DNA of 64,000 nucleotides from a virus (taxonomy: Duplodnaviria > Caudoviricetes). The stretch lies in IMG/VR virus record IMGVR_UViG_3300025066_000007; one strand, given 5' to 3'. The notes beneath the pieces are model-generated. The model ran no database searches, was not told the DNA's origin, and saw only the letters and a list, made by a program, of their open reading frames with translations. The translations under genes were made by a program, and so were the position numbers. Of this stretch, positions 1 through 64,000 are shown in pieces (within the stretch, counting starts at the first letter, position 1; each line of letters opens with the position of its first letter).

Positions 1-891
1 CCTTGTTGAGAACTCTACCATAGAAGCTCCGCCTCCCTGAAAATCTGTTGTTCCAGCAGAAATAGAATACACAAGACCACTCTTTTCCCTTACTTCTTCG
101 AACAGCCTAGAGTCCATTCCTCGTCCTAAAATGGTTGTCAATACCATCATAGAACTGCGAAGTTCAGATCCAGTAGGCTTTGACGGCATTCCAAGCCAAA
201 CATATGCATGTTCAATGCCGCCCTTCTCTAGCTCTCCATATCGCTTGCCCATATAACCAGACTCTTTAAATTTATAGGGATTTCTCGTCTTGCCAGTGGC
301 CCTTCCGAAGTATCGATTCAACAAGTTCTTCATATCCTTCTTCTTTAGATTGCTGCAGATAGAGACAATCGCGTCTTTTCTATTACAGAACTGAGAGTGA
401 AAGCGCTTAATCTCATCTACAGAAAACTTAGAGATAGACTCCTGAGTTCCAATAACAGGAGTTGTTAGATAATTGTCGAAAAAGCTTTCCGAAAACATAT
501 TCCACATATATGAGGATACACTATCCAGAGAAGAAATCTCCTCCTCTTTAACAACCTCAATCTCCCTCAGAATCTCTTCCTCTGGAAAAATCGGATTAAA
601 AACCATATCCGACAAAATCTCTACGCAAGGCTCTAGGTTCTCATAAGGGACCGTGATAAAATATACTACTGCCTCATGCGAGGTAAATGCGTTAGATGAT
701 CCTCCCAAAAACCCTATCTTCCTCTGAATCTCCGATGCCGTTCTTGTTGCCGTCCCCTTAAATAAAGAGTGCTCAAGCATATGGGCCATTCCAGAACTAT
801 ACTTTCCTCTAGACTCAACTCGTGACCCTGCATTAAACGCAACCATAACAGTGGCTATGCGACTATGGGTTTTTGAAATCTCATGAATCAT
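1..891 (-). CDS. M16 family (insulinase/pitrilysin-like) zinc peptidase, 3' end outside window
   Basis: Manual translation from ATG at 891 gives MIHEISKTHSRIATVMVAFNAGSRVE...GMAHMLEHSLFKGT (inverted HxxEH zinc motif, NAFTS motif). The frame stays open to the window edge, so it is absent from the ORF track. Confidence 0.9.
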   Translation of the reverse strand, partial: MIHEISKTHSRIATVMVAFNAGSRVESRGKYSSGMAHMLEHSLFKGTATRTASEIQRKIGFLGGSSNAFTSHEAVVYFITVPYENLEPCVEILSDMVFNPIFPEEEILREIEVVKEEEISSLDSVSSYMWNMFSESFFDNYLTTPVIGTQESISKFSVDEIKRFHSQFCNRKDAIVSICSNLKKKDMKNLLNRYFGRATGKTRNPYKFKESGYMGKRYGELEKGGIEHAYVWLGMPSKPTGSELRSSMMVLTTILGRGMDSRLFEEVREKSGLVYSISAGTTDFQGGGASMVEFSTR

Positions 892-901
892 TAAATTCTC
901 C

Positions 902-939
902 AAAAAAAAGAGGACAAAGAGATACCCCTTTGCCCTCTT
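902..939 (-). terminator. Intrinsic terminator between the VWA gene and the M16 peptidase
   Basis: Minus strand AAGAGGGCAAAG-GGGTATCT-CTTTGTCCTCTT followed by a T run. Confidence 0.7.
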
Positions 940-976
940 CCTGAGCCAGAAGCTTGTTTCCGGCTTATTGTTTTCG

Positions 977-2113
977 CTACTTTTGTTCGATTACGACCTT
1001 TTTGCCGTAAGGAAAGTTTACACCCTCGTCCTGCTTACATACGGCCCATAGAACACGAGCCTTCGGCTTGTCTGGAAATGGAGCATAACCGTCTGTAAAC
1101 ACAGCAAGACCATCGTACTTCAGCTCATCAACCATCTGGATAACTGGAGCGAAGCAAGTTCCTCCACGTCCCTTGATAGCAATTGAGGACTTCTTCTTAG
1201 AAAAAGGCTGAGGCTTTCCGTATACCTGCGTATCAAACTGAATAAAATCAACCTCAACGTGATCAATCATTCCGTTTAATTCTGTCGCAAAGTATTCTAG
1301 CTGCTTATCAGAAACAGAGCCCGAAGTATCAAACGCTACGAGCAGACGGCTCGTATAGTTCCTCTTTGAGCCAGGAGAAGTAAAGCCATAACGTCGGTTA
1401 GGACGCATACGAGTGTTCCTTCGTCCCATCATTACAAGCTTGTTGATAAACCAGCGAACTTCCTTCTTCCAGTTAACTACAGGCTTATTGGCCGCGATAA
1501 TTTGCGCGGCAATACCACCCGCAATATTCCCCCAGCCCTTCTTCTCCTGAGCCTTAATCGCCTTTTCGGCAATACCCCTAATCTTTTCCTCGACAATATC
1601 ATCATCGAAGTCTTCCCACATAGAGTGGTCGTCTAGAGTCTCGCCGTACTTTTCGCCAAGCCCTCCAAATCCATCCTCATTTTCTTCAGCCTCTTTCTTC
1701 AGCTTTTCATAGTACCACTCTGCCGACTGATTTTCTTCAAGGCCGAAAGTCGCGGGATAAATCGCCCCGTCAGGAAGTCCTTCAATGTGACAGTTGATTG
1801 CCGCATCGGCAGCAAGGTTATATCCCTTCATGTTATACGCAAAATGTTTTGAGCGCGTCAGGTGATGAAGAAGAATGTGTAGCGCCTCATGCTTCAGCAC
1901 TCCTCGAAGCTCCGTTGCAGAAAGCTTCGCAACGAAATCCGGGTTATAGTACAAAGCTAGGTCTACACGGCGAATTACTCCAACCGCCATAGTTGGCAGG
2001 TCCTTTCGTTCCTTCTTGTTCAAAAAGAGAAAGACCTCTCCATAAAGAGGCCGAAAAGCTACTAGCTTTGAAATAGCTGAGTTTAGCTTATTTTTTACGT
2101 CTACGTTTGCCAT
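977..2113 (-). CDS. Metallopeptidase plus VWA domain protein (DUF2201-like), MoxR partner
   Basis: HEALH zincin motif in the N-terminal half; MIDAS DTSGS, GRGGT and FTDG motifs in the C-terminal half; adjacent to a MoxR-type ATPase. Confidence 0.85.
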   Translation of the reverse strand: MANVDVKNKLNSAISKLVAFRPLYGEVFLFLNKKERKDLPTMAVGVIRRVDLALYYNPDFVAKLSATELRGVLKHEALHILLHHLTRSKHFAYNMKGYNLAADAAINCHIEGLPDGAIYPATFGLEENQSAEWYYEKLKKEAEENEDGFGGLGEKYGETLDDHSMWEDFDDDIVEEKIRGIAEKAIKAQEKKGWGNIAGGIAAQIIAANKPVVNWKKEVRWFINKLVMMGRRNTRMRPNRRYGFTSPGSKRNYTSRLLVAFDTSGSVSDKQLEYFATELNGMIDHVEVDFIQFDTQVYGKPQPFSKKKSSIAIKGRGGTCFAPVIQMVDELKYDGLAVFTDGYAPFPDKPKARVLWAVCKQDEGVNFPYGKKVVIEQK

Positions 2114-2180
2114 ATGTTCTCCATTAAGTAGATGTTTCAGGCACCAGATAACCCCGTGCCTGCCTGCGGGCTAAAGCAAA

Positions 2181-3257
2181 TTAGTTTGAGAGATAAATCT
2201 GCTTTAGATGCTCGCGGAAGTCCTCGTCGGACTGCCATTCCATTACGATCTTCTTAGTCTTCTTTCCACCCAGCATAGAAACCCATGCCTGTGAAGCTAC
2301 ATCATTTGGTAGCATCAGGAAGAAAGAGCGCAGATTAGACCGCTGCTTTTCCTTCATCTTAGTGAGGCTTCGGCTGTTAACCTCCGCAACAACGGACCTT
2401 GACAGAGCGGCGATAACCTCAATGTCATTGCAGGCAGACTCAACCTTCGACTTGACCTTCTCGAAGGTATCAATGACTTCTTCCGGTCGAAGATGCGAAA
2501 ACTCATTCGTTAGAAACTTCTGGAACATAACGGCGATTTCTCGACCGAGCCATCCCTTCGTAACCTGAGTGAGCATTCCGTCCTCAGCCCTAGAGTCAAG
2601 CCCCATATGAGTTAGCGTGTCACTGAACGCAACCCAACTTCGACGTGAAGGATAAATTCGGCCAGCCTCCAGGTTTCCAACCGGAGGGTCAAGAAGGTTC
2701 TGGTTACGGTTAACGAACTCTACTACAGCCTTATGAACCCCGTTGTCCCGTGCCCAATCCATCCACTCTACAGCAGAGGGATCAAAGTCAATGTGGAACC
2801 AGCGGTCATTGAGCGCCGGGTCAAGTTCCACAACGTCGTAATCATCGTCCGAGTTGACAGCCGAAACTACTCGCCAACCATCGGGCAGCTTTTCACCATC
2901 AAGGCGGCGGTCGAGACAAATCTCGAAAACAGCTTGAAGAACATCTTTTGATGCGCGGTTAAGCTCGTCAAAGAAAAGAATTCCCTTTGAAGTCTGAGCA
3001 CGCGGCCACCACTCTTGCTTTAGAAAGCGAATGATATCCTTATCGATATCCTTATGAGGCATTCCCTTGATATCACCAACTTCGCACTGAGAAAGCCTTA
3101 CGTCCCAAAAGCCGTACTCCTCTCCTGACTCTGCCGATAGTTCTTCGGCAACTTGTCGTACTACAGAAGACTTGCCTACTCCATGCTTCGCGTGAAGCAT
3201 GATAGACTTATCATTGGGCATGTTCTTAAGAATCTCTTTGGTCTGACTAATGTTCAC
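2181..3257 (-). CDS. MoxR-type AAA+ ATPase
   Basis: Walker A variant AKHGVGKS, Walker B LFFDELNRA, DPALNDRW arginine finger and SRRSW motif. Start moved to GTG at 3257, which follows an AAGGAG SD. Confidence 0.85.
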   Translation of the reverse strand: MNISQTKEILKNMPNDKSIMLHAKHGVGKSSVVRQVAEELSAESGEEYGFWDVRLSQCEVGDIKGMPHKDIDKDIIRFLKQEWWPRAQTSKGILFFDELNRASKDVLQAVFEICLDRRLDGEKLPDGWRVVSAVNSDDDYDVVELDPALNDRWFHIDFDPSAVEWMDWARDNGVHKAVVEFVNRNQNLLDPPVGNLEAGRIYPSRRSWVAFSDTLTHMGLDSRAEDGMLTQVTKGWLGREIAVMFQKFLTNEFSHLRPEEVIDTFEKVKSKVESACNDIEVIAALSRSVVAEVNSRSLTKMKEKQRSNLRSFFLMLPNDVASQAWVSMLGGKKTKKIVMEWQSDEDFREHLKQIYLSN

Positions 3258-3407
3258 AGTATATCTCCTTACAGCTTGTACAAATTCGCGGAGGATTCCA
3301 CGCCCCAATATAGTGAGGACAGAGCGATATTTCCAATATCTTTTGCTGCGTATTTTCAATCTTTAAACAAATTTTTGAAGCACCCGAGGGCTCATCCCTC
3401 ACGCCCT

Positions 3408-3442
3408 GATATAGTGCAGGGCAGATTTATATTACGTTTTTT
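3408..3442 (-). promoter_or_regulatory. Phage promoter-like motif, copy 1
   Basis: AAAAAA CGTAAT ATAAATC TGCCCTG CAC TATATC upstream of the MoxR gene; one of 8 copies. Confidence 0.7.
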
Positions 3443-3773
3443 GCAAGCCCTCCTTTGTTGGAGCACTATCCTCAGATACATCTAGGATTGCCTGCTTGGC
3501 AACCTCTAGTCTGTCCCGAAAGCCTTGTAGAACTCCGGAAAGCTCACTCAAAGAGTGAGCAGCAGAGCCCTCATTAGAAGGCTCAATTTGAGCCCCTGAG
3601 CCAAGAAGAGAGGATACTAAACCTCCCAAATCAAACGACTCCAATACTCCGTCCTTCTCTCCCATTATATCAGACGCAAAGCTTGTAGCTTCTTCAAATC
3701 GCTCTTCTATAGAGGAAAGTCTTTGCTCTATCCCCTCAAGCCTCTCAACAACTAATTCTTCAAATTCTGTCAT
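3432..3773 (-). CDS. Hypothetical coiled-coil protein
   Basis: ORF with GGAGAG SD before ATG at 3773; heptad-like helices. Confidence 0.55.
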   Translation of the reverse strand: MTEFEELVVERLEGIEQRLSSIEERFEEATSFASDIMGEKDGVLESFDLGGLVSSLLGSGAQIEPSNEGSAAHSLSELSGVLQGFRDRLEVAKQAILDVSEDSAPTKEGLQKT

Positions 3774-3786
3774 GTCTCTCTCCAAT

Positions 3787-4413
3787 CTACTCTGTCTTCT
3801 TCTTGATATAAGCCTCAAATCTCTTCGCAAAAGCCTCTGAGTCATTTCCGTAATGATGGGATAAGCATTGCCTATCCCACATATAATGGGCCATTTCGTG
3901 TGCTAAAGATAAGTAGTTCTGCCTAGGAGACAAGTCAGTTAACAATATAGATGAATTAGCCTTAATCTCTGGAGTCGTATCATAAAAGGCATATACAATA
4001 CCTCCGCCCCATCCTATTGAACGAAAGTATGCCGCAAACCTATCTTCAGATAGCATCTTATCTTTATCTATAATAAAGATATTTAAATTAAATCCATATC
4101 TGCAATCAGCCGTGCTTCCTACTGTTTCTGTTACAAACATCCTATAGAAAAAGACTATTCCCTCCATGGCCTCGTGAATGTCTCCCGGAGGATATGCCAC
4201 AAGGAGCCTGCTTTTTGAGGAGTGCGGATAAGCCTGATATGAAACGGTATACGGCAAAGCCTCTCCGGCTACAGAAACAGACTTAGACACAATATGTTCT
4301 GTCGCTATATCTCCTATAAACTTTGATTTATAGGGCTCTGCGCTAGCCGGAGAAACACTTAGAGCAAGAAGTATACTAGCGCCTATTAAAGTTCTTATCA
4401 CTTCTCTTTCCAC
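3787..4413 (-). CDS. Secreted zincin-like protein
   Basis: N-terminal signal peptide (LIGASILLALSVSPASA) and HEMAH motif. Confidence 0.5.
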   Translation of the reverse strand: MEREVIRTLIGASILLALSVSPASAEPYKSKFIGDIATEHIVSKSVSVAGEALPYTVSYQAYPHSSKSRLLVAYPPGDIHEAMEGIVFFYRMFVTETVGSTADCRYGFNLNIFIIDKDKMLSEDRFAAYFRSIGWGGGIVYAFYDTTPEIKANSSILLTDLSPRQNYLSLAHEMAHYMWDRQCLSHHYGNDSEAFAKRFEAYIKKKTE

Positions 4414-4574
4414 TTCTTGCTCTTCCGATAACTTCCACTCTAAGGTTAGGATTCAGCTTTAGATTTTCCACATGGTCCAGGGGAACTCCAGAATGTTCAA
4501 AAACTGCGTTTGTATCCTTGTTAGTAACCTTAATATTTAGAAAAACTTCTCTTTCGGACCTCATACACATCCTC

Positions 4575-5543
4575 CTATTCGAGAGCCTCAAGCGCTCTCT
4601 CCACCCTTCTTGTCAGCCAGGGACTATTAATTATCGATATAGCAGGCATAATCCATGGAAAGTTGTCCTTAGATATACACTCTGCTAACCGGGAGATAAC
4701 CTGTTCGTCAGGCGTATCTGCAAAGAGCATAATCATTCGCTCGGCATGAGCAATTTTATTTTCAAATTCTTCAGCACTATCCTCTTCCCTATCGCGAATA
4801 ATTGCGTACCTCCAAGACCTAATACTCTGAGACAAGTGCTCTGCAACCAGCCTCTTGAGACTGACAGGAGAAGACTTTGCAATTGCCCTAATCAGATTGT
4901 CTGACAGAAGGTTTTTCTGTGCCGCCTTGAAAAGAATCTGTCGCTTAATATCGATAGCACCCGGGGCTCTCTTTACTTTAAAAAAGCAATAATCAAAAAA
5001 CTTTGGATCTTCTGAGTTTTCCAGGCCAAGACTTCTAATGCTTATCGCCTCTGGGCTATCTCCTCCGAGATCTGCCCGCGAAAGTGCATCTAAATAATCA
5101 TACCCCTTATCCACCAGAGGAATTAACGCAGCCTTTGCATCTAATTCCTCTTCTGTGAGGGAGGCTTTTTGCTTCAGATAAGAGTACATCTTTTCTAGCC
5201 AAGCGTAACAGCTCTCTGAGCTTAATAGATCACACCTGTGCCCTATGTTAAGAGATTGATTGACAATTAGATGAAATAATCTCACTCTTTCATTAGGACA
5301 ATTATCCCAAATATGCTGAATAGATTCATCTTTAATGATAGGATTGTTACTGTAATAGTATTGCGATTCATTAATTGCACATTTTACAGCATACTTATAA
5401 ATCTCGTCATACGGCAATGGCATATCCTGGTTAGAACTGCCTTCATATTCATAACGAGCACTAAACCCTTCAAACATCTTATATCCTTTCTTGAGGAAAG
5501 CCCGGACAATAGCCCTAAGAAGCTTCCATTCTCTGTTGTACAA
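4575..5543 (-). CDS. Alpha-helical repeat-like hypothetical protein (paralog family)
   Basis: 322-aa ORF; helical C-terminus resembles those of 5515..6234, 13004..13858 and 22831..23616. Confidence 0.55.
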   Translation of the reverse strand: MYNREWKLLRAIVRAFLKKGYKMFEGFSARYEYEGSSNQDMPLPYDEIYKYAVKCAINESQYYYSNNPIIKDESIQHIWDNCPNERVRLFHLIVNQSLNIGHRCDLLSSESCYAWLEKMYSYLKQKASLTEEELDAKAALIPLVDKGYDYLDALSRADLGGDSPEAISIRSLGLENSEDPKFFDYCFFKVKRAPGAIDIKRQILFKAAQKNLLSDNLIRAIAKSSPVSLKRLVAEHLSQSIRSWRYAIIRDREEDSAEEFENKIAHAERMIMLFADTPDEQVISRLAECISKDNFPWIMPAISIINSPWLTRRVERALEALE

Positions 5544-6234
5544 GCTTGGCGACCCACTTTGACTTTAGATTTCTATTTGCCAATACAAGTGGAAGAAAAT
5601 CAAGAGGAACCTTCGTTACCATTATGGAAAACGGACGTTTAGCAATCTCCTTCATTATAATCTCACTTAGTTTCTCGTAACCAAATGGTGCAGCCTCTGC
5701 TCCCATGGCTCGAATCTCTGCCATCTTATCGGCAAGCATATCATCCAAACACTCTGCCGGCCCTAGCCTTTCAAAAACTGTTTTTCGAACAACTTTGTCC
5801 TTATCTTTCTTCAAAGATCGCAATACTTTTATAGAGCAGCCTTTAGCCGCAATTCTTCGCTCATTAATTGTCCCGGACTTTGCTAGCTTGTCAAGGACTT
5901 TTATATCCGAGTAAAAGCCATTAGACAAGCAGATCAGCCTAACAGGCTCTGGGCCTGTTAAGAGAGCGCTATCTCCGATAGTAGGATACTTTTTTAGTAA
6001 GCTAAAAACGAAATCTTTAGCATAGTAGGAGCTCCACCTATGAGAGCCTAAGAGAGCATCATTATAATTCTTTTTAGAAGCCAGAAGATATCTCGCCTGC
6101 TCCTCCGAAGCTCCGCTCTTTAAGGAGTCTACCCTTGAGCGAAAGCTCTGCCAGTTGCCATAGGTGCTAAATACACTTTTTATCTCCTTTACAAATTCGC
6201 TATTACTATTACTATTGCTCACAGCATCTATCAC
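5515..6234 (-). CDS. HEAT-like repeat hypothetical protein
   Basis: Repeats such as LKKDKDKVVRKTVFERL and LADKMAEIRAMGAE. Confidence 0.55.
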   Translation of the reverse strand: MIDAVSNSNSNSEFVKEIKSVFSTYGNWQSFRSRVDSLKSGASEEQARYLLASKKNYNDALLGSHRWSSYYAKDFVFSLLKKYPTIGDSALLTGPEPVRLICLSNGFYSDIKVLDKLAKSGTINERRIAAKGCSIKVLRSLKKDKDKVVRKTVFERLGPAECLDDMLADKMAEIRAMGAEAAPFGYEKLSEIIMKEIAKRPFSIMVTKVPLDFLPLVLANRNLKSKWVAKLVQQRMEAS

Positions 6235-7057
6235 CTTCCGTTTCTAGTTCATTCATATTTTTTACAAAAAAACCCGCAGCATTCTTGTGACCTCCGCCAC
6301 CAAACTCCAGAGCTATAGTAGACACATCCATCCTATTCTCCTTTGACCTTAATGAAAACCTAAATTTTTCTCCGTCGAAGTAGTACACCGCAGCAAATTC
6401 TTCATCTTCACATAGAATGTTTCCTATTTCCGATTGAAAAGACGAAGAGTTTACTGCAGGAACATTTTCCCCTGCAATATTTAGACGATGAACATTTGAG
6501 AGCATCATCTTCACCAGAGTTTCTTTGTACCTGAGAATATCCCCTCCAGCAGAAACAACCTTGCTCCACGCTGGAGAGCACGGCTCCCCAAGCTCCAGGC
6601 TCAAGCGGTTCCATTCGGAAAAGCTTTTTTTATGCGAATCAACTACAGACAATACCTCTTCGGCCTTATCTAGCTCCCAAGTCCACAAGTCTCTGTCTTG
6701 AATATACCTAAGAAGAGGTGGGACAGGCTTTCTTTTAAAGAGAAACTTCCATGCCAAAACTGCTCCAGATTGGCTCATATCGAAATGGCAATACTCCAAA
6801 TCTCCGCAGCTTTCTTGGGAAGTCTTATGGTGGTCAATGACCGTTAGCGTGTTCGCTTCCTCTTCTAACTCTTCCAATATAGCCCTAGGATAACAAAAGT
6901 CAACAATAAATACATCGCGTCCAGTGACCACCGGAGGCTCGTCGCTATGACGAACCGGAACATATTTAGCTTTCGCTCCATACTTCTGATAAAAAGCCCA
7001 CGCTGCGCCGAAGCCATCTGGACAGCCGGCATGATAAAGAACCGTTACTCTTGACAC
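6212..7057 (-). CDS. DHH/DHHA1 family phosphoesterase (NrnA-like)
   Basis: YHAGCPDG, IVDF, IDHH and C-terminal GGGGHKNAAG motifs; GTG at 7057 follows GAAGGAAG. Confidence 0.85.
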   Translation of the reverse strand: MSRVTVLYHAGCPDGFGAAWAFYQKYGAKAKYVPVRHSDEPPVVTGRDVFIVDFCYPRAILEELEEEANTLTVIDHHKTSQESCGDLEYCHFDMSQSGAVLAWKFLFKRKPVPPLLRYIQDRDLWTWELDKAEEVLSVVDSHKKSFSEWNRLSLELGEPCSPAWSKVVSAGGDILRYKETLVKMMLSNVHRLNIAGENVPAVNSSSFQSEIGNILCEDEEFAAVYYFDGEKFRFSLRSKENRMDVSTIALEFGGGGHKNAAGFFVKNMNELETEGDRCCEQ

Positions 7058-7058
7058 T

Positions 7059-8089
7059 CTACACTTCCTTCGGGGAATAAGAATACACAATATCCTCAAT
7101 TAAAATACAATTAGCGTTTATCACTTCTGTTATAAAATCACACATAATGTTTAAGCTTGAGAAGGATCGAATTAGACCTTCATGAATAAGCTTAAACTTT
7201 CCAAACTCTTTTAAGATATCACACTTGCTAATAACTAAATTAGTTGTTCCCGTAAGATTAACTGCCTTAACCAGATAGTCGAGATTCAGCCAATTAACCT
7301 TTCTTGGCCTTCCTGTCGTTACTCCAAACTCTTCTCCCATTTTAGCGATTACAGACAAGTCCTTATCTTCAAGCAAACTGCTTGGAAATCTCGGATCTTC
7401 CCCAGACTTCGTATCATATATCTTTGCAGCGCCCCAAATCGCATTAACCCTCTGAGGCGGAAACCCCAGAGAGCAAGCGCCATAAGGCAGGGTGATAGAA
7501 GAAGTTACATAAGGATAAAGGCCATGATCAATATCAAGCCAAACGCCCTGCGCTCCTTCACACAAAAGCCTTCCCTCTAACTTCTCATCCCAAATATATT
7601 TCGGATCCAATACATCTTTTGCCAAGATTCCAATTCTAGCCGCTTTATCCGCATAGCAAGGGGCTATTCCCCTGCCCGTAGTTCCAAGCCTTGGAGCCAA
7701 ATGCTCCTTATCATAGGCTATTTGAGAATCAGTTACGATATGACATTTTGGAGAAACCTTGATCAGCGTAGTATCAAATCCATTTTTATCCAAGTAAGAA
7801 ACCTCTTCTTCAAAGGAGCTTGGATGCAAGATGCACCCAGGGCCAATAACAGAAGTTACTCCATAAAATACACCAGATGGAATTAAGTGAGTTTTATACT
7901 TTTCTCCATCGACCCATACGGTGTGTCCTGCGTTATTACCCCCTGCCCATCTTGCCACAACATCATAGTTGCCACTACTCGCCAGATGTGCAGTAATCTT
8001 TCCTTTTGCTTCGTCACCTTTTTATGTTGAGATTGACCCGAAGGTCAACCCCAGCATAAACCGACGACAATATCTGCCTTATCGATCAT
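7059..8089 (-). CDS. purA: Adenylosuccinate synthetase interrupted after codon 14 by a 32-nt bypass-type coding gap (predicted 332 aa)
   Basis: ATG at 8089 encodes MIDKADIVVGLCWG. After the gap the frame resumes at 8015 with DEAKGKITAHL...ARWAGGNNAGHT, GTTGRGI, EGAQG, PYVTSS and TTGRPR, all PurA motifs. The ORF track only shows 7059..7958. Confidence 0.92.
8016..8050 (-). other. Putative programmed translational bypassing (ribosome hop) element
   Basis: GGT(8050-8048) TGA CCTTCGGG TCAATCTCAACATAAAAA GGT(8018-8016): matched codons, stop codon directly after take-off, 8-bp stem with cUUCGg loop, stops in all three frames. Confidence 0.8.
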
Positions 8090-8115
8090 GCTGAATTCTC
8101 CTTTTTGATTTTGGT

Positions 8116-8748
8116 TTAAAAAATATCGACCTTACTCGCATCGAACGAGCTAGCTTCAGCATAACCCTCGGTGGAGGGCTCGCAATTATCAATCGAAATA
8201 ACTTTTTCGATTTTAGTTGGACGCTTAAAAAAGGAGATTCCCTCTCCGTGACCAGACAGTTTGCCGGAGAAAGAGATATATTCTCCAGGCTCAAAGTCGT
8301 ATGCCTTTCCCGTCTTAAAGAAATACTTCCAACCAGCTTTATCGGAACACATGATTCCAGGTGTTGGAAACTGAGCGTCAGCCTTTGACGCTACAATCTT
8401 CTTGACCAGAAGCGGGCCAATCGCGCGTCTCTCTCCGACCACTAGATATGTCGGAGGCTCTAACATGGCGGCATTTGCCTGCTCATCAGCCCAGCGATTC
8501 AAGGATGCAATCCAATTATCGGTAAGCCTATGTGGAGTCTCGATAATAACGTCTCTGCTTGAGATAAAGAACTTATTTTTTGGTTGGTTTTGTAGAGCTA
8601 CAGCAAGCAGAGGAACAACCATAGGGTTGAGCTTATCAAGCTGCTTCTTGGCCTTTTCCTCCAGCTCTTTAGCGCAAGGCTTCTTTCTTCTCTTTCTTTT
8701 CGTTTGTTGAGGTTTTGAGGGGCTGCTTTGTCCGAAAATCTTGACCAT
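8116..8748 (-). CDS. Hypothetical protein
   Basis: 210-aa ORF directly downstream of promoter copy 2. Confidence 0.6.
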   Translation of the reverse strand: MVKIFGQSSPSKPQQTKRKRRKKPCAKELEEKAKKQLDKLNPMVVPLLAVALQNQPKNKFFISSRDVIIETPHRLTDNWIASLNRWADEQANAAMLEPPTYLVVGERRAIGPLLVKKIVASKADAQFPTPGIMCSDKAGWKYFFKTGKAYDFEPGEYISFSGKLSGHGEGISFFKRPTKIEKVISIDNCEPSTEGYAEASSFDASKVDIF

Positions 8749-8774
8749 TAAAAATCACCATGCCTATCCGGCTA

Positions 8775-8808
8775 GATATAGTGCAGGGGAGGTCTACATT
8801 ACGATTTT
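8775..8808 (-). promoter_or_regulatory. Phage promoter-like motif, copy 2
   Basis: CGTAAT GTAGACC TCCCCTG CAC TATATC, 27 nt upstream of ORF 8116..8748, which leads into purA. Confidence 0.7.
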
Positions 8809-8820
8809 AATGGCAAGCGA

Positions 8821-10116
8821 TTACTTCTTGCCAGTCAGCCCCTCCATTCCTCTTTGCTCTCTGCGCGTTCCCACTCCACGCTCGACGGCTGATAGACCCC
8901 TCTTTCGCTTTCTTTGACCGGAAATCTTCTGGCGGTAAAGCCTTCGTTTGGCTGGAGACTTTTCTTCGCGCCTTATCTCTGCCATCATTCTCCTCTGCTC
9001 TCTTAGATTTAAGAATTCCGGATCTCTTTGAGAAAGCGGAGAAATAGTGTTTTGATCATTAGGGTTCGCAACGTAGAATAACGCTCCGTCTGATTTTCTC
9101 ATTCGTATGTTATCTACGGCAAAAAATTCAGAAGAATTAAAAGTAGGTTTTGCCGACTTTGCCTCAGCGGGCATGCCCAATATAAGTTCCATTTCAGGAT
9201 TTACTGCCTCATCTTTCTTGTAAAGATCTCCGATCCTTTTCTTCCAAGTTGAAGAAAGGGCTGCATACTCAGGCATAGTCTCTGGAGTTCTTTTCGCTAC
9301 GTTTTTGTAAAGAGAGTCTCTGTGAGACAAGTTAAGGCGACCATCACCTGTTGGAAACTTGACATAAGCACTGAGTAGTGCGTCAGAAGTTGCAGTTGCA
9401 GTTTCTGTCTGCTCTGCTTGAGGGACAGTTTTTGCGGCAGGAGAAAGTTTCTGCAGCTTAGCCAATGCCTCTGTTGGCTTCATATCAGCTGGTACGGCAG
9501 AAGTCGTGTTTTCTTTGGTAAGCTTATTCCATGCCGCAGAAGTTAACGGACCCCACCATCCATCAGTTTTCAGGCTCGCTCCTAGTTCGTTCAACTTCTT
9601 TTGAACTGCAACCCAGGGACCCAGACGCTTCTGCTTGGGAGCTTCTTTTTTCTCAGACTCTTCTTTGGATCCTACTGCCTGCCTTCTCCACAGCTTTACC
9701 TTTTCGTCTAATATTTGAAGATACTCCTTATCCTTAGGTCGCTGAGCTCCACTTGCATCTGAAACGCTTTTCCATTCATTATTTCGCGCCTTCCTCCATA
9801 ACACATCTGATTGGCGAAGATTATTATCATGCCTCCACATGACATAGAGAACAATTTCATCTCCATCTAAGGCCTTCTCTGCTATCCCATATTCTTCGCT
9901 GTTTTTGCCATTTTTACGATTGTCCAAAAACCCTGCCCAGGCAAGCTCTGCGCCAAAGAAAGCTCTAGCCGGAAGTGGCTCCTCTATTGTAGATCTAGGC
10001 TTGTTGGCTCGATGCTCAAAAAAAAGTTCGGCAAAAACTTTTGCCTCATATTCTTTATATCCAGACTTACCCAGTGCCTTTGCCAATTTCAATAGTTCAG
10101 TTTTTGTATTACTCAT
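8821..10116 (-). CDS. Hypothetical protein with a peptidoglycan-binding-like domain
   Basis: VQKKLNELGASLKTDGWWGPLTSAAW resembles PG_binding_1 (DGxxGxxT). The N-terminus carries the shared helical motif. Confidence 0.55.
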   Translation of the reverse strand: MSNTKTELLKLAKALGKSGYKEYEAKVFAELFFEHRANKPRSTIEEPLPARAFFGAELAWAGFLDNRKNGKNSEEYGIAEKALDGDEIVLYVMWRHDNNLRQSDVLWRKARNNEWKSVSDASGAQRPKDKEYLQILDEKVKLWRRQAVGSKEESEKKEAPKQKRLGPWVAVQKKLNELGASLKTDGWWGPLTSAAWNKLTKENTTSAVPADMKPTEALAKLQKLSPAAKTVPQAEQTETATATSDALLSAYVKFPTGDGRLNLSHRDSLYKNVAKRTPETMPEYAALSSTWKKRIGDLYKKDEAVNPEMELILGMPAEAKSAKPTFNSSEFFAVDNIRMRKSDGALFYVANPNDQNTISPLSQRDPEFLNLREQRRMMAEIRREEKSPAKRRLYRQKISGQRKRKRGLSAVERGVGTRREQRGMEGLTGKK

Positions 10117-10133
10117 CTTCTTACCCCATAGAC

Positions 10134-10829
10134 CTAGCGGCCAAAGATTATCTCTCTATAAACTTCTTTTTTTGCGTTAGAAATAGAAGCGTCTTTAAAT
10201 ATTCTATTTTCTAGATCTTTCTTCTGCCTATTGCTTAGGCAATTCTTTATATTAGTTAACAATATATTATTAGAATCATAAAATTCTGAAGAATAAATAA
10301 GCCCAGAGCCTTTCTTCATCCAGATTTTACCATTATCTGCAATATAAAATTCTTTTTTTATTAGATCAAGGTTCTCGCAGCCAAGAGATTGCATTAGAAA
10401 GTCAAAGAAACTCCACTCTTCATCCGGCTCTTCCGGAGTTTTTCTGTCTATATTAACCGGAGGCTTATCCTCATCTATGTCTATCAGCGATTCTCCGCCG
10501 AAGCCGCTACGATTAGATGCCTCAAAGTCTGCCGCGTCATAAGGCTGCTGATCTCCGCCGTATCCCCTTTGCCTGTGGTTTTGTGCCCCAGGGGGTGATC
10601 CGGCTGGAGTATCGAGGAGCCCAAGGGCTTTCTTGCGAAAATAATCGAGCCTGCTTTTCGCTGTATTATTTTTGCCCGGGGGTGGTTCGGAAGGCTTATT
10701 GCTAAAGGTATTTTCGTCAGGGCCGAATTGCACCCTATTTACGTCGGGAGTCTTCCCTCTGATTACAGGACCTCCTTCGTAATAGTCTATTAAGTCTATT
10801 ACAGATAATTCTTCGGCCTCTTCTTCCAC
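10134..10829 (-). CDS. Acidic hypothetical protein
   Basis: 231-aa ORF in an operon with 10831..12168 and 8821..10116. Confidence 0.55.
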   Translation of the reverse strand: MEEEAEELSVIDLIDYYEGGPVIRGKTPDVNRVQFGPDENTFSNKPSEPPPGKNNTAKSRLDYFRKKALGLLDTPAGSPPGAQNHRQRGYGGDQQPYDAADFEASNRSGFGGESLIDIDEDKPPVNIDRKTPEEPDEEWSFFDFLMQSLGCENLDLIKKEFYIADNGKIWMKKGSGLIYSSEFYDSNNILLTNIKNCLSNRQKKDLENRIFKDASISNAKKEVYREIIFGR

Positions 10830-10830
10830 C

Positions 10831-12168
10831 CTACCTTCTAACCTTCGGAAGATTTATGGTAAATTCAGAAGATAAGCTGCTTACAACATCGTCCATGGCA
10901 TTACTCGCTACAGCCTCTGCCTCAGGCTCATCTACACTTTGATCTGTCCACTGAGGACTTCGAGTGTCGGTCTCTTTCTTAATATCCGGAGATTTCAGTA
11001 AAGCTAGCTCAGAAACGTCTGCGCTCTCTATGTCTTCAAGAAACTTAAGAAGCCCACCCCAATTGCCGGCATATTCTCCTGGCCTAGATACGCCTTTTAC
11101 CGAAACAAGAGAGTGTCCCTTGCCCCAATTCATAGCACTGTCCACGGCAGTCCCTACTGGCAGCAGGTACTTTTCTTTTCTAGTTAAAAATGTCCTCAAA
11201 GCAGCGGCCGTATTTCTTCCCCACTTTCCGTCAGCGCTGGCCCCGATAATCTTTTGGATCTCTTCTAGACTATTGCTTGTTCTTTCTGCTTTAGCCATAG
11301 ACTCAGTCTCTTCCGAAGCAGTCGCCCAAGGAAGAGGGGTGCCATTTATTTTGTGAGCGAGAATTGTCTCTAGCACATCGCCAACCTTGTTTCCTCTCCA
11401 GTCAAAGAAAGCACCTCTCTGGCCTCCTTCATATAAGGGTCGATTAAGATCTCCGACCTTAGCCCTAAACTCATCCCAGTCTCTTTCGGCTGGGGCATAA
11501 AGCTCGCTAGCCTTAGCGCCTCTAATCTCAGGGCCAAACTCTTCAAGTATATCAATAATGCTTATCTCTGCATACTCAGAGCCATCAAGGTCATGCCTGG
11601 AAAGATTTGTGGCCTCTTTCCGGATAGCCGCCATTGCCACAATCACGTCAAGCCTGTCTGCCAATCCTGTTTCACCAATTTCATCTAAACGATTTGCTAT
11701 CTTCTGTAGCTCCCCAAGTATAGTCATTTCCTTTTCTCCAAAAGCATCAATTGATGCCAGCGCTTTCATTCCGCCTTGTATTAGTGATTCTGCCTGTCTC
11801 TCTGCCGCCTCTGCTGCGCCCTCGCCGCCAGGGAAGCCCTTCTCTGAGTCAAAATCCTCAATGTGTCCATATTCATGAACCAGTGTTTTTGCTACCATTT
11901 CTACAATTGAATTTATCTCATCTTCACCAGCATTAGGCGGAAACTTAGAAAGAACAAAGTGTATCTTGTCTATCTTTCCATCATTATTTTTATCTTCAGA
12001 AGAAACATACGCTATAGCGTTTGGATTATCCGCAGGAGGACTCTGCTCCCATACTATCTGATTTACGTTGTTTAACATAGCAACAATCTCTGGCCTTAGA
12101 CCTAAGGCTTTAACCTTATTTACGACTGTCGGCCAATAGTGCGGCCCGTGTGCCTTCTTCTCAAACAT
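10831..12168 (-). CDS. Zincin-like N-terminal domain fused to a PG-binding-like region
   Basis: LVHEYGH motif; IQKIIGASADGKWGRNTAAAL; internal copy of the shared helical motif. Confidence 0.55.
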   Translation of the reverse strand: MFEKKAHGPHYWPTVVNKVKALGLRPEIVAMLNNVNQIVWEQSPPADNPNAIAYVSSEDKNNDGKIDKIHFVLSKFPPNAGEDEINSIVEMVAKTLVHEYGHIEDFDSEKGFPGGEGAAEAAERQAESLIQGGMKALASIDAFGEKEMTILGELQKIANRLDEIGETGLADRLDVIVAMAAIRKEATNLSRHDLDGSEYAEISIIDILEEFGPEIRGAKASELYAPAERDWDEFRAKVGDLNRPLYEGGQRGAFFDWRGNKVGDVLETILAHKINGTPLPWATASEETESMAKAERTSNSLEEIQKIIGASADGKWGRNTAAALRTFLTRKEKYLLPVGTAVDSAMNWGKGHSLVSVKGVSRPGEYAGNWGGLLKFLEDIESADVSELALLKSPDIKKETDTRSPQWTDQSVDEPEAEAVASNAMDDVVSSLSSEFTINLPKVRR

Positions 12169-12200
12169 GTGCCCCTCAGATTTTATTGCTAAAAATAATG

Positions 12201-12605
12201 CTAATATGTTCTCGCCTTTTTAGGCTTTATATAGCGAGTAGTTGTTCCAATAATATCAATAGAATCTTGTCTAATAATAGAAAAGAAGAAATGAAATGGC
12301 CTTCCAGCTGCGGATTCCCTTCTGATCTCAACCCACATTCTTTTCTTGGATGCTATATCAGATTGATTTGACAGGAACATATGAACTACGCCATCGCTAT
12401 TCGCCTTAAAGTCTTGAGCGATTACCTCATTTAATTCCGGATTATTTAAATCATACAGAACGTCTCTTCTGTCGCCCCACTCTTTACCAAAATATTTTCT
12501 ATACTTTAGCCTGACAGTGGTCGATACTCTAATCGGTAGCTGACTTTTGCTATCAGTTACACCCGACTCTTCTAGCCCAGCCTTTTTTATAAACCCTTTC
12601 TTCAT
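12201..12605 (-). CDS. Hypothetical protein
   Basis: 134-aa ORF with ATG after a terminator. Confidence 0.5.
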   Translation of the reverse strand: MKKGFIKKAGLEESGVTDSKSQLPIRVSTTVRLKYRKYFGKEWGDRRDVLYDLNNPELNEVIAQDFKANSDGVVHMFLSNQSDIASKKRMWVEIRRESAAGRPFHFFFSIIRQDSIDIIGTTTRYIKPKKARTY

Positions 12606-12643
12606 AAAACTGCCTTATGCCTTATGTGACCATATTACTAGAT

Positions 12644-12679
12644 AAAAAAAGGGCTTCGGCAAATTGCCGAAGCCCTTTT
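12644..12679. terminator. Bidirectional intrinsic terminator
   Basis: AAAAAAA GGGCTTCGGC AAATT GCCGAAGCCC TTTT. Confidence 0.85.
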
Positions 12680-13003
12680 CGATAGGCTCTTTGTTAATTA
12701 AAGAGCAACATAGTAAGCTAGCATCTTGTATACAGAATCCACATCTTCAAATTTCGGATTCCTCACTGGCTTAGGAGGAGCCTTGAGCCCTAGCCTTACC
12801 TCGGCTACTCCTTCGCTCTTATAAAAAGGCTCAACTTTATTTCGAGCAACTGCCATAATTGAGCCATCAAAACTGATTAGTAGCGTATCGCTAATCTCCG
12901 GATTCTCATCCCACGCAAATTTTCCAAAGTAATTCTTATGAACAGGTTCTTCCAACCAAATATATTCCACGTTTTTCCCAATCTTAATATCTAAATATTG
13001 AGC

Positions 13004-13858
13004 CTAAAAAGGCACATCGTTATTCTTCTCCTGCAATCTCTCGCGCTCTTTCATTCTCCGCTCAATGGCATTAAGCACATATTGTGACTGTGTTCCCATA
13101 ATAGACGTCAAAAGATGAATCGGAAGCTCTTTCGCTAGCAAATGAAGAACCTGTTCATATTTAGAATCGCTAATAGAGAGAAGCAGCTCATCGTAGTTTG
13201 GATACAAAGACTTGTTAGCGATAATTGCCCTAACTCCATCGTAAGAAGCACTAGAACTTGATTCGCTTCGTATCTTTCTCGCCTGCTTCTTTGTAAGAGA
13301 ACCTGTCTTTATATATTCCCTGTACCAAATCGACCGCCACGAATGATGTGGCTTTGGTACTTGTGAAAATAATTCTTTTTCCGCCAACTCCTTAATTGCT
13401 TTTGGGTTCTCCACTATACACTTTGCAAGAATGCCGCGTATTCCTCTTGGAATCCAAGTTGCGGACCTTCCTGCTCCGGAAGAATAAACCTTATTAAAAA
13501 GATCAAGCCACACAAATTCCGAGACTTTTTCCGCCGCAATATGCGTATACGATGAAGAGTCATTCGCAATTTCTCTAAGATTAGATTTAATATATTCGCT
13601 AGAAGTATATTTCTCTATAGCATTCTTCAGAAAAGAAGATTTAAAGACCTCTTCTTCTGGAACTAGCTTTATTAGAACCCTGAAGATATCCCCTGTCGCC
13701 TTATCGTCTAGAGAAAGGGAGTTCAGAAATACATCTAAATGCCCGGTTTTAAACGCTGACAGCCTAATCTCCGAGAGATTCAAATGGTTATTAGCATAAT
13801 TAGATCTTCCAAAAAGTCTTTCTGCGCCAATCCCTGCAAGCTCACTGAGAACATCCAT
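13004..13858 (-). CDS. Alpha-helical repeat-like hypothetical protein (paralog family)
   Basis: 284-aa ORF with C-terminal resemblance to 4575..5543 and 22831..23616. Confidence 0.55.
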   Translation of the reverse strand: MDVLSELAGIGAERLFGRSNYANNHLNLSEIRLSAFKTGHLDVFLNSLSLDDKATGDIFRVLIKLVPEEEVFKSSFLKNAIEKYTSSEYIKSNLREIANDSSSYTHIAAEKVSEFVWLDLFNKVYSSGAGRSATWIPRGIRGILAKCIVENPKAIKELAEKELFSQVPKPHHSWRSIWYREYIKTGSLTKKQARKIRSESSSSASYDGVRAIIANKSLYPNYDELLLSISDSKYEQVLHLLAKELPIHLLTSIMGTQSQYVLNAIERRMKERERLQEKNNDVPF

Positions 13859-14138
13859 TTAGAACCTCCTTAACTGCAGCGTCAAATACAAGCCTATTAT
13901 CCTTTAATACCCGAACCTTGCTTTCGTCAGAAAGCCACTCCCAGGATTTGAGAATTTCCGGAAGAGGAAGTGTGAAAAACTCCTCTCGAAGAGTTTTATG
14001 TTCGCTATTATAAGCGTTTTGAATGGAGTTGATAGCAATAGCTACCAACATACTTCTGACATCCTCTGTACTGCGTAATTTTGCGGATTCTACTTCCCTT
14101 GACATATTTTCCCTTTCTTCTTCATAAGTGTCTGCCCA

Positions 14139-14175
14139 GATATAGTATAGGGCAAGAGCATATTACAATTTTTTT
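14139..14175 (-). promoter_or_regulatory. Phage promoter-like motif, copy 3
   Basis: TGTAAT ATGCTCT TGCCCTA TAC TATATC just downstream of groEL and upstream of 13842..14105. Confidence 0.65.
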
Positions 14176-14180
14176 GAAAC

Positions 14181-15779
14181 CTAATCTGCCGGCGAATCAT
14201 AAATCGCTACTTCCGTAGTAAGCAGAATTCCGCCAGATGAAGCAGCGTTTTCAAGGCCGGTCCGAACGACCTTGACCGGATCGATGATTCCAGCCTCTAC
14301 CATATCCTCTTTGAGAGAGCCCTCTAGGGCGTCAAATCCCATTAGAGCTGAACCAGAACTGATAATCTTTTCCATATGCAAATGATATTCCATTCCAGCA
14401 TTTTTTAGAATCTGTATAAAAGGAGCCCTCATTGCATACCCCACAACCTCGCATCCAACGATCTCCTCTGTAGTCAAATTCGACGTTAGCTTAAAGGCCT
14501 CTAGAGCAGGTAGACAGTGAAGCAGTGCCGCGCCGCCACCAGGGACAATTCCCTCTTCAATTGCCGCCTTAACAGCATTAATTGCGTCTTCCACCCTATC
14601 CTTCTTCTCTTTGACTTCCGCCTCAGATACTCCGCCTACTTTAAAGATAGCAATGGAACCAGTTAGAGCAGACAACCTTTGCTTAATCGCAGCAATCTCA
14701 TACCCCTCAAGCCTTGAGTCTTCCGCTCTAACCTTAATGGAATTAACACGCTCCTCTACAGAGGCTTCTGTTCCCGCTCCATCTACAATCGTTGTGTCGT
14801 CCCTAGAGACAACAACTCTTCGAGCAGAGCCTAGATCTGCTATCGTAACAGACTCAAGCGGAGAGCCTGCTTCGTTTGTAAGCAATGTAGCGTTGCAGAC
14901 TGTGGCAATATCTCCGAGAATATCTCTTCGCATATCTCCAAACCCCGGCGCCCTAACCGCACAAGACTCCAAGGTCTTGCGTGCCTTATTTAAGACTAAG
15001 GTCTGCAGAGCCTCTCCCTCTACAGTTTGTGCAATAATAAGAAGCGGCCTTGCCGACTCTGCCGCTGCTTGTGCAACTGACATTATCTCAGATGTAAGAG
15101 CAATTCTTCCATCATACACCAGTATTAGCGGATTAGCAAACTCCACTGTCATTCTGTCTAAATTCGTTGAAAAAATAGGAGAGATATAACCTCGGTCAAA
15201 TGAAAGACCTTCGGAATAAGAAACACTAGTTTCTGCTCCTGCAGACTCCTCTACCGAAATCAAGCCATGATCTCCAACCGCAGAGACAACCTTTCCAATC
15301 AAGCCTCCTAGCTTCTCATCATTATTTGCCGAGATAACCGCAACACTATTTATAATTTCCTCGCTTGAAACTTCCTTGGAAAGCTCTTTGAGCCTTGCGG
15401 ATACAACTTCTACCGCCCTATCTATACCTCGCTTTATTAAGACTGGATTGTGTCCTGCTGCGACCATCTTCGAGCCTTCAGTGTAAATAGCTTGAGCCAA
15501 AACAGTAGCAGTAGTAGTTCCATCTCCTGCAAGGGAGTTTGTAGAAGAGGCAACGCTCTTGATTAACTCCGCTCCCATATTCTGTACTCTATCGCCAAGC
15601 GTAATTGCCCTAGCAACTGTTACTCCGTCTTTGGTAATTAGCGGCGGACCAAACGCCCTCTCTATTGCAGCGTGCCTGCCTCTCGGACCGAGAGTGGCCT
15701 TAACTGCGTTCGCAAGTATATCTAGCCCTTCCTGTAAACCAGCCCTAGCCTTTGTATCAAACTCAACCTCTTTAGACAT
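14181..15779 (-). CDS. groEL: Chaperonin GroEL (no adjacent groES, no GGM tail)
   Basis: TLGPRGR, ITKDGVTVA, GDGTTTATVL, RAPGFGD, EKKDRVEDA, GIVPGGG and GIIDPVKV motifs; AGGAGA SD. Confidence 0.95.
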   Translation of the reverse strand: MSKEVEFDTKARAGLQEGLDILANAVKATLGPRGRHAAIERAFGPPLITKDGVTVARAITLGDRVQNMGAELIKSVASSTNSLAGDGTTTATVLAQAIYTEGSKMVAAGHNPVLIKRGIDRAVEVVSARLKELSKEVSSEEIINSVAVISANNDEKLGGLIGKVVSAVGDHGLISVEESAGAETSVSYSEGLSFDRGYISPIFSTNLDRMTVEFANPLILVYDGRIALTSEIMSVAQAAAESARPLLIIAQTVEGEALQTLVLNKARKTLESCAVRAPGFGDMRRDILGDIATVCNATLLTNEAGSPLESVTIADLGSARRVVVSRDDTTIVDGAGTEASVEERVNSIKVRAEDSRLEGYEIAAIKQRLSALTGSIAIFKVGGVSEAEVKEKKDRVEDAINAVKAAIEEGIVPGGGAALLHCLPALEAFKLTSNLTTEEIVGCEVVGYAMRAPFIQILKNAGMEYHLHMEKIISSGSALMGFDALEGSLKEDMVEAGIIDPVKVVRTGLENAASSGGILLTTEVAIYDSPAD

Positions 15780-15824
15780 GCGTCTTCTCCTTTAACCTCA
15801 TATTACCTATAGGTCGTGCGCTTC

Positions 15825-16172
15825 TCAAGCTCCCTCTGGGGCTTCTGCCTCTTTTTCTATAAGAGACTCCTCTTTCGCCTGAGCTTCTTTCGCGGCCTTC
15901 TCTTTGGCCTTTTGCTCTTCCGCTCTTTCAATTCTCTTAATTCGACCTGTAATTCTCTCTGTAGCAAAAACAAGCTCGTCTTCGTCAAGCTCATCTGCAA
16001 AAAAATAAAAAATAGCCTTTCCACCTTCTGTAAGAGAGGCTTCAAGAGTCTCAAGCTCTTCCTTTATAACATTAATTCTCATCATCTCCCTCAAAAGGGT
16101 CTGCCCGGACTCTAACAGAGTCTTATCATCGATACCGTTAATCATATCCCGAAAGTCATTAAGTTTTGGCAT
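15825..16172 (-). CDS. Hypothetical charged protein
   Basis: 115-aa ORF with SD, upstream of groEL; not GroES-like. Confidence 0.55.
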   Translation of the reverse strand: MPKLNDFRDMINGIDDKTLLESGQTLLREMMRINVIKEELETLEASLTEGGKAIFYFFADELDEDELVFATERITGRIKRIERAEEQKAKEKAAKEAQAKEESLIEKEAEAPEGA

Positions 16173-16233
16173 TTTCTTCCTTTTCTGTACTGCTACTAAT
16201 AATCTTTCCTTCTATACAAAGGAATAAGTTAAT

Positions 16234-17196
16234 ATGCTTAATAGATTAAACTCTTTGGAAGCCTATCTCGATGAAGTAGGTCAAAAAGATTCCTCTAATG
16301 CTGTTGGATCTCTCTTAAAAATCTGCGAAGCAAATAGCCTCTCTCTCTTCGATATAAGCAATCCTCAGCTAAAAGCGTGGGATGACTTGCTCCTCAAAAT
16401 GTATCGTCCTTCGTCGCTTGTCTTTGAAATAAAAGAAGTTGGAAAGGCCTTATCTGTTCCAGCAAGCAAGCTTTCCGCCTCACTTGAGAAGCTGAACGTC
16501 CCAAAGGACGTAGCAAAAAAAGAAGAGCTAATACAAACGCTGGCCTCAATTAAGCTAGAAAAAAAATTTGACGAAATTGTCAAATCGGCTGACTGGAAAT
16601 CTATGCTCTTAAAGGGAGACAGCACAAAGATTAAACCAAAGTTTTTCGGAAGAGCAGTTCCAGTCGCCGGCGCCCTCATTACTATTGGCGCAGCCACAAA
16701 AAATATAACAGAAGCAATTGGCAATGCCAAAGTTATTATGAACGAACTTCCTTTGGAGAAATACAATCTATCTCTCACTAAGATATTTTCCCCTGCAGCA
16801 GTTGCAATTGGAAGCATTCTATCTGATCAGATCGAACAAAATAAAGATAATCCAGAGAATCTCTCGGAACTTCTAGACGTTTGCAGAGTTATATCCGCCT
16901 TTTATATGGATTTTATATTTGCTCTATCAAATAGTGTTATGATGGTAATTGACATTCTAACCGCGCTCTCTGCTCTTCTCGATGGCCCACTTCCAATTGC
17001 AGATGTACTTGCTGGTTTGGTTGGGTTCGTATTGAGCATGGGAATCATCGGAGCAGAACTCGGAAGCGAATACCTATCCGAAAAATACTGGAAGAATCAT
17101 TTTGCCAAGATTAAATCTATAGCGATTGAAAATATCCAGAGGATAGAGAAGTCTTTCTCTACTGCTGAGGATGCTCAGTTGGAGCCTGCTTCCTAG
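16234..17196 (+). CDS. Hypothetical membrane-associated protein (plus-strand island)
   Basis: 320 aa with hydrophobic C-terminal helices, AAAGGA SD and the shared N-terminal helical motif. Confidence 0.65.
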   Translation: MLNRLNSLEAYLDEVGQKDSSNAVGSLLKICEANSLSLFDISNPQLKAWDDLLLKMYRPSSLVFEIKEVGKALSVPASKLSASLEKLNVPKDVAKKEELIQTLASIKLEKKFDEIVKSADWKSMLLKGDSTKIKPKFFGRAVPVAGALITIGAATKNITEAIGNAKVIMNELPLEKYNLSLTKIFSPAAVAIGSILSDQIEQNKDNPENLSELLDVCRVISAFYMDFIFALSNSVMMVIDILTALSALLDGPLPIADVLAGLVGFVLSMGIIGAELGSEYLSEKYWKNHFAKIKSIAIENIQRIEKSFSTAEDAQLEPAS

Positions 17197-17336
17197 CAAG
17201 AGAGCCTTTCCGGTTCCACCAACTAAGCCACTCTCGCTCCCACTCTTCGCGATTAACGCGAATTTTGCGCGTTCCTCTTTTCACAAAATAAACAGTAACA
17301 GGCCCAACTTCTTCTTCATTTGTCATATACTATCTC

Positions 17337-17885
17337 CTATTTGTTCTGAAAAAACTGTCTGCAGTATTCACTCATAACCGCAGTTCCAGCGTGACTAACA
17401 TTTAGACAATAACCGAGACCATTCATTGGAATAAAAATAGAATCATTCTTTAGCGAAATCTCAGCCGGAACACCCGTCTCTTCATTTCCTAAGACAAGCA
17501 CGATTTTCTCTTCAAAGTTGAACTTGTAATCGAAAACACTTTCTGCATCTTCAGTCAGTTCAACCGCAACTCTTTTATATGAGTTATTGTCGCAGAACTC
17601 ATTAAAGTACATCGGATTAGAAAATGTCTTAAATCGCATATAATCATATAGCGAACCGGACCTCGGATTTAGAAAGCTTCTATCCGGCAATGAGCCCATT
17701 ACGAATATGTCTCTAACCCCAAAACATGCCGCACTTCTTATTAGAAACGCTAAATTTTCATCAAAAGAAAAACTGACCGTAGCTATTGCCAGCGGAACCT
17801 CTATAGCATCCTTTATCTTCTCGCTATATCGCTCACGCCTTGTTTTGCTTCTTTTTGTGTCTAGAAACATCGGACTTCCAATCAT
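17337..17885 (-). CDS. SpoU/TrmH family RNA 2'-O-methyltransferase
   Basis: DENLAFLIRSAACFG, VLVLGNEETGV and IPMNGLGYCLNVSHA SPOUT motifs. Confidence 0.88.
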   Translation of the reverse strand: MIGSPMFLDTKRSKTRRERYSEKIKDAIEVPLAIATVSFSFDENLAFLIRSAACFGVRDIFVMGSLPDRSFLNPRSGSLYDYMRFKTFSNPMYFNEFCDNNSYKRVAVELTEDAESVFDYKFNFEEKIVLVLGNEETGVPAEISLKNDSIFIPMNGLGYCLNVSHAGTAVMSEYCRQFFQNK

Positions 17886-18344
17886 CTAATCGTTTGTAGA
17901 AATCACCTTATAAACTCTGCCAAACTTTGAGAACTTTTCTCCGAACGAAAGAAGTCTGGCCAGCTTTAAAGCGAAATCTCCCTCCTCATCCTTGTAAGAA
18001 GGATTCAGCGCTTTCATCGCAGACTCCAACTCCTCTTTTGAGGAGCTCCACTTTGCCACAAACTCTTCCGGACTCATATTTGCTGCGGCGAAAAAATAAC
18101 TTCGATAATCACTCAGATTTGCCGCAGTTACCCCCTCCTCTTTCGACCACGCTCTTTCTTCTTCCGTTGTCTTTTTAGACTTAGACGCCGTAGAGAGAAC
18201 TACATCTTGCGAAAGATCTAACACATCAGTGTCTGACCACCCGAAATATATATTGGTTATATTATTCTCGGCAGGAACTCGCTCTTCTTTGTAGGCATAA
18301 AGTTTGCTAACTTTGTATTTAGACTTGAAATCTGCAAGCCCCAT
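17886..18344 (-). CDS. Hypothetical protein
   Basis: ORF from the track; likely start at MGLADF after a GGAGGAG SD. Confidence 0.5.
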   Translation of the reverse strand: MGLADFKSKYKVSKLYAYKEERVPAENNITNIYFGWSDTDVLDLSQDVVLSTASKSKKTTEEERAWSKEEGVTAANLSDYRSYFFAAANMSPEEFVAKWSSSKEELESAMKALNPSYKDEEGDFALKLARLLSFGEKFSKFGRVYKVISTND

Positions 18345-18345
18345 T

Positions 18346-19389
18346 CTACTCCTCCGCTGAGCACACCACAGAGATGAGAGTAGCCGCAACTCTATATGGA
18401 TTTGCGTTTGAATTAGGACGCCTATCTTCGAAGTATCCCGCGCCGGCCCGCTTTACATGCCAAGGAATTCTGACTGACGCACTACGATCTGAGACTCCAA
18501 CGCGAAACTCATCAAGGCTACAAGTCTCATGTTTGCCAGTAAGCCTTCTCTCTAAGCCGACTCCATAAGTGGACTTCGCCAAGTCAATCGCACTCTCTTC
18601 CGCTAAAGCCTCGCACGCTTTATTAATGGGAGTTATCCCACCAGCCTCACGCATAGATGCCGTACTAAAGTTGGAGTGCAAGCCGCTTCCATTCCAATCT
18701 CCGCAAACAGGCTTCGGGTCTAGACTTATGCTTACTTCCTGTAACTCACAGACTCTCTGCAAAATAAACCTAGCCACCCAAAGATGGTCACAAGCCTGCA
18801 CTGCATTAGTTCCTGGGCCACCTATTTGGTACTCCCACTGTCCAAGCGCAACCTCTGCGTTGATTCCTACGATTGAAAGCCCAGAATTAATACAGGAGTT
18901 AAGATGTAGCTCAGAAAGATTCCGGCCGACAACATTCTCTGCTCCTACTGCACAATAATAAGGACCTTGTGGCCTCATATCTTCAGAGTGGCCTAACGGC
19001 TCATCATCTTTCATCATAAAGTATTCTTGCTCAAATCCAATAACGGGGTCCTTATCATTGTGCTTGAGCATTTCGTCAATCAGCCTTGCCCTATAATTGG
19101 TCTCGTGTGGAGTCATATCCGTATTTAGAACATCACAAAGAACAAGGACTCCATTTTCACGATTTGAGTCTAAACACGCAAAAACTGGCCTTAAAACTAA
19201 ATCTGATTCATTTGATTCCGCCTGCTTCGTGCTAGAGCCATCAAAGCTCCAAACTGGCAAATCCTTTAGAGAAAGGGTCCACTCTTTCTCTTCCGTTGAA
19301 AGGGTAAGAACCCTGGTCTTTGACCTTAACTCCTGAGTCTCATATCCGTCGAGCCAAATATATTCTGCCTTTATGGTAGTTCTGTTCAT
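18346..19389 (-). CDS. glnII: Glutamine synthetase type II (GSII)
   Basis: AEYIWLDG, WSFDGSST, FEQEY, NAEVALGQWEYQIG, WNGSGLHSNFST, RLTGKHET and YFEDRRP; the 347-aa length fits GSII. Confidence 0.92.
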   Translation of the reverse strand: MNRTTIKAEYIWLDGYETQELRSKTRVLTLSTEEKEWTLSLKDLPVWSFDGSSTKQAESNESDLVLRPVFACLDSNRENGVLVLCDVLNTDMTPHETNYRARLIDEMLKHNDKDPVIGFEQEYFMMKDDEPLGHSEDMRPQGPYYCAVGAENVVGRNLSELHLNSCINSGLSIVGINAEVALGQWEYQIGGPGTNAVQACDHLWVARFILQRVCELQEVSISLDPKPVCGDWNGSGLHSNFSTASMREAGGITPINKACEALAEESAIDLAKSTYGVGLERRLTGKHETCSLDEFRVGVSDRSASVRIPWHVKRAGAGYFEDRRPNSNANPYRVAATLISVVCSAEE

Positions 19390-19396
19390 CTTTATC

Positions 19397-20254
19397 CTAT
19401 TGTAAATTCAAAAAAGTTTCTTCATACTCATCTAATGTCTTTTGCTTTAGCATAGACGCAAAGCTCATAGAGTGAAAGTCATTAGAAATACTGCTCATGT
19501 CTAAAACAGATTTTGTATAAACGATCTTACTCTCTTCGCCCTTTAGATCAATAAACTTTATCAGGCTATAGCTTTTCTCATAAGCCTTGCGAAACGTATC
19601 ATCCTTCAGCTTCTGACTCAAAAGGCCTTCTGTCTCCAATATTTTAGAAGCAGTCTTCTTTCCGACTCCCCTTACCCCAGGAATATTGTCAGCCTTATCT
19701 CCCACCATTGCCTTCCAGGAAACATAATCATAGCTCGTATTTTCACGATACTTTTTGGAAATAGGATTATAAAGCTTTACAGTGTCCGGATACTTATTAA
19801 GAAGCTGAATAAAATCAGTATCAGAAGAGATTATCGTTACGTCATCGTCCCTATGAAAGTAATCAATAATATACTGAACTAAATCATCGCATTCTTGCTC
19901 TGGATGGAATACAGTTCTGATGGGATAATCCTTTTGAACAGAAGAGATTATCTTTCTCTTCTGCCTATGGAAAGACTCCCAATATTTAACGATATCTGGA
20001 TTATCCGTATCTATCTTGCGATTTCCCTTATAGTTGGGGTCTGCCTCCAACCTCGCTGCGGGCTTTCCGTCTAACGGAAAATAAACAATATCTGGAGAAA
20101 ATCTAGATACAGTCGCCCTGAGAGTCCTAAAAAAGTTGTAAACAATCTGGTGCTCTCCGTCAGCCAAACCACCGCCCCACTGAAAGCGGCACCTATGAAT
20201 CATATTATAGGCATCAATGATCAGAATTTTTTTAGATAATGCTTTTGATATCAA
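19397..20254 (-). CDS. 5'-3' exonuclease / flap endonuclease (T4 RNase H / PolA-N family)
   Basis: IIDAYN, ECDDL, ISSDTDF and GDKADNIPGVRGVGKKTA (H3TH); TTG at 20254 after AAGGAG. Confidence 0.9.
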   Translation of the reverse strand: MISKALSKKILIIDAYNMIHRCRFQWGGGLADGEHQIVYNFFRTLRATVSRFSPDIVYFPLDGKPAARLEADPNYKGNRKIDTDNPDIVKYWESFHRQKRKIISSVQKDYPIRTVFHPEQECDDLVQYIIDYFHRDDDVTIISSDTDFIQLLNKYPDTVKLYNPISKKYRENTSYDYVSWKAMVGDKADNIPGVRGVGKKTASKILETEGLLSQKLKDDTFRKAYEKSYSLIKFIDLKGEESKIVYTKSVLDMSSISNDFHSMSFASMLKQKTLDEYEETFLNLQ

Positions 20255-20909
20255 CTGCGTTCTCCTTGGCGTCCTTAACTGTCTTTCCACTGCCATGTAC
20301 CTCAAACATTATGATGAGATCTTTAGTCTTATCATTAACGGTACACATGGTACAGGTATTACAGGAAATATCGCTCTTGCCTTCAACTCCATGCCTTGCA
20401 GGACAAAGCACTGCCTTTTTTCCTGAAAGCTCCAAGCTTTTGGGAATCCCGCTTCCCTTTACAGCTAAGGAGGTAGACCATCCCATGGAAATTGCCTCGC
20501 TTAATTCTTCTAGAGAATTACAAGACGCCCTAAACCACTTCTTGAGTGGTCGAGAGGACTTTTTCTTCCAGGCATGTGTATATCCAATATTAATTAGACC
20601 CTCTGCCTCAACCTGCTTGCACTCAGAAATGGTGTCTGGAACATCGCCAACGATATCTCCAGCGACTCTATGCCTAACAATCCTCGCAGACTTATGCCTC
20701 TTCTTCAAAGCTTCAGTCAAAGATTTGGCCTTAAGCTTTCCCGTCTCAATATTCTTTCCCAAGACCCTTAGGTAAAAAAGACCCCAAGCATAACAGCCGC
20801 CGCTCTTAAAAGAGCAGGAGTCTGGACACGAACTCAGGGGAGAATATGAGGCAAGCACTTTGCCTATCTTTTTATCTGAAGACCTCGAAACCCAATGAAC
20901 AGTTCTCAT
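20232..20909 (-). CDS. Cys-containing phage hypothetical protein
   Basis: CPDSC...CY, RHRVAGD, YTH and CxxCxxC motifs. Confidence 0.55.
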   Translation of the reverse strand: MRTVHWVSRSSDKKIGKVLASYSPLSSCPDSCSFKSGGCYAWGLFYLRVLGKNIETGKLKAKSLTEALKKRHKSARIVRHRVAGDIVGDVPDTISECKQVEAEGLINIGYTHAWKKKSSRPLKKWFRASCNSLEELSEAISMGWSTSLAVKGSGIPKSLELSGKKAVLCPARHGVEGKSDISCNTCTMCTVNDKTKDLIIMFEVHGSGKTVKDAKENAVDIKSII

Positions 20910-20960
20910 ATTTACAACTCCAACAGCTAGTGGCACCTTTCGTTCGGATTAACGGACTAT

Positions 20961-20994
20961 GATGCTGCGGGAAGCATCTCCCGCAGCATCAAAA
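20961..20994. terminator. Intrinsic terminator-like hairpin
   Basis: GATGCTGCGGGA AGCA TC TCCCGCAGCATC AAAA inverted repeat. Confidence 0.7.
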
Positions 20995-21795
20995 GTATCA
21001 GCCGATACGACTCTTACTCAGAAAGAGTTTCGTTTAGAAAACTTCGTAGAGCCTGAGCTTCACGAATAGTCATATTGACAGCATGACTCGGAACTCGCCA
21101 GTCTTCTGATTGAACTACAATCTGAAGCCGATTGCTTCCGGCCTGCTTACGCGGGTCTCCATTTCGTAGGTTAAGAGTTAGCGACTTAGTCTTCTTAGTT
21201 CTATTTAGCATCTGAATTTTCCTTTCCAAAAATCATTACACTTGCTCTTTTTGGGGAGCGTTTCATTTTCTTTGCAGCCTTATTTCTCGGCTTACTCGTT
21301 GGATTACTTGCTGTCGCGGCAGATAATAGCACCGAAACATCATTCTCATCAAAAGGGGTCTTATCTATTCCGACTAGATCCTTTGATATGCTCTTCTCTA
21401 CAACCATCTATCCCTTCCTTTTAGATCTTATTTACCCCTCTGCCAGCCAGCCTGAGCGCCGCTCCTCAAGAGAGATAATATCTTCAACAATTGCCATGCA
21501 GATACTTCCATCAGCAGTATGGTAATTAATGACGTTAGAGCTGTAATCAACAGACTCTACCACTCCCCTCTCTCGCTCTCCCTTTCGGGAGCGACTATTG
21601 ACCCGGATGCAATCTCCGGCTTCAAAGTCCTTAATATGAAAGCAGTTAAACTCATCATACGGCCGACCATATAGCTTGGAAAACTCTACCTTATTACTCA
21701 TCACATTCTCAATCGTTAAGGGTTCATCCTGCCAAAATGGCAGAGCCCCGCATACCAACATGGTATTCGCGGAACAATTCGAGTCCAGAGATTAT

Positions 21796-22422
21796 TTAAT
21801 CTCTATTCTCGTTTTCAATAATCTTCTTTCTCAGCACCTTATGGATACCCGGATTTACCCGCAAAGCACTTGGGAGCAAAACATGCCGGATATAGTTCCT
21901 CATATATGAGGTATTGGAGTTCGACGGGTCTTCCACATAAGGGACGCCCTTTCTTTTGCACCAAGATAGTAACTCAGCCTTTCTAGTAGAAAGAAACGGT
22001 CTTACATAGTTGTCTCGACGCCTTGGGATTAGCCTTGGAGTCCCATGTAGCGAGGTAAAAATCCAAGTTTCAACCAAGTCGTCAAGATGGTGGCAGGTTA
22101 CAATTGGGATACCCTTACCTACAGTCGAAGAGAACAGATTGAAAAAAGCATAACGCTGCTCTCTCCAATAGCATTCCTTCGACTCTCTTGGGCGCAACTC
22201 TCGGGTCAACTTCCCAGCGAACAAAGGCAGCCCCTTTTCTTCGGCATATTCCCTTACGAAGCTTTCTGCTTCATCTGCGTGCTCCGACCCGTGATTAAAA
22301 TGCAGAATGGTCACGCTTCTCTTCCCTCCATTATGAAGAAAGTCTAACGCGGCCATACTGTCTGCACCCCCCGATACTGCTACGGCAATGTTTTCGGGAA
22401 TCTTTTCCAAGAGAGTAATCAT
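21796..22422 (-). CDS. tilS: tRNA(Ile)-lysidine synthetase, catalytic domain only
   Basis: VAVSGGADS PP-loop, HFNHG, REQRY, TCHHLDD, RPFL, EDPSN and RNYIRH. Confidence 0.9.
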   Translation of the reverse strand: MITLLEKIPENIAVAVSGGADSMAALDFLHNGGKRSVTILHFNHGSEHADEAESFVREYAEEKGLPLFAGKLTRELRPRESKECYWREQRYAFFNLFSSTVGKGIPIVTCHHLDDLVETWIFTSLHGTPRLIPRRRDNYVRPFLSTRKAELLSWCKRKGVPYVEDPSNSNTSYMRNYIRHVLLPSALRVNPGIHKVLRKKIIENENRD

Positions 22423-22451
22423 GCTCGCCCTTCGCGGCTGGGTTCCGCCTA

Positions 22452-22487
22452 GATATAGTGCAGGACAAAATTATATTACGTTTTTTT
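22452..22487 (-). promoter_or_regulatory. Phage promoter-like motif, copy 4
   Basis: AAAAAA CGTAAT ATAATTT TGTCCTG CAC TATATC 30 nt upstream of tilS. Confidence 0.7.
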
Positions 22488-22830
22488 AGAACCACACCTA
22501 TCCCCTTGCCCACCGTGCATTACCTGCCCTTGGCCCCTCTTCTAAGAAGAGAGTCTGTTTAATTCAAACAAAATAGGAGAAACCCCTCCTTCTACTAGCT
22601 CTACGATCTCCCACGTTAAAGCTTCATCTGCTTTATTTCCATATTCTATTTGCCTTTTAATAGCATTAACTGCATCGAACTTTCTTGTCCATATTGCACC
22701 ACGACTAGTCCAAGATCCATAAGCTCCCTTTGTAAGAAACTTTCCAATGCTTGGATCCCTGACTTTATATCCAAAAATTTTTTTCTTTTCTTTCTTCAAA
22801 ATAACTCCTCAAGAGAGGTATTGTCTAACT

Positions 22831-23616
22831 CTAGTTCACTTCAAAAATTCTCTTAATAGCGCTCTCGACCCTCTTGCTACCCCCCGCCCCTCCTAGGAAG
22901 AACATTGCCTCCTCCGGAGTAAGACGCTTAACTAGCTCCGTTAGAAATAAATCGTTAATAACTCCATGAGTTCCGGCCTTTAACTTAGAAATAAATGGCT
23001 CAAGATCACTTCGTGTCGCAGACCCCAAAGCTCTTCTCTCCAGATAAGAAATTCTTTGCCCAATATCTTTTGGAAGAAACTGCTTATAACAATTGTCAAA
23101 TCCAATTCTCGTTATGAGTTTTGTTTGGACGTTTCTCTTTAGAGGACGAGAAACTTGATTTGTGAGCATTTTTTTGGCAATATTAACTGGCAAAATTGAA
23201 ACGACTCTAGATCTAACTCTTTGGTCCCTAGAGTCTATCAGCCTCTTAGACATCTTTATTCGCTCTTCTGACGATACAGAGTCTAGAACTATGATCGCGA
23301 AAATGCCCTGAGAATAATTAGTTAAAATCTTTCTATCATTTTCATTATAACAGAAGGCTTTGACAAGGTTCTCAAATACGGCCCCAAACCCTTTCTTCTT
23401 ATCTTTGTTAGAATAAGTCCAGCCAGGATAATGATTCCATCTGGAATCGCTTACAATATCCTTCTTATGCTTATTAGACAACGTCTTCCAGTATTCTAAA
23501 ACCCGAGGCTCGTCTGAATACTCGACTCTTGACCAGCGCCACCTCCTCTCCTTCTTGCTCAAGGTTAAAAGCAACTCCATGAACTTATCGTACGGCTTAT
23601 TAGTTTTCTTCGGCAT
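22831..23616 (-). CDS. Alpha-helical repeat-like hypothetical protein (paralog family)
   Basis: LIDSRDQRVRSRVVSILP HEAT-like segment. Confidence 0.55.
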   Translation of the reverse strand: MPKKTNKPYDKFMELLLTLSKKERRWRWSRVEYSDEPRVLEYWKTLSNKHKKDIVSDSRWNHYPGWTYSNKDKKKGFGAVFENLVKAFCYNENDRKILTNYSQGIFAIIVLDSVSSEERIKMSKRLIDSRDQRVRSRVVSILPVNIAKKMLTNQVSRPLKRNVQTKLITRIGFDNCYKQFLPKDIGQRISYLERRALGSATRSDLEPFISKLKAGTHGVINDLFLTELVKRLTPEEAMFFLGGAGGSKRVESAIKRIFEVN

Positions 23617-23631
23617 ATTATATCCTTTCTT

Positions 23632-24030
23632 CTACAGTTGATGCAACACTGGCTGACGCTCTTCGCTCAGACAGACTAGAATAATTTTATTAAAAATAGC
23701 AATAGTATCCCCCGCTTCTCCGACAGAGGCTCTGACTTTCAGGGTCAAGCTCGTTTTTCCAGCCTTATAAAAGGAAGCGTCTATCACGACTATCTCTCCT
23801 AACTTTGGGCTAGAAACAAAATCTACTGACTCAATGTGCCGAATAACACATAAACGCTTCGATAATAACTGACCATATGTTTCGCACGCCTCACTAACCC
23901 ATTTCATTAAGACTCCGCTGCGTAATATGTTTTGAGCGTTTATATCAGACTGAGTTATTGAGTGTCTAAACTTCATTTGTTTTCTAAAAGGGAATTGAGT
24001 CATAGTCAGCAGATGGAGCCGACTCCCCAA
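23632..24030 (-). CDS. HotDog-fold acyl-CoA thioesterase-like protein
   Basis: DINAQNILRSGVLMKW...VDFVSSPKLGEIV...GKTSLTLKV; lacks the canonical hydrolase acidic residue pattern. Confidence 0.7.
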   Translation of the reverse strand: MGSRLHLLTMTQFPFRKQMKFRHSITQSDINAQNILRSGVLMKWVSEACETYGQLLSKRLCVIRHIESVDFVSSPKLGEIVVIDASFYKAGKTSLTLKVRASVGEAGDTIAIFNKIILVCLSEERQPVLHQL

Positions 24031-25003
24031 GGTAATCCTTAAGCCCTTTCAGGGAATCTGCTCTGTCAATCAGAAATATAGCATACTCTTCCTTAAAGCT
24101 TTTCATCTTAGTAAATTCGTCAAACATTCCTTCAAGTGAAGCTACCATGCCCCGAAACACCTTTGCGGTCGATCTTCGCAGGCCATAAGCACTCCTGATA
24201 TACTCCATCTTTTCTTTATACGCATCAAAATCTACATCTTTAGCCTCATAGAAGACATTGAAGATATGGCCGGCAAGCTCTTGGCTGAAGTCAAGCCCGT
24301 ATCTTCGACTATACTTAAATGCTCTTAGTGCATTGAAAACTCTTGATGGCAGAGTTCCTTCGTTGTAAATATCATTTGAATTTAAGCGCAAAACTCCATC
24401 ATTAAAACATGATAATAGTTCGGAATCATAATATAGTTCATCATCTTTCCAGCCAATCATACAATTTACAAAATCAAATCCTGAAATCAAATCTTCAACT
24501 GACTTAGCAGGCGTTCTCATAAACTGTTGAGAAACATCTTTCATTGACTTGGGGCTATCCCGGCTAATACTTGGAGAAAATGTATTTGCCCAACCTGTCG
24601 AATTAATAAGCTCAGACAGGCCCAGAGCTTCTATCGTCAGAGATAACTGTGCGTCCTTCATGTATCTCTGAAACACTCCTCCACCTCCCTCTACATACTT
24701 CTTTATAAGAAGATGTTCTCTTGAGTCAGGATTCGAATGAACAATACTATCCTCTAGAAACCAGTAGTCAATATCAGAAAAGTCTCCGCCAATCAGCCCT
24801 CCCACCGACCGAATATTCTTTCTCTTAAGATTTTTTTCCAGAAGCCTCCACTGAAAGGGTTCTGCGCATGACCTCTCTACAAGATAGCAGAATAAAATGG
24901 AGCCTCCAGCAATGATGGGGTCCAAAGCCCTTAAGTTTTCATTGGGAACCAAATAAGTTTTGATTAAATAATTGAGTCTATCATTTTTTGTCTTTAAAAT
25001 CAT
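23984..25003 (-). CDS. Divergent class II nucleotidyltransferase (CCA-adding/poly(A) polymerase-like)
   Basis: IIAGGS, SDIDY (DxD), GFDFVNC and SRVFNALRAFKYSRRYG, which resembles the DPLRxLRAxRF motif of class II NTases. Confidence 0.55.
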   Translation of the reverse strand: MILKTKNDRLNYLIKTYLVPNENLRALDPIIAGGSILFCYLVERSCAEPFQWRLLEKNLKRKNIRSVGGLIGGDFSDIDYWFLEDSIVHSNPDSREHLLIKKYVEGGGGVFQRYMKDAQLSLTIEALGLSELINSTGWANTFSPSISRDSPKSMKDVSQQFMRTPAKSVEDLISGFDFVNCMIGWKDDELYYDSELLSCFNDGVLRLNSNDIYNEGTLPSRVFNALRAFKYSRRYGLDFSQELAGHIFNVFYEAKDVDFDAYKEKMEYIRSAYGLRRSTAKVFRGMVASLEGMFDEFTKMKSFKEEYAIFLIDRADSLKGLKDYLGESAPSADYDSIPF

Positions 25004-25016
25004 ATTGCGCCTCTTA

Positions 25017-25460
25017 TTAAGACAATTTGTATATGCAAAATTGCCCACTCTTACTCTTTACAATCGGTAAGTCTAATCGAACATCCCTCTGAAGCCCCCT
25101 GGAGGTCTCTCCGTCTGTTGCGACGTCTCTTCTTACCGTTAGAAATGCCGTACCTCCCGGAGTTAAGCGACTCCCAATATCTTTGATTACAGCCCTCATC
25201 TCTTTCTCAGGCAGAACATTTAAGACATATGTGCACAGGATTGTATCATATACTTTAGACCTTAGCTTTAATGGACCCCAATGTGGATCATATCCATCTG
25301 CAGCATAATTATTACGCTGAAGAAACCTGAGATCATCCCCTCGGCCACAACCGTAATCAAGCAGATCTCCCGAGAGTAAGCCTTCGGAAAGCAGGTAAGA
25401 AAGTGGGGCAGACGGCTTGCTCCGCTTAATAGCCGTCTTCCAGCTCGTTGTAGATGACAC
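25017..25460 (-). CDS. Class I SAM-dependent methyltransferase
   Basis: LLDYGCGRGDD motif I, GYDPHW and YVLNV. Confidence 0.8.
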   Translation of the reverse strand: MSSTTSWKTAIKRSKPSAPLSYLLSEGLLSGDLLDYGCGRGDDLRFLQRNNYAADGYDPHWGPLKLRSKVYDTILCTYVLNVLPEKEMRAVIKDIGSRLTPGGTAFLTVRRDVATDGETSRGLQRDVRLDLPIVKSKSGQFCIYKLS

Positions 25461-25686
25461 TATATCTCTTTCTCAATCCATTCTTCTGCAATCATTTTTT
25501 CATAAGTAATAATTACACTTAGATTTAAGCCCCACTTCTTCTTGGAGTCCAGAACTGCTGCGTTAGCCATAGGGTATGACCCTCCAAGGGAGGCTACCTC
25601 TAGCCCCTCCCGAAACAAAGCAGAGGTCCATAGTCCGCGCTTATCCATATAAACATTTATAAAATCTTGCCTATCCATAGGTCCTC

Positions 25687-26529
25687 CTAAAACTCCCTAA
25701 TTCCATACTCGGAAGCTAGCCGCTTTTTTAGACGACTAATCGCTCTGCTTTCAATCTCCCTTACCCACTCTCTTGAAATCCCCATATCTTTCGCTAGGTC
25801 CCTCAGAGTTCTCGGCTCCTCACAAAGCCTTCTGCTCTTGAGAATCTTCTTCTCTTCCTCTGGAAGCTTATCGATCAAAGATCTTAAGATAGAGCTCATA
25901 ACATTGTGGTCAAAAGCAGCAGAGCCTATATCCTCGTTCGTTCTCTCGTCTGGCAATAAGTCTACCCTTAATGTCTGACTATCCTCTCCCTTTCCGACAG
26001 GAGTATCGAGCCTTACGTCATAACCTCGCAGAGAGCCTCTCATCATTTCTACAGAGGAAGGCTTTACGCTTAGGGTCTTTGCAATGAACATAGTCTTATC
26101 TCTGCCGATAAGGCCTTTTTCCTCCGCTATTTTCGACGTCTTCGAGAAAGAAGAGAATAAAATCCTGTCATCTTGTGTTCCTCCGAGCCTAACAATAGAC
26201 CTATGCCTCATGACATGCTGCCTCATATTAACCCTTACCCACCACATAGCGTATGTAAGAAACCCAACACCCCTCTCAGGGTCAAACATTCCTGCCGCCT
26301 TTAATAGGCCTGCCATACCCTCTTGCACCAAATCTCCATAAGACAGATGCTTATTAAGCTTCTTAAATCGATAGGCCTCTTTCGTTACGATTCTCATATT
26401 TGAAAGGATAACTTTATCGAGAGCTGCCTTGTCTTTGCTTTCTTGCCACTTTTTCACTAGATCCAACTGACTCTCTGATGACAGTATTGGATTGTCTTTG
26501 ATAATTTTGTCTATTAGCTCTGTATTCAT
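25687..26529 (-). CDS. Sigma-70 family sigma factor, RpoH (sigma32)-like
   Basis: Region 2 (SNMRIV, DLVQEG, FDPERGVGFLTYAMWWV), degenerate RpoH box (TQDDRILF) and region 4 HTH (TLRDLAKDMGISREWVREIE). Confidence 0.88.
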   Translation of the reverse strand: MNTELIDKIIKDNPILSSESQLDLVKKWQESKDKAALDKVILSNMRIVTKEAYRFKKLNKHLSYGDLVQEGMAGLLKAAGMFDPERGVGFLTYAMWWVRVNMRQHVMRHRSIVRLGGTQDDRILFSSFSKTSKIAEEKGLIGRDKTMFIAKTLSVKPSSVEMMRGSLRGYDVRLDTPVGKGEDSQTLRVDLLPDERTNEDIGSAAFDHNVMSSILRSLIDKLPEEEKKILKSRRLCEEPRTLRDLAKDMGISREWVREIESRAISRLKKRLASEYGIREF

Positions 26530-27076
26530 TCATTGCTCCAGCGTTAATCTATTTTTCGTAATTCTTACTTTCTCTTTGCGAAGCCTTCTTGGCCCTCCTT
26601 GCCTGCCTCTGGTCAAGTAGCTGATCGTATATATCGTCCCATCTATCATCATAATCAAAGTCATCATCTTTACTCTGACTCTTTTTGATATCTTTTGCGT
26701 TTAAAATAGCCCTCTTGCTGAGGTCTTTTACACTCTTAATAGCGACTTTCGCCATGAATATTCTCCGTCTATATCGTTATGTCTATTTTGTAGCTCAACA
26801 TAGAGGTGGACTACCGCTTATGCCGGCCATGTGTGATAATTGTCATAATCACATTCTTGCTCTTCCGCAATCCCTGTTACTACCCAGCCATAACTAAGCC
26901 ATACCTTTTTGTTTGGACGCATAAGCCCCTGAAGTTTTATTCGCCTTGAGCGAAATGACTCCTTTGCAATGAGGGAGGCATTCTCTCCAGAAGAAGGAAA
27001 GCACTTATACTTTGCTAGAAGCCCTACAGGGAATTCTCCAGAGCCTAAAACACTAAACTTATAAAGTGTATTGCCA

Positions 27077-27716
27077 TCAAACATACGTCGGAATCTCCTT
27101 CCAAATAGCATTGCGATTATGAATATAAAGATATTTGCACCCAAATGATAGTGCCATCAAAATCAGCAGCCTAAGCCCTTCGCTAAGCCTAAGGTCTGTA
27201 GTATGCTCCAAAGCCCTACTGTCTATCCTTACGGTTAATCCGTCAGAAAAGACGGTCCCATAGCTTAGATTAAGCGCCTCTAATATAGAGAAATCTTTCT
27301 GAACTATATGTTTTGATGAAGCGTAAAGGCCATCTCTATAATGCTCTTTAGTAATAAAGTCAGTTACTCCAGACGGTTTAGTAAAGCCCATTACCCGAGC
27401 TCCATTTGTCATACCGAGGAACTCCCGGCCATACCTCTTCTTTCTTGGAGACATGTAAGGCCTTACAGTCAAATGATCTAGCCATAAAAAATAGCAGTTT
27501 AAATCCTTCGCTTAAGCCTCTCTCTTCTACTATAGAAGCCGAAAGGTCATTCACATGACAGGTGAAGCCATTTTCCAAAACCCTTAGGTCTTCAAAGCTA
27601 GTTGTGTAATTTTCTGTTAGAAAGATAAAATAATCAGTCATTTTCAAATGAACAGAAGAGGCTCTCATGATATCATCTTTTATGACCGGCCACTTATCGC
27701 TCACGACATATCCCAC
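27077..27716 (-). CDS. Two tandem paralogous hypothetical genes (27378..27716 and 27077..27472)
   Basis: Shared segment LSEG(F/L)(K/R)LL.(F/L)MA.SF.CK.L.(V/I)...W..(V/I)P.Y. Confidence 0.55.
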
Positions 27717-28849
27717 TCTGGCCTCAGACCAACGCCAACGGGAAAACGTGGTACACCGTCCTCTGATAGCTCAAAGAATTCAACCGTAAGCTTCTCTCCG
27801 ATATACTTTTCACCGTTCTCAAACAACTTAGCCCTCTCTTCGTGAGTTCCCTTTGGGCGAACGCCAAATTCTGTTCCGCCCTCAGTTACACAGCGCCAAA
27901 CTACCAATCCAGACTCTCTTCCTTCGCCATCAGAGAATCCAACCACTTCGTATTCCTCAGAAGTAAAACGCTTAACCTTTTGCAGAGAATAACTTCGATT
28001 CTTGTAAACATAAGGGCTCCCAGCGTTTCTCGCCATCAGGCCTTCGTAGGAGGCGCTAACTGCCATCGCCTCATGTATGTTTAATTCATCTTCCGTGTTT
28101 GCAGTTAGAGTTTGTGCAATCACAATATTCGGAGCCTTTTCTGAAATGTCTTTAAAATTCTGATTATAGTCCGAATAAAAGGCAGCGCCCTCTCCATCTT
28201 GAATGACCATCCTATCTTCAAAGGGAAGAGTCTTATGTGGAAGGTCATAAATGTGATACTCTAACAGATCAGTATCTGGCCTCTGCTTTTTAGCAGCAGA
28301 AATAATCCTCTGAAAAGTCCAGCCATGGACATAGATCTCCCCGTCTGTACACTGGCCCTCTTCAAGAACCAGTTCTAGCTGACCTCTGATTTTTTCTAGA
28401 ATATCTAAGACCTTTCCCTTTCTAGACCAAACTGTAACCTTGCCGTCTTTTTTTCTTGAAATACAACGAATTCCATCATACTTGAGCTGCGTATAACAGG
28501 GGAACTTTATCTTAGAAGAATGCTTATCATAACGGTGAGCGAGCATTGGAAGGAACAAGCCATCTGATGCGGATGGAATTTTAGCCTTATCCTCTACATA
28601 GCCTGAATCTTTCTTCCGACTATGGGCAGACTTAGCCTCAGAACATGCTTGCTCATAGCATGAAGTTTCATTTGCCCTTCCGATGTTCTTTCCTGCGCTG
28701 ATATAACGCTGGTCAAGCTGCTTCTTTCCATCTTCGTAGCCATGCTCAGTTTCGAGATAGCAAGTTCCATCGCCCATCTTAAGAACAGAGATAGTCCACT
28801 GCTTAATCTTTCCGTTCTTTGACTTCCCATAAAGAGTTGATAGCTTCAT
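27701..28849 (-). CDS. lig: ATP-dependent DNA ligase
   Basis: KYDGIRC (motif I), TDGEIY, YHIYDL, YEGLMAR, LQKVK and C-terminal OB-fold PRFPV. Confidence 0.92.
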   Translation of the reverse strand: MKLSTLYGKSKNGKIKQWTISVLKMGDGTCYLETEHGYEDGKKQLDQRYISAGKNIGRANETSCYEQACSEAKSAHSRKKDSGYVEDKAKIPSASDGLFLPMLAHRYDKHSSKIKFPCYTQLKYDGIRCISRKKDGKVTVWSRKGKVLDILEKIRGQLELVLEEGQCTDGEIYVHGWTFQRIISAAKKQRPDTDLLEYHIYDLPHKTLPFEDRMVIQDGEGAAFYSDYNQNFKDISEKAPNIVIAQTLTANTEDELNIHEAMAVSASYEGLMARNAGSPYVYKNRSYSLQKVKRFTSEEYEVVGFSDGEGRESGLVVWRCVTEGGTEFGVRPKGTHEERAKLFENGEKYIGEKLTVEFFELSEDGVPRFPVGVGLRPEWDMS

Positions 28850-28895
28850 TTTTATCCAATTAAATTACAGAGTTATGTGATAAAAGCTAAAGTGT

Positions 28896-28971
28896 TGGTG
28901 GAGGCGACAGGAATCGAACCTGCGACCTGATGCTTGCAAAGCATCTGCTCTCCCGACTGAGCTACGCCCCC
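28896..28971 (-). tRNA. tRNA-Ala(UGC)
   Basis: 76-nt cloverleaf with anticodon loop TT-TGC-AA, G3:U70 pair and encoded CCA. Confidence 0.97.
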
Positions 28972-29002
28972 AACACCTATATTTTACTTTAGAATGCAAA
29001 TA

Positions 29003-32000
29003 TTATTCCGGCTTATTTAACATAAATTGCGCGGCGCTATTCGCTTCGCTTCTCAAAAAGGTTTCGACAACAGTGCTAGTTCCATATCTATAAATTAGAA
29101 TGTCACCATCATCGATTCCCCATTTCGCAGAGTATCCGCGAATCGTCTTGTCTTCTCGTCGTCCAAAAAACATAGAAAAGGTAACGAAGAACTCATTAGT
29201 CTCTCCGTTTTCTCGACTAAACTGCGAAGGATAGACGGTACTTTGCGACCAGCCATCTAAATGATCTTCCTTATGATCAACTCTACCTATTTCGGCGGCA
29301 GCAAAAACAGACTCAAAGACAGAAAGGATTTTGTCTTCGCCTACTCGCTTTCTACGAGCGGCTGCAAATTCGCGTTGACGGAGAGTGTGAGCCTCTCTCT
29401 CTAAAGACACCTCTACTGATTCAAGAAAAGAGGGAACCGCCTTTCCTCTGCTTAAGTCAGGAGTAAGAGTAAGAACATTAATTGAAAAAACCTTTACGTC
29501 TTCATTCTCAATATCATCAAGTGTATCACAATCTTCTGTGCTTATATTGAACCTTACTTTGGGGATAACAAACTTATTATCTTTTGTCCAAAAAGCAGAT
29601 TCGTTTAAGCTGGGGTATATTTCATCTGGAATATCATCCGAAGGATCATACTCAAGTTCCTTCAGACCCTTCGAAGGAGTTGTCGCATTAAACAAGCGCC
29701 ACTCATAAGGACTGGCCCAATGACAGCCTCCGATTGCCACCATCGTCTTGTCTGGGGATACTACAAACGGACCTGTTAGGCAGAACGAGTATCCGTCACC
29801 ACGCCTAGAAAAAAGATCTCCGCTGGATAAATCAACTAAAGTATGACCCGTGTAAGTTTCCCCTCCAACAAACCAAGTTCCGCTAGCCAACTCTAGCACG
29901 CCCCATACAAACCAGCCGTAATTTCTTTTAATATCCGCAATTTGCTTTCCATCGGAACTTGAGATAATTCCACGAGAATAATCCCAGCAACCTTTTTTTG
30001 TTCCGTAATACCGAACCTCAAGAGAGGCACCGTTTAGCAACTCGTGCGTTTCCCGCTTTTCTTTTCTCTCATTATCATCAATGTAAAAATCTACTTCTTC
30101 AGTCATCTTTCTTTCCTATCGAACAATGCTATCGGGGTGTACTTTGCATTCCCCGTGATGATGCCAGGACCACACCTTACAGGTCTCAATTCCGCAAGAT
30201 TCAAACTGACCGTTTTTTGTCCAGTCTGATTGCTTGCAGGCGCAGCCATCCCAAGGAGAGCTTAGAACTTCTCCACCGAAATCACCCATAGAGACAAAGT
30301 GACTCTGCCTTAAGCTAAACCAGTGTCGGTCGCCAATTGGTCGCGGAACAGAATTCTTTGTATATCGAGAATTCTTTTTCTCGTCAGCACCCTCATGCTC
30401 ACTGTTGTAATATTCGTGGTCGAACATAAACATTGCAGTCCAGCCAACTCCTTTTTTGAAGTCAACCTCTCCTACCGTTGCCGGACTGCCCTTGCGAAAC
30501 AATAGGTCGCGTCCTGACCATCCATTCTTTGCAAGATAAGGGTTGTCTTCTTTGAAGACGACTCTATCTCCAGCGGCAAATGGAGAAGTTTCAAAGAACG
30601 CCTCAAGATATTCGTCAAGCCTTTCAAGCGCGTAAATATAATCTCCAGTTTGAGTGGAGAGCGGGCCGCCTTGCGCCCAATCGATTACGTCTTTAATCTT
30701 TGAAAGATAAGAGTTATGCTTCATCTTGTCCAATCTTTAGCGCATCAGTAACTTGCTCATAAATCGAAACCATTGAACCAAACTTAGGAATCCCCTTATG
30801 CGTGGCAGCCAGAAACAAGGCTTTTAGAGCAGCATGAAGCTGCTTCTTTTCGGCCCTTAGCTCATCACAGGTTTCTTTTAAAATTTGAGCTTCCTTATCC
30901 ATGTCTTAAGCCTTCTTCTTGTTAGTTATAGCCCAGCCATTATCTGGACTCCATTCTACATTAGTTACAAACCTTAGCTCAAACTTACGGAACCAATAGA
31001 TAGGCTCTATAAGAGATATAAAGAATGACCCATCTTTTCTCTCATATAAAAAATAATTTCTTCCAGTGACAGGCTCCATAGCCACTTGGGCCTCTCTAAG
31101 AGATTCCAAGACTTCTTTCTCCGTAAGAGTGTCTGAGTTCATTATTCTTCCGAAAACTCTCTAGGGGCGAACTCTGCCTCTGCGAACCACATATCCGCAG
31201 GGTCTCTTTCGTAACGAATGGTCTTCACCAGATATCTTGTCGTGTCCTCTTTGTTTTTCAGAATCAAAAAGTCTCCTTCTTCGATTCCTCGATGCCAACC
31301 GTAAAGAGAAATGGCCTGTCCACCATTCCGAACCTCTGTTACTCCATAGTTCTTTCCCCGGCCTTTAGAAGAAAGATCATGCTCACTTTTTTCGGAATTA
31401 ATCATTTGGAGTTCCAAAAACATCAATAGTCTTCATTTCAGAATTATATGAATTGAAATCCTCCGAAGATCCGCAGTCAATAATATTGACCACCTCATAT
31501 CCCTTGACATTGCTATGATCAAAACCGCACTTCATTCCAGAAATAACTTCACTAATATGCTCTGAGTTACATTCTTTCTCAAGAAAAACCTTGAGCATTA
31601 CCAGGACCTGACTTCCAGTTTTACTCATAATTTTTTAGTCCTATTCCGGGGTAATTAAAGCTTCCGCTTCGAACAGCTTTGGTCTCCGCTTTTCGCGCCT
31701 CACTATAGTCAGATCTTTCTGCCTCTCTCTTTGAACAATTCAGGCAGATAAGCTGCTCATTGAACCACGACATAGAATATGAAGCAGTTTTCTCTAAGCA
31801 TCTTTGGCAGAACCCATTCCAATTTATTTTCATCTTAATATTCTGCCTGTTGCCTAATGTCCTCAAACCCTGGAGGCCAAGGATTAAGAAGGTGACTGGT
31901 TAGATAGCGAACAACATCTTTTGATGTACCTCCAATGTGCCATTCTGTTATGTCCTCAACCGCGAGACCTTCTTCTCCCAGGTAATTCCTTCCGTCCTTA

Positions 32001-32257
32001 TAGTTATATATGGACGCAATATCGCCACCAACAAACTCCACAGACCATTCTGCGTCGGTCTTATATCCGTCAGACTCTCCAGGCTCTCCAAGAGCTTCAA
32101 CAAGCTTTGCGTAGCTAATATTGATATAGCCCTGAAGACTGCCTCCGGCATAAACGACATTTACACTTCTAATCTTTGGCATCACGTTCTCCTCAGAAAG
32201 ACAGAAGGCCACTCTGGCATATTCTCCAGAGTGGCAGCCTATCTCTAGTTTGTACAA
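29003..32257 (-). other. Array of about 10 short orphan minus-strand ORFs (29003..30106, 30116..30733 and smaller)
   Basis: Abutting ORFs with SD sites and overlapping stop/start codons, typical of a phage early region; no recognisable domains. Confidence 0.55.
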
Positions 32258-32285
32258 ATAAATTTCATCATAACCTTATGAACTC

Positions 32286-32978
32286 TCAAGAAATTTCCTC
32301 TGGGTCTACATAATTATCATCATTTTCTTTGCCCAAACATCCACATTGCATTTTTCTCAAAGCCGGAGTATCACTTCGTCTCACAGGAACATGGTTCTCA
32401 TCTATAAGATTTCCCTCTAAGCATTTACAAATTTCAATCCAATTGATTTCTGTACACTCAGGGTCTATCCAAGTATAGACTTCATCACCCCGCTGAAGTG
32501 TGTCTCCTAGTTTTAAGATAATCATTTTCTTACCCGATATGATCTACAGAGCCACTCCATGTGTCAATGTATCTTTGTGCCGCATCAGAGGCAGGCTTTA
32601 GCCCTCTTAGTGCATCAAACACTTCCTGTGCAATCTCTCTAACTTCCGGCCTAAGCCTCTCGATATAACCTTCAATCGTAAGTCCTGTCTTCTTTAGAAA
32701 CTCAGGATCAAGCTTAGGCTCTAGCTCAAACATTTGAACAACAGCACCTATGTCAAAATTGTCATTAGAGTTTAACACTAAGGAAGATCCTTTAGATACT
32801 TCGGAAGATAGCCATCTACAGTTACTTCGGCCTCTTTGAATTTGACCCCTAGTATCTTCAGAACATAACTTGCCTCAAGAGAGTGGTCCTCATACTTTAG
32901 AACTCCGTCCACATAAAGTCCCGTCCAATCTCCCTCGTCTCCATTGACGATAACTATTTCAGAAGAATAGTCTTTCAC
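32286..32978 (-). repeat. Three-gene cassette, copy 1 (32778..32978, 32530..32778, 32286..32525)
   Basis: Each gene has a clear paralog in the same order at 44266..44463, 44011..44265 and 43758..44009. Confidence 0.85.
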
Positions 32979-33456
32979 GGAAGATCCTTTAGATACTCTG
33001 TCATTGTCGTTGTCCTGCGAGCAAAACGAACAGCGTCTACTTTAATATGAAAGCTATTCGCTCTTGCGATTAGCTCTCTTCTAATTTCCACAGGAGGCAG
33101 AGAACTAAAATAGATCTCTACGCTTTGATATGCAGAACACTTCATTGGACTTGTTGAGGAAACCTTGGTATGCTTTCCCATTCCATTATTTGTCCAGCCG
33201 GGAGTCGGAGAGATAGCACACGGTCTATGGCATCCATGCTCATCCGGCTTGTGGTCAACATTCTCCTCGCACCATTCAGCTAGAGCGGGAGACATAGAGT
33301 CTGGACCTTCATGAGCTTCATTCGCAAGCTCAGAACCCACTCCACACTCTCCGGTCTGTCCCGTAACCCAAGCACACATTTCTCGCTCAAAGTTTCCTGA
33401 GTAAGAACCTGTGTCTACGATAAGTAGATATTCATCCATCTTTAATCACCCTTGTC

Positions 33457-34538
33457 TCAAAGCATAGTCTCAGGAACTGGCCTTGCAATATAGTTTATGT
33501 TCTCAATCAAATTTGGATACGCCGCCATAACTAACGAGCCATGCCCAAGAAGATTTATGTAATACAAATCCTCATTCAAATTTCCAGAATGCATCTTCTT
33601 AATATGCTCTGCCTCTTCCATTGAACCACATGGTATCGGAACCGATGTGAACGGAGCATCAGCAATATATGTATGAGAATGTAGGATATACCTAATGCTC
33701 GGGAATGCTTTAAATAAAAGCAGCTGAATAGGAGTGTCAACTGACGGCTTTATATCTCCATGGTAGCCGACACTCCAGCCTTCTCCATTCATATTGTTTA
33801 GCTTTTCTACAGCAATAAAACCCTCTGGACCTATAAACCTCTTGTCTATATTCCTGCGAGAAACATAAACTTGTCCATCCCTCTTTACTCCGGGGAATCC
33901 TCGCTCGCATCTAAAGCAGGCATTTCCAAGCATTCGTTCGCTATTAGCCGCATGAATTAACTCATGGAATCTATCAGCATATGATTTAATCAAACCAAAG
34001 AAGTGTGTCTCATCTGGGACAACCAATGCTTTGCCGAGTGAATAGCTTCTTATTCTAGTGAAGGATCTAATCTCATCAATCCTTTGTGAGACAACAAAGT
34101 ATACCTCTGATGGATCTTGCTCATCCTTTAAAAAGATGTTTCCAAGAGGACTGTAATCTCCACGAGCAAAGCGCTTCTGGTTTTCAAAGCTCTAGTTACA
34201 AGGTCGGCATCTGAATATGTACCGTCTCTATTGTTCTTTGAAGTAATCAAAGAGCAAGTTGGATTCTCCTTTTTAATCCTAGATACAATCTTCTCTTCGT
34301 CGTTAGAGATATTAGGAAACCAGTACACAATACTATACTTCTTAATCCCCTTGAGGATTCGTTTAAGACTGTCCATTGAGCCGCCGTTATGGACTTCGGC
34401 ATTAGAATCCTTAAAGAACTCTCGCATATATCCTGACGGTTTTCCGCCTGAGCGATCAAAGGTTCCGCATACAGCAATTGCGTTTCGTGCTTCCATGTTT
34501 CTTCCTATATGTATAACCACAACCATAGACGGCGGCAA
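33457..34538 (-). pseudogene. Class II aldolase/adducin-domain protein split by a -1 frame change
   Basis: ORF 34128..34538 overlaps a -1 frame that is open from 34191 to 33457 and contains the ILHSHTY and LLGHGS class II aldolase motifs. Confidence 0.65.
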
Positions 34539-34792
34539 GTATTGGTTTGGATAACCGACTCAATATCATCAACCCCAAGCTTGAGAACCCTCTGAGAGTT
34601 TTTTGCAAGCTCCCACCTGTACTCTCTTTCTCCGCCATACTTTTGAGTCACACTAAAGCTCTTGACAGCAAGCCTTACAGTCCTTCTTGACTTGTAATTA
34701 ATCTCAACAACACAAACCTTATCGAATAATTCGATCAGTCGTCTCCCTCTGGAAAGAAGAATATTAAAATCAGTCCAAGCCACAGCCACCAA
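34505..34792 (-). CDS. Hypothetical protein, paralog of 44473..44730
   Basis: LFDKVCVVEINYKS...RWELAKNSQRVLKLGVDDIESV vs LFEQVYLVQINYKS...EWALTDKNQKILSLNLEEIESV. Confidence 0.65.
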   Translation of the reverse strand: MVAVAWTDFNILLSRGRRLIELFDKVCVVEINYKSRRTVRLAVKSFSVTQKYGGEREYRWELAKNSQRVLKLGVDDIESVIQTNTCRRLWLWLYI

Positions 34793-36459
34793 GGGTAGGT
34801 CGCTGTGCTACAGAACATAAGAATCAAGAGTATAAAAGGAATCATATCAGCCCCAACAGAAGTAGACTTTGTAGTTTCCCTTTGGAATGATTCCATTGGA
34901 ACAAAGGTCTTGCATAAGAGGTTTAAGAGAAGGATACTTGGCCGTGTTAGAAATCATCTTTTCCTTTTCCACATCAGCATAGTCACTTAACTCTCCGTCA
35001 ATACAGTAGTACATATAACCACCAGAGTCGCCACCACCGGGCTCTTCCCAGCACACAAGGTCGGAATGGTCCTCCGAGAAGTTCTCATCGGAGGCGGCAA
35101 TAGAAAATGCTTTGATTGCTAAATCAGTTTCTTCCCGAGTTTCATCACTCATATGAATATAGTCTCCGGCCTCATCCCTAAATGCAGTCAATCTTGGAGC
35201 TATAAATTCAGCAATAGTAGAAGAAAGAGACCACAGCTCAGTTCCATCGAACCCTCTTTCGTCCCGCTGCTTTCGATACATCGACAATCTGCTATCATCT
35301 GGTGGCAGTTCGAGAACACAGCCCGTATAGGCCAAAGGATTTAAATCATCATTTGAATTACTCATAACCACCCTCGCCCCCTTATCTTGGGACTATAAAT
35401 TTCCTGAGACCTTAAGAGGTACATTGTGAATCTTCTTCATTTCAATAGCCAGATGATCACGGGCCGGTCTTCCAAACACATCTCCAAAGAGATCTCCCTG
35501 ATAAATCGCTATAGCCTCCATGCACCAAGGCTTGCCATCTATCGGAGGCTCATAACCGGCAAGAGCATAAGCAATCTGCCCAATCCTCTTATTTTGAGCA
35601 GAAAGCAAAGCCTCTGCTTTTTCGGCTCGCTTCTTCATAACCGAAAGCTTGTCGGTAATGACAAGGCCTAATTAAAATATCTATAAATAAATTTAGAAAC
35701 TCGACTCTTTTTTTCCCACTCATACCGAAAGGAACTTCAATGCTCGTTCCTCTATTTCCGCTGAGAATAAAGCACTCATGATTTTCAAAATAAAACTTCC
35801 AAATCCAATGCCTATATTCGCTGGTAAACGTACAGTCATGCTTGCCCAATGCAATCCTGAGCTTATCTTTGTTGTTCTGAAACAGCAAAGTATAGTCCGA
35901 GAAAGTCAAAGCACTGTTCCAAACCCGAACTTGCGAATTATTTTCAATGCGTTCTATCTTGGAAGCCGCCTCTGTATAGACGCTCACCTTAAGCCCTCTT
36001 GCTCAAGAGAGTCTGAGTCGCCTCTACTGAGCAACTCTTATGCCGAAAAGAACGCATAACCCTCTTCTCTTCCACATAAACATCGTGATAGAAGTACTCT
36101 CCATCATCAGTCGCCGGCAACACTTCAACTCGAAAACAAGGCTGTCCATCGGGGAAAAACTTATTCAAAAATTCAGAAGAGTTCCCTTCGCCGCTCAATA
36201 AAATTGAGGCAAGATAGCCCTCTGGAGTCATCACTTTAAACGAAACAGATGAAATAGAGATTGGAGATTCGCTCTCCAGACTAAGATGCTCCGTGCAGGA
36301 TTCTCCCCACCCTAAGTCTAGATTATCTTGGTCATATTGGGCAAGCTCTTCCGTGGAAGACCAATCAATATAAACTGAACCGTCGCCACCATTATGAAGG
36401 GAGCCATATAAGTCTAATGTAAACATTTCTTTCTTTCTTTCTTGTTAAATTCAAAAAGA

Positions 36460-36773
36460 TGGTACGAGTGGTGGGACTCGAACCCACACGTCCTAAGGAC
36501 AATTGATTTTGCATACCACTATAGCTTTCACTACCACCGAAGTGTTTGTAGTCTGGACTTTCTCTTCACCATATTGCTAATGCAATTTAGGTGGCAGCCG
36601 TCAAGTCTCTACACGTTCAGTCTAATTACTTAGAAAGCTTCGCTCGGGATTGCCATTTTAAAGGGTTCCCCGAATTTGACTGCTTACATCCATACCGTTT
36701 CCAGTATGACGACCCATTTTTCTAGAAAACTAGAAGCCAAGTCAATCGCGTCTACCAATTCCGCCACGCTCGC
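36460..36773 (-). tRNA. tRNA-Leu(CAA) interrupted by a group I intron (exons 36740..36773 and 36460..36511)
   Basis: Spliced product GCGAGCGTGGCGGAATTGGTAGACGCGATTGACT|CAAAATCAATTGTCCTTAGGACGTGTGGGTTCGAGTCCCACCACTCGTACCA is a class II Leu cloverleaf with A73. Confidence 0.88.
36512..36739 (-). mobile_element. Group I self-splicing intron (IC3-like, 228 nt, no ORF)
   Basis: P AAATTCGGGGAA (36677-36666), Q AATCCCGAGC (36651-36642), R GTAGAGACTTGA (36612-36601), S GAAGAGAAAGTCCA (36567-36554); P1 exon GACU pairs with IGS GGUC; terminal G. Confidence 0.92.
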
Positions 36774-36839
36774 ATATCGTTTGATAATATTTGATTCCAT
36801 TGCGAGAAGATCTTGTCTTCTCTTCCCAATAACAGATAA

Positions 36840-36927
36840 TGGCGGGCCCGGTAAGATTCGAACTTACGATGCGGTATAACCAAATAGGTTAACAGCCTAT
36901 TGCCTTCGACCACTCGGCCACAGACCC
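36840..36927 (-). tRNA. tRNA with GUU (Asn) anticodon and long variable arm
   Basis: 88 nt; anticodon arm ATAGG-CTGTTAA-CCTAT; 16-nt variable region TTGGTTATACCGCATC; G73; CCA encoded. Confidence 0.85.
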
Positions 36928-37540
36928 GAAACTTTATATCCATTATTAGCAGAAAGAGCTTCTTCTACAGATCTTCTTTCATCCTTAAGAAGCGATCAAT
37001 CCTTCTCCACGCCTCTCTCCCACTGCTGCCTTTCAGCACAAAGCTCTTTCGCTTTAACTTTCGGAACTTCCTCTTTGCCTTTCGAGCCTCTTTCTCAGAG
37101 TATCCGGTGAAGGGATCTCTGCCCTCCTTTTCTTCGGAGATCCATAGCTCAATTGGAATAACTCCAAAGTTAGTCTCTAAGATAAAATTCTCAATAGACT
37201 CTCTATCTAAACCTTCGGACGCCATCATCTGCTCCATTTAAGGTAAAAATTTAAATGATTACTAAGAACCAACCAGCAATGGTCTTTTCATCTGCTTATA
37301 ATATGCTCCGGAGCATCAACACGACAAGACGCACAACGACTGGAGAGCTATATATGTAGTAAATCAAATCTGATGTGGGTAATAAGTACCAGATTTCTTT
37401 TGATTTATCACTCCGTGTTTCTCAAATAATGAATCAAGGACTTATTGCTCAGTCCGCACATCGATAATAGCCTTGCTTTAAATGGCGTCAACCTTTTTGT
37501 TGACGTCTATTCAAAAATCCTCACGGGCTCGGCTCACCCA

Positions 37541-37575
37541 GATATAGTGCAGGGCAAACCCATATTACGTTTTTT
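37541..37575 (-). promoter_or_regulatory. Phage promoter-like motif, copy 5
   Basis: AAAAAA CGTAAT ATGGGTT TGCCCTG CAC TATATC upstream of the non-coding stretch leading to the Asn/Leu tRNAs. Confidence 0.7.
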
Positions 37576-37593
37576 AGAAGGAGGAGGGAAAGC

Positions 37594-37752
37594 CTACTCT
37601 TGAGGCTTCTCACCGAGCATTGAGGGATCTTTCTCGGCACCATTAGACGCCTCTTTAAAAAGAGCCTTTAGTTCTTCTGCCTCTTTGCTCAAGTCATGCT
37701 TATTAAGCCAAGACAATATCTCTTTTAATTTTTCGTCTATGCTTGTAGCCAT
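37594..37752 (-). CDS. 52-aa protein consisting mostly of the shared helical motif
   Basis: GGAGG SD; MATSIDEKLKEILSWLNKHDLSKEAEELKAL...; below the ORF-track length cutoff. Confidence 0.6.
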   Translation of the reverse strand: MATSIDEKLKEILSWLNKHDLSKEAEELKALFKEASNGAEKDPSMLGEKPQE

Positions 37753-37857
37753 CTGATCCTCCACTTACCCATTGCCCTTAAAGTAATAAGGAATTCTTTT
37801 GTGCATATTTTAATGAGGAAAGAATGCAAAAGAATAATAATATTGCAAGCTTATCTT

Positions 37858-40800
37858 TTAGCGCTGTGACCGTCGAAAGTTGTCAGCAAAGCGCTTCTTT
37901 CTAAGGTGCTCTTCTTCCAGAAGAAGAGTCCAGCGATAAAATAAATAAGACGGAAGAGTAATTATAGACGATATAATCAGACAATATATTAAAATTGCCA
38001 TCATAAATTTATATGCAAAACGATTCAGTCTTTGCGTAAAGATCATCATTTTTACCAACTCTCCTCAGTTCTTGGCCCTTGCCTTGCTCGGATAATAGCC
38101 AGAGTTTCTTGCGTCCTCTTCGCTCTTAAAGCACCACTCTGCGCTGGTTAGGAAGTAATATTTTGAATCTGGCATATGATATATAAAAGAACTTGCGTTC
38201 CCCTTGATCGGAAAATTACTTGGGCACCCCCCCCTTGCGTCCGGCAGATGTGCGCAACTAGACAGAAATAAGCCCAATATTGCTAATGAGGCTAAAATAT
38301 TATCCTTCATCTTGATTTTCCTCTTCTTTCTTTATATATTCTTTAACTGTCCTTACGAGCAAGGGGACTTCGTTCGCAAGCTCCAAGAGAGTTGTCATAA
38401 GATTTCTTTCGTGCTTTTCGCTAAAGCTTCGTAGATTAGAAAGAAAATCTCTTTGGCACATTAGTCTTTCAATCCTACCCAGATCTTCCTCTGTCATAAC
38501 CACCCCTTAATAGCAAGAGCCGATAAGGCAGTCGGCAGAACTCAGTCCCGCTTCTATGCACTCAGCATGGCCCCAGGCGACAAGCATAATCAAGCCGATA
38601 ATCGCAACAAATATGATCCCCAAGCTCAATGACGAATTACTATTTCGACCATAAAGGCTCATGACTAAGCCTCGCCCACTTCGCCTGAGCCCATAAGATC
38701 TCTCATAAAGGCTCCGAAAGCTTCTGAAAAATTCTCAGACTTCTTCATTTCATCAAGCATATCCCAAGCCTCTTGCTCACTGGAGATAAGCTTCTCAACT
38801 TCTTCTACAATCAGAACGTGCTCTTCCGTTACGAGCTTATGCTTCGCTAACAAGTCAAGCATTTCATCAAGAGACTTTATCAACTTTTCTTTACTCATAT
38901 TTCCTCCGCTCTTTGCTCTTGGGCTATCTTTAGGTAAATTCATATGATGAATGAGTCCAGCTCGATATAGCCGAGCTTATTTGGGCGTCTGTATCGAGGG
39001 ACAACACTAATCGATCATATTCTCCGACCTCAAAAGATCCGTCGGAGATCGACCTCTTATAAGAACGTCGTGCTGTGTCAATCTCAATCACACAACCAAT
39101 TGGAACTCCGTCCTTTAGAACTAAAAGACGCTCAGAGCCTGGCGTTTCAATGCTTATAATCACTTCACATTCTCCTCTTATAAAAAGACAGACTTAGCCT
39201 AAAGGAAGTCTCCTCCTAATGATAGGCTGTCTATCGCCCCTGTCTTACGGAAGACTCCCTAATTGCTGTCACGTCTTCCTTTAGGGCGATAAATCTTCCA
39301 TAAGCACCATATGGCGTTGTGTAATCAACGTCATATACTCCAGACTGCGTTTTTGTCATTATTAGCAGTGTTCCCTCCGGAACACCAAAGCCACGCATCG
39401 TCTTATATGGCTTTAGAAGGATCCTTCTGTCCTCATCTTTATTTGCATAAGGCTTCATGCCAACCTCCTCTTCATCAGTCAGTGCGACTAGTTAATCACT
39501 ACTTGGCTCTAATTTTCTAGATCTATCTGCAACGCCGGGTCAAGTGTAACCCAAACATAAATTACGAATAACGCGATAATCAATGCAACTTCTTTTCCCT
39601 CATTCTTTGCAAACCTTTTTGCCAAACGCTCAAGCATCCTTTATAACTCCCTCGAAGTGGCTATCGATAATATCATAGACTTTAGAAGAATGAATATCTC
39701 CGAGCATCGGCAGGAGAATAAAGTTTGACTCTGCTGTGTTGCAAGTTAAATCATATATTTCGACATCATTTCCACCATACCACACGCAAAGAAAACGCTC
39801 TGCGATTACCCTTACAAGCTCTGCCCCATCGACAATCGAGACTATCTCTGCTGTAGAGAAGCCGTGATCAGATGGCATTCTTTGTATCCTGGCTTTTCCT
39901 TATATAAGACATTCCATGTGCAGACCTAGAATGACCCTGGCACATATGAACCCACCAGTGGTCGCCCTCCCAATGCCACTCATCTACAAGCCTCACTTCT
40001 CCCCAGCAAGGATCTTTTGAGTCCAGCATATCACAGTCTTCTCCACAACAATCGGACTTCTTATAGCATTCTAGCAAAGACATTCCTAGACCTTCCCAAC
40101 CTTATCTGTCTAATATATTCTTTATCCGGCCTAGGCCGAATCCAATAAGAGCACCGCCCATTGTGCCAAGCAATATTCCTATGAATAGAACCCATATTGG
40201 AATAGTTAATAATTCGCTCATTCCATTATCTTACCAAAAACTATCCCTGGAGACAACCATCCTATAGGTTCGTGGTTTTCACAGAAAACCCTCTACTCAA
40301 GCTCCGCTTCATATGCTGCCCATAGAGCAGCGCGCCTATCTTCTACCGTAAGAAAACAGGGAGGGCATAAGCGACTTATATAGCGATTAGTCGTATCGAT
40401 ATCTTCTGTAGAACCGCAATTTTCACAAGTATTCCAGGCAGCCTCTTCTGCGTCAGCAACTAGCTTTCTCGTAATTTCATTGCTATTGTTCAGATAAAAT
40501 CTAAGGCCGCCAAACTTTTCCTTTACCTGTGCTGCGACTGGTTGAGGAATAAGCCGAGAATCTGCCCTCTCCTGCAATGAGGCACAGAGATTCCAGATTA
40601 AATCATACCATCCATCGCCACAAGTAATGCCCCAACACATACAGGTCTTCTGTGGAGGGAGGTCTTTTTCTGCGAAAATCAAAGGGAAAGCCTCAAAGAG
40701 CTTATCTTGTAGTTCTTGCTTCACGATCCTCTCCTCTCCAATTTATAAACTACTCGCTTAACTTCTGCTTTAAGATCAAAGACGATTCCCGCTGAGTCAA

Positions 40801-41098
40801 TTAAGAGGATTTCATAGGCGTCAGAGCCCTTCTCCTCTGACATTTGAGAGGCAAGATGTTCAAAACTAGACTCACGAACAGAGTGTATCGTCCAACTTTT
40901 TGAGCCACCCTCCCAGTAAGAAACGCAGATAAAAACGCTTGGATCTATTTTCCCAGCACAATAACGAACAAGCAAACCTTGCTCTCCTTCGTCCAGTTGG
41001 CTGAGATCAACAAACGGAAGTCTGCCCAGGGAGATAATGGCCCTAGGAAGGAATGCCTCATAAATCTTGAGAATTTTCTTTAAACTTTTTACAGACAT
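37858..41098 (-). other. Array of short orphan minus-strand ORFs
   Basis: Densely packed 50-145 aa ORFs with SD sites, including a lipoprotein-like ORF at 38065..38310 and a QVKEKFGGLRFY protein at 40293..40724. Confidence 0.55.
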
Positions 41099-41106
41099 AA
41101 ATCCTT

Positions 41107-41832
41107 CTATCTAATCAAATATTGATTGACATATTTAGTATCTTTGCTGAAGATAGGAGTCTCCGGATCCTCTTCCCAGCGAGTCCTCTGCGCTCCATTC
41201 TTTTCATACGAAGTCTTTACGATTGCAGAGCCACGCTTCTTCCAAGTGGCAATGTCATTCCAATTGACAGGAGGGTTTAGGCTCATCAACATATCCTGCT
41301 TATCTGACCCATTCATTCCATGCAACTCTTTATGCGAGAAATATGCCTGAGCTAAGCCTGTAATGCTATTTTTCTCTGCATCACGCTGGCGCCAAAGAAA
41401 CACATTGTTAACTTCATCTGAAGTAATGTTCCAGAAACGAGCATCAAAATATGCCGGGGGCGAACTTATCACTCCAAAATTTCTTCGCCATGCAGCAGCA
41501 AAAGCAACGGAAGCAATCGAAGCGGAAACACTACACATCTTCTGAACTCTATAGCCAAACCATGCATCTGTATTATAAGTCTTCCAGTCAGTTAGCAGAA
41601 GAGTTATTTCGTCTGATTGAGTATAGCCAATTTGACAGCCCTGAATTTGTCCGCAGAGAGCAACTGTTGCTGCAACCATACACTTGTGAAAATTTTCATC
41701 AAAAGGCCTATCAAGATTGCGAGTAAGTGTATGAAAGGCTTTGCCGTCAAGTCTCGCTATGACTGGAAGTTTTCGCTGCAACATAAAGTTACTGCGACTC
41801 TCATAATCTTTCATTCTATCGCCAATATTCAT
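41107..41832 (-). CDS. thg1: tRNA(His) guanylyltransferase Thg1-like protein
   Basis: RMKDYE, ARLDGKAFH, YTQSDEI, FDAR, WRQRDA and WNDIATWKKRG. Confidence 0.92.
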   Translation of the reverse strand: MNIGDRMKDYESRSNFMLQRKLPVIARLDGKAFHTLTRNLDRPFDENFHKCMVAATVALCGQIQGCQIGYTQSDEITLLLTDWKTYNTDAWFGYRVQKMCSVSASIASVAFAAAWRRNFGVISSPPAYFDARFWNITSDEVNNVFLWRQRDAEKNSITGLAQAYFSHKELHGMNGSDKQDMLMSLNPPVNWNDIATWKKRGSAIVKTSYEKNGAQRTRWEEDPETPIFSKDTKYVNQYLIR

Positions 41833-43757
41833 TGAGAATCCTCCCTCTCTTTAAGCTCTTGCAGCCCCTCATCTGTTGCAATTCCCCATGAAAAACAGAA
41901 TCCAAATCATGCAACACAAACAGCAAAGTCTGAGCATCCAGTTGGAATCTCAGTTAGCGTCGGCCACGGACGAATTGGCGTCGACTCACTCCAGCCCCAA
42001 CCAATGGAAAAAGCCGGATGCCTACCCACCTTAAATCTCGCGAAAACTATTCCAAAAGAAAAAAGGTCCCAACCTTTTTCCAAGGTATTTTTCTCAAAAA
42101 GGTTAAATACTGGAATTGGTATCGGAAAATATCGTAATCTTCTTTTAAGAGTCATCTTTGCGCTCCTTAAGCTTTTTGCACTTACGCTCCCACTCAGAAG
42201 CCTGTACCTCCAAAGCCCTGAGCTTTGCTATTCCATCCTGAAGAATATTCATCAAAGCGTCTTTTTGAAGCTCAGAAAGAAGCCTTAATCGCTCAAGTCT
42301 TTTCTCAGGCGACATATCTCCATCGCCACTTAATAGATTGTAATAGTTACCCTCTATGATAGAGTAGTGATCAAGCCTCTCTCGAAAAGTCTTCTTATAC
42401 ATATTGCCTCTATTCAACTTCCCAATCAACACCACCCCGTAGTACGGGGCACTCATTAAGAACATATTTTCCGTCAGTCTTCATAAGAAGCTTCTTCTGA
42501 AGAAAAGCCAGAGTCTCTCTCTTAGCCAAGCAACGATCATTCATATTCTTCCTTCCAACTCTCGTTTTCCCATGCCACATTGCGAGTCTCTCCAGATGCA
42601 GACATCGCTTCTTCTTTCAATAGGAGCTCAAAGTGGTAGTGGTTAAGATTGTCTCTCATTCCACTTTCGGTTGGAATGATCATCCTCCAGGCAGTTTCCG
42701 GACCAGTTGTTACTTTCTTTAAAGCCACAAAGACTCCGAACCAATGACTGTCAATCGGAAGTCCGTCAATTCTTCCTACTGTAATCTTTATATCACAAAG
42801 ATTTGAAAGAATATCTCCCGCAGAACCCTGGGTGACCCAGTAGCGTTCTTCGTCAACAGCAACCTCCCACTCATTTCCTTCGAATGAGAGAATCACAGCG
42901 TTTGGATGCTTGCGCGGCCAATCAATGGGAACGGTCATGCAAAAACTCTCTTAGCCTCGAAATAGCTAGCCTCATCCTAGGACCTTTCCCTTCCGGAAAG
43001 ACTCCTCATTATAATAGACAGAATCTGCTCACTCCTCTTTTCTTTAAAATAAACAAACGTAAAGAAAAGGAATCCAGCAATGGCAAGCGGAACTGTAATG
43101 CTTGAAGAAATCCAATGTTCTTCAAGATTCGCAATAGCATCTTCTTTCCCATGATAATCCATCCAAAGAGACCAAGTGCAGGCGTATAGCATGGCTCCAG
43201 ACCAGAGGCACTTCGTTGACGATGAAGGCGTTATTCTTTCCAGAAACTTACTCATAATATCCAATTGCCTCCAATAGAAGCTCTACTGCTCGCGACTCTG
43301 CCTTTGCAGCAGCAGAATGCAGCGCGTCTTGTTGTAATTGAGTGGAGCTATAAAAGGCAGGACTGCAAGTTACGCACAACCCAACCTCAATAGCCTTCCT
43401 ATAAAGATTCGGCCTAAGCTCACGAAGCTTGCGATAGTTTTTATCAGACATAATCAAATTCACCAATCGGTCGGAGCGGCTTGGCCGGCCTATCCCTACA
43501 GTAGACGCAAAGCTCTTCTTTACAATCCTCTTCAAGCCATAAGTTGCAAAATCCACAGAAATAAGCATCATATTTTTCGCTGTAACTCTTTTTCGTGCCA
43601 CAACTATGCAGAAAGGAATCTTCTATTGAATCGCTCATATTACTCTTTCGCCTCGGCATGATGATGCGTGCAATGTTCCGCTAAGGCCCAAGAGCCTAAG
43701 ATGATTAACGGAACTTCGTGAATTAGCAAATGTCCTAGAATCAAAAGAAGGGAAAGC

Positions 43758-44730
43758 TTACCGCTCTTCTTCAATATCCCATGATGACATTTGAGTTCTC
43801 TTTCCATGCTTTTTAACCAAACATCCACATTGCATCTTTCTCAAGGCAGGAGCCTCACTTCGCCTAGCAGGAACATGATTCTTGTCTATAAGATTTCCGA
43901 TTAGACATTGACAAATTTCAATCCAATTTATCTCTGAACACTCAGAGTCTATCCAAGTATAGACTTCATCGCCTTTCTCAAGAGAGTCTCCAAGCTTTAA
44001 GATAATCATCTTACTTTCCTAAAAATTTGGAAACAGATCCACTGAAGGTGTCAATGTAACTCCGTATTTCTTTCGAAGGTGTCTCGGACCTCATAAGTAC
44101 ATTGAATAATTCTTGTGCAACTTTCTGCGCTTCTGGGCGGAGAAATGAAATATATTCCTCAATAGTAGCTCCAGTTACCAAGGACAAGTCTCCTTCAAAA
44201 GTTTGCTCTATCTCAAACATTTGTACTATGGCTCCTATATTCCAATGGTCTTCTGGCGTCAACACTCAAAGGTCCTCCAAGTACTTTGGAAGCCTATCTT
44301 CTACAGACGCTTCAACCTCTCTGAACTTTATCCCCATAGCCTTCAAGAGATATCTCGCCGGAATTTGGTGGTCTTCGCACCTAAGAACTCCATCGACATA
44401 AACGCCTTCCCAATCTCCGCTTTCATCTACAACATAAACAATGTTAGATTTTGTGGCCTTCACCTAATCCTCCTACGTCAAAAGCCATGCTTGCCAGCGG
44501 CGATAAGTCTTTGTCTTGAAGACTGACTCAATTTCTTCGAGATTGAGAGACAAAATCTTTTGATTTTTATCAGTCAAAGCCCATTCGTAATATCGACCTC
44601 CATCTTTAATCTCAAACTTATCAAAGATGAACTCTGCAGAATTTCCGGACTTATAATTAATCTGAACCAAATAAACTTGCTCAAAAAGCCTGGCTAACAT
44701 CTTTTTGTTCTTCCATAATTTCTCTGGCAT
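43758..44730 (-). repeat. Four-gene cassette, copy 2 (44473..44730, 44266..44463, 44011..44265, 43758..44009)
   Basis: Paralogous to 34505..34792, 32778..32978, 32530..32778 and 32286..32525, with nucleotide-level similarity in the MIILKLGD genes. Confidence 0.85.
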
Positions 44731-45290
44731 AATCAGAGCCTTCCCAATTATCTACGCCAGCAGCGATTAAAGCGTCCAAAAAAGCTTCTGCTTTCAGCAA
44801 AGCATTGTAACGCTCAACATAAATTTCGATGGTCTCTTTATCTTCAGTCATTTTGCCTCTCATCCAAAGCCACCTACCAAATAGGCAGGTTCCTAATGCG
44901 GCCAAAATCAACCCATTCGCCACTCTCAGGTGGGGAAAATCCCGAAGCTATGAATAGAGCGGAAAGAAGGCACTGCTCACTATCAGTCTGATTGTCAACC
45001 TGAACCCAAACAGCCTCCCCTAAATTGTTCCAGCCGCGTCTTTCGACATGGAAGGCCCATCGAGAACGAGGATCTTTTTCCGCTAAATCCTTTGGCGTAT
45101 ATTTGCATTGCACAGCAACTATTCGATATTCACGAACCTCGGCAATAACATGGGCCGCAAATGGACTCTCGCAGTCTCTACGCTCCGAAGGGTTGTGATT
45201 TTTTATCGACGTCTTTCTCATTACAGCTTCCTCTTTTCATTCGGCCATATTGCGTTACTAAGCAGAGGCCCAAGCATGTCGAATGGTCAT

Positions 45291-45590
45291 TCAGGGCTGA
45301 ACGATTTTAACCGCCTTACCATAGACCGTTCGAGTCCACCCATTAATTCCGCCCTTATTATTTCCGATTTGCGCTCGGCCACCCTGAAGTGCTTTCACCA
45401 AGTGCAGATAGACGTTGCCCTTCACCTTGCACAACACAATGTCACCAACCTCTAAATCTTCAATTTCAATCGGCCGAAGAGTAACGGTAGCTCCCGATTC
45501 CACCTTTGGTTTCATTGAGTTGCCATGCGGCCTAATGGTAGCTTCCCTGCCATCTGCAAGCAGCCCAATGGCCCTATTAGCCCAGCTCAT
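45291..45590 (-). CDS. S24/S26 peptidase-like small protein
   Basis: PHGNSMKP (Ser motif), GDIVL and HLVK. Confidence 0.6.
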   Translation of the reverse strand: MSWANRAIGLLADGREATIRPHGNSMKPKVESGATVTLRPIEIEDLEVGDIVLCKVKGNVYLHLVKALQGGRAQIGNNKGGINGWTRTVYGKAVKIVQP

Positions 45591-47193
45591 TTAACACGAA
45601 CCCTTCCCACACTGAGAGTAAGAAACCCTGTCAGTAATGTTTCGAATTGAATCCAATGCAGTCTCTAGGTCTCGCATAGAGACAGTGGTCGTCATTCCCT
45701 GTTTTTCGTCAAGGACAGTGATTCGCACAGAGCCATCTTCGTCAACGCTAAGAGATAAAACTGCGTTATTCTTCCCTGATATATCTATCTTAATCTTCAT
45801 CTACGGAATCCCTTCTGGAAGCCCACAGTTCTGCAACTATTTCTTTTGCAGTTAGGCAACTACAAATATATGAAAGCTGGCTTGTCTGCCCTGAGTTATT
45901 AATGTCGGAAGCTTCCATCGACTTTAGCTGATGAACAAGATCGTCAAGAACCTCTTGATCAAGACGCTCTTCCAGAGCAAAAGTTGTAAGCTTAATAAAC
46001 TTCTCTTGTTCAGTCATTCTAAATCCTAATGCTAAGGAGCGTTATTGCTCCAAGGGCTATTGCAAGTACATTGCGCCTCTACTGTAATCCAATCCCATGC
46101 TATCCTTTGGGCAACCAGCAAATCTGCCTCAAGTCTTTCTAGTTGCGAATTGTCTAACATGCACCCGTCTGGCATAAACGTTTCCTGTGACGGAAGTTCC
46201 TTTTCCTCATTATGCTTGTACGCATAACTCCAGCCCAAAAGGAAAGCCAGAAACATAGCGACTATTACGGCCAGCACATTAGCTGAGACCGAACCACTGC
46301 TATTCGCTGACATCTGGCGGAACTAGCTTATAAGAAAAATCGTAAAGTTCGTAATAAAAATCCTGATTATCCTTCGAGTAAATCAACTCGGCCATATCTT
46401 GAACAACAGGCCAAGGAGGAAGGGGAATCGGATTGTTTTTGCTCCACACATCAACAATATGATGTGCGTAAAGAACTCCCAATGCTCTCCTTTTCTCTAT
46501 AAAGAATTCATCATGAATCTGCCACTCCCACTCTACGCCATGTTCGTTCCAAAGCATAGCCCAAAGCGGTAGCCACTCTTCAACCAACTCATTTGTCCAG
46601 GCTCCTCTTTTAAACTTCATATAGAAATCCACTCCTGATCATATGCTTCCACAACAGTTTCAAGCCCATCATATTCCTCGATGCGATAAACTGTACCATA
46701 GATTTCAGCAATAGCGAGATTTGCGCAGCTTCCACTCGCTGCCTCTCCAAGCTCTTCTACACACTTTACCAAAAGTAAATTATGACGTTCAATTCGACTG
46801 TAACGATATTCTGGATAACATTCATAGTGTTCTGGATTAGGATCGGAATCCTCATATCCATGCTCTTCTAGCCATTCGTTTGCAGCCAGAGATAACTCAA
46901 ATCCACCATAACATGCGTTATAAACAACTTTGTTCATCGCTCTTCCTTTGTTGCTCTTTACCTGTCTTCTATGAGGGCCAAAACTTCAAGGTCCAATCGT
47001 GGAAACGATTGCCCCACTCTCTAGGAAGAAACTGCATCAAAGGATGCGCGATGCAGTTATGCAAAAAGCCTCCGAGCCACCACTTGATTTTCCTCATCAT
47101 TCTAAGCCTGCCTCACGAAATGTCCGCACAAATCATTAATAAAAAGAGTCTGCCACATTCGGCAGCTCTATAGAAGGTTATATTTTAGGTGGT

Positions 47194-47268
47194 TGGTACT
47201 CCGTAGGGTAATCGAAACCCTCTCTTCGGAATGAAAATCCGAGATCCTAACCGCTAGACGAACGGAGC
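47194..47268 (-). tRNA. tRNA-Glu(UUC)
   Basis: 75 nt; anticodon arm TCGGA-TTTTCAT-TCCGA; CCA encoded. Confidence 0.93.
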
Positions 47269-47304
47269 ACACTTCAGCCCAATATCTCTTTCCTGCATAG
47301 TTAA

Positions 47305-47388
47305 TGGTGGCGGAATAAGGATTCGAACCTTAACGCGATTAAGCCACGGATTTACAGTCCGCTACTGTTCCCAGACAGTTTTCCCGCC
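47305..47388 (-). tRNA. tRNA-Tyr(GUA)
   Basis: 84 nt; loop CT-GTA-AA; long variable arm; A73; CCA encoded; atypical A8 and D-loop. Confidence 0.9.
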
Positions 47389-47405
47389 TTTTAAAACTTC
47401 ACCTA

Positions 47406-47440
47406 AATATAGTGAAGGGCAGGTTCATATTACCTTTTTT
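47406..47440 (-). promoter_or_regulatory. Phage promoter-like motif, copy 6
   Basis: AAAAAA GGTAAT ATGAACC TGCCCTT CAC TATATT, 18 nt before tRNA-Tyr. Confidence 0.7.
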
Positions 47441-47563
47441 ATGATTGAGCCAGGACGATCGCCTGAGCGGCCCGCAGAAGCGTTATCGCCCCAGAAGAGG
47501 CTGCCGGGGACACTGCGAGCAGAGGAAAGCGGCTGTAGCGAAGGCTCAGGCTCCTCAGATCGC

Positions 47564-47938
47564 CTAGGAGAAGTCCTCTTCGGATTCAGGAAGGCTCTCG
47601 TCGCCCAGAGTCTCAAGCAGAGAAGAAAGCTCTTCCTTGATTTCCAAGAAAGCAGTCCAGTCTTCAGATTCCATCTTTCCATCAGAAATTGCCTCACCGA
47701 ACATTGAAAGCTCTAAGTTTAAGCGAGTCAGCCTTTCTCTCAGTCCTTCCTGTCGATCTTCTTCTGTAGGGTCAAAGCCGCCATGCTCCATAGCCATAAG
47801 CTCATCGTCTGTAGGTCCGTCTTCCCAGGAACCCTCTGAGGCTCTAGAGATTATCCTGTCTAATGCACTGGCCTCGGCCAATAGACCCTTCTCATCCAAA
47901 TCGTTTGCTAGGCTTACGAGCTCTGCTAAATAAGTCAT
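47564..47938 (-). CDS. Acidic hypothetical protein with the shared N-terminal motif
   Basis: MTYLAELVSLANDLDEKGLLAEASALDRII. Confidence 0.65.
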   Translation of the reverse strand: MTYLAELVSLANDLDEKGLLAEASALDRIISRASEGSWEDGPTDDELMAMEHGGFDPTEEDRQEGLRERLTRLNLELSMFGEAISDGKMESEDWTAFLEIKEELSSLLETLGDESLPESEEDFS

Positions 47939-48155
47939 TCTTCTATCTCCATCTTTTCCTTGTTTTATTAGTAAAAAAATTAATTTTTATTTTTTGCAAA
48001 GTTTTTGTTGACAGCCAAAAAATTTACCCTATATATTCTAACAACCACTGCACTACAACAAAGCGGTCAGCTGCAGATCCTCTTTCTCTTTGTTCCGCTG
48101 CCCTTATTTCGAACGAACCCTTTGTAGGAAATTCCTCTTGAGACCCGTGACCAGC

Positions 48156-50588
48156 CTAGATCAACCTCTCTAATTCATTCAGGAGTTCTGCTTCGTTATT
48201 TTTTCTTAGCTCACCTGCTCTTTTCTGAGGCTTATCCTCTCTTATATTCTTTATAATTTTATATATCTTTGTGATATATAATTCGCTGCCTCCGCCATCA
48301 CGTTTTGACTTCTTCTTTTTAGCCTTTAGCGATTTATAAAGGGACTCCAGCACCGGAATGAGGGGTCTTCCGTTTTCTCCGAGCTTTAAAAGATTGAAGT
48401 ATAAAGAAAAGAGAGCTGTCTCTCCACCGTCATCAGCCTCTAAAGCATTCTCAAGCAAGCTCTTGTAGATCTGGACAGTACTAGGGCTATCTGCATGGAT
48501 TGCATCCAAAGCGACAATGACATCTCTTTCTAACTTTTTGGGTCGATTTACTTTGTTGATGTTTTTGTGATAAAGATTGACAAAGATTTTTTCAAGAATA
48601 GACTTTATCTTAGGGTCTTTGCTGAGCTCAGAAGATAGAGCGGTGAAATATGTAATTTTGCTGCTCAAGGGAGAGGCCTTGAGCCTTATATCTTTTGGCT
48701 GATATTCTGAAATAATTGCGTTATCAGAATATATATCTCGCAGGAGAGCTAGAGCCTCCCCCTTTAAACCTTCTCTTTCCTCTCCTGCGTCAAGATTCTT
48801 TATGTAATGCGCCAGCTCGGTTGTATATGTGTGAATGCTTTTTATATTCTTCTTATTCCGATCATCTGGAAAAAATGCAGGAAAATTCTTAATCAGATGA
48901 TCAATTACATTCTCCGTCAGATATCTCAGCGAAATCTCAGTCCTGGCGCTATTTTCTAGATACTCCTTTAGCCTTATCGTTTCTTTTGGGCTCTGCTTCA
49001 TCCATCGCCTTAGACTTGAATCTGATAAAGTAAGATGTGACTCTATCCACTTTAAACCGCCAGACTTTGCAGCTCTTTTCTTTGCCATAACTTGCTCTTC
49101 TGCGGTTATCTCCCTCAGGCTCCACCTCTTATGGTTAGAATGCGGTATCGTCCACTCTGCGATGTCAGATCCCTCAGTTGTTAAGTCAAACCCTTCTAAC
49201 TCAGAAATAGTATGGTTATCTGCGCCACCGGCAGAGTTCGCATAAGCTATATACCGATTTGCTCGATCAATGATAAATTTAGCTATCTGACTCTTCCACT
49301 TTGCACTATCTTGCTTTGCGATCCACTCTTTCGCATCGGAAAGATGAGCAAAGCCCTTTGGACGAGAAATATGAGCTATATCTAAGCTGAGCAAGTCAGG
49401 GGCAAAGATATCTTCCCAATATTCATGGAGCTTATCTGTAACTATCCAATGGCTTTTTATGTCTTCCTTATTTATCTTTGGATCTATGATCCTATCTACA
49501 ATAGTTTCCGGAGTTAAGGCAACCTCTTCTTCCTTTTCATATTCTTCATCAAAGGTGTCAGAATAACGTCCTCCCGACATAGAATATGTTCCGAAAGGAA
49601 TATCTCCCTGCTTCTCCTTTAGCCATGCCTTTATTGCTGGCAGAAAAGCAGGGAAGTCTCTGCCGTCAGAGTAGACGCTCTCTTCGGGAACTGCATAAGA
49701 TTTTCCGAATAAAGAGTCAAATCTTCTTACCAACACTCTAGCAAGAGGGTCTTCTATCTCTAAGTCGTCAGCTTTTATAAGATAAGCGGCAAAGCCGCCC
49801 GTTGCTATTTCACAATACACAGCCCTGCGCTCTTCTCCGTCATCTAGATTCAGACAAGAGCGCCACCTTCTGTCGGTTGAGATTCCGGCAATATCATCTG
49901 GTCGTGAGGTTAGTACCATGATTATGGAGTTCTGATCTTTTTTTATTCCAGAATTTAAATAGCCCTTAGCTTCACTTATTAAAAAGTTGATGTTTCTTTT
50001 TACATTAATCGCCCAATTGTCAGCCTCAAGGCCGCCAACCTCATAGGCTTCTTGAAGAAAGCTTTCCTTAATAGTGTCGGCTGAGATATTTTCCCAATTC
50101 CATAAATTAATCCAAAGCTTCTTGATTTCTTTTTTTGCCTCATCAAATGGAATTACAGGCAAGCCAAGAGCCTGTGCTGTCTCCCAATCTTCTCGGAAAG
50201 AAGCCACTGCCAAAATATCTCTCGCAAATTTTCCATTGAAATGGGAGCGATCTTTTACTCCTGCCGCAAGATCTTCTGCTGTCCAGTTAAGGCCAAGATC
50301 ATTCATCATTCCTAGGAGATGACTGTGGTTAGATTTTATTAGCTCAATCTTTTGTTCATGAGATGATATCAGGGGAACGTAGGCCCTTCCGCTTTTCCCA
50401 AACCAATCAGCAAATGGTTCTTCTCGATTTCTTGAAGCTTTATCAATCTTTTCCCGAAACCTCTCCAGAGAGGCTTGACTGATCAGATCATAAATAGATG
50501 TACCAGACGCAAAAAGCCCCTCTCTGTCTAGCCATCCAAGTAGGTTTTTCAACTTAATCATAGAGGGTTTACGCATCGAAATAGACAA
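48156..50588 (-). CDS. Large hypothetical protein (810 aa) with the shared N-terminal motif
   Basis: Long uninterrupted ORF containing TSRPDDIAGISTDRRWRSC; function unknown. Confidence 0.75.
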   Translation of the reverse strand: MSISMRKPSMIKLKNLLGWLDREGLFASGTSIYDLISQASLERFREKIDKASRNREEPFADWFGKSGRAYVPLISSHEQKIELIKSNHSHLLGMMNDLGLNWTAEDLAAGVKDRSHFNGKFARDILAVASFREDWETAQALGLPVIPFDEAKKEIKKLWINLWNWENISADTIKESFLQEAYEVGGLEADNWAINVKRNINFLISEAKGYLNSGIKKDQNSIIMVLTSRPDDIAGISTDRRWRSCLNLDDGEERRAVYCEIATGGFAAYLIKADDLEIEDPLARVLVRRFDSLFGKSYAVPEESVYSDGRDFPAFLPAIKAWLKEKQGDIPFGTYSMSGGRYSDTFDEEYEKEEEVALTPETIVDRIIDPKINKEDIKSHWIVTDKLHEYWEDIFAPDLLSLDIAHISRPKGFAHLSDAKEWIAKQDSAKWKSQIAKFIIDRANRYIAYANSAGGADNHTISELEGFDLTTEGSDIAEWTIPHSNHKRWSLREITAEEQVMAKKRAAKSGGLKWIESHLTLSDSSLRRWMKQSPKETIRLKEYLENSARTEISLRYLTENVIDHLIKNFPAFFPDDRNKKNIKSIHTYTTELAHYIKNLDAGEEREGLKGEALALLRDIYSDNAIISEYQPKDIRLKASPLSSKITYFTALSSELSKDPKIKSILEKIFVNLYHKNINKVNRPKKLERDVIVALDAIHADSPSTVQIYKSLLENALEADDGGETALFSLYFNLLKLGENGRPLIPVLESLYKSLKAKKKKSKRDGGGSELYITKIYKIIKNIREDKPQKRAGELRKNNEAELLNELERLI

Positions 50589-51621
50589 AGGTCCCAGTAG
50601 AAGGCCTTAGTCCTATATTGTGTATATGCGTGTCGATCCTCTGAGTTAACGCTAGGACCACCATGTGAGCAATAAGCTTTGACGCCCATTTCTTATCAAG
50701 ATCAAAGCTATTAGTCATTATATCAATATAAAGCAGACCCTGTCTGCTCTTTTTGGCAGCGAGTGAATCTTTTAATATTTTTTTTGAGATATTAGAAATC
50801 GCCTTGATAGACTCCGCTTCTTTTAGAATATTTGGCCGAAACTCTGGACTAAAATCTTTGTTAATAATCCTTATTCTTCTTTTTAGCTCATTAAAGAGTA
50901 GTGCCTCTTCTTCGTCACCATATTTGAGCTCTGCTATAATGCTGCGAATTTCTGAGGTAAAAACCTTAAAGTATTCTGCGAGTTCTTGGTCGGACTCTTG
51001 AAGGGCAGCAAAGCCGACGAGCTTTTCCATGAACTTCCAGTTCTTCTGGTAGTCATACGGCCCAACTGGCTTCTTAAACTTTCCAGAAGAAAAAATCATA
51101 AGCTCATGCTCGGCATAAGGCGATTGGTCGAAGACGAGATCTCTAACGAGCTTCGTAAAAAGTTCCTCATTTCCTGCTGCATATATTTTTAAATATCTAT
51201 TGTTTCCAACGTCCCAAACGGCTCCATAAACACCTGCTCCAATATATTTTGGCTGCCTGCCATCCGATGCAGATTTAAAGGCTGTAACAAATTCTTGAGT
51301 AATAAGCTCTGGAGAGAAGCTTTTGCTTATCTGTCGGGCCTGATACAAGTCGTCATTAATCCAAGCGAACTCATTTTTAAGAGAATCGCTTTCTAAAAAG
51401 GGTTCCTCGTCTGGTAGGCTCCAGCCTTTGCGTGGACTAGTCTCTCTGATTAGCTTATCTATATCTTGAGGGTCAGAAGAAAGCATCTTTTCTTCTGCTT
51501 CTATATCCCAGTCTTCATCAATTGAATCGGCCTCTCTCTGCAGGTATTCAATTGATTCGGCTAATTTTTCAAAAGAATTTCTTTTAAGAAAAGTGCATAA
51601 CTTATATAGAGTTTTGTTCAC
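50569..51621 (-). CDS. Protein-kinase-like fold protein with the shared N-terminal motif
   Basis: Gly loop IGAGVYGAVW, LKI lysine, FMEKL hinge, catalytic-loop-like DTHIHNIG and terminal YFD. Confidence 0.6.
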   Translation of the reverse strand: MNKTLYKLCTFLKRNSFEKLAESIEYLQREADSIDEDWDIEAEEKMLSSDPQDIDKLIRETSPRKGWSLPDEEPFLESDSLKNEFAWINDDLYQARQISKSFSPELITQEFVTAFKSASDGRQPKYIGAGVYGAVWDVGNNRYLKIYAAGNEELFTKLVRDLVFDQSPYAEHELMIFSSGKFKKPVGPYDYQKNWKFMEKLVGFAALQESDQELAEYFKVFTSEIRSIIAELKYGDEEEALLFNELKRRIRIINKDFSPEFRPNILKEAESIKAISNISKKILKDSLAAKKSRQGLLYIDIMTNSFDLDKKWASKLIAHMVVLALTQRIDTHIHNIGLRPSTGTFVYFDA

Positions 51622-51653
51622 AGTAAAATGTTTAAAATTAATAGACTATAAAT

Positions 51654-51686
51654 AAAAAAGGGCTGCCAAGTTGGCAGCCCTTTTTT
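51654..51686. terminator. Bidirectional intrinsic terminator
   Basis: AAAAAA GGGCTGCCA AGT TGGCAGCCC TTTTTT. Confidence 0.85.
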
Positions 51687-51948
51687 AAAAACAAGTCCCG
51701 CAGGACTGTGCTAATGTAATGTTGGATCCAGACTGTCCCTTTCGAAAGACAAGGGGTGTCCATCCAAAAGTCTCGATAGGAGCCTCTGACAGTTTTGATC
51801 AAGAGAGTCTCCTTCTTCTACTCCATATAGATAAATATCCATTGCAACAGATGTAACTAACTCCACCGTAGAATAAGCCTCAATGTCTTCCATATCAATG
51901 TCTAATCGCTGTGCGGCAGCGAAAATAAATTCTTCTTCGGAAAAAATA

Positions 51949-52803
51949 TTATCTGGAACCATTCAGCCTCCCTGCTTTAGTGTTAATTTCACTCTTTATT
52001 TTAGAATAAAAATCATTTGAAATGTTTAATGCCGCAAACCAGTTTTGAAAATAGCCATCCAAACTATCTGAGTTATGAGCGATGCCAAGATGGTAAGTTT
52101 CAAAGTCTTTTCTGTTCTGAATCTTATCTGCAATCAGCATATGATTAACGTCCTCTAGCGGAGACAACCTGATTTCCTCAATTGAATTAATCATTCGCTT
52201 CGAAAGGTAGGCGTTTGCAATGTTCCTATACTCTAAGGCCAGCAAGGCTGCCTCTCTACTTATATTTGGATTTAAAAGTTGATGCAAACTACCCGCCAAA
52301 GCTTCATCGTCTTGGACGATAGGATGCAGGCAGAACGCTTGCTTCGCGCTATGTGATGCTCCAATTCGATTAAGGATATATAGTCCCTCGTCAATATGGT
52401 TCATGTAAAACGTGTTTGAACGCTTAGCCCTCTTGTTTCCGTAAAACGCTTCTACTTCCTGATATGCTGAGTCAAAAAGATGAGGAGTTTCTATGCAGGC
52501 AAAGGATATCCCGGCCTGCTTAAGCCACTCGTACATTCTTTCGCAAGAAGAAATAGTTACAAAATTTCTTTCAGCCGAAGTTAGCCACCGCTTAAGATGA
52601 CCCTTTCCTCTGTCCAAAACGTAAACAGAATCATATTCTACTCCGTCACAAACCAATGGAACATGAATGCCCCAGCCTAAATCGTTATATAGGCCACTCC
52701 AGCTCCACCCACTGCTAATTAGCTGGGTAATTCTGTTTCTATAATATTCTAATGCCTCATAAGAATTGGAGGCTAGATAGTCAAATCTTGGCAACGTGCT
52801 CAC
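51949..52803 (-). CDS. Hypothetical phage protein
   Basis: 284-aa ORF with NHIDEGL, LHP and LIADKIQN segments. Confidence 0.6.
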   Translation of the reverse strand: MSTLPRFDYLASNSYEALEYYRNRITQLISSGWSWSGLYNDLGWGIHVPLVCDGVEYDSVYVLDRGKGHLKRWLTSAERNFVTISSCERMYEWLKQAGISFACIETPHLFDSAYQEVEAFYGNKRAKRSNTFYMNHIDEGLYILNRIGASHSAKQAFCLHPIVQDDEALAGSLHQLLNPNISREAALLALEYRNIANAYLSKRMINSIEEIRLSPLEDVNHMLIADKIQNRKDFETYHLGIAHNSDSLDGYFQNWFAALNISNDFYSKIKSEINTKAGRLNGSR

Positions 52804-53567
52804 TCGTCACCTCCTTCGGGGTCAATGACATTATCTTCCAAGTTGTTAAAGCCGATATCCTCTTTGAGTTGTGGCCTTATTCCTTTTCTATACACACGCT
52901 CATGCGCGTAGATAAAAGAGTCTCTATTTTTATTTATAGAAAAGTCCAATGAGGTTTTAGACAAAAAATTAGTCTCAATAATTGAAGCTGAACTATTGAG
53001 TTCCAAAGAAGAGAGGCCAGCCTCCTTGTGTGGAGCCGAAGAGATATGCTCGGAAAACATAGCAGATCCCTCAAACGTTTGAGGATTACGCTCCAAAGAG
53101 CGACTCCTCCTGTTGTTTGGCTTATCGCTAAGCAAAAACGGATGATCTGGATTGTTTATTAGCAAGAAGCCCTTTGTTTTGCCTTCGGAATAAGAGGACC
53201 TGATTTTTTCGCCACCATTTCCATTGGTGATATCGTAAGTTCCGTCTATGTTTTCAGCAACGTAATAAGAGCGAGACCTCAGTGGGCGCAATCTCATATC
53301 CTTTTCTGTTGTCTTTGGGCCTGGACTTACAACTCGATCCTTTAAAAAGCCACCTAATGGCATTTCTAGTAGTGTCAAGCGAAGATTTTTAACTACATTT
53401 TCTAAGGCAGTAATATCTTTTGCGCTCCACTCATAAAGCTCAGGAGTTTCTAACGCCTTTGTAAGAGCCACAACTCCCTTCTCTAAAATAAGATATGCAG
53501 CCACAGATTTTCTTGATTCTTTTTTCATTATTTTTATCCAATTCAGAACAGTGTTTGGGCAAAGCAA
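52800..53567 (-). CDS. Hypothetical protein
   Basis: 255-aa ORF; a partial promoter motif (CACTATATC) lies at 53576-53584. Confidence 0.55.
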   Translation of the reverse strand: MLCPNTVLNWIKIMKKESRKSVAAYLILEKGVVALTKALETPELYEWSAKDITALENVVKNLRLTLLEMPLGGFLKDRVVSPGPKTTEKDMRLRPLRSRSYYVAENIDGTYDITNGNGGEKIRSSYSEGKTKGFLLINNPDHPFLLSDKPNNRRSRSLERNPQTFEGSAMFSEHISSAPHKEAGLSSLELNSSASIIETNFLSKTSLDFSINKNRDSFIYAHERVYRKGIRPQLKEDIGFNNLEDNVIDPEGGDE

Positions 53568-53702
53568 ATTAATGATATAGTGGATCTGGCATTTTGCAAA
53601 ACCACAATATGCAGGTAGCTATTGCCTGTAAGATGATCTACTATTAATTATTAGTTAAATCTGAGAAGACACATCTGATAGGCGGACCTCGGCCTTCGCG
53701 TT

Positions 53703-53731
53703 GATATAGAGCAGGGCCGAACCGGATTACG
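53703..53731 (-). promoter_or_regulatory. Phage promoter-like motif, copy 7
   Basis: CGTAAT CCGGTTC GGCCCTG CTC TATATC, antisense within the Nudix leader. Confidence 0.55.
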
Positions 53732-53831
53732 AAAACCTAAAGCTGCATTTTTCAGGCAACCACAGGAGGCGAAACGCCTCTCTGAGCTAAGTCGTAACAA
53801 ACAAGCTCTATCAAGTAGGAGGACTCGACTC

Positions 53832-54263
53832 ATGTTTTATGCCACATTAATCGTCGTCAAAGATAGTGTTGACCAATATCTGTTGCTAAAGAAGACCGCA
53901 ACAGACAAGAACATAGCAAGATCCTGGGGGTTGCCCGGAGGAAAGGCAGAGAGCGGAGAAGCTCCAGAAGAGACTGGAACGAGAGAGCTTTTTGAAGAAA
54001 CTGGAATAAAGGTTCTAAAGGATTCGCTGGTCTTTTTGGCAGCAAAGTCTACAAGAGGGAAGGAAACCTATTACTTTATGGCAAGCGTTCCAGTCTCTTC
54101 TGTCCTTTTGAATTCAGAACACGAAGATTATGAGTGGGTCGGATTGGCGGATTTATTTGAAAGATGCGAGTTCTCCACTCCGCAGGATGCAATAGATGCC
54201 GTTCATAAGCTATCGGAAACACGGCTGCGATATGAGCGCGGAACACAAGGTGGATCTAGGTAG
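53832..54263 (+). CDS. Nudix hydrolase
   Basis: Nudix box GGKAESGEAPEETGTRELFEETG; LNSEHEDYEW; AGGAGG SD. Confidence 0.92.
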   Translation: MFYATLIVVKDSVDQYLLLKKTATDKNIARSWGLPGGKAESGEAPEETGTRELFEETGIKVLKDSLVFLAAKSTRGKETYYFMASVPVSSVLLNSEHEDYEWVGLADLFERCEFSTPQDAIDAVHKLSETRLRYERGTQGGSR

Positions 54264-54359
54264 CTATAGTCGCCATGCTTCTACAGGGAATCCGTTCTGT
54301 GATCTTTTTGCCCCGATGCGGCGGGGTGCCGCTCAGGAATTTGCTTGTTTGTTGGATTT

Positions 54360-54731
54360 TCAGAATAGCCTGAGTTGCCGGACTTTCTCAGAGGGCGCTG
54401 TTTCTACGACAGAGCCTAAAGGCTTATTGATATTTTTCAAAGCCTCCTCCTTCCACTCGAAATAGTGTCTTGTAAATCTATGTGGATTGCTCCTTAACAC
54501 TATAGCTACTCTTATCATTTGATTTTTTATTGATAGTCTGGGGTCAATAATTGGATCTTGATTCGCAACAAGCCTCCTTCTCAGCCAGACGCGAAAGTCT
54601 TGCGGAAGCTTGTCCGGTAGGAGGTAGGAATCTTGCTCCCTTTCGAGGGAGAGTGCCTCTTCATTATGCCCTTGTTTCTCGAGCCATCCAATAAGAGAGG
54701 AGACTTTTGCTATAGCAGAACTTTTGAACAT
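54360..54731 (-). CDS. Hypothetical protein with the shared N-terminal motif
   Basis: VSSLIGWLEKQGHNEEALSL. Confidence 0.6.
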   Translation of the reverse strand: MFKSSAIAKVSSLIGWLEKQGHNEEALSLEREQDSYLLPDKLPQDFRVWLRRRLVANQDPIIDPRLSIKNQMIRVAIVLRSNPHRFTRHYFEWKEEALKNINKPLGSVVETAPSEKVRQLRLF

Positions 54732-54736
54732 TTGCC

Positions 54737-55075
54737 CTAAGAAATTTCTTCCTTGAGAAATGGTCTAATCTGCTCATAAACATATAGAAGCAATCCTTCT
54801 AAAGATGCTTTCTGCTCTAAAGTTGAGTCAATTGATTCACGAATGCCTAAGATGGCATTGGAGATTTTCTCTTCCCTTGTTGCTGCGCCAGCCTCTACGG
54901 GCAAGGCTCCTTCTGTTTGTTTTGGTTCTAAAAAATCAGCCATTTCATCAGGGTTAAATCCAAAATGATAGTCCTGGTTTGCTAGCTTTTCAATAAGACA
55001 GTCCAAACTATCGGCCTCAGAGGCAAGGCCCTTATCGTCTAGCATAGTTGAAATCTCTATTAGTTGCTTAATCAT
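54737..55075 (-). CDS. Hypothetical protein with the shared N-terminal motif
   Basis: MIKQLIEISTMLDDKGLASEADSLDCLI. Confidence 0.6.
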   Translation of the reverse strand: MIKQLIEISTMLDDKGLASEADSLDCLIEKLANQDYHFGFNPDEMADFLEPKQTEGALPVEAGAATREEKISNAILGIRESIDSTLEQKASLEGLLLYVYEQIRPFLKEEIS

Positions 55076-55132
55076 CTATATTTCCAATAATCAATAAGTC
55101 CCTAGAGGCAGGGCTCTTTCGTTTATAACGAC

Positions 55133-55165
55133 AAAAGCCTACCTGCAATTTTGCAGGTAGGCTTT
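55133..55165. terminator. Intrinsic terminator-like hairpin
   Basis: AAAGCCTACCTGCAA TT TTGCAGGTAGGCTTT. Confidence 0.8.
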
Positions 55166-55557
55166 ATGCTGAAAAAATAGCAGATTTAATAGAGGCAAAA
55201 CAATAAAGCTGGCCAAAGGCTGAAGATTTTCACTATAGGCTGTCTAAATATTTCTGAGCTTTTTCTCGCATTACAGTACCCTCTTCCCAGCGATGCCATG
55301 TTCCATCACAGGCTGGGCAGATCCAATATAGAATCCCATCATAAACTCTAGGAATTTCCATTCCCACAGTTTTGAGGAAATATTTCCCCTTTCCATATAT
55401 GTGATTCTTCCAGCATTCAGAGTCATAATCAGAATTGGCACGATCACAATTATCGTTGCAGCGCTTATCTTCTGGAATTTCACTATGAATTAGAGACTGG
55501 CTACAATGTGGACAATTAAGTAAATCCATTATAATTCTCCTGTGTTTAATTTAGCAA

Positions 55558-56049
55558 TCATAAGTTCGAAGTCATAACTTCTGAATTAAATAGAAGCTTC
55601 TCCTGTTGCGCTTCGGTTAGCTTCTCAAACCATTCCTCTTTGAAAAGTTCTTTTCCATTGAGGAACCAATATTTGTCTCCATTGGCACACTCAACAGCGG
55701 GACCATCTTCTCGATGAAGGGTTCCGTTTAGGAGCCAACGCTTTTCTCCATCGGCATACTCAACAGCAGGACCATCTTCTCGGTGAAGGACTCCATTTAG
55801 GAGCCAACACTTTTCTCCATCGGCATACTCAATGGCAGGACCATCTTCTCGGTGATACTTTCCGTTGAGGAACCAAGCCTTAGCTCCATTGGAAGCCTCA
55901 TAAGCAGGACCATCTTCTCGATGAAGCTTTTCATTGAAATACCACTCTTTGACTCCACTGGAATCAGTTTTGCAGATAGGCTTTGACATTAAGCCATAAC
56001 TTCCAAAAGAGACTATTTGATATTCCGTCTCAATAATGATATTCATCAT
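55558..56049 (-). CDS. HREDGPA-repeat protein A (4 modules)
   Basis: 23-aa (69-nt) tandem modules HREDGPAxExxxGxKxWxLNGxx between an ICKT N-cap and an EEWFEKLTEAQQEKLLFNSEVM C-cap; an alternative start lies at 55989. Confidence 0.85.
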   Translation of the reverse strand: MMNIIIETEYQIVSFGSYGLMSKPICKTDSSGVKEWYFNEKLHREDGPAYEASNGAKAWFLNGKYHREDGPAIEYADGEKCWLLNGVLHREDGPAVEYADGEKRWLLNGTLHREDGPAVECANGDKYWFLNGKELFKEEWFEKLTEAQQEKLLFNSEVMTSNL

Positions 56050-56304
56050 CAGGATTCTGCCGACTATCTTCGGCTAGTTGAGATAAAGAAAGAACAAATT
56101 GTTTAGAAGCGGAGATAATTACGTATAGCCCGCCATGCTCCAGACACTTTAGCGGCTGAAAACATTCGGTACAAGGAAACTCAGTTCCAGTTAAATATTG
56201 TGGAGCAGCACCAACTACAACGCTCTCATCGCAACAAGGACATACAAACTTTGAATTCCGAAGACCATCAGTGGATACAATTTCGCAACGCATTTAGACT
56301 CCTA

Positions 56305-56348
56305 TTATTTAGAAAAGGTTTTTATTTTATTTAGAAAAGGTTTTTATT
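56305..56348. repeat. Perfect 22-bp tandem duplication
   Basis: TTATTTAGAAAAGGTTTTTATT x2; it duplicates the 3' end of a small membrane-peptide ORF. Confidence 0.85.
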
Positions 56349-56927
56349 ACATAAACGATAGTTAGCATTATTCCGGCAACCAAACCAATAACGATTCCTA
56401 TAATAAAAGAAATTATTGCCATCAAATTACGACTAGGCTGTTGCCTTTAGCTCTCTCTCGAAAAGTTCTTAGATGCTTAGTAAGAATCGCCAAATTCTGA
56501 TTTGACAACTTATGAGTAAGGATATTCCCACTTTTATCAGAAAGACTAATAGTTACGCGGTCAGCTTTGTTTTTAGCAATCCTAAGAGTAGTTCCTCCTT
56601 GCTCAACATAAAAGTCATTCTTACTAGCGCAGCCAGCTTTCTTTACAATCCCTGCTGCCTTTTCAAGAACGGCTTTCCATAGTCCATTATCGCAAGAACC
56701 GCTGCCATGAAGTGTCTTATATTTATATAGAAAATCTACCGTTCCGCCATTAAAAACATCCCCGCCGCTTCTAAAGTCTCCTACGAAAACCCGAACATTA
56801 TCTTTCTTCAGATTAACCCTAACTCCATTGTCTCCGTTGGCAAGAAGCAGATACACTCCTTTTGACTCAGAGTTGATTTTAATATCATAAGTTACAGTCG
56901 AATATTCTGTCATTTTGCCTGTCCTCT

Positions 56928-57473
56928 CTAAAAGATAGAGATAGTTCCCTCGGGGGAGTTTTCGGTCTTAGTGAAGATGACTTCTCCACCACAATTCCGA
57001 TGTGTATACTTTCCATAGGCAGCGTGCTTAGGCATTCGTGCCTTATTATATGTGTAACCACATCGCAAACATTCGCAGTGAATCTTCTTTTCCTGCTTAC
57101 GACGAATCGTGCTCGTGTCATAACTGTGACAACGATGGTTCTTTCTGACTCCTGTAATCTTGTCCATCATAGACTGAAACTGCCATCCATGACCACGGAT
57201 GTTTGCGGTTTCGGCCAGATAGGCGTGAACCATTTCATGAATCAGAGTCTCTCGAATCTCTGTCTCATTATAATCCATTGTTCGGAAGAGCTTATCCGAA
57301 AGGTCAATTTTGGACGGAGTAATTCCATAGCCGACGCGCTTATATCGACAATAACCTGCCGTGGTAGTCATGCGAGTGTTCCACACAATCGGCAGGCCGG
57401 CCGGAATCTTATTATCAAAATATTCCGCATTAAGTTCCGCGAACATGAGGACAATGTTTGGTCGAATCAACAT
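56928..57473 (-). CDS. SprT-like zinc metalloprotease
   Basis: WNTRMTTTAG, TLIHEMVH, HGWQF and C-terminal CxxC...HxxC zinc ribbon. Confidence 0.88.
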   Translation of the reverse strand: MLIRPNIVLMFAELNAEYFDNKIPAGLPIVWNTRMTTTAGYCRYKRVGYGITPSKIDLSDKLFRTMDYNETEIRETLIHEMVHAYLAETANIRGHGWQFQSMMDKITGVRKNHRCHSYDTSTIRRKQEKKIHCECLRCGYTYNKARMPKHAAYGKYTHRNCGGEVIFTKTENSPEGTISIF

Positions 57474-58578
57474 TTGAGTTACACCTTTTAAGTTATGATT
57501 ATCCTCGGAAAAACTTTCCGATATTCCTACCTGCTATAAACATGGCCCACATAAGGAGTCCAACCCAAGCGGCCGGCCAAGCCGCAATAACAAAGAAGAA
57601 CATTTCTTTTTCGCCGTCCGCAAAAACCTGAAGCCCACGAAGGAACCCCAGAGTAATAGCTCCCACGGCAACATAGGCAAATACAACTACAGGGACTATG
57701 ATATTGGCGTCCATCACCATTTCCTAACAGAAAACTTCATATCAGAATCAATATTCTCATCTGGCTCAATTGTGGCATCATGCAGAGTTTCGAAGTACCC
57801 ACACCAAGGCGGAACTCGCATAAGCCACTCATCTTTTTCTGTAGCTAGGCTCAGGCAGAATCGAGGAGAACCATAGTGGTCTTCGATTTTAGTTCCCGAT
57901 GGAATTTTTGGCTTCGGGCCTTCTGCCCATCCTCTGCGATCATCTTCAGCCCAAGAATAATAGGCCCAGTGCTCTTTGATTCGCTTTAGATTTTCTTTTG
58001 CAATCTCAAGAGTAGAGCACTTTAAAATATAAGAGGCAGATTCGCTTCGAAAGCTATCTCCAGTTTCATAATTAATTACAATCTTGTACATGAGCTACCT
58101 CTTATTCTGCTTGCTTTTGCACAGCCCCTTGCTCAAAGCCGCCTCCCATTCTGCGAGCCTTTTATCCGAAAGCTCATTATCTGGAAGTCGGACGCGCAGA
58201 GCCTTAATCGTTTCCCTTAGAGCCTCAGAGACGACCTCAAGGCTTTCTACCGCATTATCGCGCCCGGCTCTTAGGTCTGCTACGCGATCACTAAGAAGAG
58301 AAGGGAGCGCACCCATGCTTGCATGGCAACCTGCGGCATTGCGAATAGAGTCGGAAAATTCCCGAAACTTTCTGCGAAGTCTATTAAGTTCGTCTTCTTC
58401 GGATTTGCTGTCAGCCATCTTAGTTTTTAACCTCAATAATTACACCTGCTAGAGAATTGCAGTGAGTTAGCCTCCAAGCCTCTAACTTTGCCAGCCACAT
58501 CCATCTATGATATGAAACTACTTTCCACTCAATTGAAGGGGGGATATGTGCTTTAATCCTATAATTCATCTTATGCTC

Positions 58579-58932
58579 CTAGACCATAACTTCTGAGTTA
58601 AACAGAACCCTCTCCTGCTGCTCTTCGGTTAGCTGTTCAAACCATTCCCCTTTGGAGAAACGCTTATCATTGAGATACCACCTCTTGGTTCCATCGGCAC
58701 GCTCAACAGCGGGACCATCTTCTCGGTGAAGCTTTCCATTGAGGAACCACTCTTTGTCTCCACTGGCATACTCAACAGCGGGACCATCTTCTCGGTGACA
58801 TTCTTCATGTAGATACCAGGCTTTGGCTCCATTGGAATATTCAATAGCGGGACCATCTTCTCGATGAAGCCTTCCTCCAATAGACCACTCTTTGGTTCCA
58901 TTAGGATGCGTTTTTAGGGTAGGCCTTTTCAT
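58579..58932 (-). CDS. HREDGPA-repeat protein B (3 modules)
   Basis: Same module and C-cap as protein A; likely start at ATG 58932. Confidence 0.85.
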   Translation of the reverse strand: MKRPTLKTHPNGTKEWSIGGRLHREDGPAIEYSNGAKAWYLHEECHREDGPAVEYASGDKEWFLNGKLHREDGPAVERADGTKRWYLNDKRFSKGEWFEQLTEEQQERVLFNSEVMV

Positions 58933-59153
58933 TAATGTTCTTGCCCCGACTTCGCTCTGCATAGCGATAGTCCAAGCCGCTATAAGCGTCGAGGTCTACT
59001 AGGTTTTTCGCTGAAATATATTGGCCGCAGAAAGGGCCAGCCTAGCTGCTAGGTTCTTTCGAGTCAACTTAGCTGCCCTGCATATTGCGAGGGCTATTAC
59101 AAAATAATGGTCGATAGAAGCTATCGAGGATTGCATCTTATGAAGATGCTGAA

Positions 59154-59228
59154 TGGCAGGCTCACCCGGATTCGAACCAGGAACAAAGGCTTAGGAGGCC
59201 CCTATGATATCCCTTTCACCATGAGCCC
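59154..59228 (-). tRNA. tRNA-Arg(CCU)
   Basis: 75 nt; loop CT-CCT-AA; CCA encoded. Confidence 0.9.
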
Positions 59229-59280
59229 GTGTCATTCAAGCAGTAAGGTTAGCCGTATGTCCGGCGCCTCCGCTCAACTT

Positions 59281-59315
59281 GATATAGTACAGGGCAGAAG
59301 CATATTACAAATTAT
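59281..59315 (-). promoter_or_regulatory. Phage promoter-like motif, copy 8
   Basis: TGTAAT ATGCTTC TGCCCTG TAC TATATC, about 50 nt upstream of tRNA-Arg(CCU). Confidence 0.7.
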
Positions 59316-59976
59316 GTAGCCGGGAAGACCTCAAGAGTTTCCTCGCTCAGAGGCCCAAGTCAAATATATCAGTAATAATCAATGAATATTCTACAATTTC
59401 ACAATCTGCAAAGCGATGTTTGCTGCCTGAAAAAGTAGATTTGTTTAACCAGTTTGTAATGGCGGCTTTTGAACGATAAGCTTTTCCATTTTTCTTCCAC
59501 TGAGGATAGGTTCCTCCGTCAGAAAACAGACCAGTTGTTTTATTCCGAATCTTATAAACTTTTGTCATTACCAGAAGAGTCCATAGCCAACATGTGGAAT
59601 GTGCCTTCTTTCTTTATCTCTCCCATAAAAAGGTAGCATTGGCATGTCTCTTGAAATTGAAAGACTAAGGGTTAGATCAGTCTTCATCAGAGTGCAAATC
59701 CAAAGCTGACATAAGCCCTCAGTTCCTTCGATAAGATATCCGCCCTTATCGAAAAACTCTTCTGCCCACTCCGGGCGACTGCCATGAAAAGTGTTTTCTT
59801 CATAATCAGAGCAGACTCTCTCAACGTCAAAAACTTCTTTGCTTTGAAAGTGGATTTCGCGAACTTCTTCTACGGGTTTATTGGAAATAATCGTGAACCA
59901 GTCGCACTTTCCATGTCCATCATCTGACCAGTCGCCAATTGGAATTCTAAATGTATATTGCATCGAAACCTCCAGG

Positions 59977-60002
59977 GGCGGGAGAGCCTAAGCTCTCCCG
60001 CC
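59977..60002 (-). terminator. GC-rich hairpin right after the tuf stop (no U-tail)
   Basis: GGCGGGAGAGC-TTAG-GCTCTCCCGCC, an 11-bp perfect stem. Confidence 0.55.
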
Positions 60003-60008
60003 ATCATT

Positions 60009-61196
60009 TTACTCTACGGAAATAACCACTCCAGCGCCAACCGTTCGACTTCCCTCTCTGACTGCAAAGCGCATTCCGGCCTCTACGCCTACGGCTTTCA
60101 TCAGATTAAAAGAAATCGTAGAACGATCACCGGGAGCAACCTGTCCAGTTTCTGACTGGACTGTAATTGTTCCAGTTACATCAGTTGTTCCGAAGAAGAA
60201 CTGAGGTTTATACCCAGAAACGAAAGGCTTATTTCGGCCACCCTCTTCTGTCGTTAGAGCATAAAACTCTGCAGTGCCATTGCCATGGGGCTTAATGCTA
60301 TTTGGCTTTGCGAGAACTTGTCCTCTCTGAACCTCATCACGCTTAACGCCACGAAGAAGAATACCCACATTCATTCCTGCTTCTGCCGCAGGAATATCAC
60401 GACGGAAAGCTTGAGTTCCGGTAACTACAACCTTTCTTAGGTCGTCACCACTGGTAAGCCCCACGATCTCTACCTCTTCTCCGGAAGTAACTGAACCACG
60501 GTCAACGCGCCCTGTTACCACGGTTCCTCGGCCAGTAATAGTAAAGACGTCCTCAATAGGCATCATAAATGGTCCCGCAAGGTCTCGCACTGGATCAGGA
60601 ATATGTGAATCCAAAGCTTCCATAAGTTGATCAATACACTTTGTATCGTCAGAGTCAGGAGAGCCTCCCGTGACAGCATTTAGCGCAAGCAAAGCAGAGC
60701 CACGAACAATGGGAGTATTTGTATATCCTCGGTCTTCAAGCTGTTCTGTGATCTCCATCTCTACAAGCTCTAGAAGTTCTTCGTCATCGCAGGCATCAAC
60801 CTTATTGATGAAGACGACCATATATTTCACTCCAACTTGCTGAGCAAGAAGGATGTGTTCAAGAGTTTGTTTCTGAGGTCCCTGAGATCCATCAACAAGA
60901 AGAATCGCTCCATCCATTTGAGCAGCGCCAGTAATCATATTCTTAATATAATCAGCGTGGCCAGGACAATCGATATGAGCATAATGACGATTATCAGTCT
61001 CATACTCTACATGAGAGGTGCTAATCGTAATACCTCTCTCGCGCTCCTCTGGAGCCTTATCGATGTTTTCAAAGGCTACGGCGGCTCCGCCTACCCTTGA
61101 GGCTTGTACGGCAGTAATTGCGGCCGTTAGAGTTGTCTTTCCATGGTCAACGTGACCAATGGTTCCGACATTTACATGTGTTTTTGCATCAGACAT
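60009..61196 (-). CDS. tuf: Elongation factor Tu (stand-alone, divergent)
   Basis: [47 protein letters not shown] and RTVGAG; TAAGGAG SD; no fusA/rps neighbours. Confidence 0.96.
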
Positions 61197-61680
61197 TGAA
61201 AGCTCCTTAGCTTAGAGTTAATAAGCTTAAATGGAGAAATTTCCACTTAAACTTAAATCTATTATTTTCAAATAATAATCTGGACAACACAACTGTCCAG
61301 AAAAAATTTCTTTTTAAAGAATTAAAGTTTTCACAAAAGCTTAGTCGCCTTTTCCGCCTAGAATAACTGTTACTCCAGGCGGAAGACCTCTCTTTTCTTT
61401 GGAAGCCTTCTTCTCAGCGGGCATCTTGCCCGGATAAGGCGTTTCAAGGATAAAGTTAGCCGACCACTGCTCTGCGGGTATGACCAAAGAAACATTACAT
61501 GTTTTACAGAAAAATGTAACATTCTGCCTTGTGTCTATTTTCCAAGCCATATTAGCCTCTAGACAGTTGCAAATGGGACCTTTAAAGTAAAATTTTGTTG
61601 TAAGGTACATAGTTCTCTCACGACTTGAAAAAAGCTTTTTGATAAAGTTTTTAAAAGAATTATTTTTTAATCTTAAAGTC

Positions 61681-61748
61681 ATCTGATTCCTAGCCGGCAT
61701 TACCCGTTTCCAGCGAACGCTGCGTGGAAGCGATCAGATTTGTTCGCT
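61681..61748 (-). ncRNA. HDV-like (theta) self-cleaving ribozyme in the tRNA-Ser 3' trailer
   Basis: P1 AGCGAAC/GTTCGCT, P2 ATCTGAT/ATCAGAT, P3 GCT/AGC, L3 TCCACGC, P1.1 CC/GG, P4 CGG/CCG, J4/2 GCTAG with the catalytic C at 61693. Confidence 0.9.
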
Positions 61749-61833
61749 CAGAGAAGGAGGGATTCGAACCCTCGGTAGGTTTCCCTACACTCGCTTTCCA
61801 GGCGAGCACCATCGGCCTCTCGGTCACCTCTCT
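61749..61833 (-). tRNA. tRNA-Ser(GGA), CCA not encoded
   Basis: Anticodon arm CTCGC-CTGGAAA-GCGAG; long variable arm GTAGG-GAAA-CCTAC; G73 followed directly by the ribozyme. Confidence 0.95.
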
Positions 61834-61943
61834 ATGTTATTTCTATAATATGAATAGTTGCGCAAGCCCTTTTATCAATAAAAATTTTTATATATGCTTT
61901 CTTCAGCGCATCGGAAGAAAAGTAATATCCATATCCTATTAGG

Positions 61944-62543
61944 CTAACCCATAACTTCTGAGCTAAACAGAAGCTTCTCCTGCTGTTCTTCGGTTAGCTG
62001 CTCAAACCATTCCTCTTTAGAGAATGACTTATCATTGAGCCACCACTCTTTAGCTCCATCGGAACCATCATAAGCGGGACCATCTTCTCGATGAAGCTCT
62101 CCATTGAGGTACCAATGCTTAGTTCCATTGGCACGCTCAATAGCGGGACCATCTTCTCGATGAAGCTCTCCATTGAGGTACCAAGTCTTAGTTCCATTGG
62201 CACGCTCAATAGCGGGACCATCTTCTCGGTGAAGCTTTCCATTGAGCCACCACTCTTTGGTTCCATTGGAACCCTCATAAGCGGGGCCATCTTCTCGGTG
62301 ATACTTTCCATTGAGGAACCATTCTTTGGCTCCATCGGGATACTCAATAGCGGGACCATCTTCTCGGTGAGGCTCTCCATTGAGGAGCCACTTCTTATAT
62401 CCATATGAATTCTCAACAGCGGGACCATCTTCTCGGTGAAGCTTTCCATTGAGATACCACTCTTTGGCTCCATTGGAATTAGTTTTGCAGATAGGCTTTT
62501 TCTTACGCTTAAATAGCAATAATATATCTATAAATTTTAGCAT
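61944..62543 (-). CDS. HREDGPA-repeat protein C (6 modules)
   Basis: Six 69-nt modules with the same caps; likely start at ATG 62543. Confidence 0.85.
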   Translation of the reverse strand: MLKFIDILLLFKRKKKPICKTNSNGAKEWYLNGKLHREDGPAVENSYGYKKWLLNGEPHREDGPAIEYPDGAKEWFLNGKYHREDGPAYEGSNGTKEWWLNGKLHREDGPAIERANGTKTWYLNGELHREDGPAIERANGTKHWYLNGELHREDGPAYDGSDGAKEWWLNDKSFSKEEWFEQLTEEQQEKLLFSSEVMG

Positions 62544-62570
62544 TATTGCTTTTCTCTTTAATAACGAAAT

Positions 62571-62606
62571 TGGCAGGTCTACCTCGATTCGAACGAGGAC
62601 CAAAAA
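62571..62606 (-). pseudogene. Orphan tRNA 3' half
   Basis: Perfect T-arm CCTCG-TTCGAAT-CGAGG plus TAGACCT-G-CCA, with no pairing 5' acceptor strand upstream. Confidence 0.7.
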
Positions 62607-62678
62607 TAGTGACATTGGAAGGGTAAGCAGCAACTATTTATAAGTTACAGGTTCGGTTTCTATTATTTAAGTGTAGTA

Positions 62679-62755
62679 TGGCATACCCGCCTGGGCTCGA
62701 ACCAGGGACCCCAAAATTAGAAGTTTTGTGCTCTATCCAACTGAGCTACGGGTAC
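62679..62755 (-). tRNA. tRNA-Arg(UCU)
   Basis: 77 nt; anticodon arm CAAAA-CTTCTAA-TTTTG; CCA encoded. Confidence 0.95.
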
Positions 62756-62781
62756 TTAACCATATTACTACAGGAAACATT

Positions 62782-63387
62782 ATGCTAATCAAATGCAACC
62801 AATGTCAAAATTCTTTCGAGAAAAGCAATTCAGCAATAAATCGTTCAAAATCCGGAAAGCACTATTGCTCTCGTTCGTGTGCTACTACGATGAATAATCG
62901 TGGCAGGCAAAGGAATCCTCCTAAACAACGAAGCTGCAACCGATGTTCTAAGACCTATTCCATCAAAACAAGCTCTCATCGGTCAAAGAAAATATGCAAA
63001 GACTGTGCTTTAAAGCGAGAAGAATACCTGGGCTCTATAAGGAAAGAGTCTATTGGCTCCTTTCAGCTCAACGCATCCATCCAGAACAAACATCCATCTT
63101 GGGAAAACTCTTATGTCAGGAACTTCGCACGCTCTTGGAATAAGGAACTAAAGTCTCACCCATGCCAAAATTGCGGTTACTCAAAACATATAGAGTTCTG
63201 CCACATCAAAGCGATAACATCATTCCCAGACTCCGCGCTTCTTGGCGAAATTAACAGCCCCGAAAACATTTTGATTCTCTGCCGCAACTGTCATTGGGAG
63301 CTGGATAATGATCAACTGAATGCGGTAGATATTCCAAAGAGAACCTCTCCAACAAGCTCTTCTTCAAACAATGAAAGTCATAATTAA
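62782..63387 (+). CDS. HNH endonuclease with N-terminal zinc-binding motifs
   Basis: CNQC..YCSRSC, CNRC..ICKDC, and CQNCG...FCHIK...ENILILCRNCHWELD; ATG 62782 follows CAGGAAA. Confidence 0.85.
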   Translation: MLIKCNQCQNSFEKSNSAINRSKSGKHYCSRSCATTMNNRGRQRNPPKQRSCNRCSKTYSIKTSSHRSKKICKDCALKREEYLGSIRKESIGSFQLNASIQNKHPSWENSYVRNFARSWNKELKSHPCQNCGYSKHIEFCHIKAITSFPDSALLGEINSPENILILCRNCHWELDNDQLNAVDIPKRTSPTSSSSNNESHN

Positions 63388-63502
63388 AATAAGAGCGACC
63401 CATCCGATTATGATAAACGCAAACAAGAAGCTTAGGTAAATTGGGACTTCTTCGGGGCGCATTCACTTTCCTCCTGCTTGCTTTGTTGTGAGAGAGTTTT
63501 GG

Positions 63503-63601
63503 CTAAACCGCCGAAAGAAACTCTGCTTCGGTTAATTCCTCTTCATTAAGGAACCAACGCTTAGTTCCATCGGGACAGGTTTTGCAGATAGCCTTTGTCA
63601 T
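63503..63601 (-). CDS. HREDGPA-family mini-paralog with zero core modules (32 aa)
   Basis: MTKAICKTCPDGTKRWFLNEEELTEAEFLSAV: N-cap joined directly to a truncated C-cap; AAGAG SD-like sequence. Confidence 0.6.
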   Translation of the reverse strand: MTKAICKTCPDGTKRWFLNEEELTEAEFLSAV

Positions 63602-63606
63602 TTCTC

Positions 63607-64000
63607 TTAAACCATAACCTCTGAGTTAAAAAGCACCTTCTCCTGCTGCTCTTCGGTTAGCTGCTCAAACCATTCCTCTTTGGAGAATGACTCTCCATTG
63701 AGGAACCACTTCTTAGTTCCATCGGACCACTCAGCAGCGGGACCATCTTCACGGTGGATCTTTCCATTGAGATACCAATACTTAGTTCCATTGTTATACT
63801 CAGCAGCGGGACCATCTTCTCGGTGAAGCTCTCCATTGAGGTACCATCCCTTATTTCCATTGGCATACTCAATAGCAGGACCATCTTCTCGGTGTCGCTT
63901 TCCATTGAGGTACCAAAACTTATTTCCATCGGCATACTCAACAGCGGGACCATCTTCTCGGTGAGGCTCTCCATTGAGGAGCCACTTCTTATATCCATAT
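63607..64000 (-). CDS. HREDGPA-repeat protein D (at least 4 modules; 5' end outside window)
   Basis: Manual translation ends ...SFSKEEWFEQLTEEQQEKVLFNSEVMV-stop at 63607; the ORF track shows only its shadow frame. Confidence 0.85.
   Translation of the reverse strand, partial: YGYKKWLLNGEPHREDGPAVEYADGNKFWYLNGKRHREDGPAIEYANGNKGWYLNGELHREDGPAAEYNNGTKYWYLNGKIHREDGPAAEWSDGTKKWFLNGESFSKEEWFEQLTEEQQEKVLFNSEVMV

Follow-up and report, generated by a model that had tools for sequence, protein, structure and literature searches.

An insert in the P-loop codons of a jumbo phage purA gene that is probably crossed by programmed translational bypassing

Main finding

In an uncultured marine jumbo phage, the gene for adenylosuccinate synthetase (purA), which lies on the minus strand, is split within its active-site loop by 32 bases that cannot be translated. 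Our analysis suggests, with a probability of roughly 80%, that the interrupted purA is a working gene read by programmed translational bypassing in the manner of T4 gene 60, and that it stands outside the cassette family of the latter. The window, i.e. the whole stretch of 64,000 nucleotides that was analysed, comes from a record of 211 kb which is 63% complete. A ribosomal bypass had already been proposed in a sequence-only reading of this DNA; selection on the gene, the conservation of the insert, inserts of non-triplet length at the same codon in relatives and a 5' stem-loop all point the same way.

Structure of the interrupted gene

The features of the gene, with the basis of each in brackets, are:

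8098-8103, minus strand: Shine-Dalgarno sequence AAGGAG of the interrupted purA, with 8 nt between its end and the ATG (sequence)
8051-8094, minus strand: 5' stem-loop, in which codons 9-13 are paired to the start-codon region and which abuts the take-off codon (folding, consensus structure)
8048-8089, minus strand: upstream ORF of 14 codons, MIDKADIVVGLCWG, ATG at 8089-8087 (sequence; peptide conserved in uninterrupted relatives)
8022-8059, minus strand: take-off stem-loop (folding; identity to the nearest carrier of an insert, L002)
8050-8048, minus strand: proposed take-off codon GGT, the last codon of the 14-codon ORF (sequence)
8045-8047, minus strand: UGA stop, in the A site at take-off, context UGA-C (sequence)
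8019-8047, minus strand: untranslated coding gap of 29 nt, from the UGA through AAAAA (sequence)
8016-8018, minus strand: proposed landing codon GGT, the same triplet as the take-off codon (sequence)
7059-8015, minus strand: downstream ORF, which covers PurA from the P-loop Asp onward and ends with the TAG at 7061-7059 (Pfam PF00709)

The upstream ORF supplies strand beta-1 of PurA together with the first Gly of its P-loop. The first codon after the landing site, GAC at 8015-8013, specifies the catalytic Asp of PurA, and the body of the protein, opening with GDEAKGK, remains open for 319 codons until the TAG at 7061-7059. The coordinates and codon count that the sequence-only reading had assigned to the split gene were exact. 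Its statement that every frame of the gap is stopped agrees with the three-frame check of the window, which finds TGA in frame 0, TGA in the +1 frame and TAA in the target -1 frame (three of three blocked), and it was also right that no simple frameshift suffices here, as two separate shifts would be required. The two ORF segments give a conserved PurA only if a block of nucleotides is skipped, and no alternative frame or start achieves this. Because all frames of the window are blocked, the target frame of the relative L011 is blocked as well and no in-frame start precedes GTG 7958, only a hop would join the two halves.

GTG 7958 is, as stated earlier, the first in-frame start downstream, and its use would delete the P-loop. 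Gene callers give a truncated PurA of 299 aa from this codon on at least 15 public contigs, and the product might accordingly be a truncated enzyme, or two polypeptides that assemble, since the codon is both the first available start and the one used in public gene calls. Such an enzyme would have lost the entire GDEAKGK P-loop, catalytic Asp included, and strand beta-1 as well, both of which are invariant in the family. That the 20 codons ahead of GTG 7958 are conserved, like the 14-codon stub, would have no explanation unless both were read into a single chain, and GDEAKGK is preceded by neither a start codon nor a Shine-Dalgarno sequence; we consider this the least probable of the explanations discussed here. 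Re-initiation was rejected for want of an in-frame start ahead of GTG 7958.

An assembly artefact can be ruled out for the insert, which is present in identical form and with identical flanks in five independent assemblies (Logan SRR5702761, SRR5699121 and SRR5704419, GenBank GCA_024449815.1 and ENA ERZ27249141); a missing insert had been named beforehand as the sign of such an artefact.

Identity of the protein

The downstream ORF matches Pfam PF00709 at 3.8e-78, and its nearest solved structure is the bacterial PurA 4m0g (3.7e-58). The motifs GDEAKGK, GGNNAGHT, TTGRGI, EGAQG, GVTTGR and SKCD are invariant columns in our alignment of relatives (alignment A1), so that the protein has both the profile match and the catalytic motifs of the PurA family, i.e. 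GDExKGK with its Asp, GGxNAGHT, TTGRGI, GxTTGRxR and (S/T)KxD. With approximately 333 aa it is short compared to the approximately 430 aa of bacterial PurA. In PurZ of the 2-aminoadenine pathway the P-loop Asp of PurA is replaced by Ser (10.1101/2025.10.22.683976). Identity as PurZ was rejected, as the window has the Asp (GDEAKGK) and matches PurZ 6fko at 2.8e-13 versus 3.7e-58 for PurA; the label PHROG 1211 was set aside because of this Asp and the far stronger match to the PurA structure. A nucleotide search of cultured phage records gave no match, and a protein search returned only distant PurA genes of at most 40% identity, none of them from the window's purA family.

Relatives carrying an insert

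About 100 distinct purA relatives were compared with the window. The alignment to uninterrupted homologues that had been suggested as a check reads TGG-GGN-GAY across the insert point in the majority of them. Nine insert variants of 32, 30, 29, 14, 13, 13, 13, 12 and 12 nt were found, all at exactly the same codon. The long class (29-32 nt), of which the window is a member, has a TGA and a UUCG hairpin, and the short class (12-14 nt) has a TAA in the loop of a UGGGGU/ACCCCA hairpin. The take-off codon is GGT in every variant, a triplet that only 40% of 93 uninterrupted genes have at this codon, and it is followed directly by a stop, so that a slow-to-decode codon (UGA in the window, TGA or TAA among the nine) would occupy the A site.

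The take-off and landing triplets suit a single tRNA, being GGT/GGT in the window and GGT/GGC, GGT/GGA or the near-cognate GGT/AGY in relatives. The matched codons claimed in the sequence-only reading thus hold for the window and fail as a family-wide rule, since three relatives land on AGC or AGT, which are not Gly codons. This AGY landing strains the matched-codon rule and is a point against hopping. Under a hop such triplets would be tolerable because they would never be decoded; if translated, they would put Ser in place of an invariant P-loop Gly.

Frameshifting or readthrough that restores the frame, giving a PurA with added residues ahead of the P-loop, would be feasible in the short class, where the needed frame is open through the insert and a single event adds 3-5 residues: a +1 shift gives WG-NYP-GDE (13 nt), a -1 shift WG-LNTP-GDE (14 nt), and the 12-nt inserts would need readthrough of TAA. 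In the window, however, the two shifts required would add about 10 residues to the P-loop, and the target frame of L011 is blocked. Furthermore, sister sequences would require three different mechanisms, the AGY triplets would place Ser at the invariant Gly, and a slippery motif is absent. This explanation is thus extremely unlikely, and hopping is favoured because one mechanism accounts for all nine insert lengths. A reassigned UGA (codes 4 or 25) was likewise dismissed: in both the window and L011, reading on past this codon ends up in the wrong frame.

Selection on the gene and the insert

Fourfold degenerate sites are only 24-48% identical between carriers of an insert, i.e. saturated, while dN is 0.19-0.34 and dN/dS about 0.1-0.2. 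In the last 11 codons of the upstream ORF, the window and L002 differ by five synonymous and no non-synonymous changes. These values indicate that both halves of purA are under purifying selection while the insert is present, in line with the earlier argument from two intact halves; the relaxed selection that would have spoken against a bypass is not seen. Amino-acid change in carriers shows no general excess over uninterrupted sister genes, with the exception of L018 of the short class (15 unique changes versus 4 in its sister). The insert itself is identical between the window and L002 at 27 of 28 positions, compared to 37% at fourfold sites (P about 4e-11), and the sole change is a C-to-U substitution by which G-C becomes G-U, so that pairing is kept. 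L011 has the same hairpin with an extra C-G pair. Judged from these comparisons, the insert is constrained as an RNA.

The same data bear on whether purA is simply broken, i.e. a pseudogene or the recent victim of a mobile insert from which no full-length PurA is made. The premature stop at codon 15 and the fact that gene callers report only the 299-aa product from GTG 7958 would fit such a state. A decaying gene would, however, hardly keep its 319-codon ORF intact across carriers with saturated synonymous sites and a dN/dS of 0.1-0.18, nor its 14-codon stub under purifying selection, nor the insert conserved, and no acceleration relative to uninterrupted sisters is found. Nine independent 'breaks' at one codon, all with a Gly-like triplet before GAY, are unlike decay, and we regard a broken gene as highly improbable.

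RNA structures around the insert

At its apex, the take-off hairpin consists of GGUUGACC-UUCG-GGUCAAUC (8050-8031). The UUCG hairpin seen in the sequence-only reading is present, and its stem is longer than the 8 bp given there, reaching 11 bp (8053-8028) or, with two bulges, 16 bp (8059-8022, -20.3 kcal/mol). For the 101-nt region the folding energy is -30.1 kcal/mol (z = -3.2), with none of 200 shuffles being as stable, and the stem is the longest tetraloop-capped one of the 211-kb record, one terminator-like hairpin excepted; the take-off hairpin is more than a chance feature. Towards its 3' end (8027-8019) the gap is A-rich, free of G and unpaired, and the sequence between the hairpin and the landing GGT is ACAUAAAAA.

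A second structure, the 5' stem-loop, accompanies the insert in every one of the nine carriers (-13.7 to -20.4 kcal/mol); the 89 uninterrupted genes all lack it, their minimum being -11.1 kcal/mol. For the 54 nt that lie 5' of the window's take-off codon the folding energy is -17.5 kcal/mol, below that of all 89 uninterrupted relatives. The consensus of the window, L002 and L011 contains one compensatory pair and several one-sided changes that keep the pairing, and covariation is also seen in the short class (AAG..GCU versus AGG..GCC). The take-off and 5' stem-loops are alternatives because the lower take-off stem overlaps the 3' arm of the 5' stem-loop.

Identical GGT flanks and a strong hairpin could also mark the insert for an RNA-processing enzyme, so that the 32 nt would be removed before translation by splicing, editing or a cleavage-ligation step of unknown kind. 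Inserts of 12-32 nt are far below the size of group I or II introns, an Rfam search matched no family, and the flanks do not match in the relatives with AGC or AGT. In addition, excision would have no use for a stop directly after the Gly codon, an invariant GGT and an abutting 5' stem-loop, all of which are signals for translation. The context of the phage is bacterial (Shine-Dalgarno sequences, a bacterial-type release-factor gene), and we know of no bulge-helix-bulge splicing in a bacterial context. RNA removal is therefore very unlikely.

Several further readings of the hairpin region were considered. A terminator was rejected because no U-tract follows the hairpin. A landing aid by the Shine-Dalgarno-like AGGUGA overlapping the landing codon was rejected because it is absent in L002 and L011. 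The search for similar elements in other split genes that had been advised came back empty for the 211-kb record, in which no further stop-plus-tetraloop hairpin of the same kind ends an ORF. Elsewhere in IMG/VR, the exact hairpin 19-mer occurs only in L019 and L020, which we take as chance matches since the sequence context is unrelated and no gene is interrupted.

Proposed course of the hop

We infer the hop, its efficiency and the role of each RNA element from the sequences as follows. Translation would initiate at ATG 8089 and proceed through 14 codons, after which the ribosome would stall: GGU (8050-8048) would then occupy the P site, paired with peptidyl-tRNA(Gly), and the A site would hold the weak stop UGA-C. 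As demonstrated for the T4 gene 60 hairpin, which is near-identical, the hairpin would hinder release factor 2. The anticodon would then release and the mRNA slide, while codons 9-13, emerging from the exit channel, would pair with the start-codon region; the resulting 5' stem-loop would favour forward and hinder backward movement. The tRNA would pass over the GGG/GGU triplets hidden in the 3' arm of the hairpin, scan the unstructured A-rich tail and re-pair with GGU 8018-8016. Decoding would restart at GAC to give ...GLCWG-DEAKGK..., with P-loop and catalytic Asp intact, and the tryptic junction peptide expected from the hop is ADIVVGLCWGDEAK.

An upstream ORF of only 14 codons leaves no room for a nascent-peptide signal of the gene 60 type, as the sequence-only reading had anticipated. 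Short peptidyl-tRNAs are prone to drop-off. Since this would apply here and an anchoring peptide signal of the gene 60 type is absent, the efficiency of the hop may be low. No phage tRNA-Gly that might serve as a dedicated hopping tRNA is found in the window's record. The landing codon has no Shine-Dalgarno-like element 5' of it, which is a further point against hopping.

Comparison with known bypass systems

The T4 gene 60 record HM137666.1 reads GGA TAG CCTTCGGG CTA TCT ... GGA, with an annotated bypass region of 50 nt and mobA directly upstream; the take-off sequence given in the earlier reading, and its parallel with the window, hold exactly against this record. The mechanism of gene 60 involves an A-site UUCG hairpin (PMC5462505) together with a 5' stem-loop, a stop codon and an AU-rich gap (10.1101/2022.08.31.505936). 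The purA element shares with it a Gly take-off codon followed directly by a stop, the position of this codon in the 5' arm, a hairpin tip composed of stop-CC-UUCG-GG-complement of stop, and cognate Gly triplets within the hairpin that are to be skipped. The proposed landing codon of the window is likewise a matched Gly codon, and a separate 5' stem-loop abuts the take-off site, being analogous in structure and not homologous in sequence. A freestanding homing endonuclease and repeated invasion of the site are shared by the short-class relatives only.

Unlike gene 60, a topoisomerase II large-subunit gene, the host gene is purA, interrupted in its P-loop, and the two sequences align only over the 8 nt of the hairpin tip. 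The gap measures 29 nt instead of 50 (a hop of 32 nt), the window has UGA as stop and GGU as Gly codon, and some purA relatives land on AGY. Upstream there are 14 codons instead of 46, and their peptide is the ordinary PurA N-terminus that uninterrupted genes also have. The Shine-Dalgarno-like (A)GAG(A) about 6 nt before the landing site of gene 60 (10.1101/2022.08.31.505936) is missing from the window, and the endonuclease of the relatives is DUF7487 / PHROG 3339 instead of MobA (HNH). In sum, the take-off tetraloop hairpin and the 5' stem-loop of the gene 60/MobA cassette are present, whereas its nascent peptide, Shine-Dalgarno-like element, topoisomerase/mobA location and homology are absent.

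The terminase gene of Streptomyces phage PhiHau3 has 10-nt inserts with the rare sense codon UUA in the A site, for which a regulatory role was proposed (PMC10732093). This case is likewise a short hop in an essential phage gene, in which a stem-loop with 5' stimulatory elements brings the landing codon near. It resembles the 12-14-nt short class of purA relatives, the window's own element being of the long, gene 60-like type, and it differs in that the A-site codon of purA is a stop (UAA or UGA).

As summarised in 10.1101/2022.08.31.505936, the byps of Magnusiomyces capitatus mitochondria are mobile inserts of 27-55 nt, present in 81 copies per genome and spread like GC clusters, which have a sense codon without tRNA in the A site and are bypassed to give normal proteins. 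They too interrupt conserved coding sequence, which they do at many sites, and the insert of the window falls within their size range; they differ in that the purA insert occurs once in 211 kb, with bacterial-type signals and outside mitochondria. In unprogrammed short hops over stops in E. coli, the peptidyl-tRNA re-pairs to a matching codon a few nt downstream (Weiss et al. 1987, cited in PMC10732093). These are of low efficiency and arise in artificial or accidental contexts, unlike the purA site with its conserved, dedicated RNA structures.

Homing endonucleases and origin of the insert

In the short class, the insert makes up the 3' border of a homing-endonuclease cassette by which several purA lineages have been invaded; the adjoining gene encodes a DUF7487 / PHROG 3339 protein. 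The idea of a mobile insert that protects an endonuclease site, put forward in the sequence-only reading, is thus borne out for the short-class relatives by the adjacent gene and the cassette boundary at the insert. For the window we can only infer it, because no homing endonuclease was found in its 63% complete record by DUF7487, GIY-YIG or HNH_3 profiles or by tblastn with the short-class endonuclease of L018, which is encoded at 2011-2862 of L018 on the minus strand. When the search for relatives of this endonuclease was widened, only three distant matches came up. By analogy with the short-class relatives and T4, from which origin and purpose are deduced, the insert probably represents either the relic of a mobile element whose target is the highly conserved P-loop DNA or the immunity mark of such an element, and the ability of ribosomes to hop across would make it tolerable.

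Implications

To our knowledge, T4 gene 60 with its homologues, all of them topoisomerase genes, has long been the only natural system of efficient programmed bypassing known from bacteria and phages. No report of a purA bypass was found in the literature searched, and in 2022 those working on gene 60 stated that other phages had yielded no report of a comparable case (10.1101/2022.08.31.505936). From its sequence, the purA element looks like a second natural phage family of gene 60-type decoding. An independent bypass system in another gene would provide a natural allelic series of nine variants, with UGA or UAA and with cognate or near-cognate landings, and its 14 upstream codons would allow a direct test of whether a nascent-peptide signal is needed or RNA structure is sufficient. 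It would also be the second time that a bypass insert is linked to a homing endonuclease, and since the endonuclease belongs to a different family, the idea of hops as immunity marks of selfish DNA would be strengthened.

More tentatively, and at slightly less than even odds, a portable bypass module might let mobile inserts or homing-endonuclease cassettes settle in the most conserved codons of essential phage genes without an intron or intein. This module would comprise a Gly codon plus stop, a stop-CC-UUCG-GG hairpin, an abutting 5' stem-loop, a short A/U-rich spacer and a Gly-like landing triplet. If so, it would function without a nascent-peptide signal, the series of 12-32-nt gaps and the AGY landings would define its minimal rules, and purA (both classes), the terminase large-subunit gene of L266 and gene 60 would be instances of one strategy. 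Split phage genes such as the L266 terminase may conceal the same signal, which poses a problem for annotation; the halves of that gene are missed by Pfam and recognised by PHROGs.

Structure of the interrupted purA gene

The window belongs to a 211-kb IMG/VR virus record with an estimated completeness of 63% and contains a purA gene with the following features.

8103-8098, minus strand: good Shine-Dalgarno sequence AAGGAG, 5' of the purA ATG
8089-8087, minus strand: ATG start codon of purA
8050-8048, minus strand: GGT, the last of the 14 upstream codons (MIDKADIVVGLCWG), with TGA directly after it
8018-8016, minus strand: second GGT, 32 nt 3' of the first, followed by GAC GAA GCA AAA GGA AAG
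From the second GGT to TAG 7061-7059, minus strand: downstream ORF of 319 codons

The downstream ORF is an adenylosuccinate synthetase (Pfam PF00709, 3.8e-78) whose best solved relative is the bacterial PurA 4m0g (3.7e-58), and its family alignment begins exactly at the P-loop GDEGKGK. The gap contains stops in all three frames, the first in-frame start 3' of it (GTG 7958) lies past the P-loop, and the take-off hairpin GGUUGACC-UUCG-GGUCAAUC reaches 11 bp, or 16 bp with two bulges. The sequence-only reading had described the two GGT codons, the TGA and the 32-nt spacing exactly, and the hairpin with an 8-bp stem, and was also right about the three blocked frames and GTG 7958. It had considered an assembly artefact; insert and flanks are identical across five independent public assemblies and an assembly error is therefore excluded.

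For at least 15 contigs, public gene calls list only a truncated 299-aa product from GTG 7958 (window 7062-7958, minus strand), and database entries for this PurA therefore lack the P-loop and the N-terminus. Directly after purA follows a DHH/DHHA1 phosphoesterase gene (window 6212-7099, minus strand; PHROG 4771, 1.3e-78), which adjoins the purA 3' end in all relatives, often with overlapping stop and start codons.

Insert variants among relatives

Three scans yielded about 160 loci of this phage purA family, representing about 100 distinct sequences; nearly all are from marine metagenomes, and many lie on contigs of 100-395 kb. The comparison with uninterrupted homologs, proposed earlier as a check, showed that the majority read TGG-GGN-GAY-GAR, while nine distinct variants are interrupted by an insert at precisely this Gly codon. 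In all nine the last codon is GGT with a stop directly after it, whereas only 40% of 93 uninterrupted genes have GGT at this position.

Insert variants by class (locus, insert length, stop codon, landing triplet just 5' of GAY)
Long class: window, 32 nt, TGA, GGT
Long class: L002, 30 nt, TGA, AGC
Long class: L011, 29 nt, TGA, AGC
Short class: L003, 12 nt, TAA, AGT
Short class: L032, 12 nt, TAA, GGC
Short class: L008, 13 nt, TAA, GGC
Short class: L018, 13 nt, TAA, GGC
Short class: L144, 13 nt, TAA, GGA
Short class: L133, 14 nt, TAA, GGC

A stop-CC-UUCG-GG hairpin together with an A-rich tail characterises the long class. Short-class inserts place the stop in a hairpin loop, the arms being the Trp-Gly codons UGGGGU and the following ACCCC(A). 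Most insert lengths are not divisible by three, and the canonical WG-DEAKGK would result in all variants only if the P-site tRNA(Gly) moved from GGT to the triplet directly before GAY.

Contigs labelled GVMAG (giant-virus MAG; L053, L059, L061, L064-L067 and others) encode a short PurA 54–60% identical to the phage enzyme; these genes all lack the interruption and lie in AT-rich contexts.

Selection on gene and insert

Between carriers, i.e. the interrupted genes, 4-fold degenerate sites are saturated (24–48% identity), dN is 0.19–0.34 and dN/dS, where computable, about 0.1–0.18. Over the final 11 codons of the upstream stub, the window and L002 are separated by five synonymous and no non-synonymous changes. 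Relative-rate counts against uninterrupted sisters gave no general speed-up (window 11 versus 8 unique changes), the exception being L018 with 15 versus 4.

Within the initial 28 nt of the insert, the window and L002 agree at 27 positions, compared with only 37% identity at neighbouring synonymous sites (P about 4e-11), and the lone difference turns a lower-stem G-C pair into G-U. L011 retains the hairpin, with an additional C-G pair and one G-U. Because the flanks have diverged, recent transfer does not explain this conservation; purA has therefore long been functional while carrying the insert, and the insert is under constraint as an RNA structure.

In all nine carriers the 54 nt directly 5' of the take-off codon (the GGT before the stop) have folding energies of -13.7 to -20.4 kcal/mol, versus a mean of -6.7 and a minimum of -11.1 kcal/mol in 89 uninterrupted relatives. 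In the long class, codons 9-13 pair with the start-codon region (window 8094-8051); the window, L002 and L011 share the consensus structure, in which one pair is compensatory and several changes on one side preserve pairing. This pairing accounts for why GGT-TTA-TGY-TGG is so unusually conserved at the nucleotide level in these genes. Short-class Leu-Ala-Trp codons pair with codons 2-4, with clean covariation (Lys AAG with Ala GCU, Arg AGG with Ala GCC).

Mobility and a putative homing endonuclease

In a tree of 57 sequences the carriers are scattered among uninterrupted genes, and well-supported branches require at least four state changes; carrier L144 is sister to uninterrupted L014, and carrier L018 to uninterrupted L112. 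Immediately upstream of the interrupted purA of L018, on the opposite strand, lies a 283-aa ORF (2011-2862, minus strand) matching DUF7487 (1e-22) and PHROG 3339 'homing endonuclease' (1.3e-16). A 56%-identical copy is found in the same place in L144 (5-706, minus strand) and L145, and a 28-residue remnant in L008 (2782-2865) and L029; no copy was found beside uninterrupted purA genes.

5' of the insert, short-class genes share the endonuclease gene, a leader with inverted repeats, a strong AAAGGAGGTG ribosome-binding site and a new N-terminus MSKL..., while 3' of the landing triplet the resemblance is to each gene's own uninterrupted sister. The short insert thus marks the 3' end of a homing cassette that has entered purA repeatedly, in several lineages, comprising the endonuclease-like gene, the leader, the ribosome-binding site, a 17-codon purA 5' end and the 12–14-nt insert. 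The association parallels that of mobA and gene 60 in T4 (10.1101/2022.08.31.505936). For the long-class element of the window no endonuclease was found, either adjacent or elsewhere in the 63%-complete record, and the purA N-terminus is of the resident type; the element may descend from an earlier cassette whose endonuclease was lost, or may have arisen separately.

Proposed mechanism and comparison with known bypass systems

UGA-C is the weakest bacterial stop context, and termination is less efficient when glycine is the last residue; each of these would promote take-off. In both classes the 3' arm of the 5' stem-loop ends right at the take-off codon, so that it would sit within the ribosome at take-off and be freed only by forward sliding. 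The same arrangement has been proposed for gene 60, where the stop is required as a slow codon, with contributions from the 5' stem-loop and an AU-rich 3' gap (10.1101/2022.08.31.505936). There, the release factor is obstructed by a compact hairpin (C-G pairs, UUCG loop) that folds within the A site (PMC5462505). Hairpin, slow stop, 5' stem-loop and AU-rich gap all have counterparts in the window, while the long nascent peptide and the SD-like element before landing are absent.

The gene 60 sequence given in the sequence-only reading agrees base for base with the T4 record HM137666.1, and its bypass interpretation is supported: with a probability of roughly 0.8, the window purA is expressed via a ribosomal hop. 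The element acts like gene 60 yet falls outside the gene 60 cassettes, because gene, gap length and endonuclease family differ and a nascent-peptide signal is lacking; sequence homology is likewise lacking outside the hairpin tip. For the terminase of Streptomyces phage PhiHau3, 10-nt hops have been proposed that resemble the short class, although their A-site codon is a rare sense codon and not a stop (PMC10732093). No report of bypassing in purA was found in the open-access papers and preprints searched, and a 2022 survey found gene 60-type cassettes only in topoisomerase genes (10.1101/2022.08.31.505936).

An IMG/VR scan for GGN-TGA-CCTTCGGG-TCA returned 84 loci, mostly terminators. At L193:6565-6800 (IMGVR_UViG_3300002895_000002, 213 kb), GAT-GGT-TGA and the CCTTCGGG hairpin, a gap of about 45 nt and AAGAG 6 nt 5' of a GGC landing codon make up a gene 60-type cassette, which probably belongs to the UGA-type metagenomic cassettes catalogued in 2022. 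In L266:2840-4167 (IMGVR_UViG_3300030108_002132) the large-subunit gene of a terminase is interrupted between ...SPESLIGEG and IDYLVIDE (Walker B motif) by GGC-TGA-CCTTCGGGTCA-G-TTTACTTT-GGC; the interruption comprises GGC-TGA, the hairpin of the scan pattern, UUUACUUU and a second GGC. The two halves align to PHROG 2 at positions 264-360 and 364-599 of the profile and are thus contiguous only with a 26-nt hop; all 15 relatives with a readable junction, the closest 94% identical, are uninterrupted. A -1 frameshift may operate here instead, its target frame being open through the gap. This terminase is a candidate for the third gene family to use a mini bypass of the gene 60-like kind.

Seven tRNA genes lie at about 28896-62755 of the window (minus strand; Ala-TGC, Asn-GTT, Glu-TTC, Tyr-GTA, Arg-CCT, Ser-GGA, Arg-TCT), tRNA-Gly being absent among them. 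About 11 kb before the window start, the record carries a release-factor-like phage gene (L182:1927-2602, minus strand; G000 C1 about 132,426-133,101; Pfam RF-1 at 3.9e-33, plus PCRF). An influence of a phage release factor on the competition for the UGA stop at take-off is speculation only. Its 5' ORF ends in ...TAT CTT TAG C and goes on in the +1 frame, as in prfB but with UAG for UGA, and its tripeptide region reads SPL, compared with SPF in RF2.
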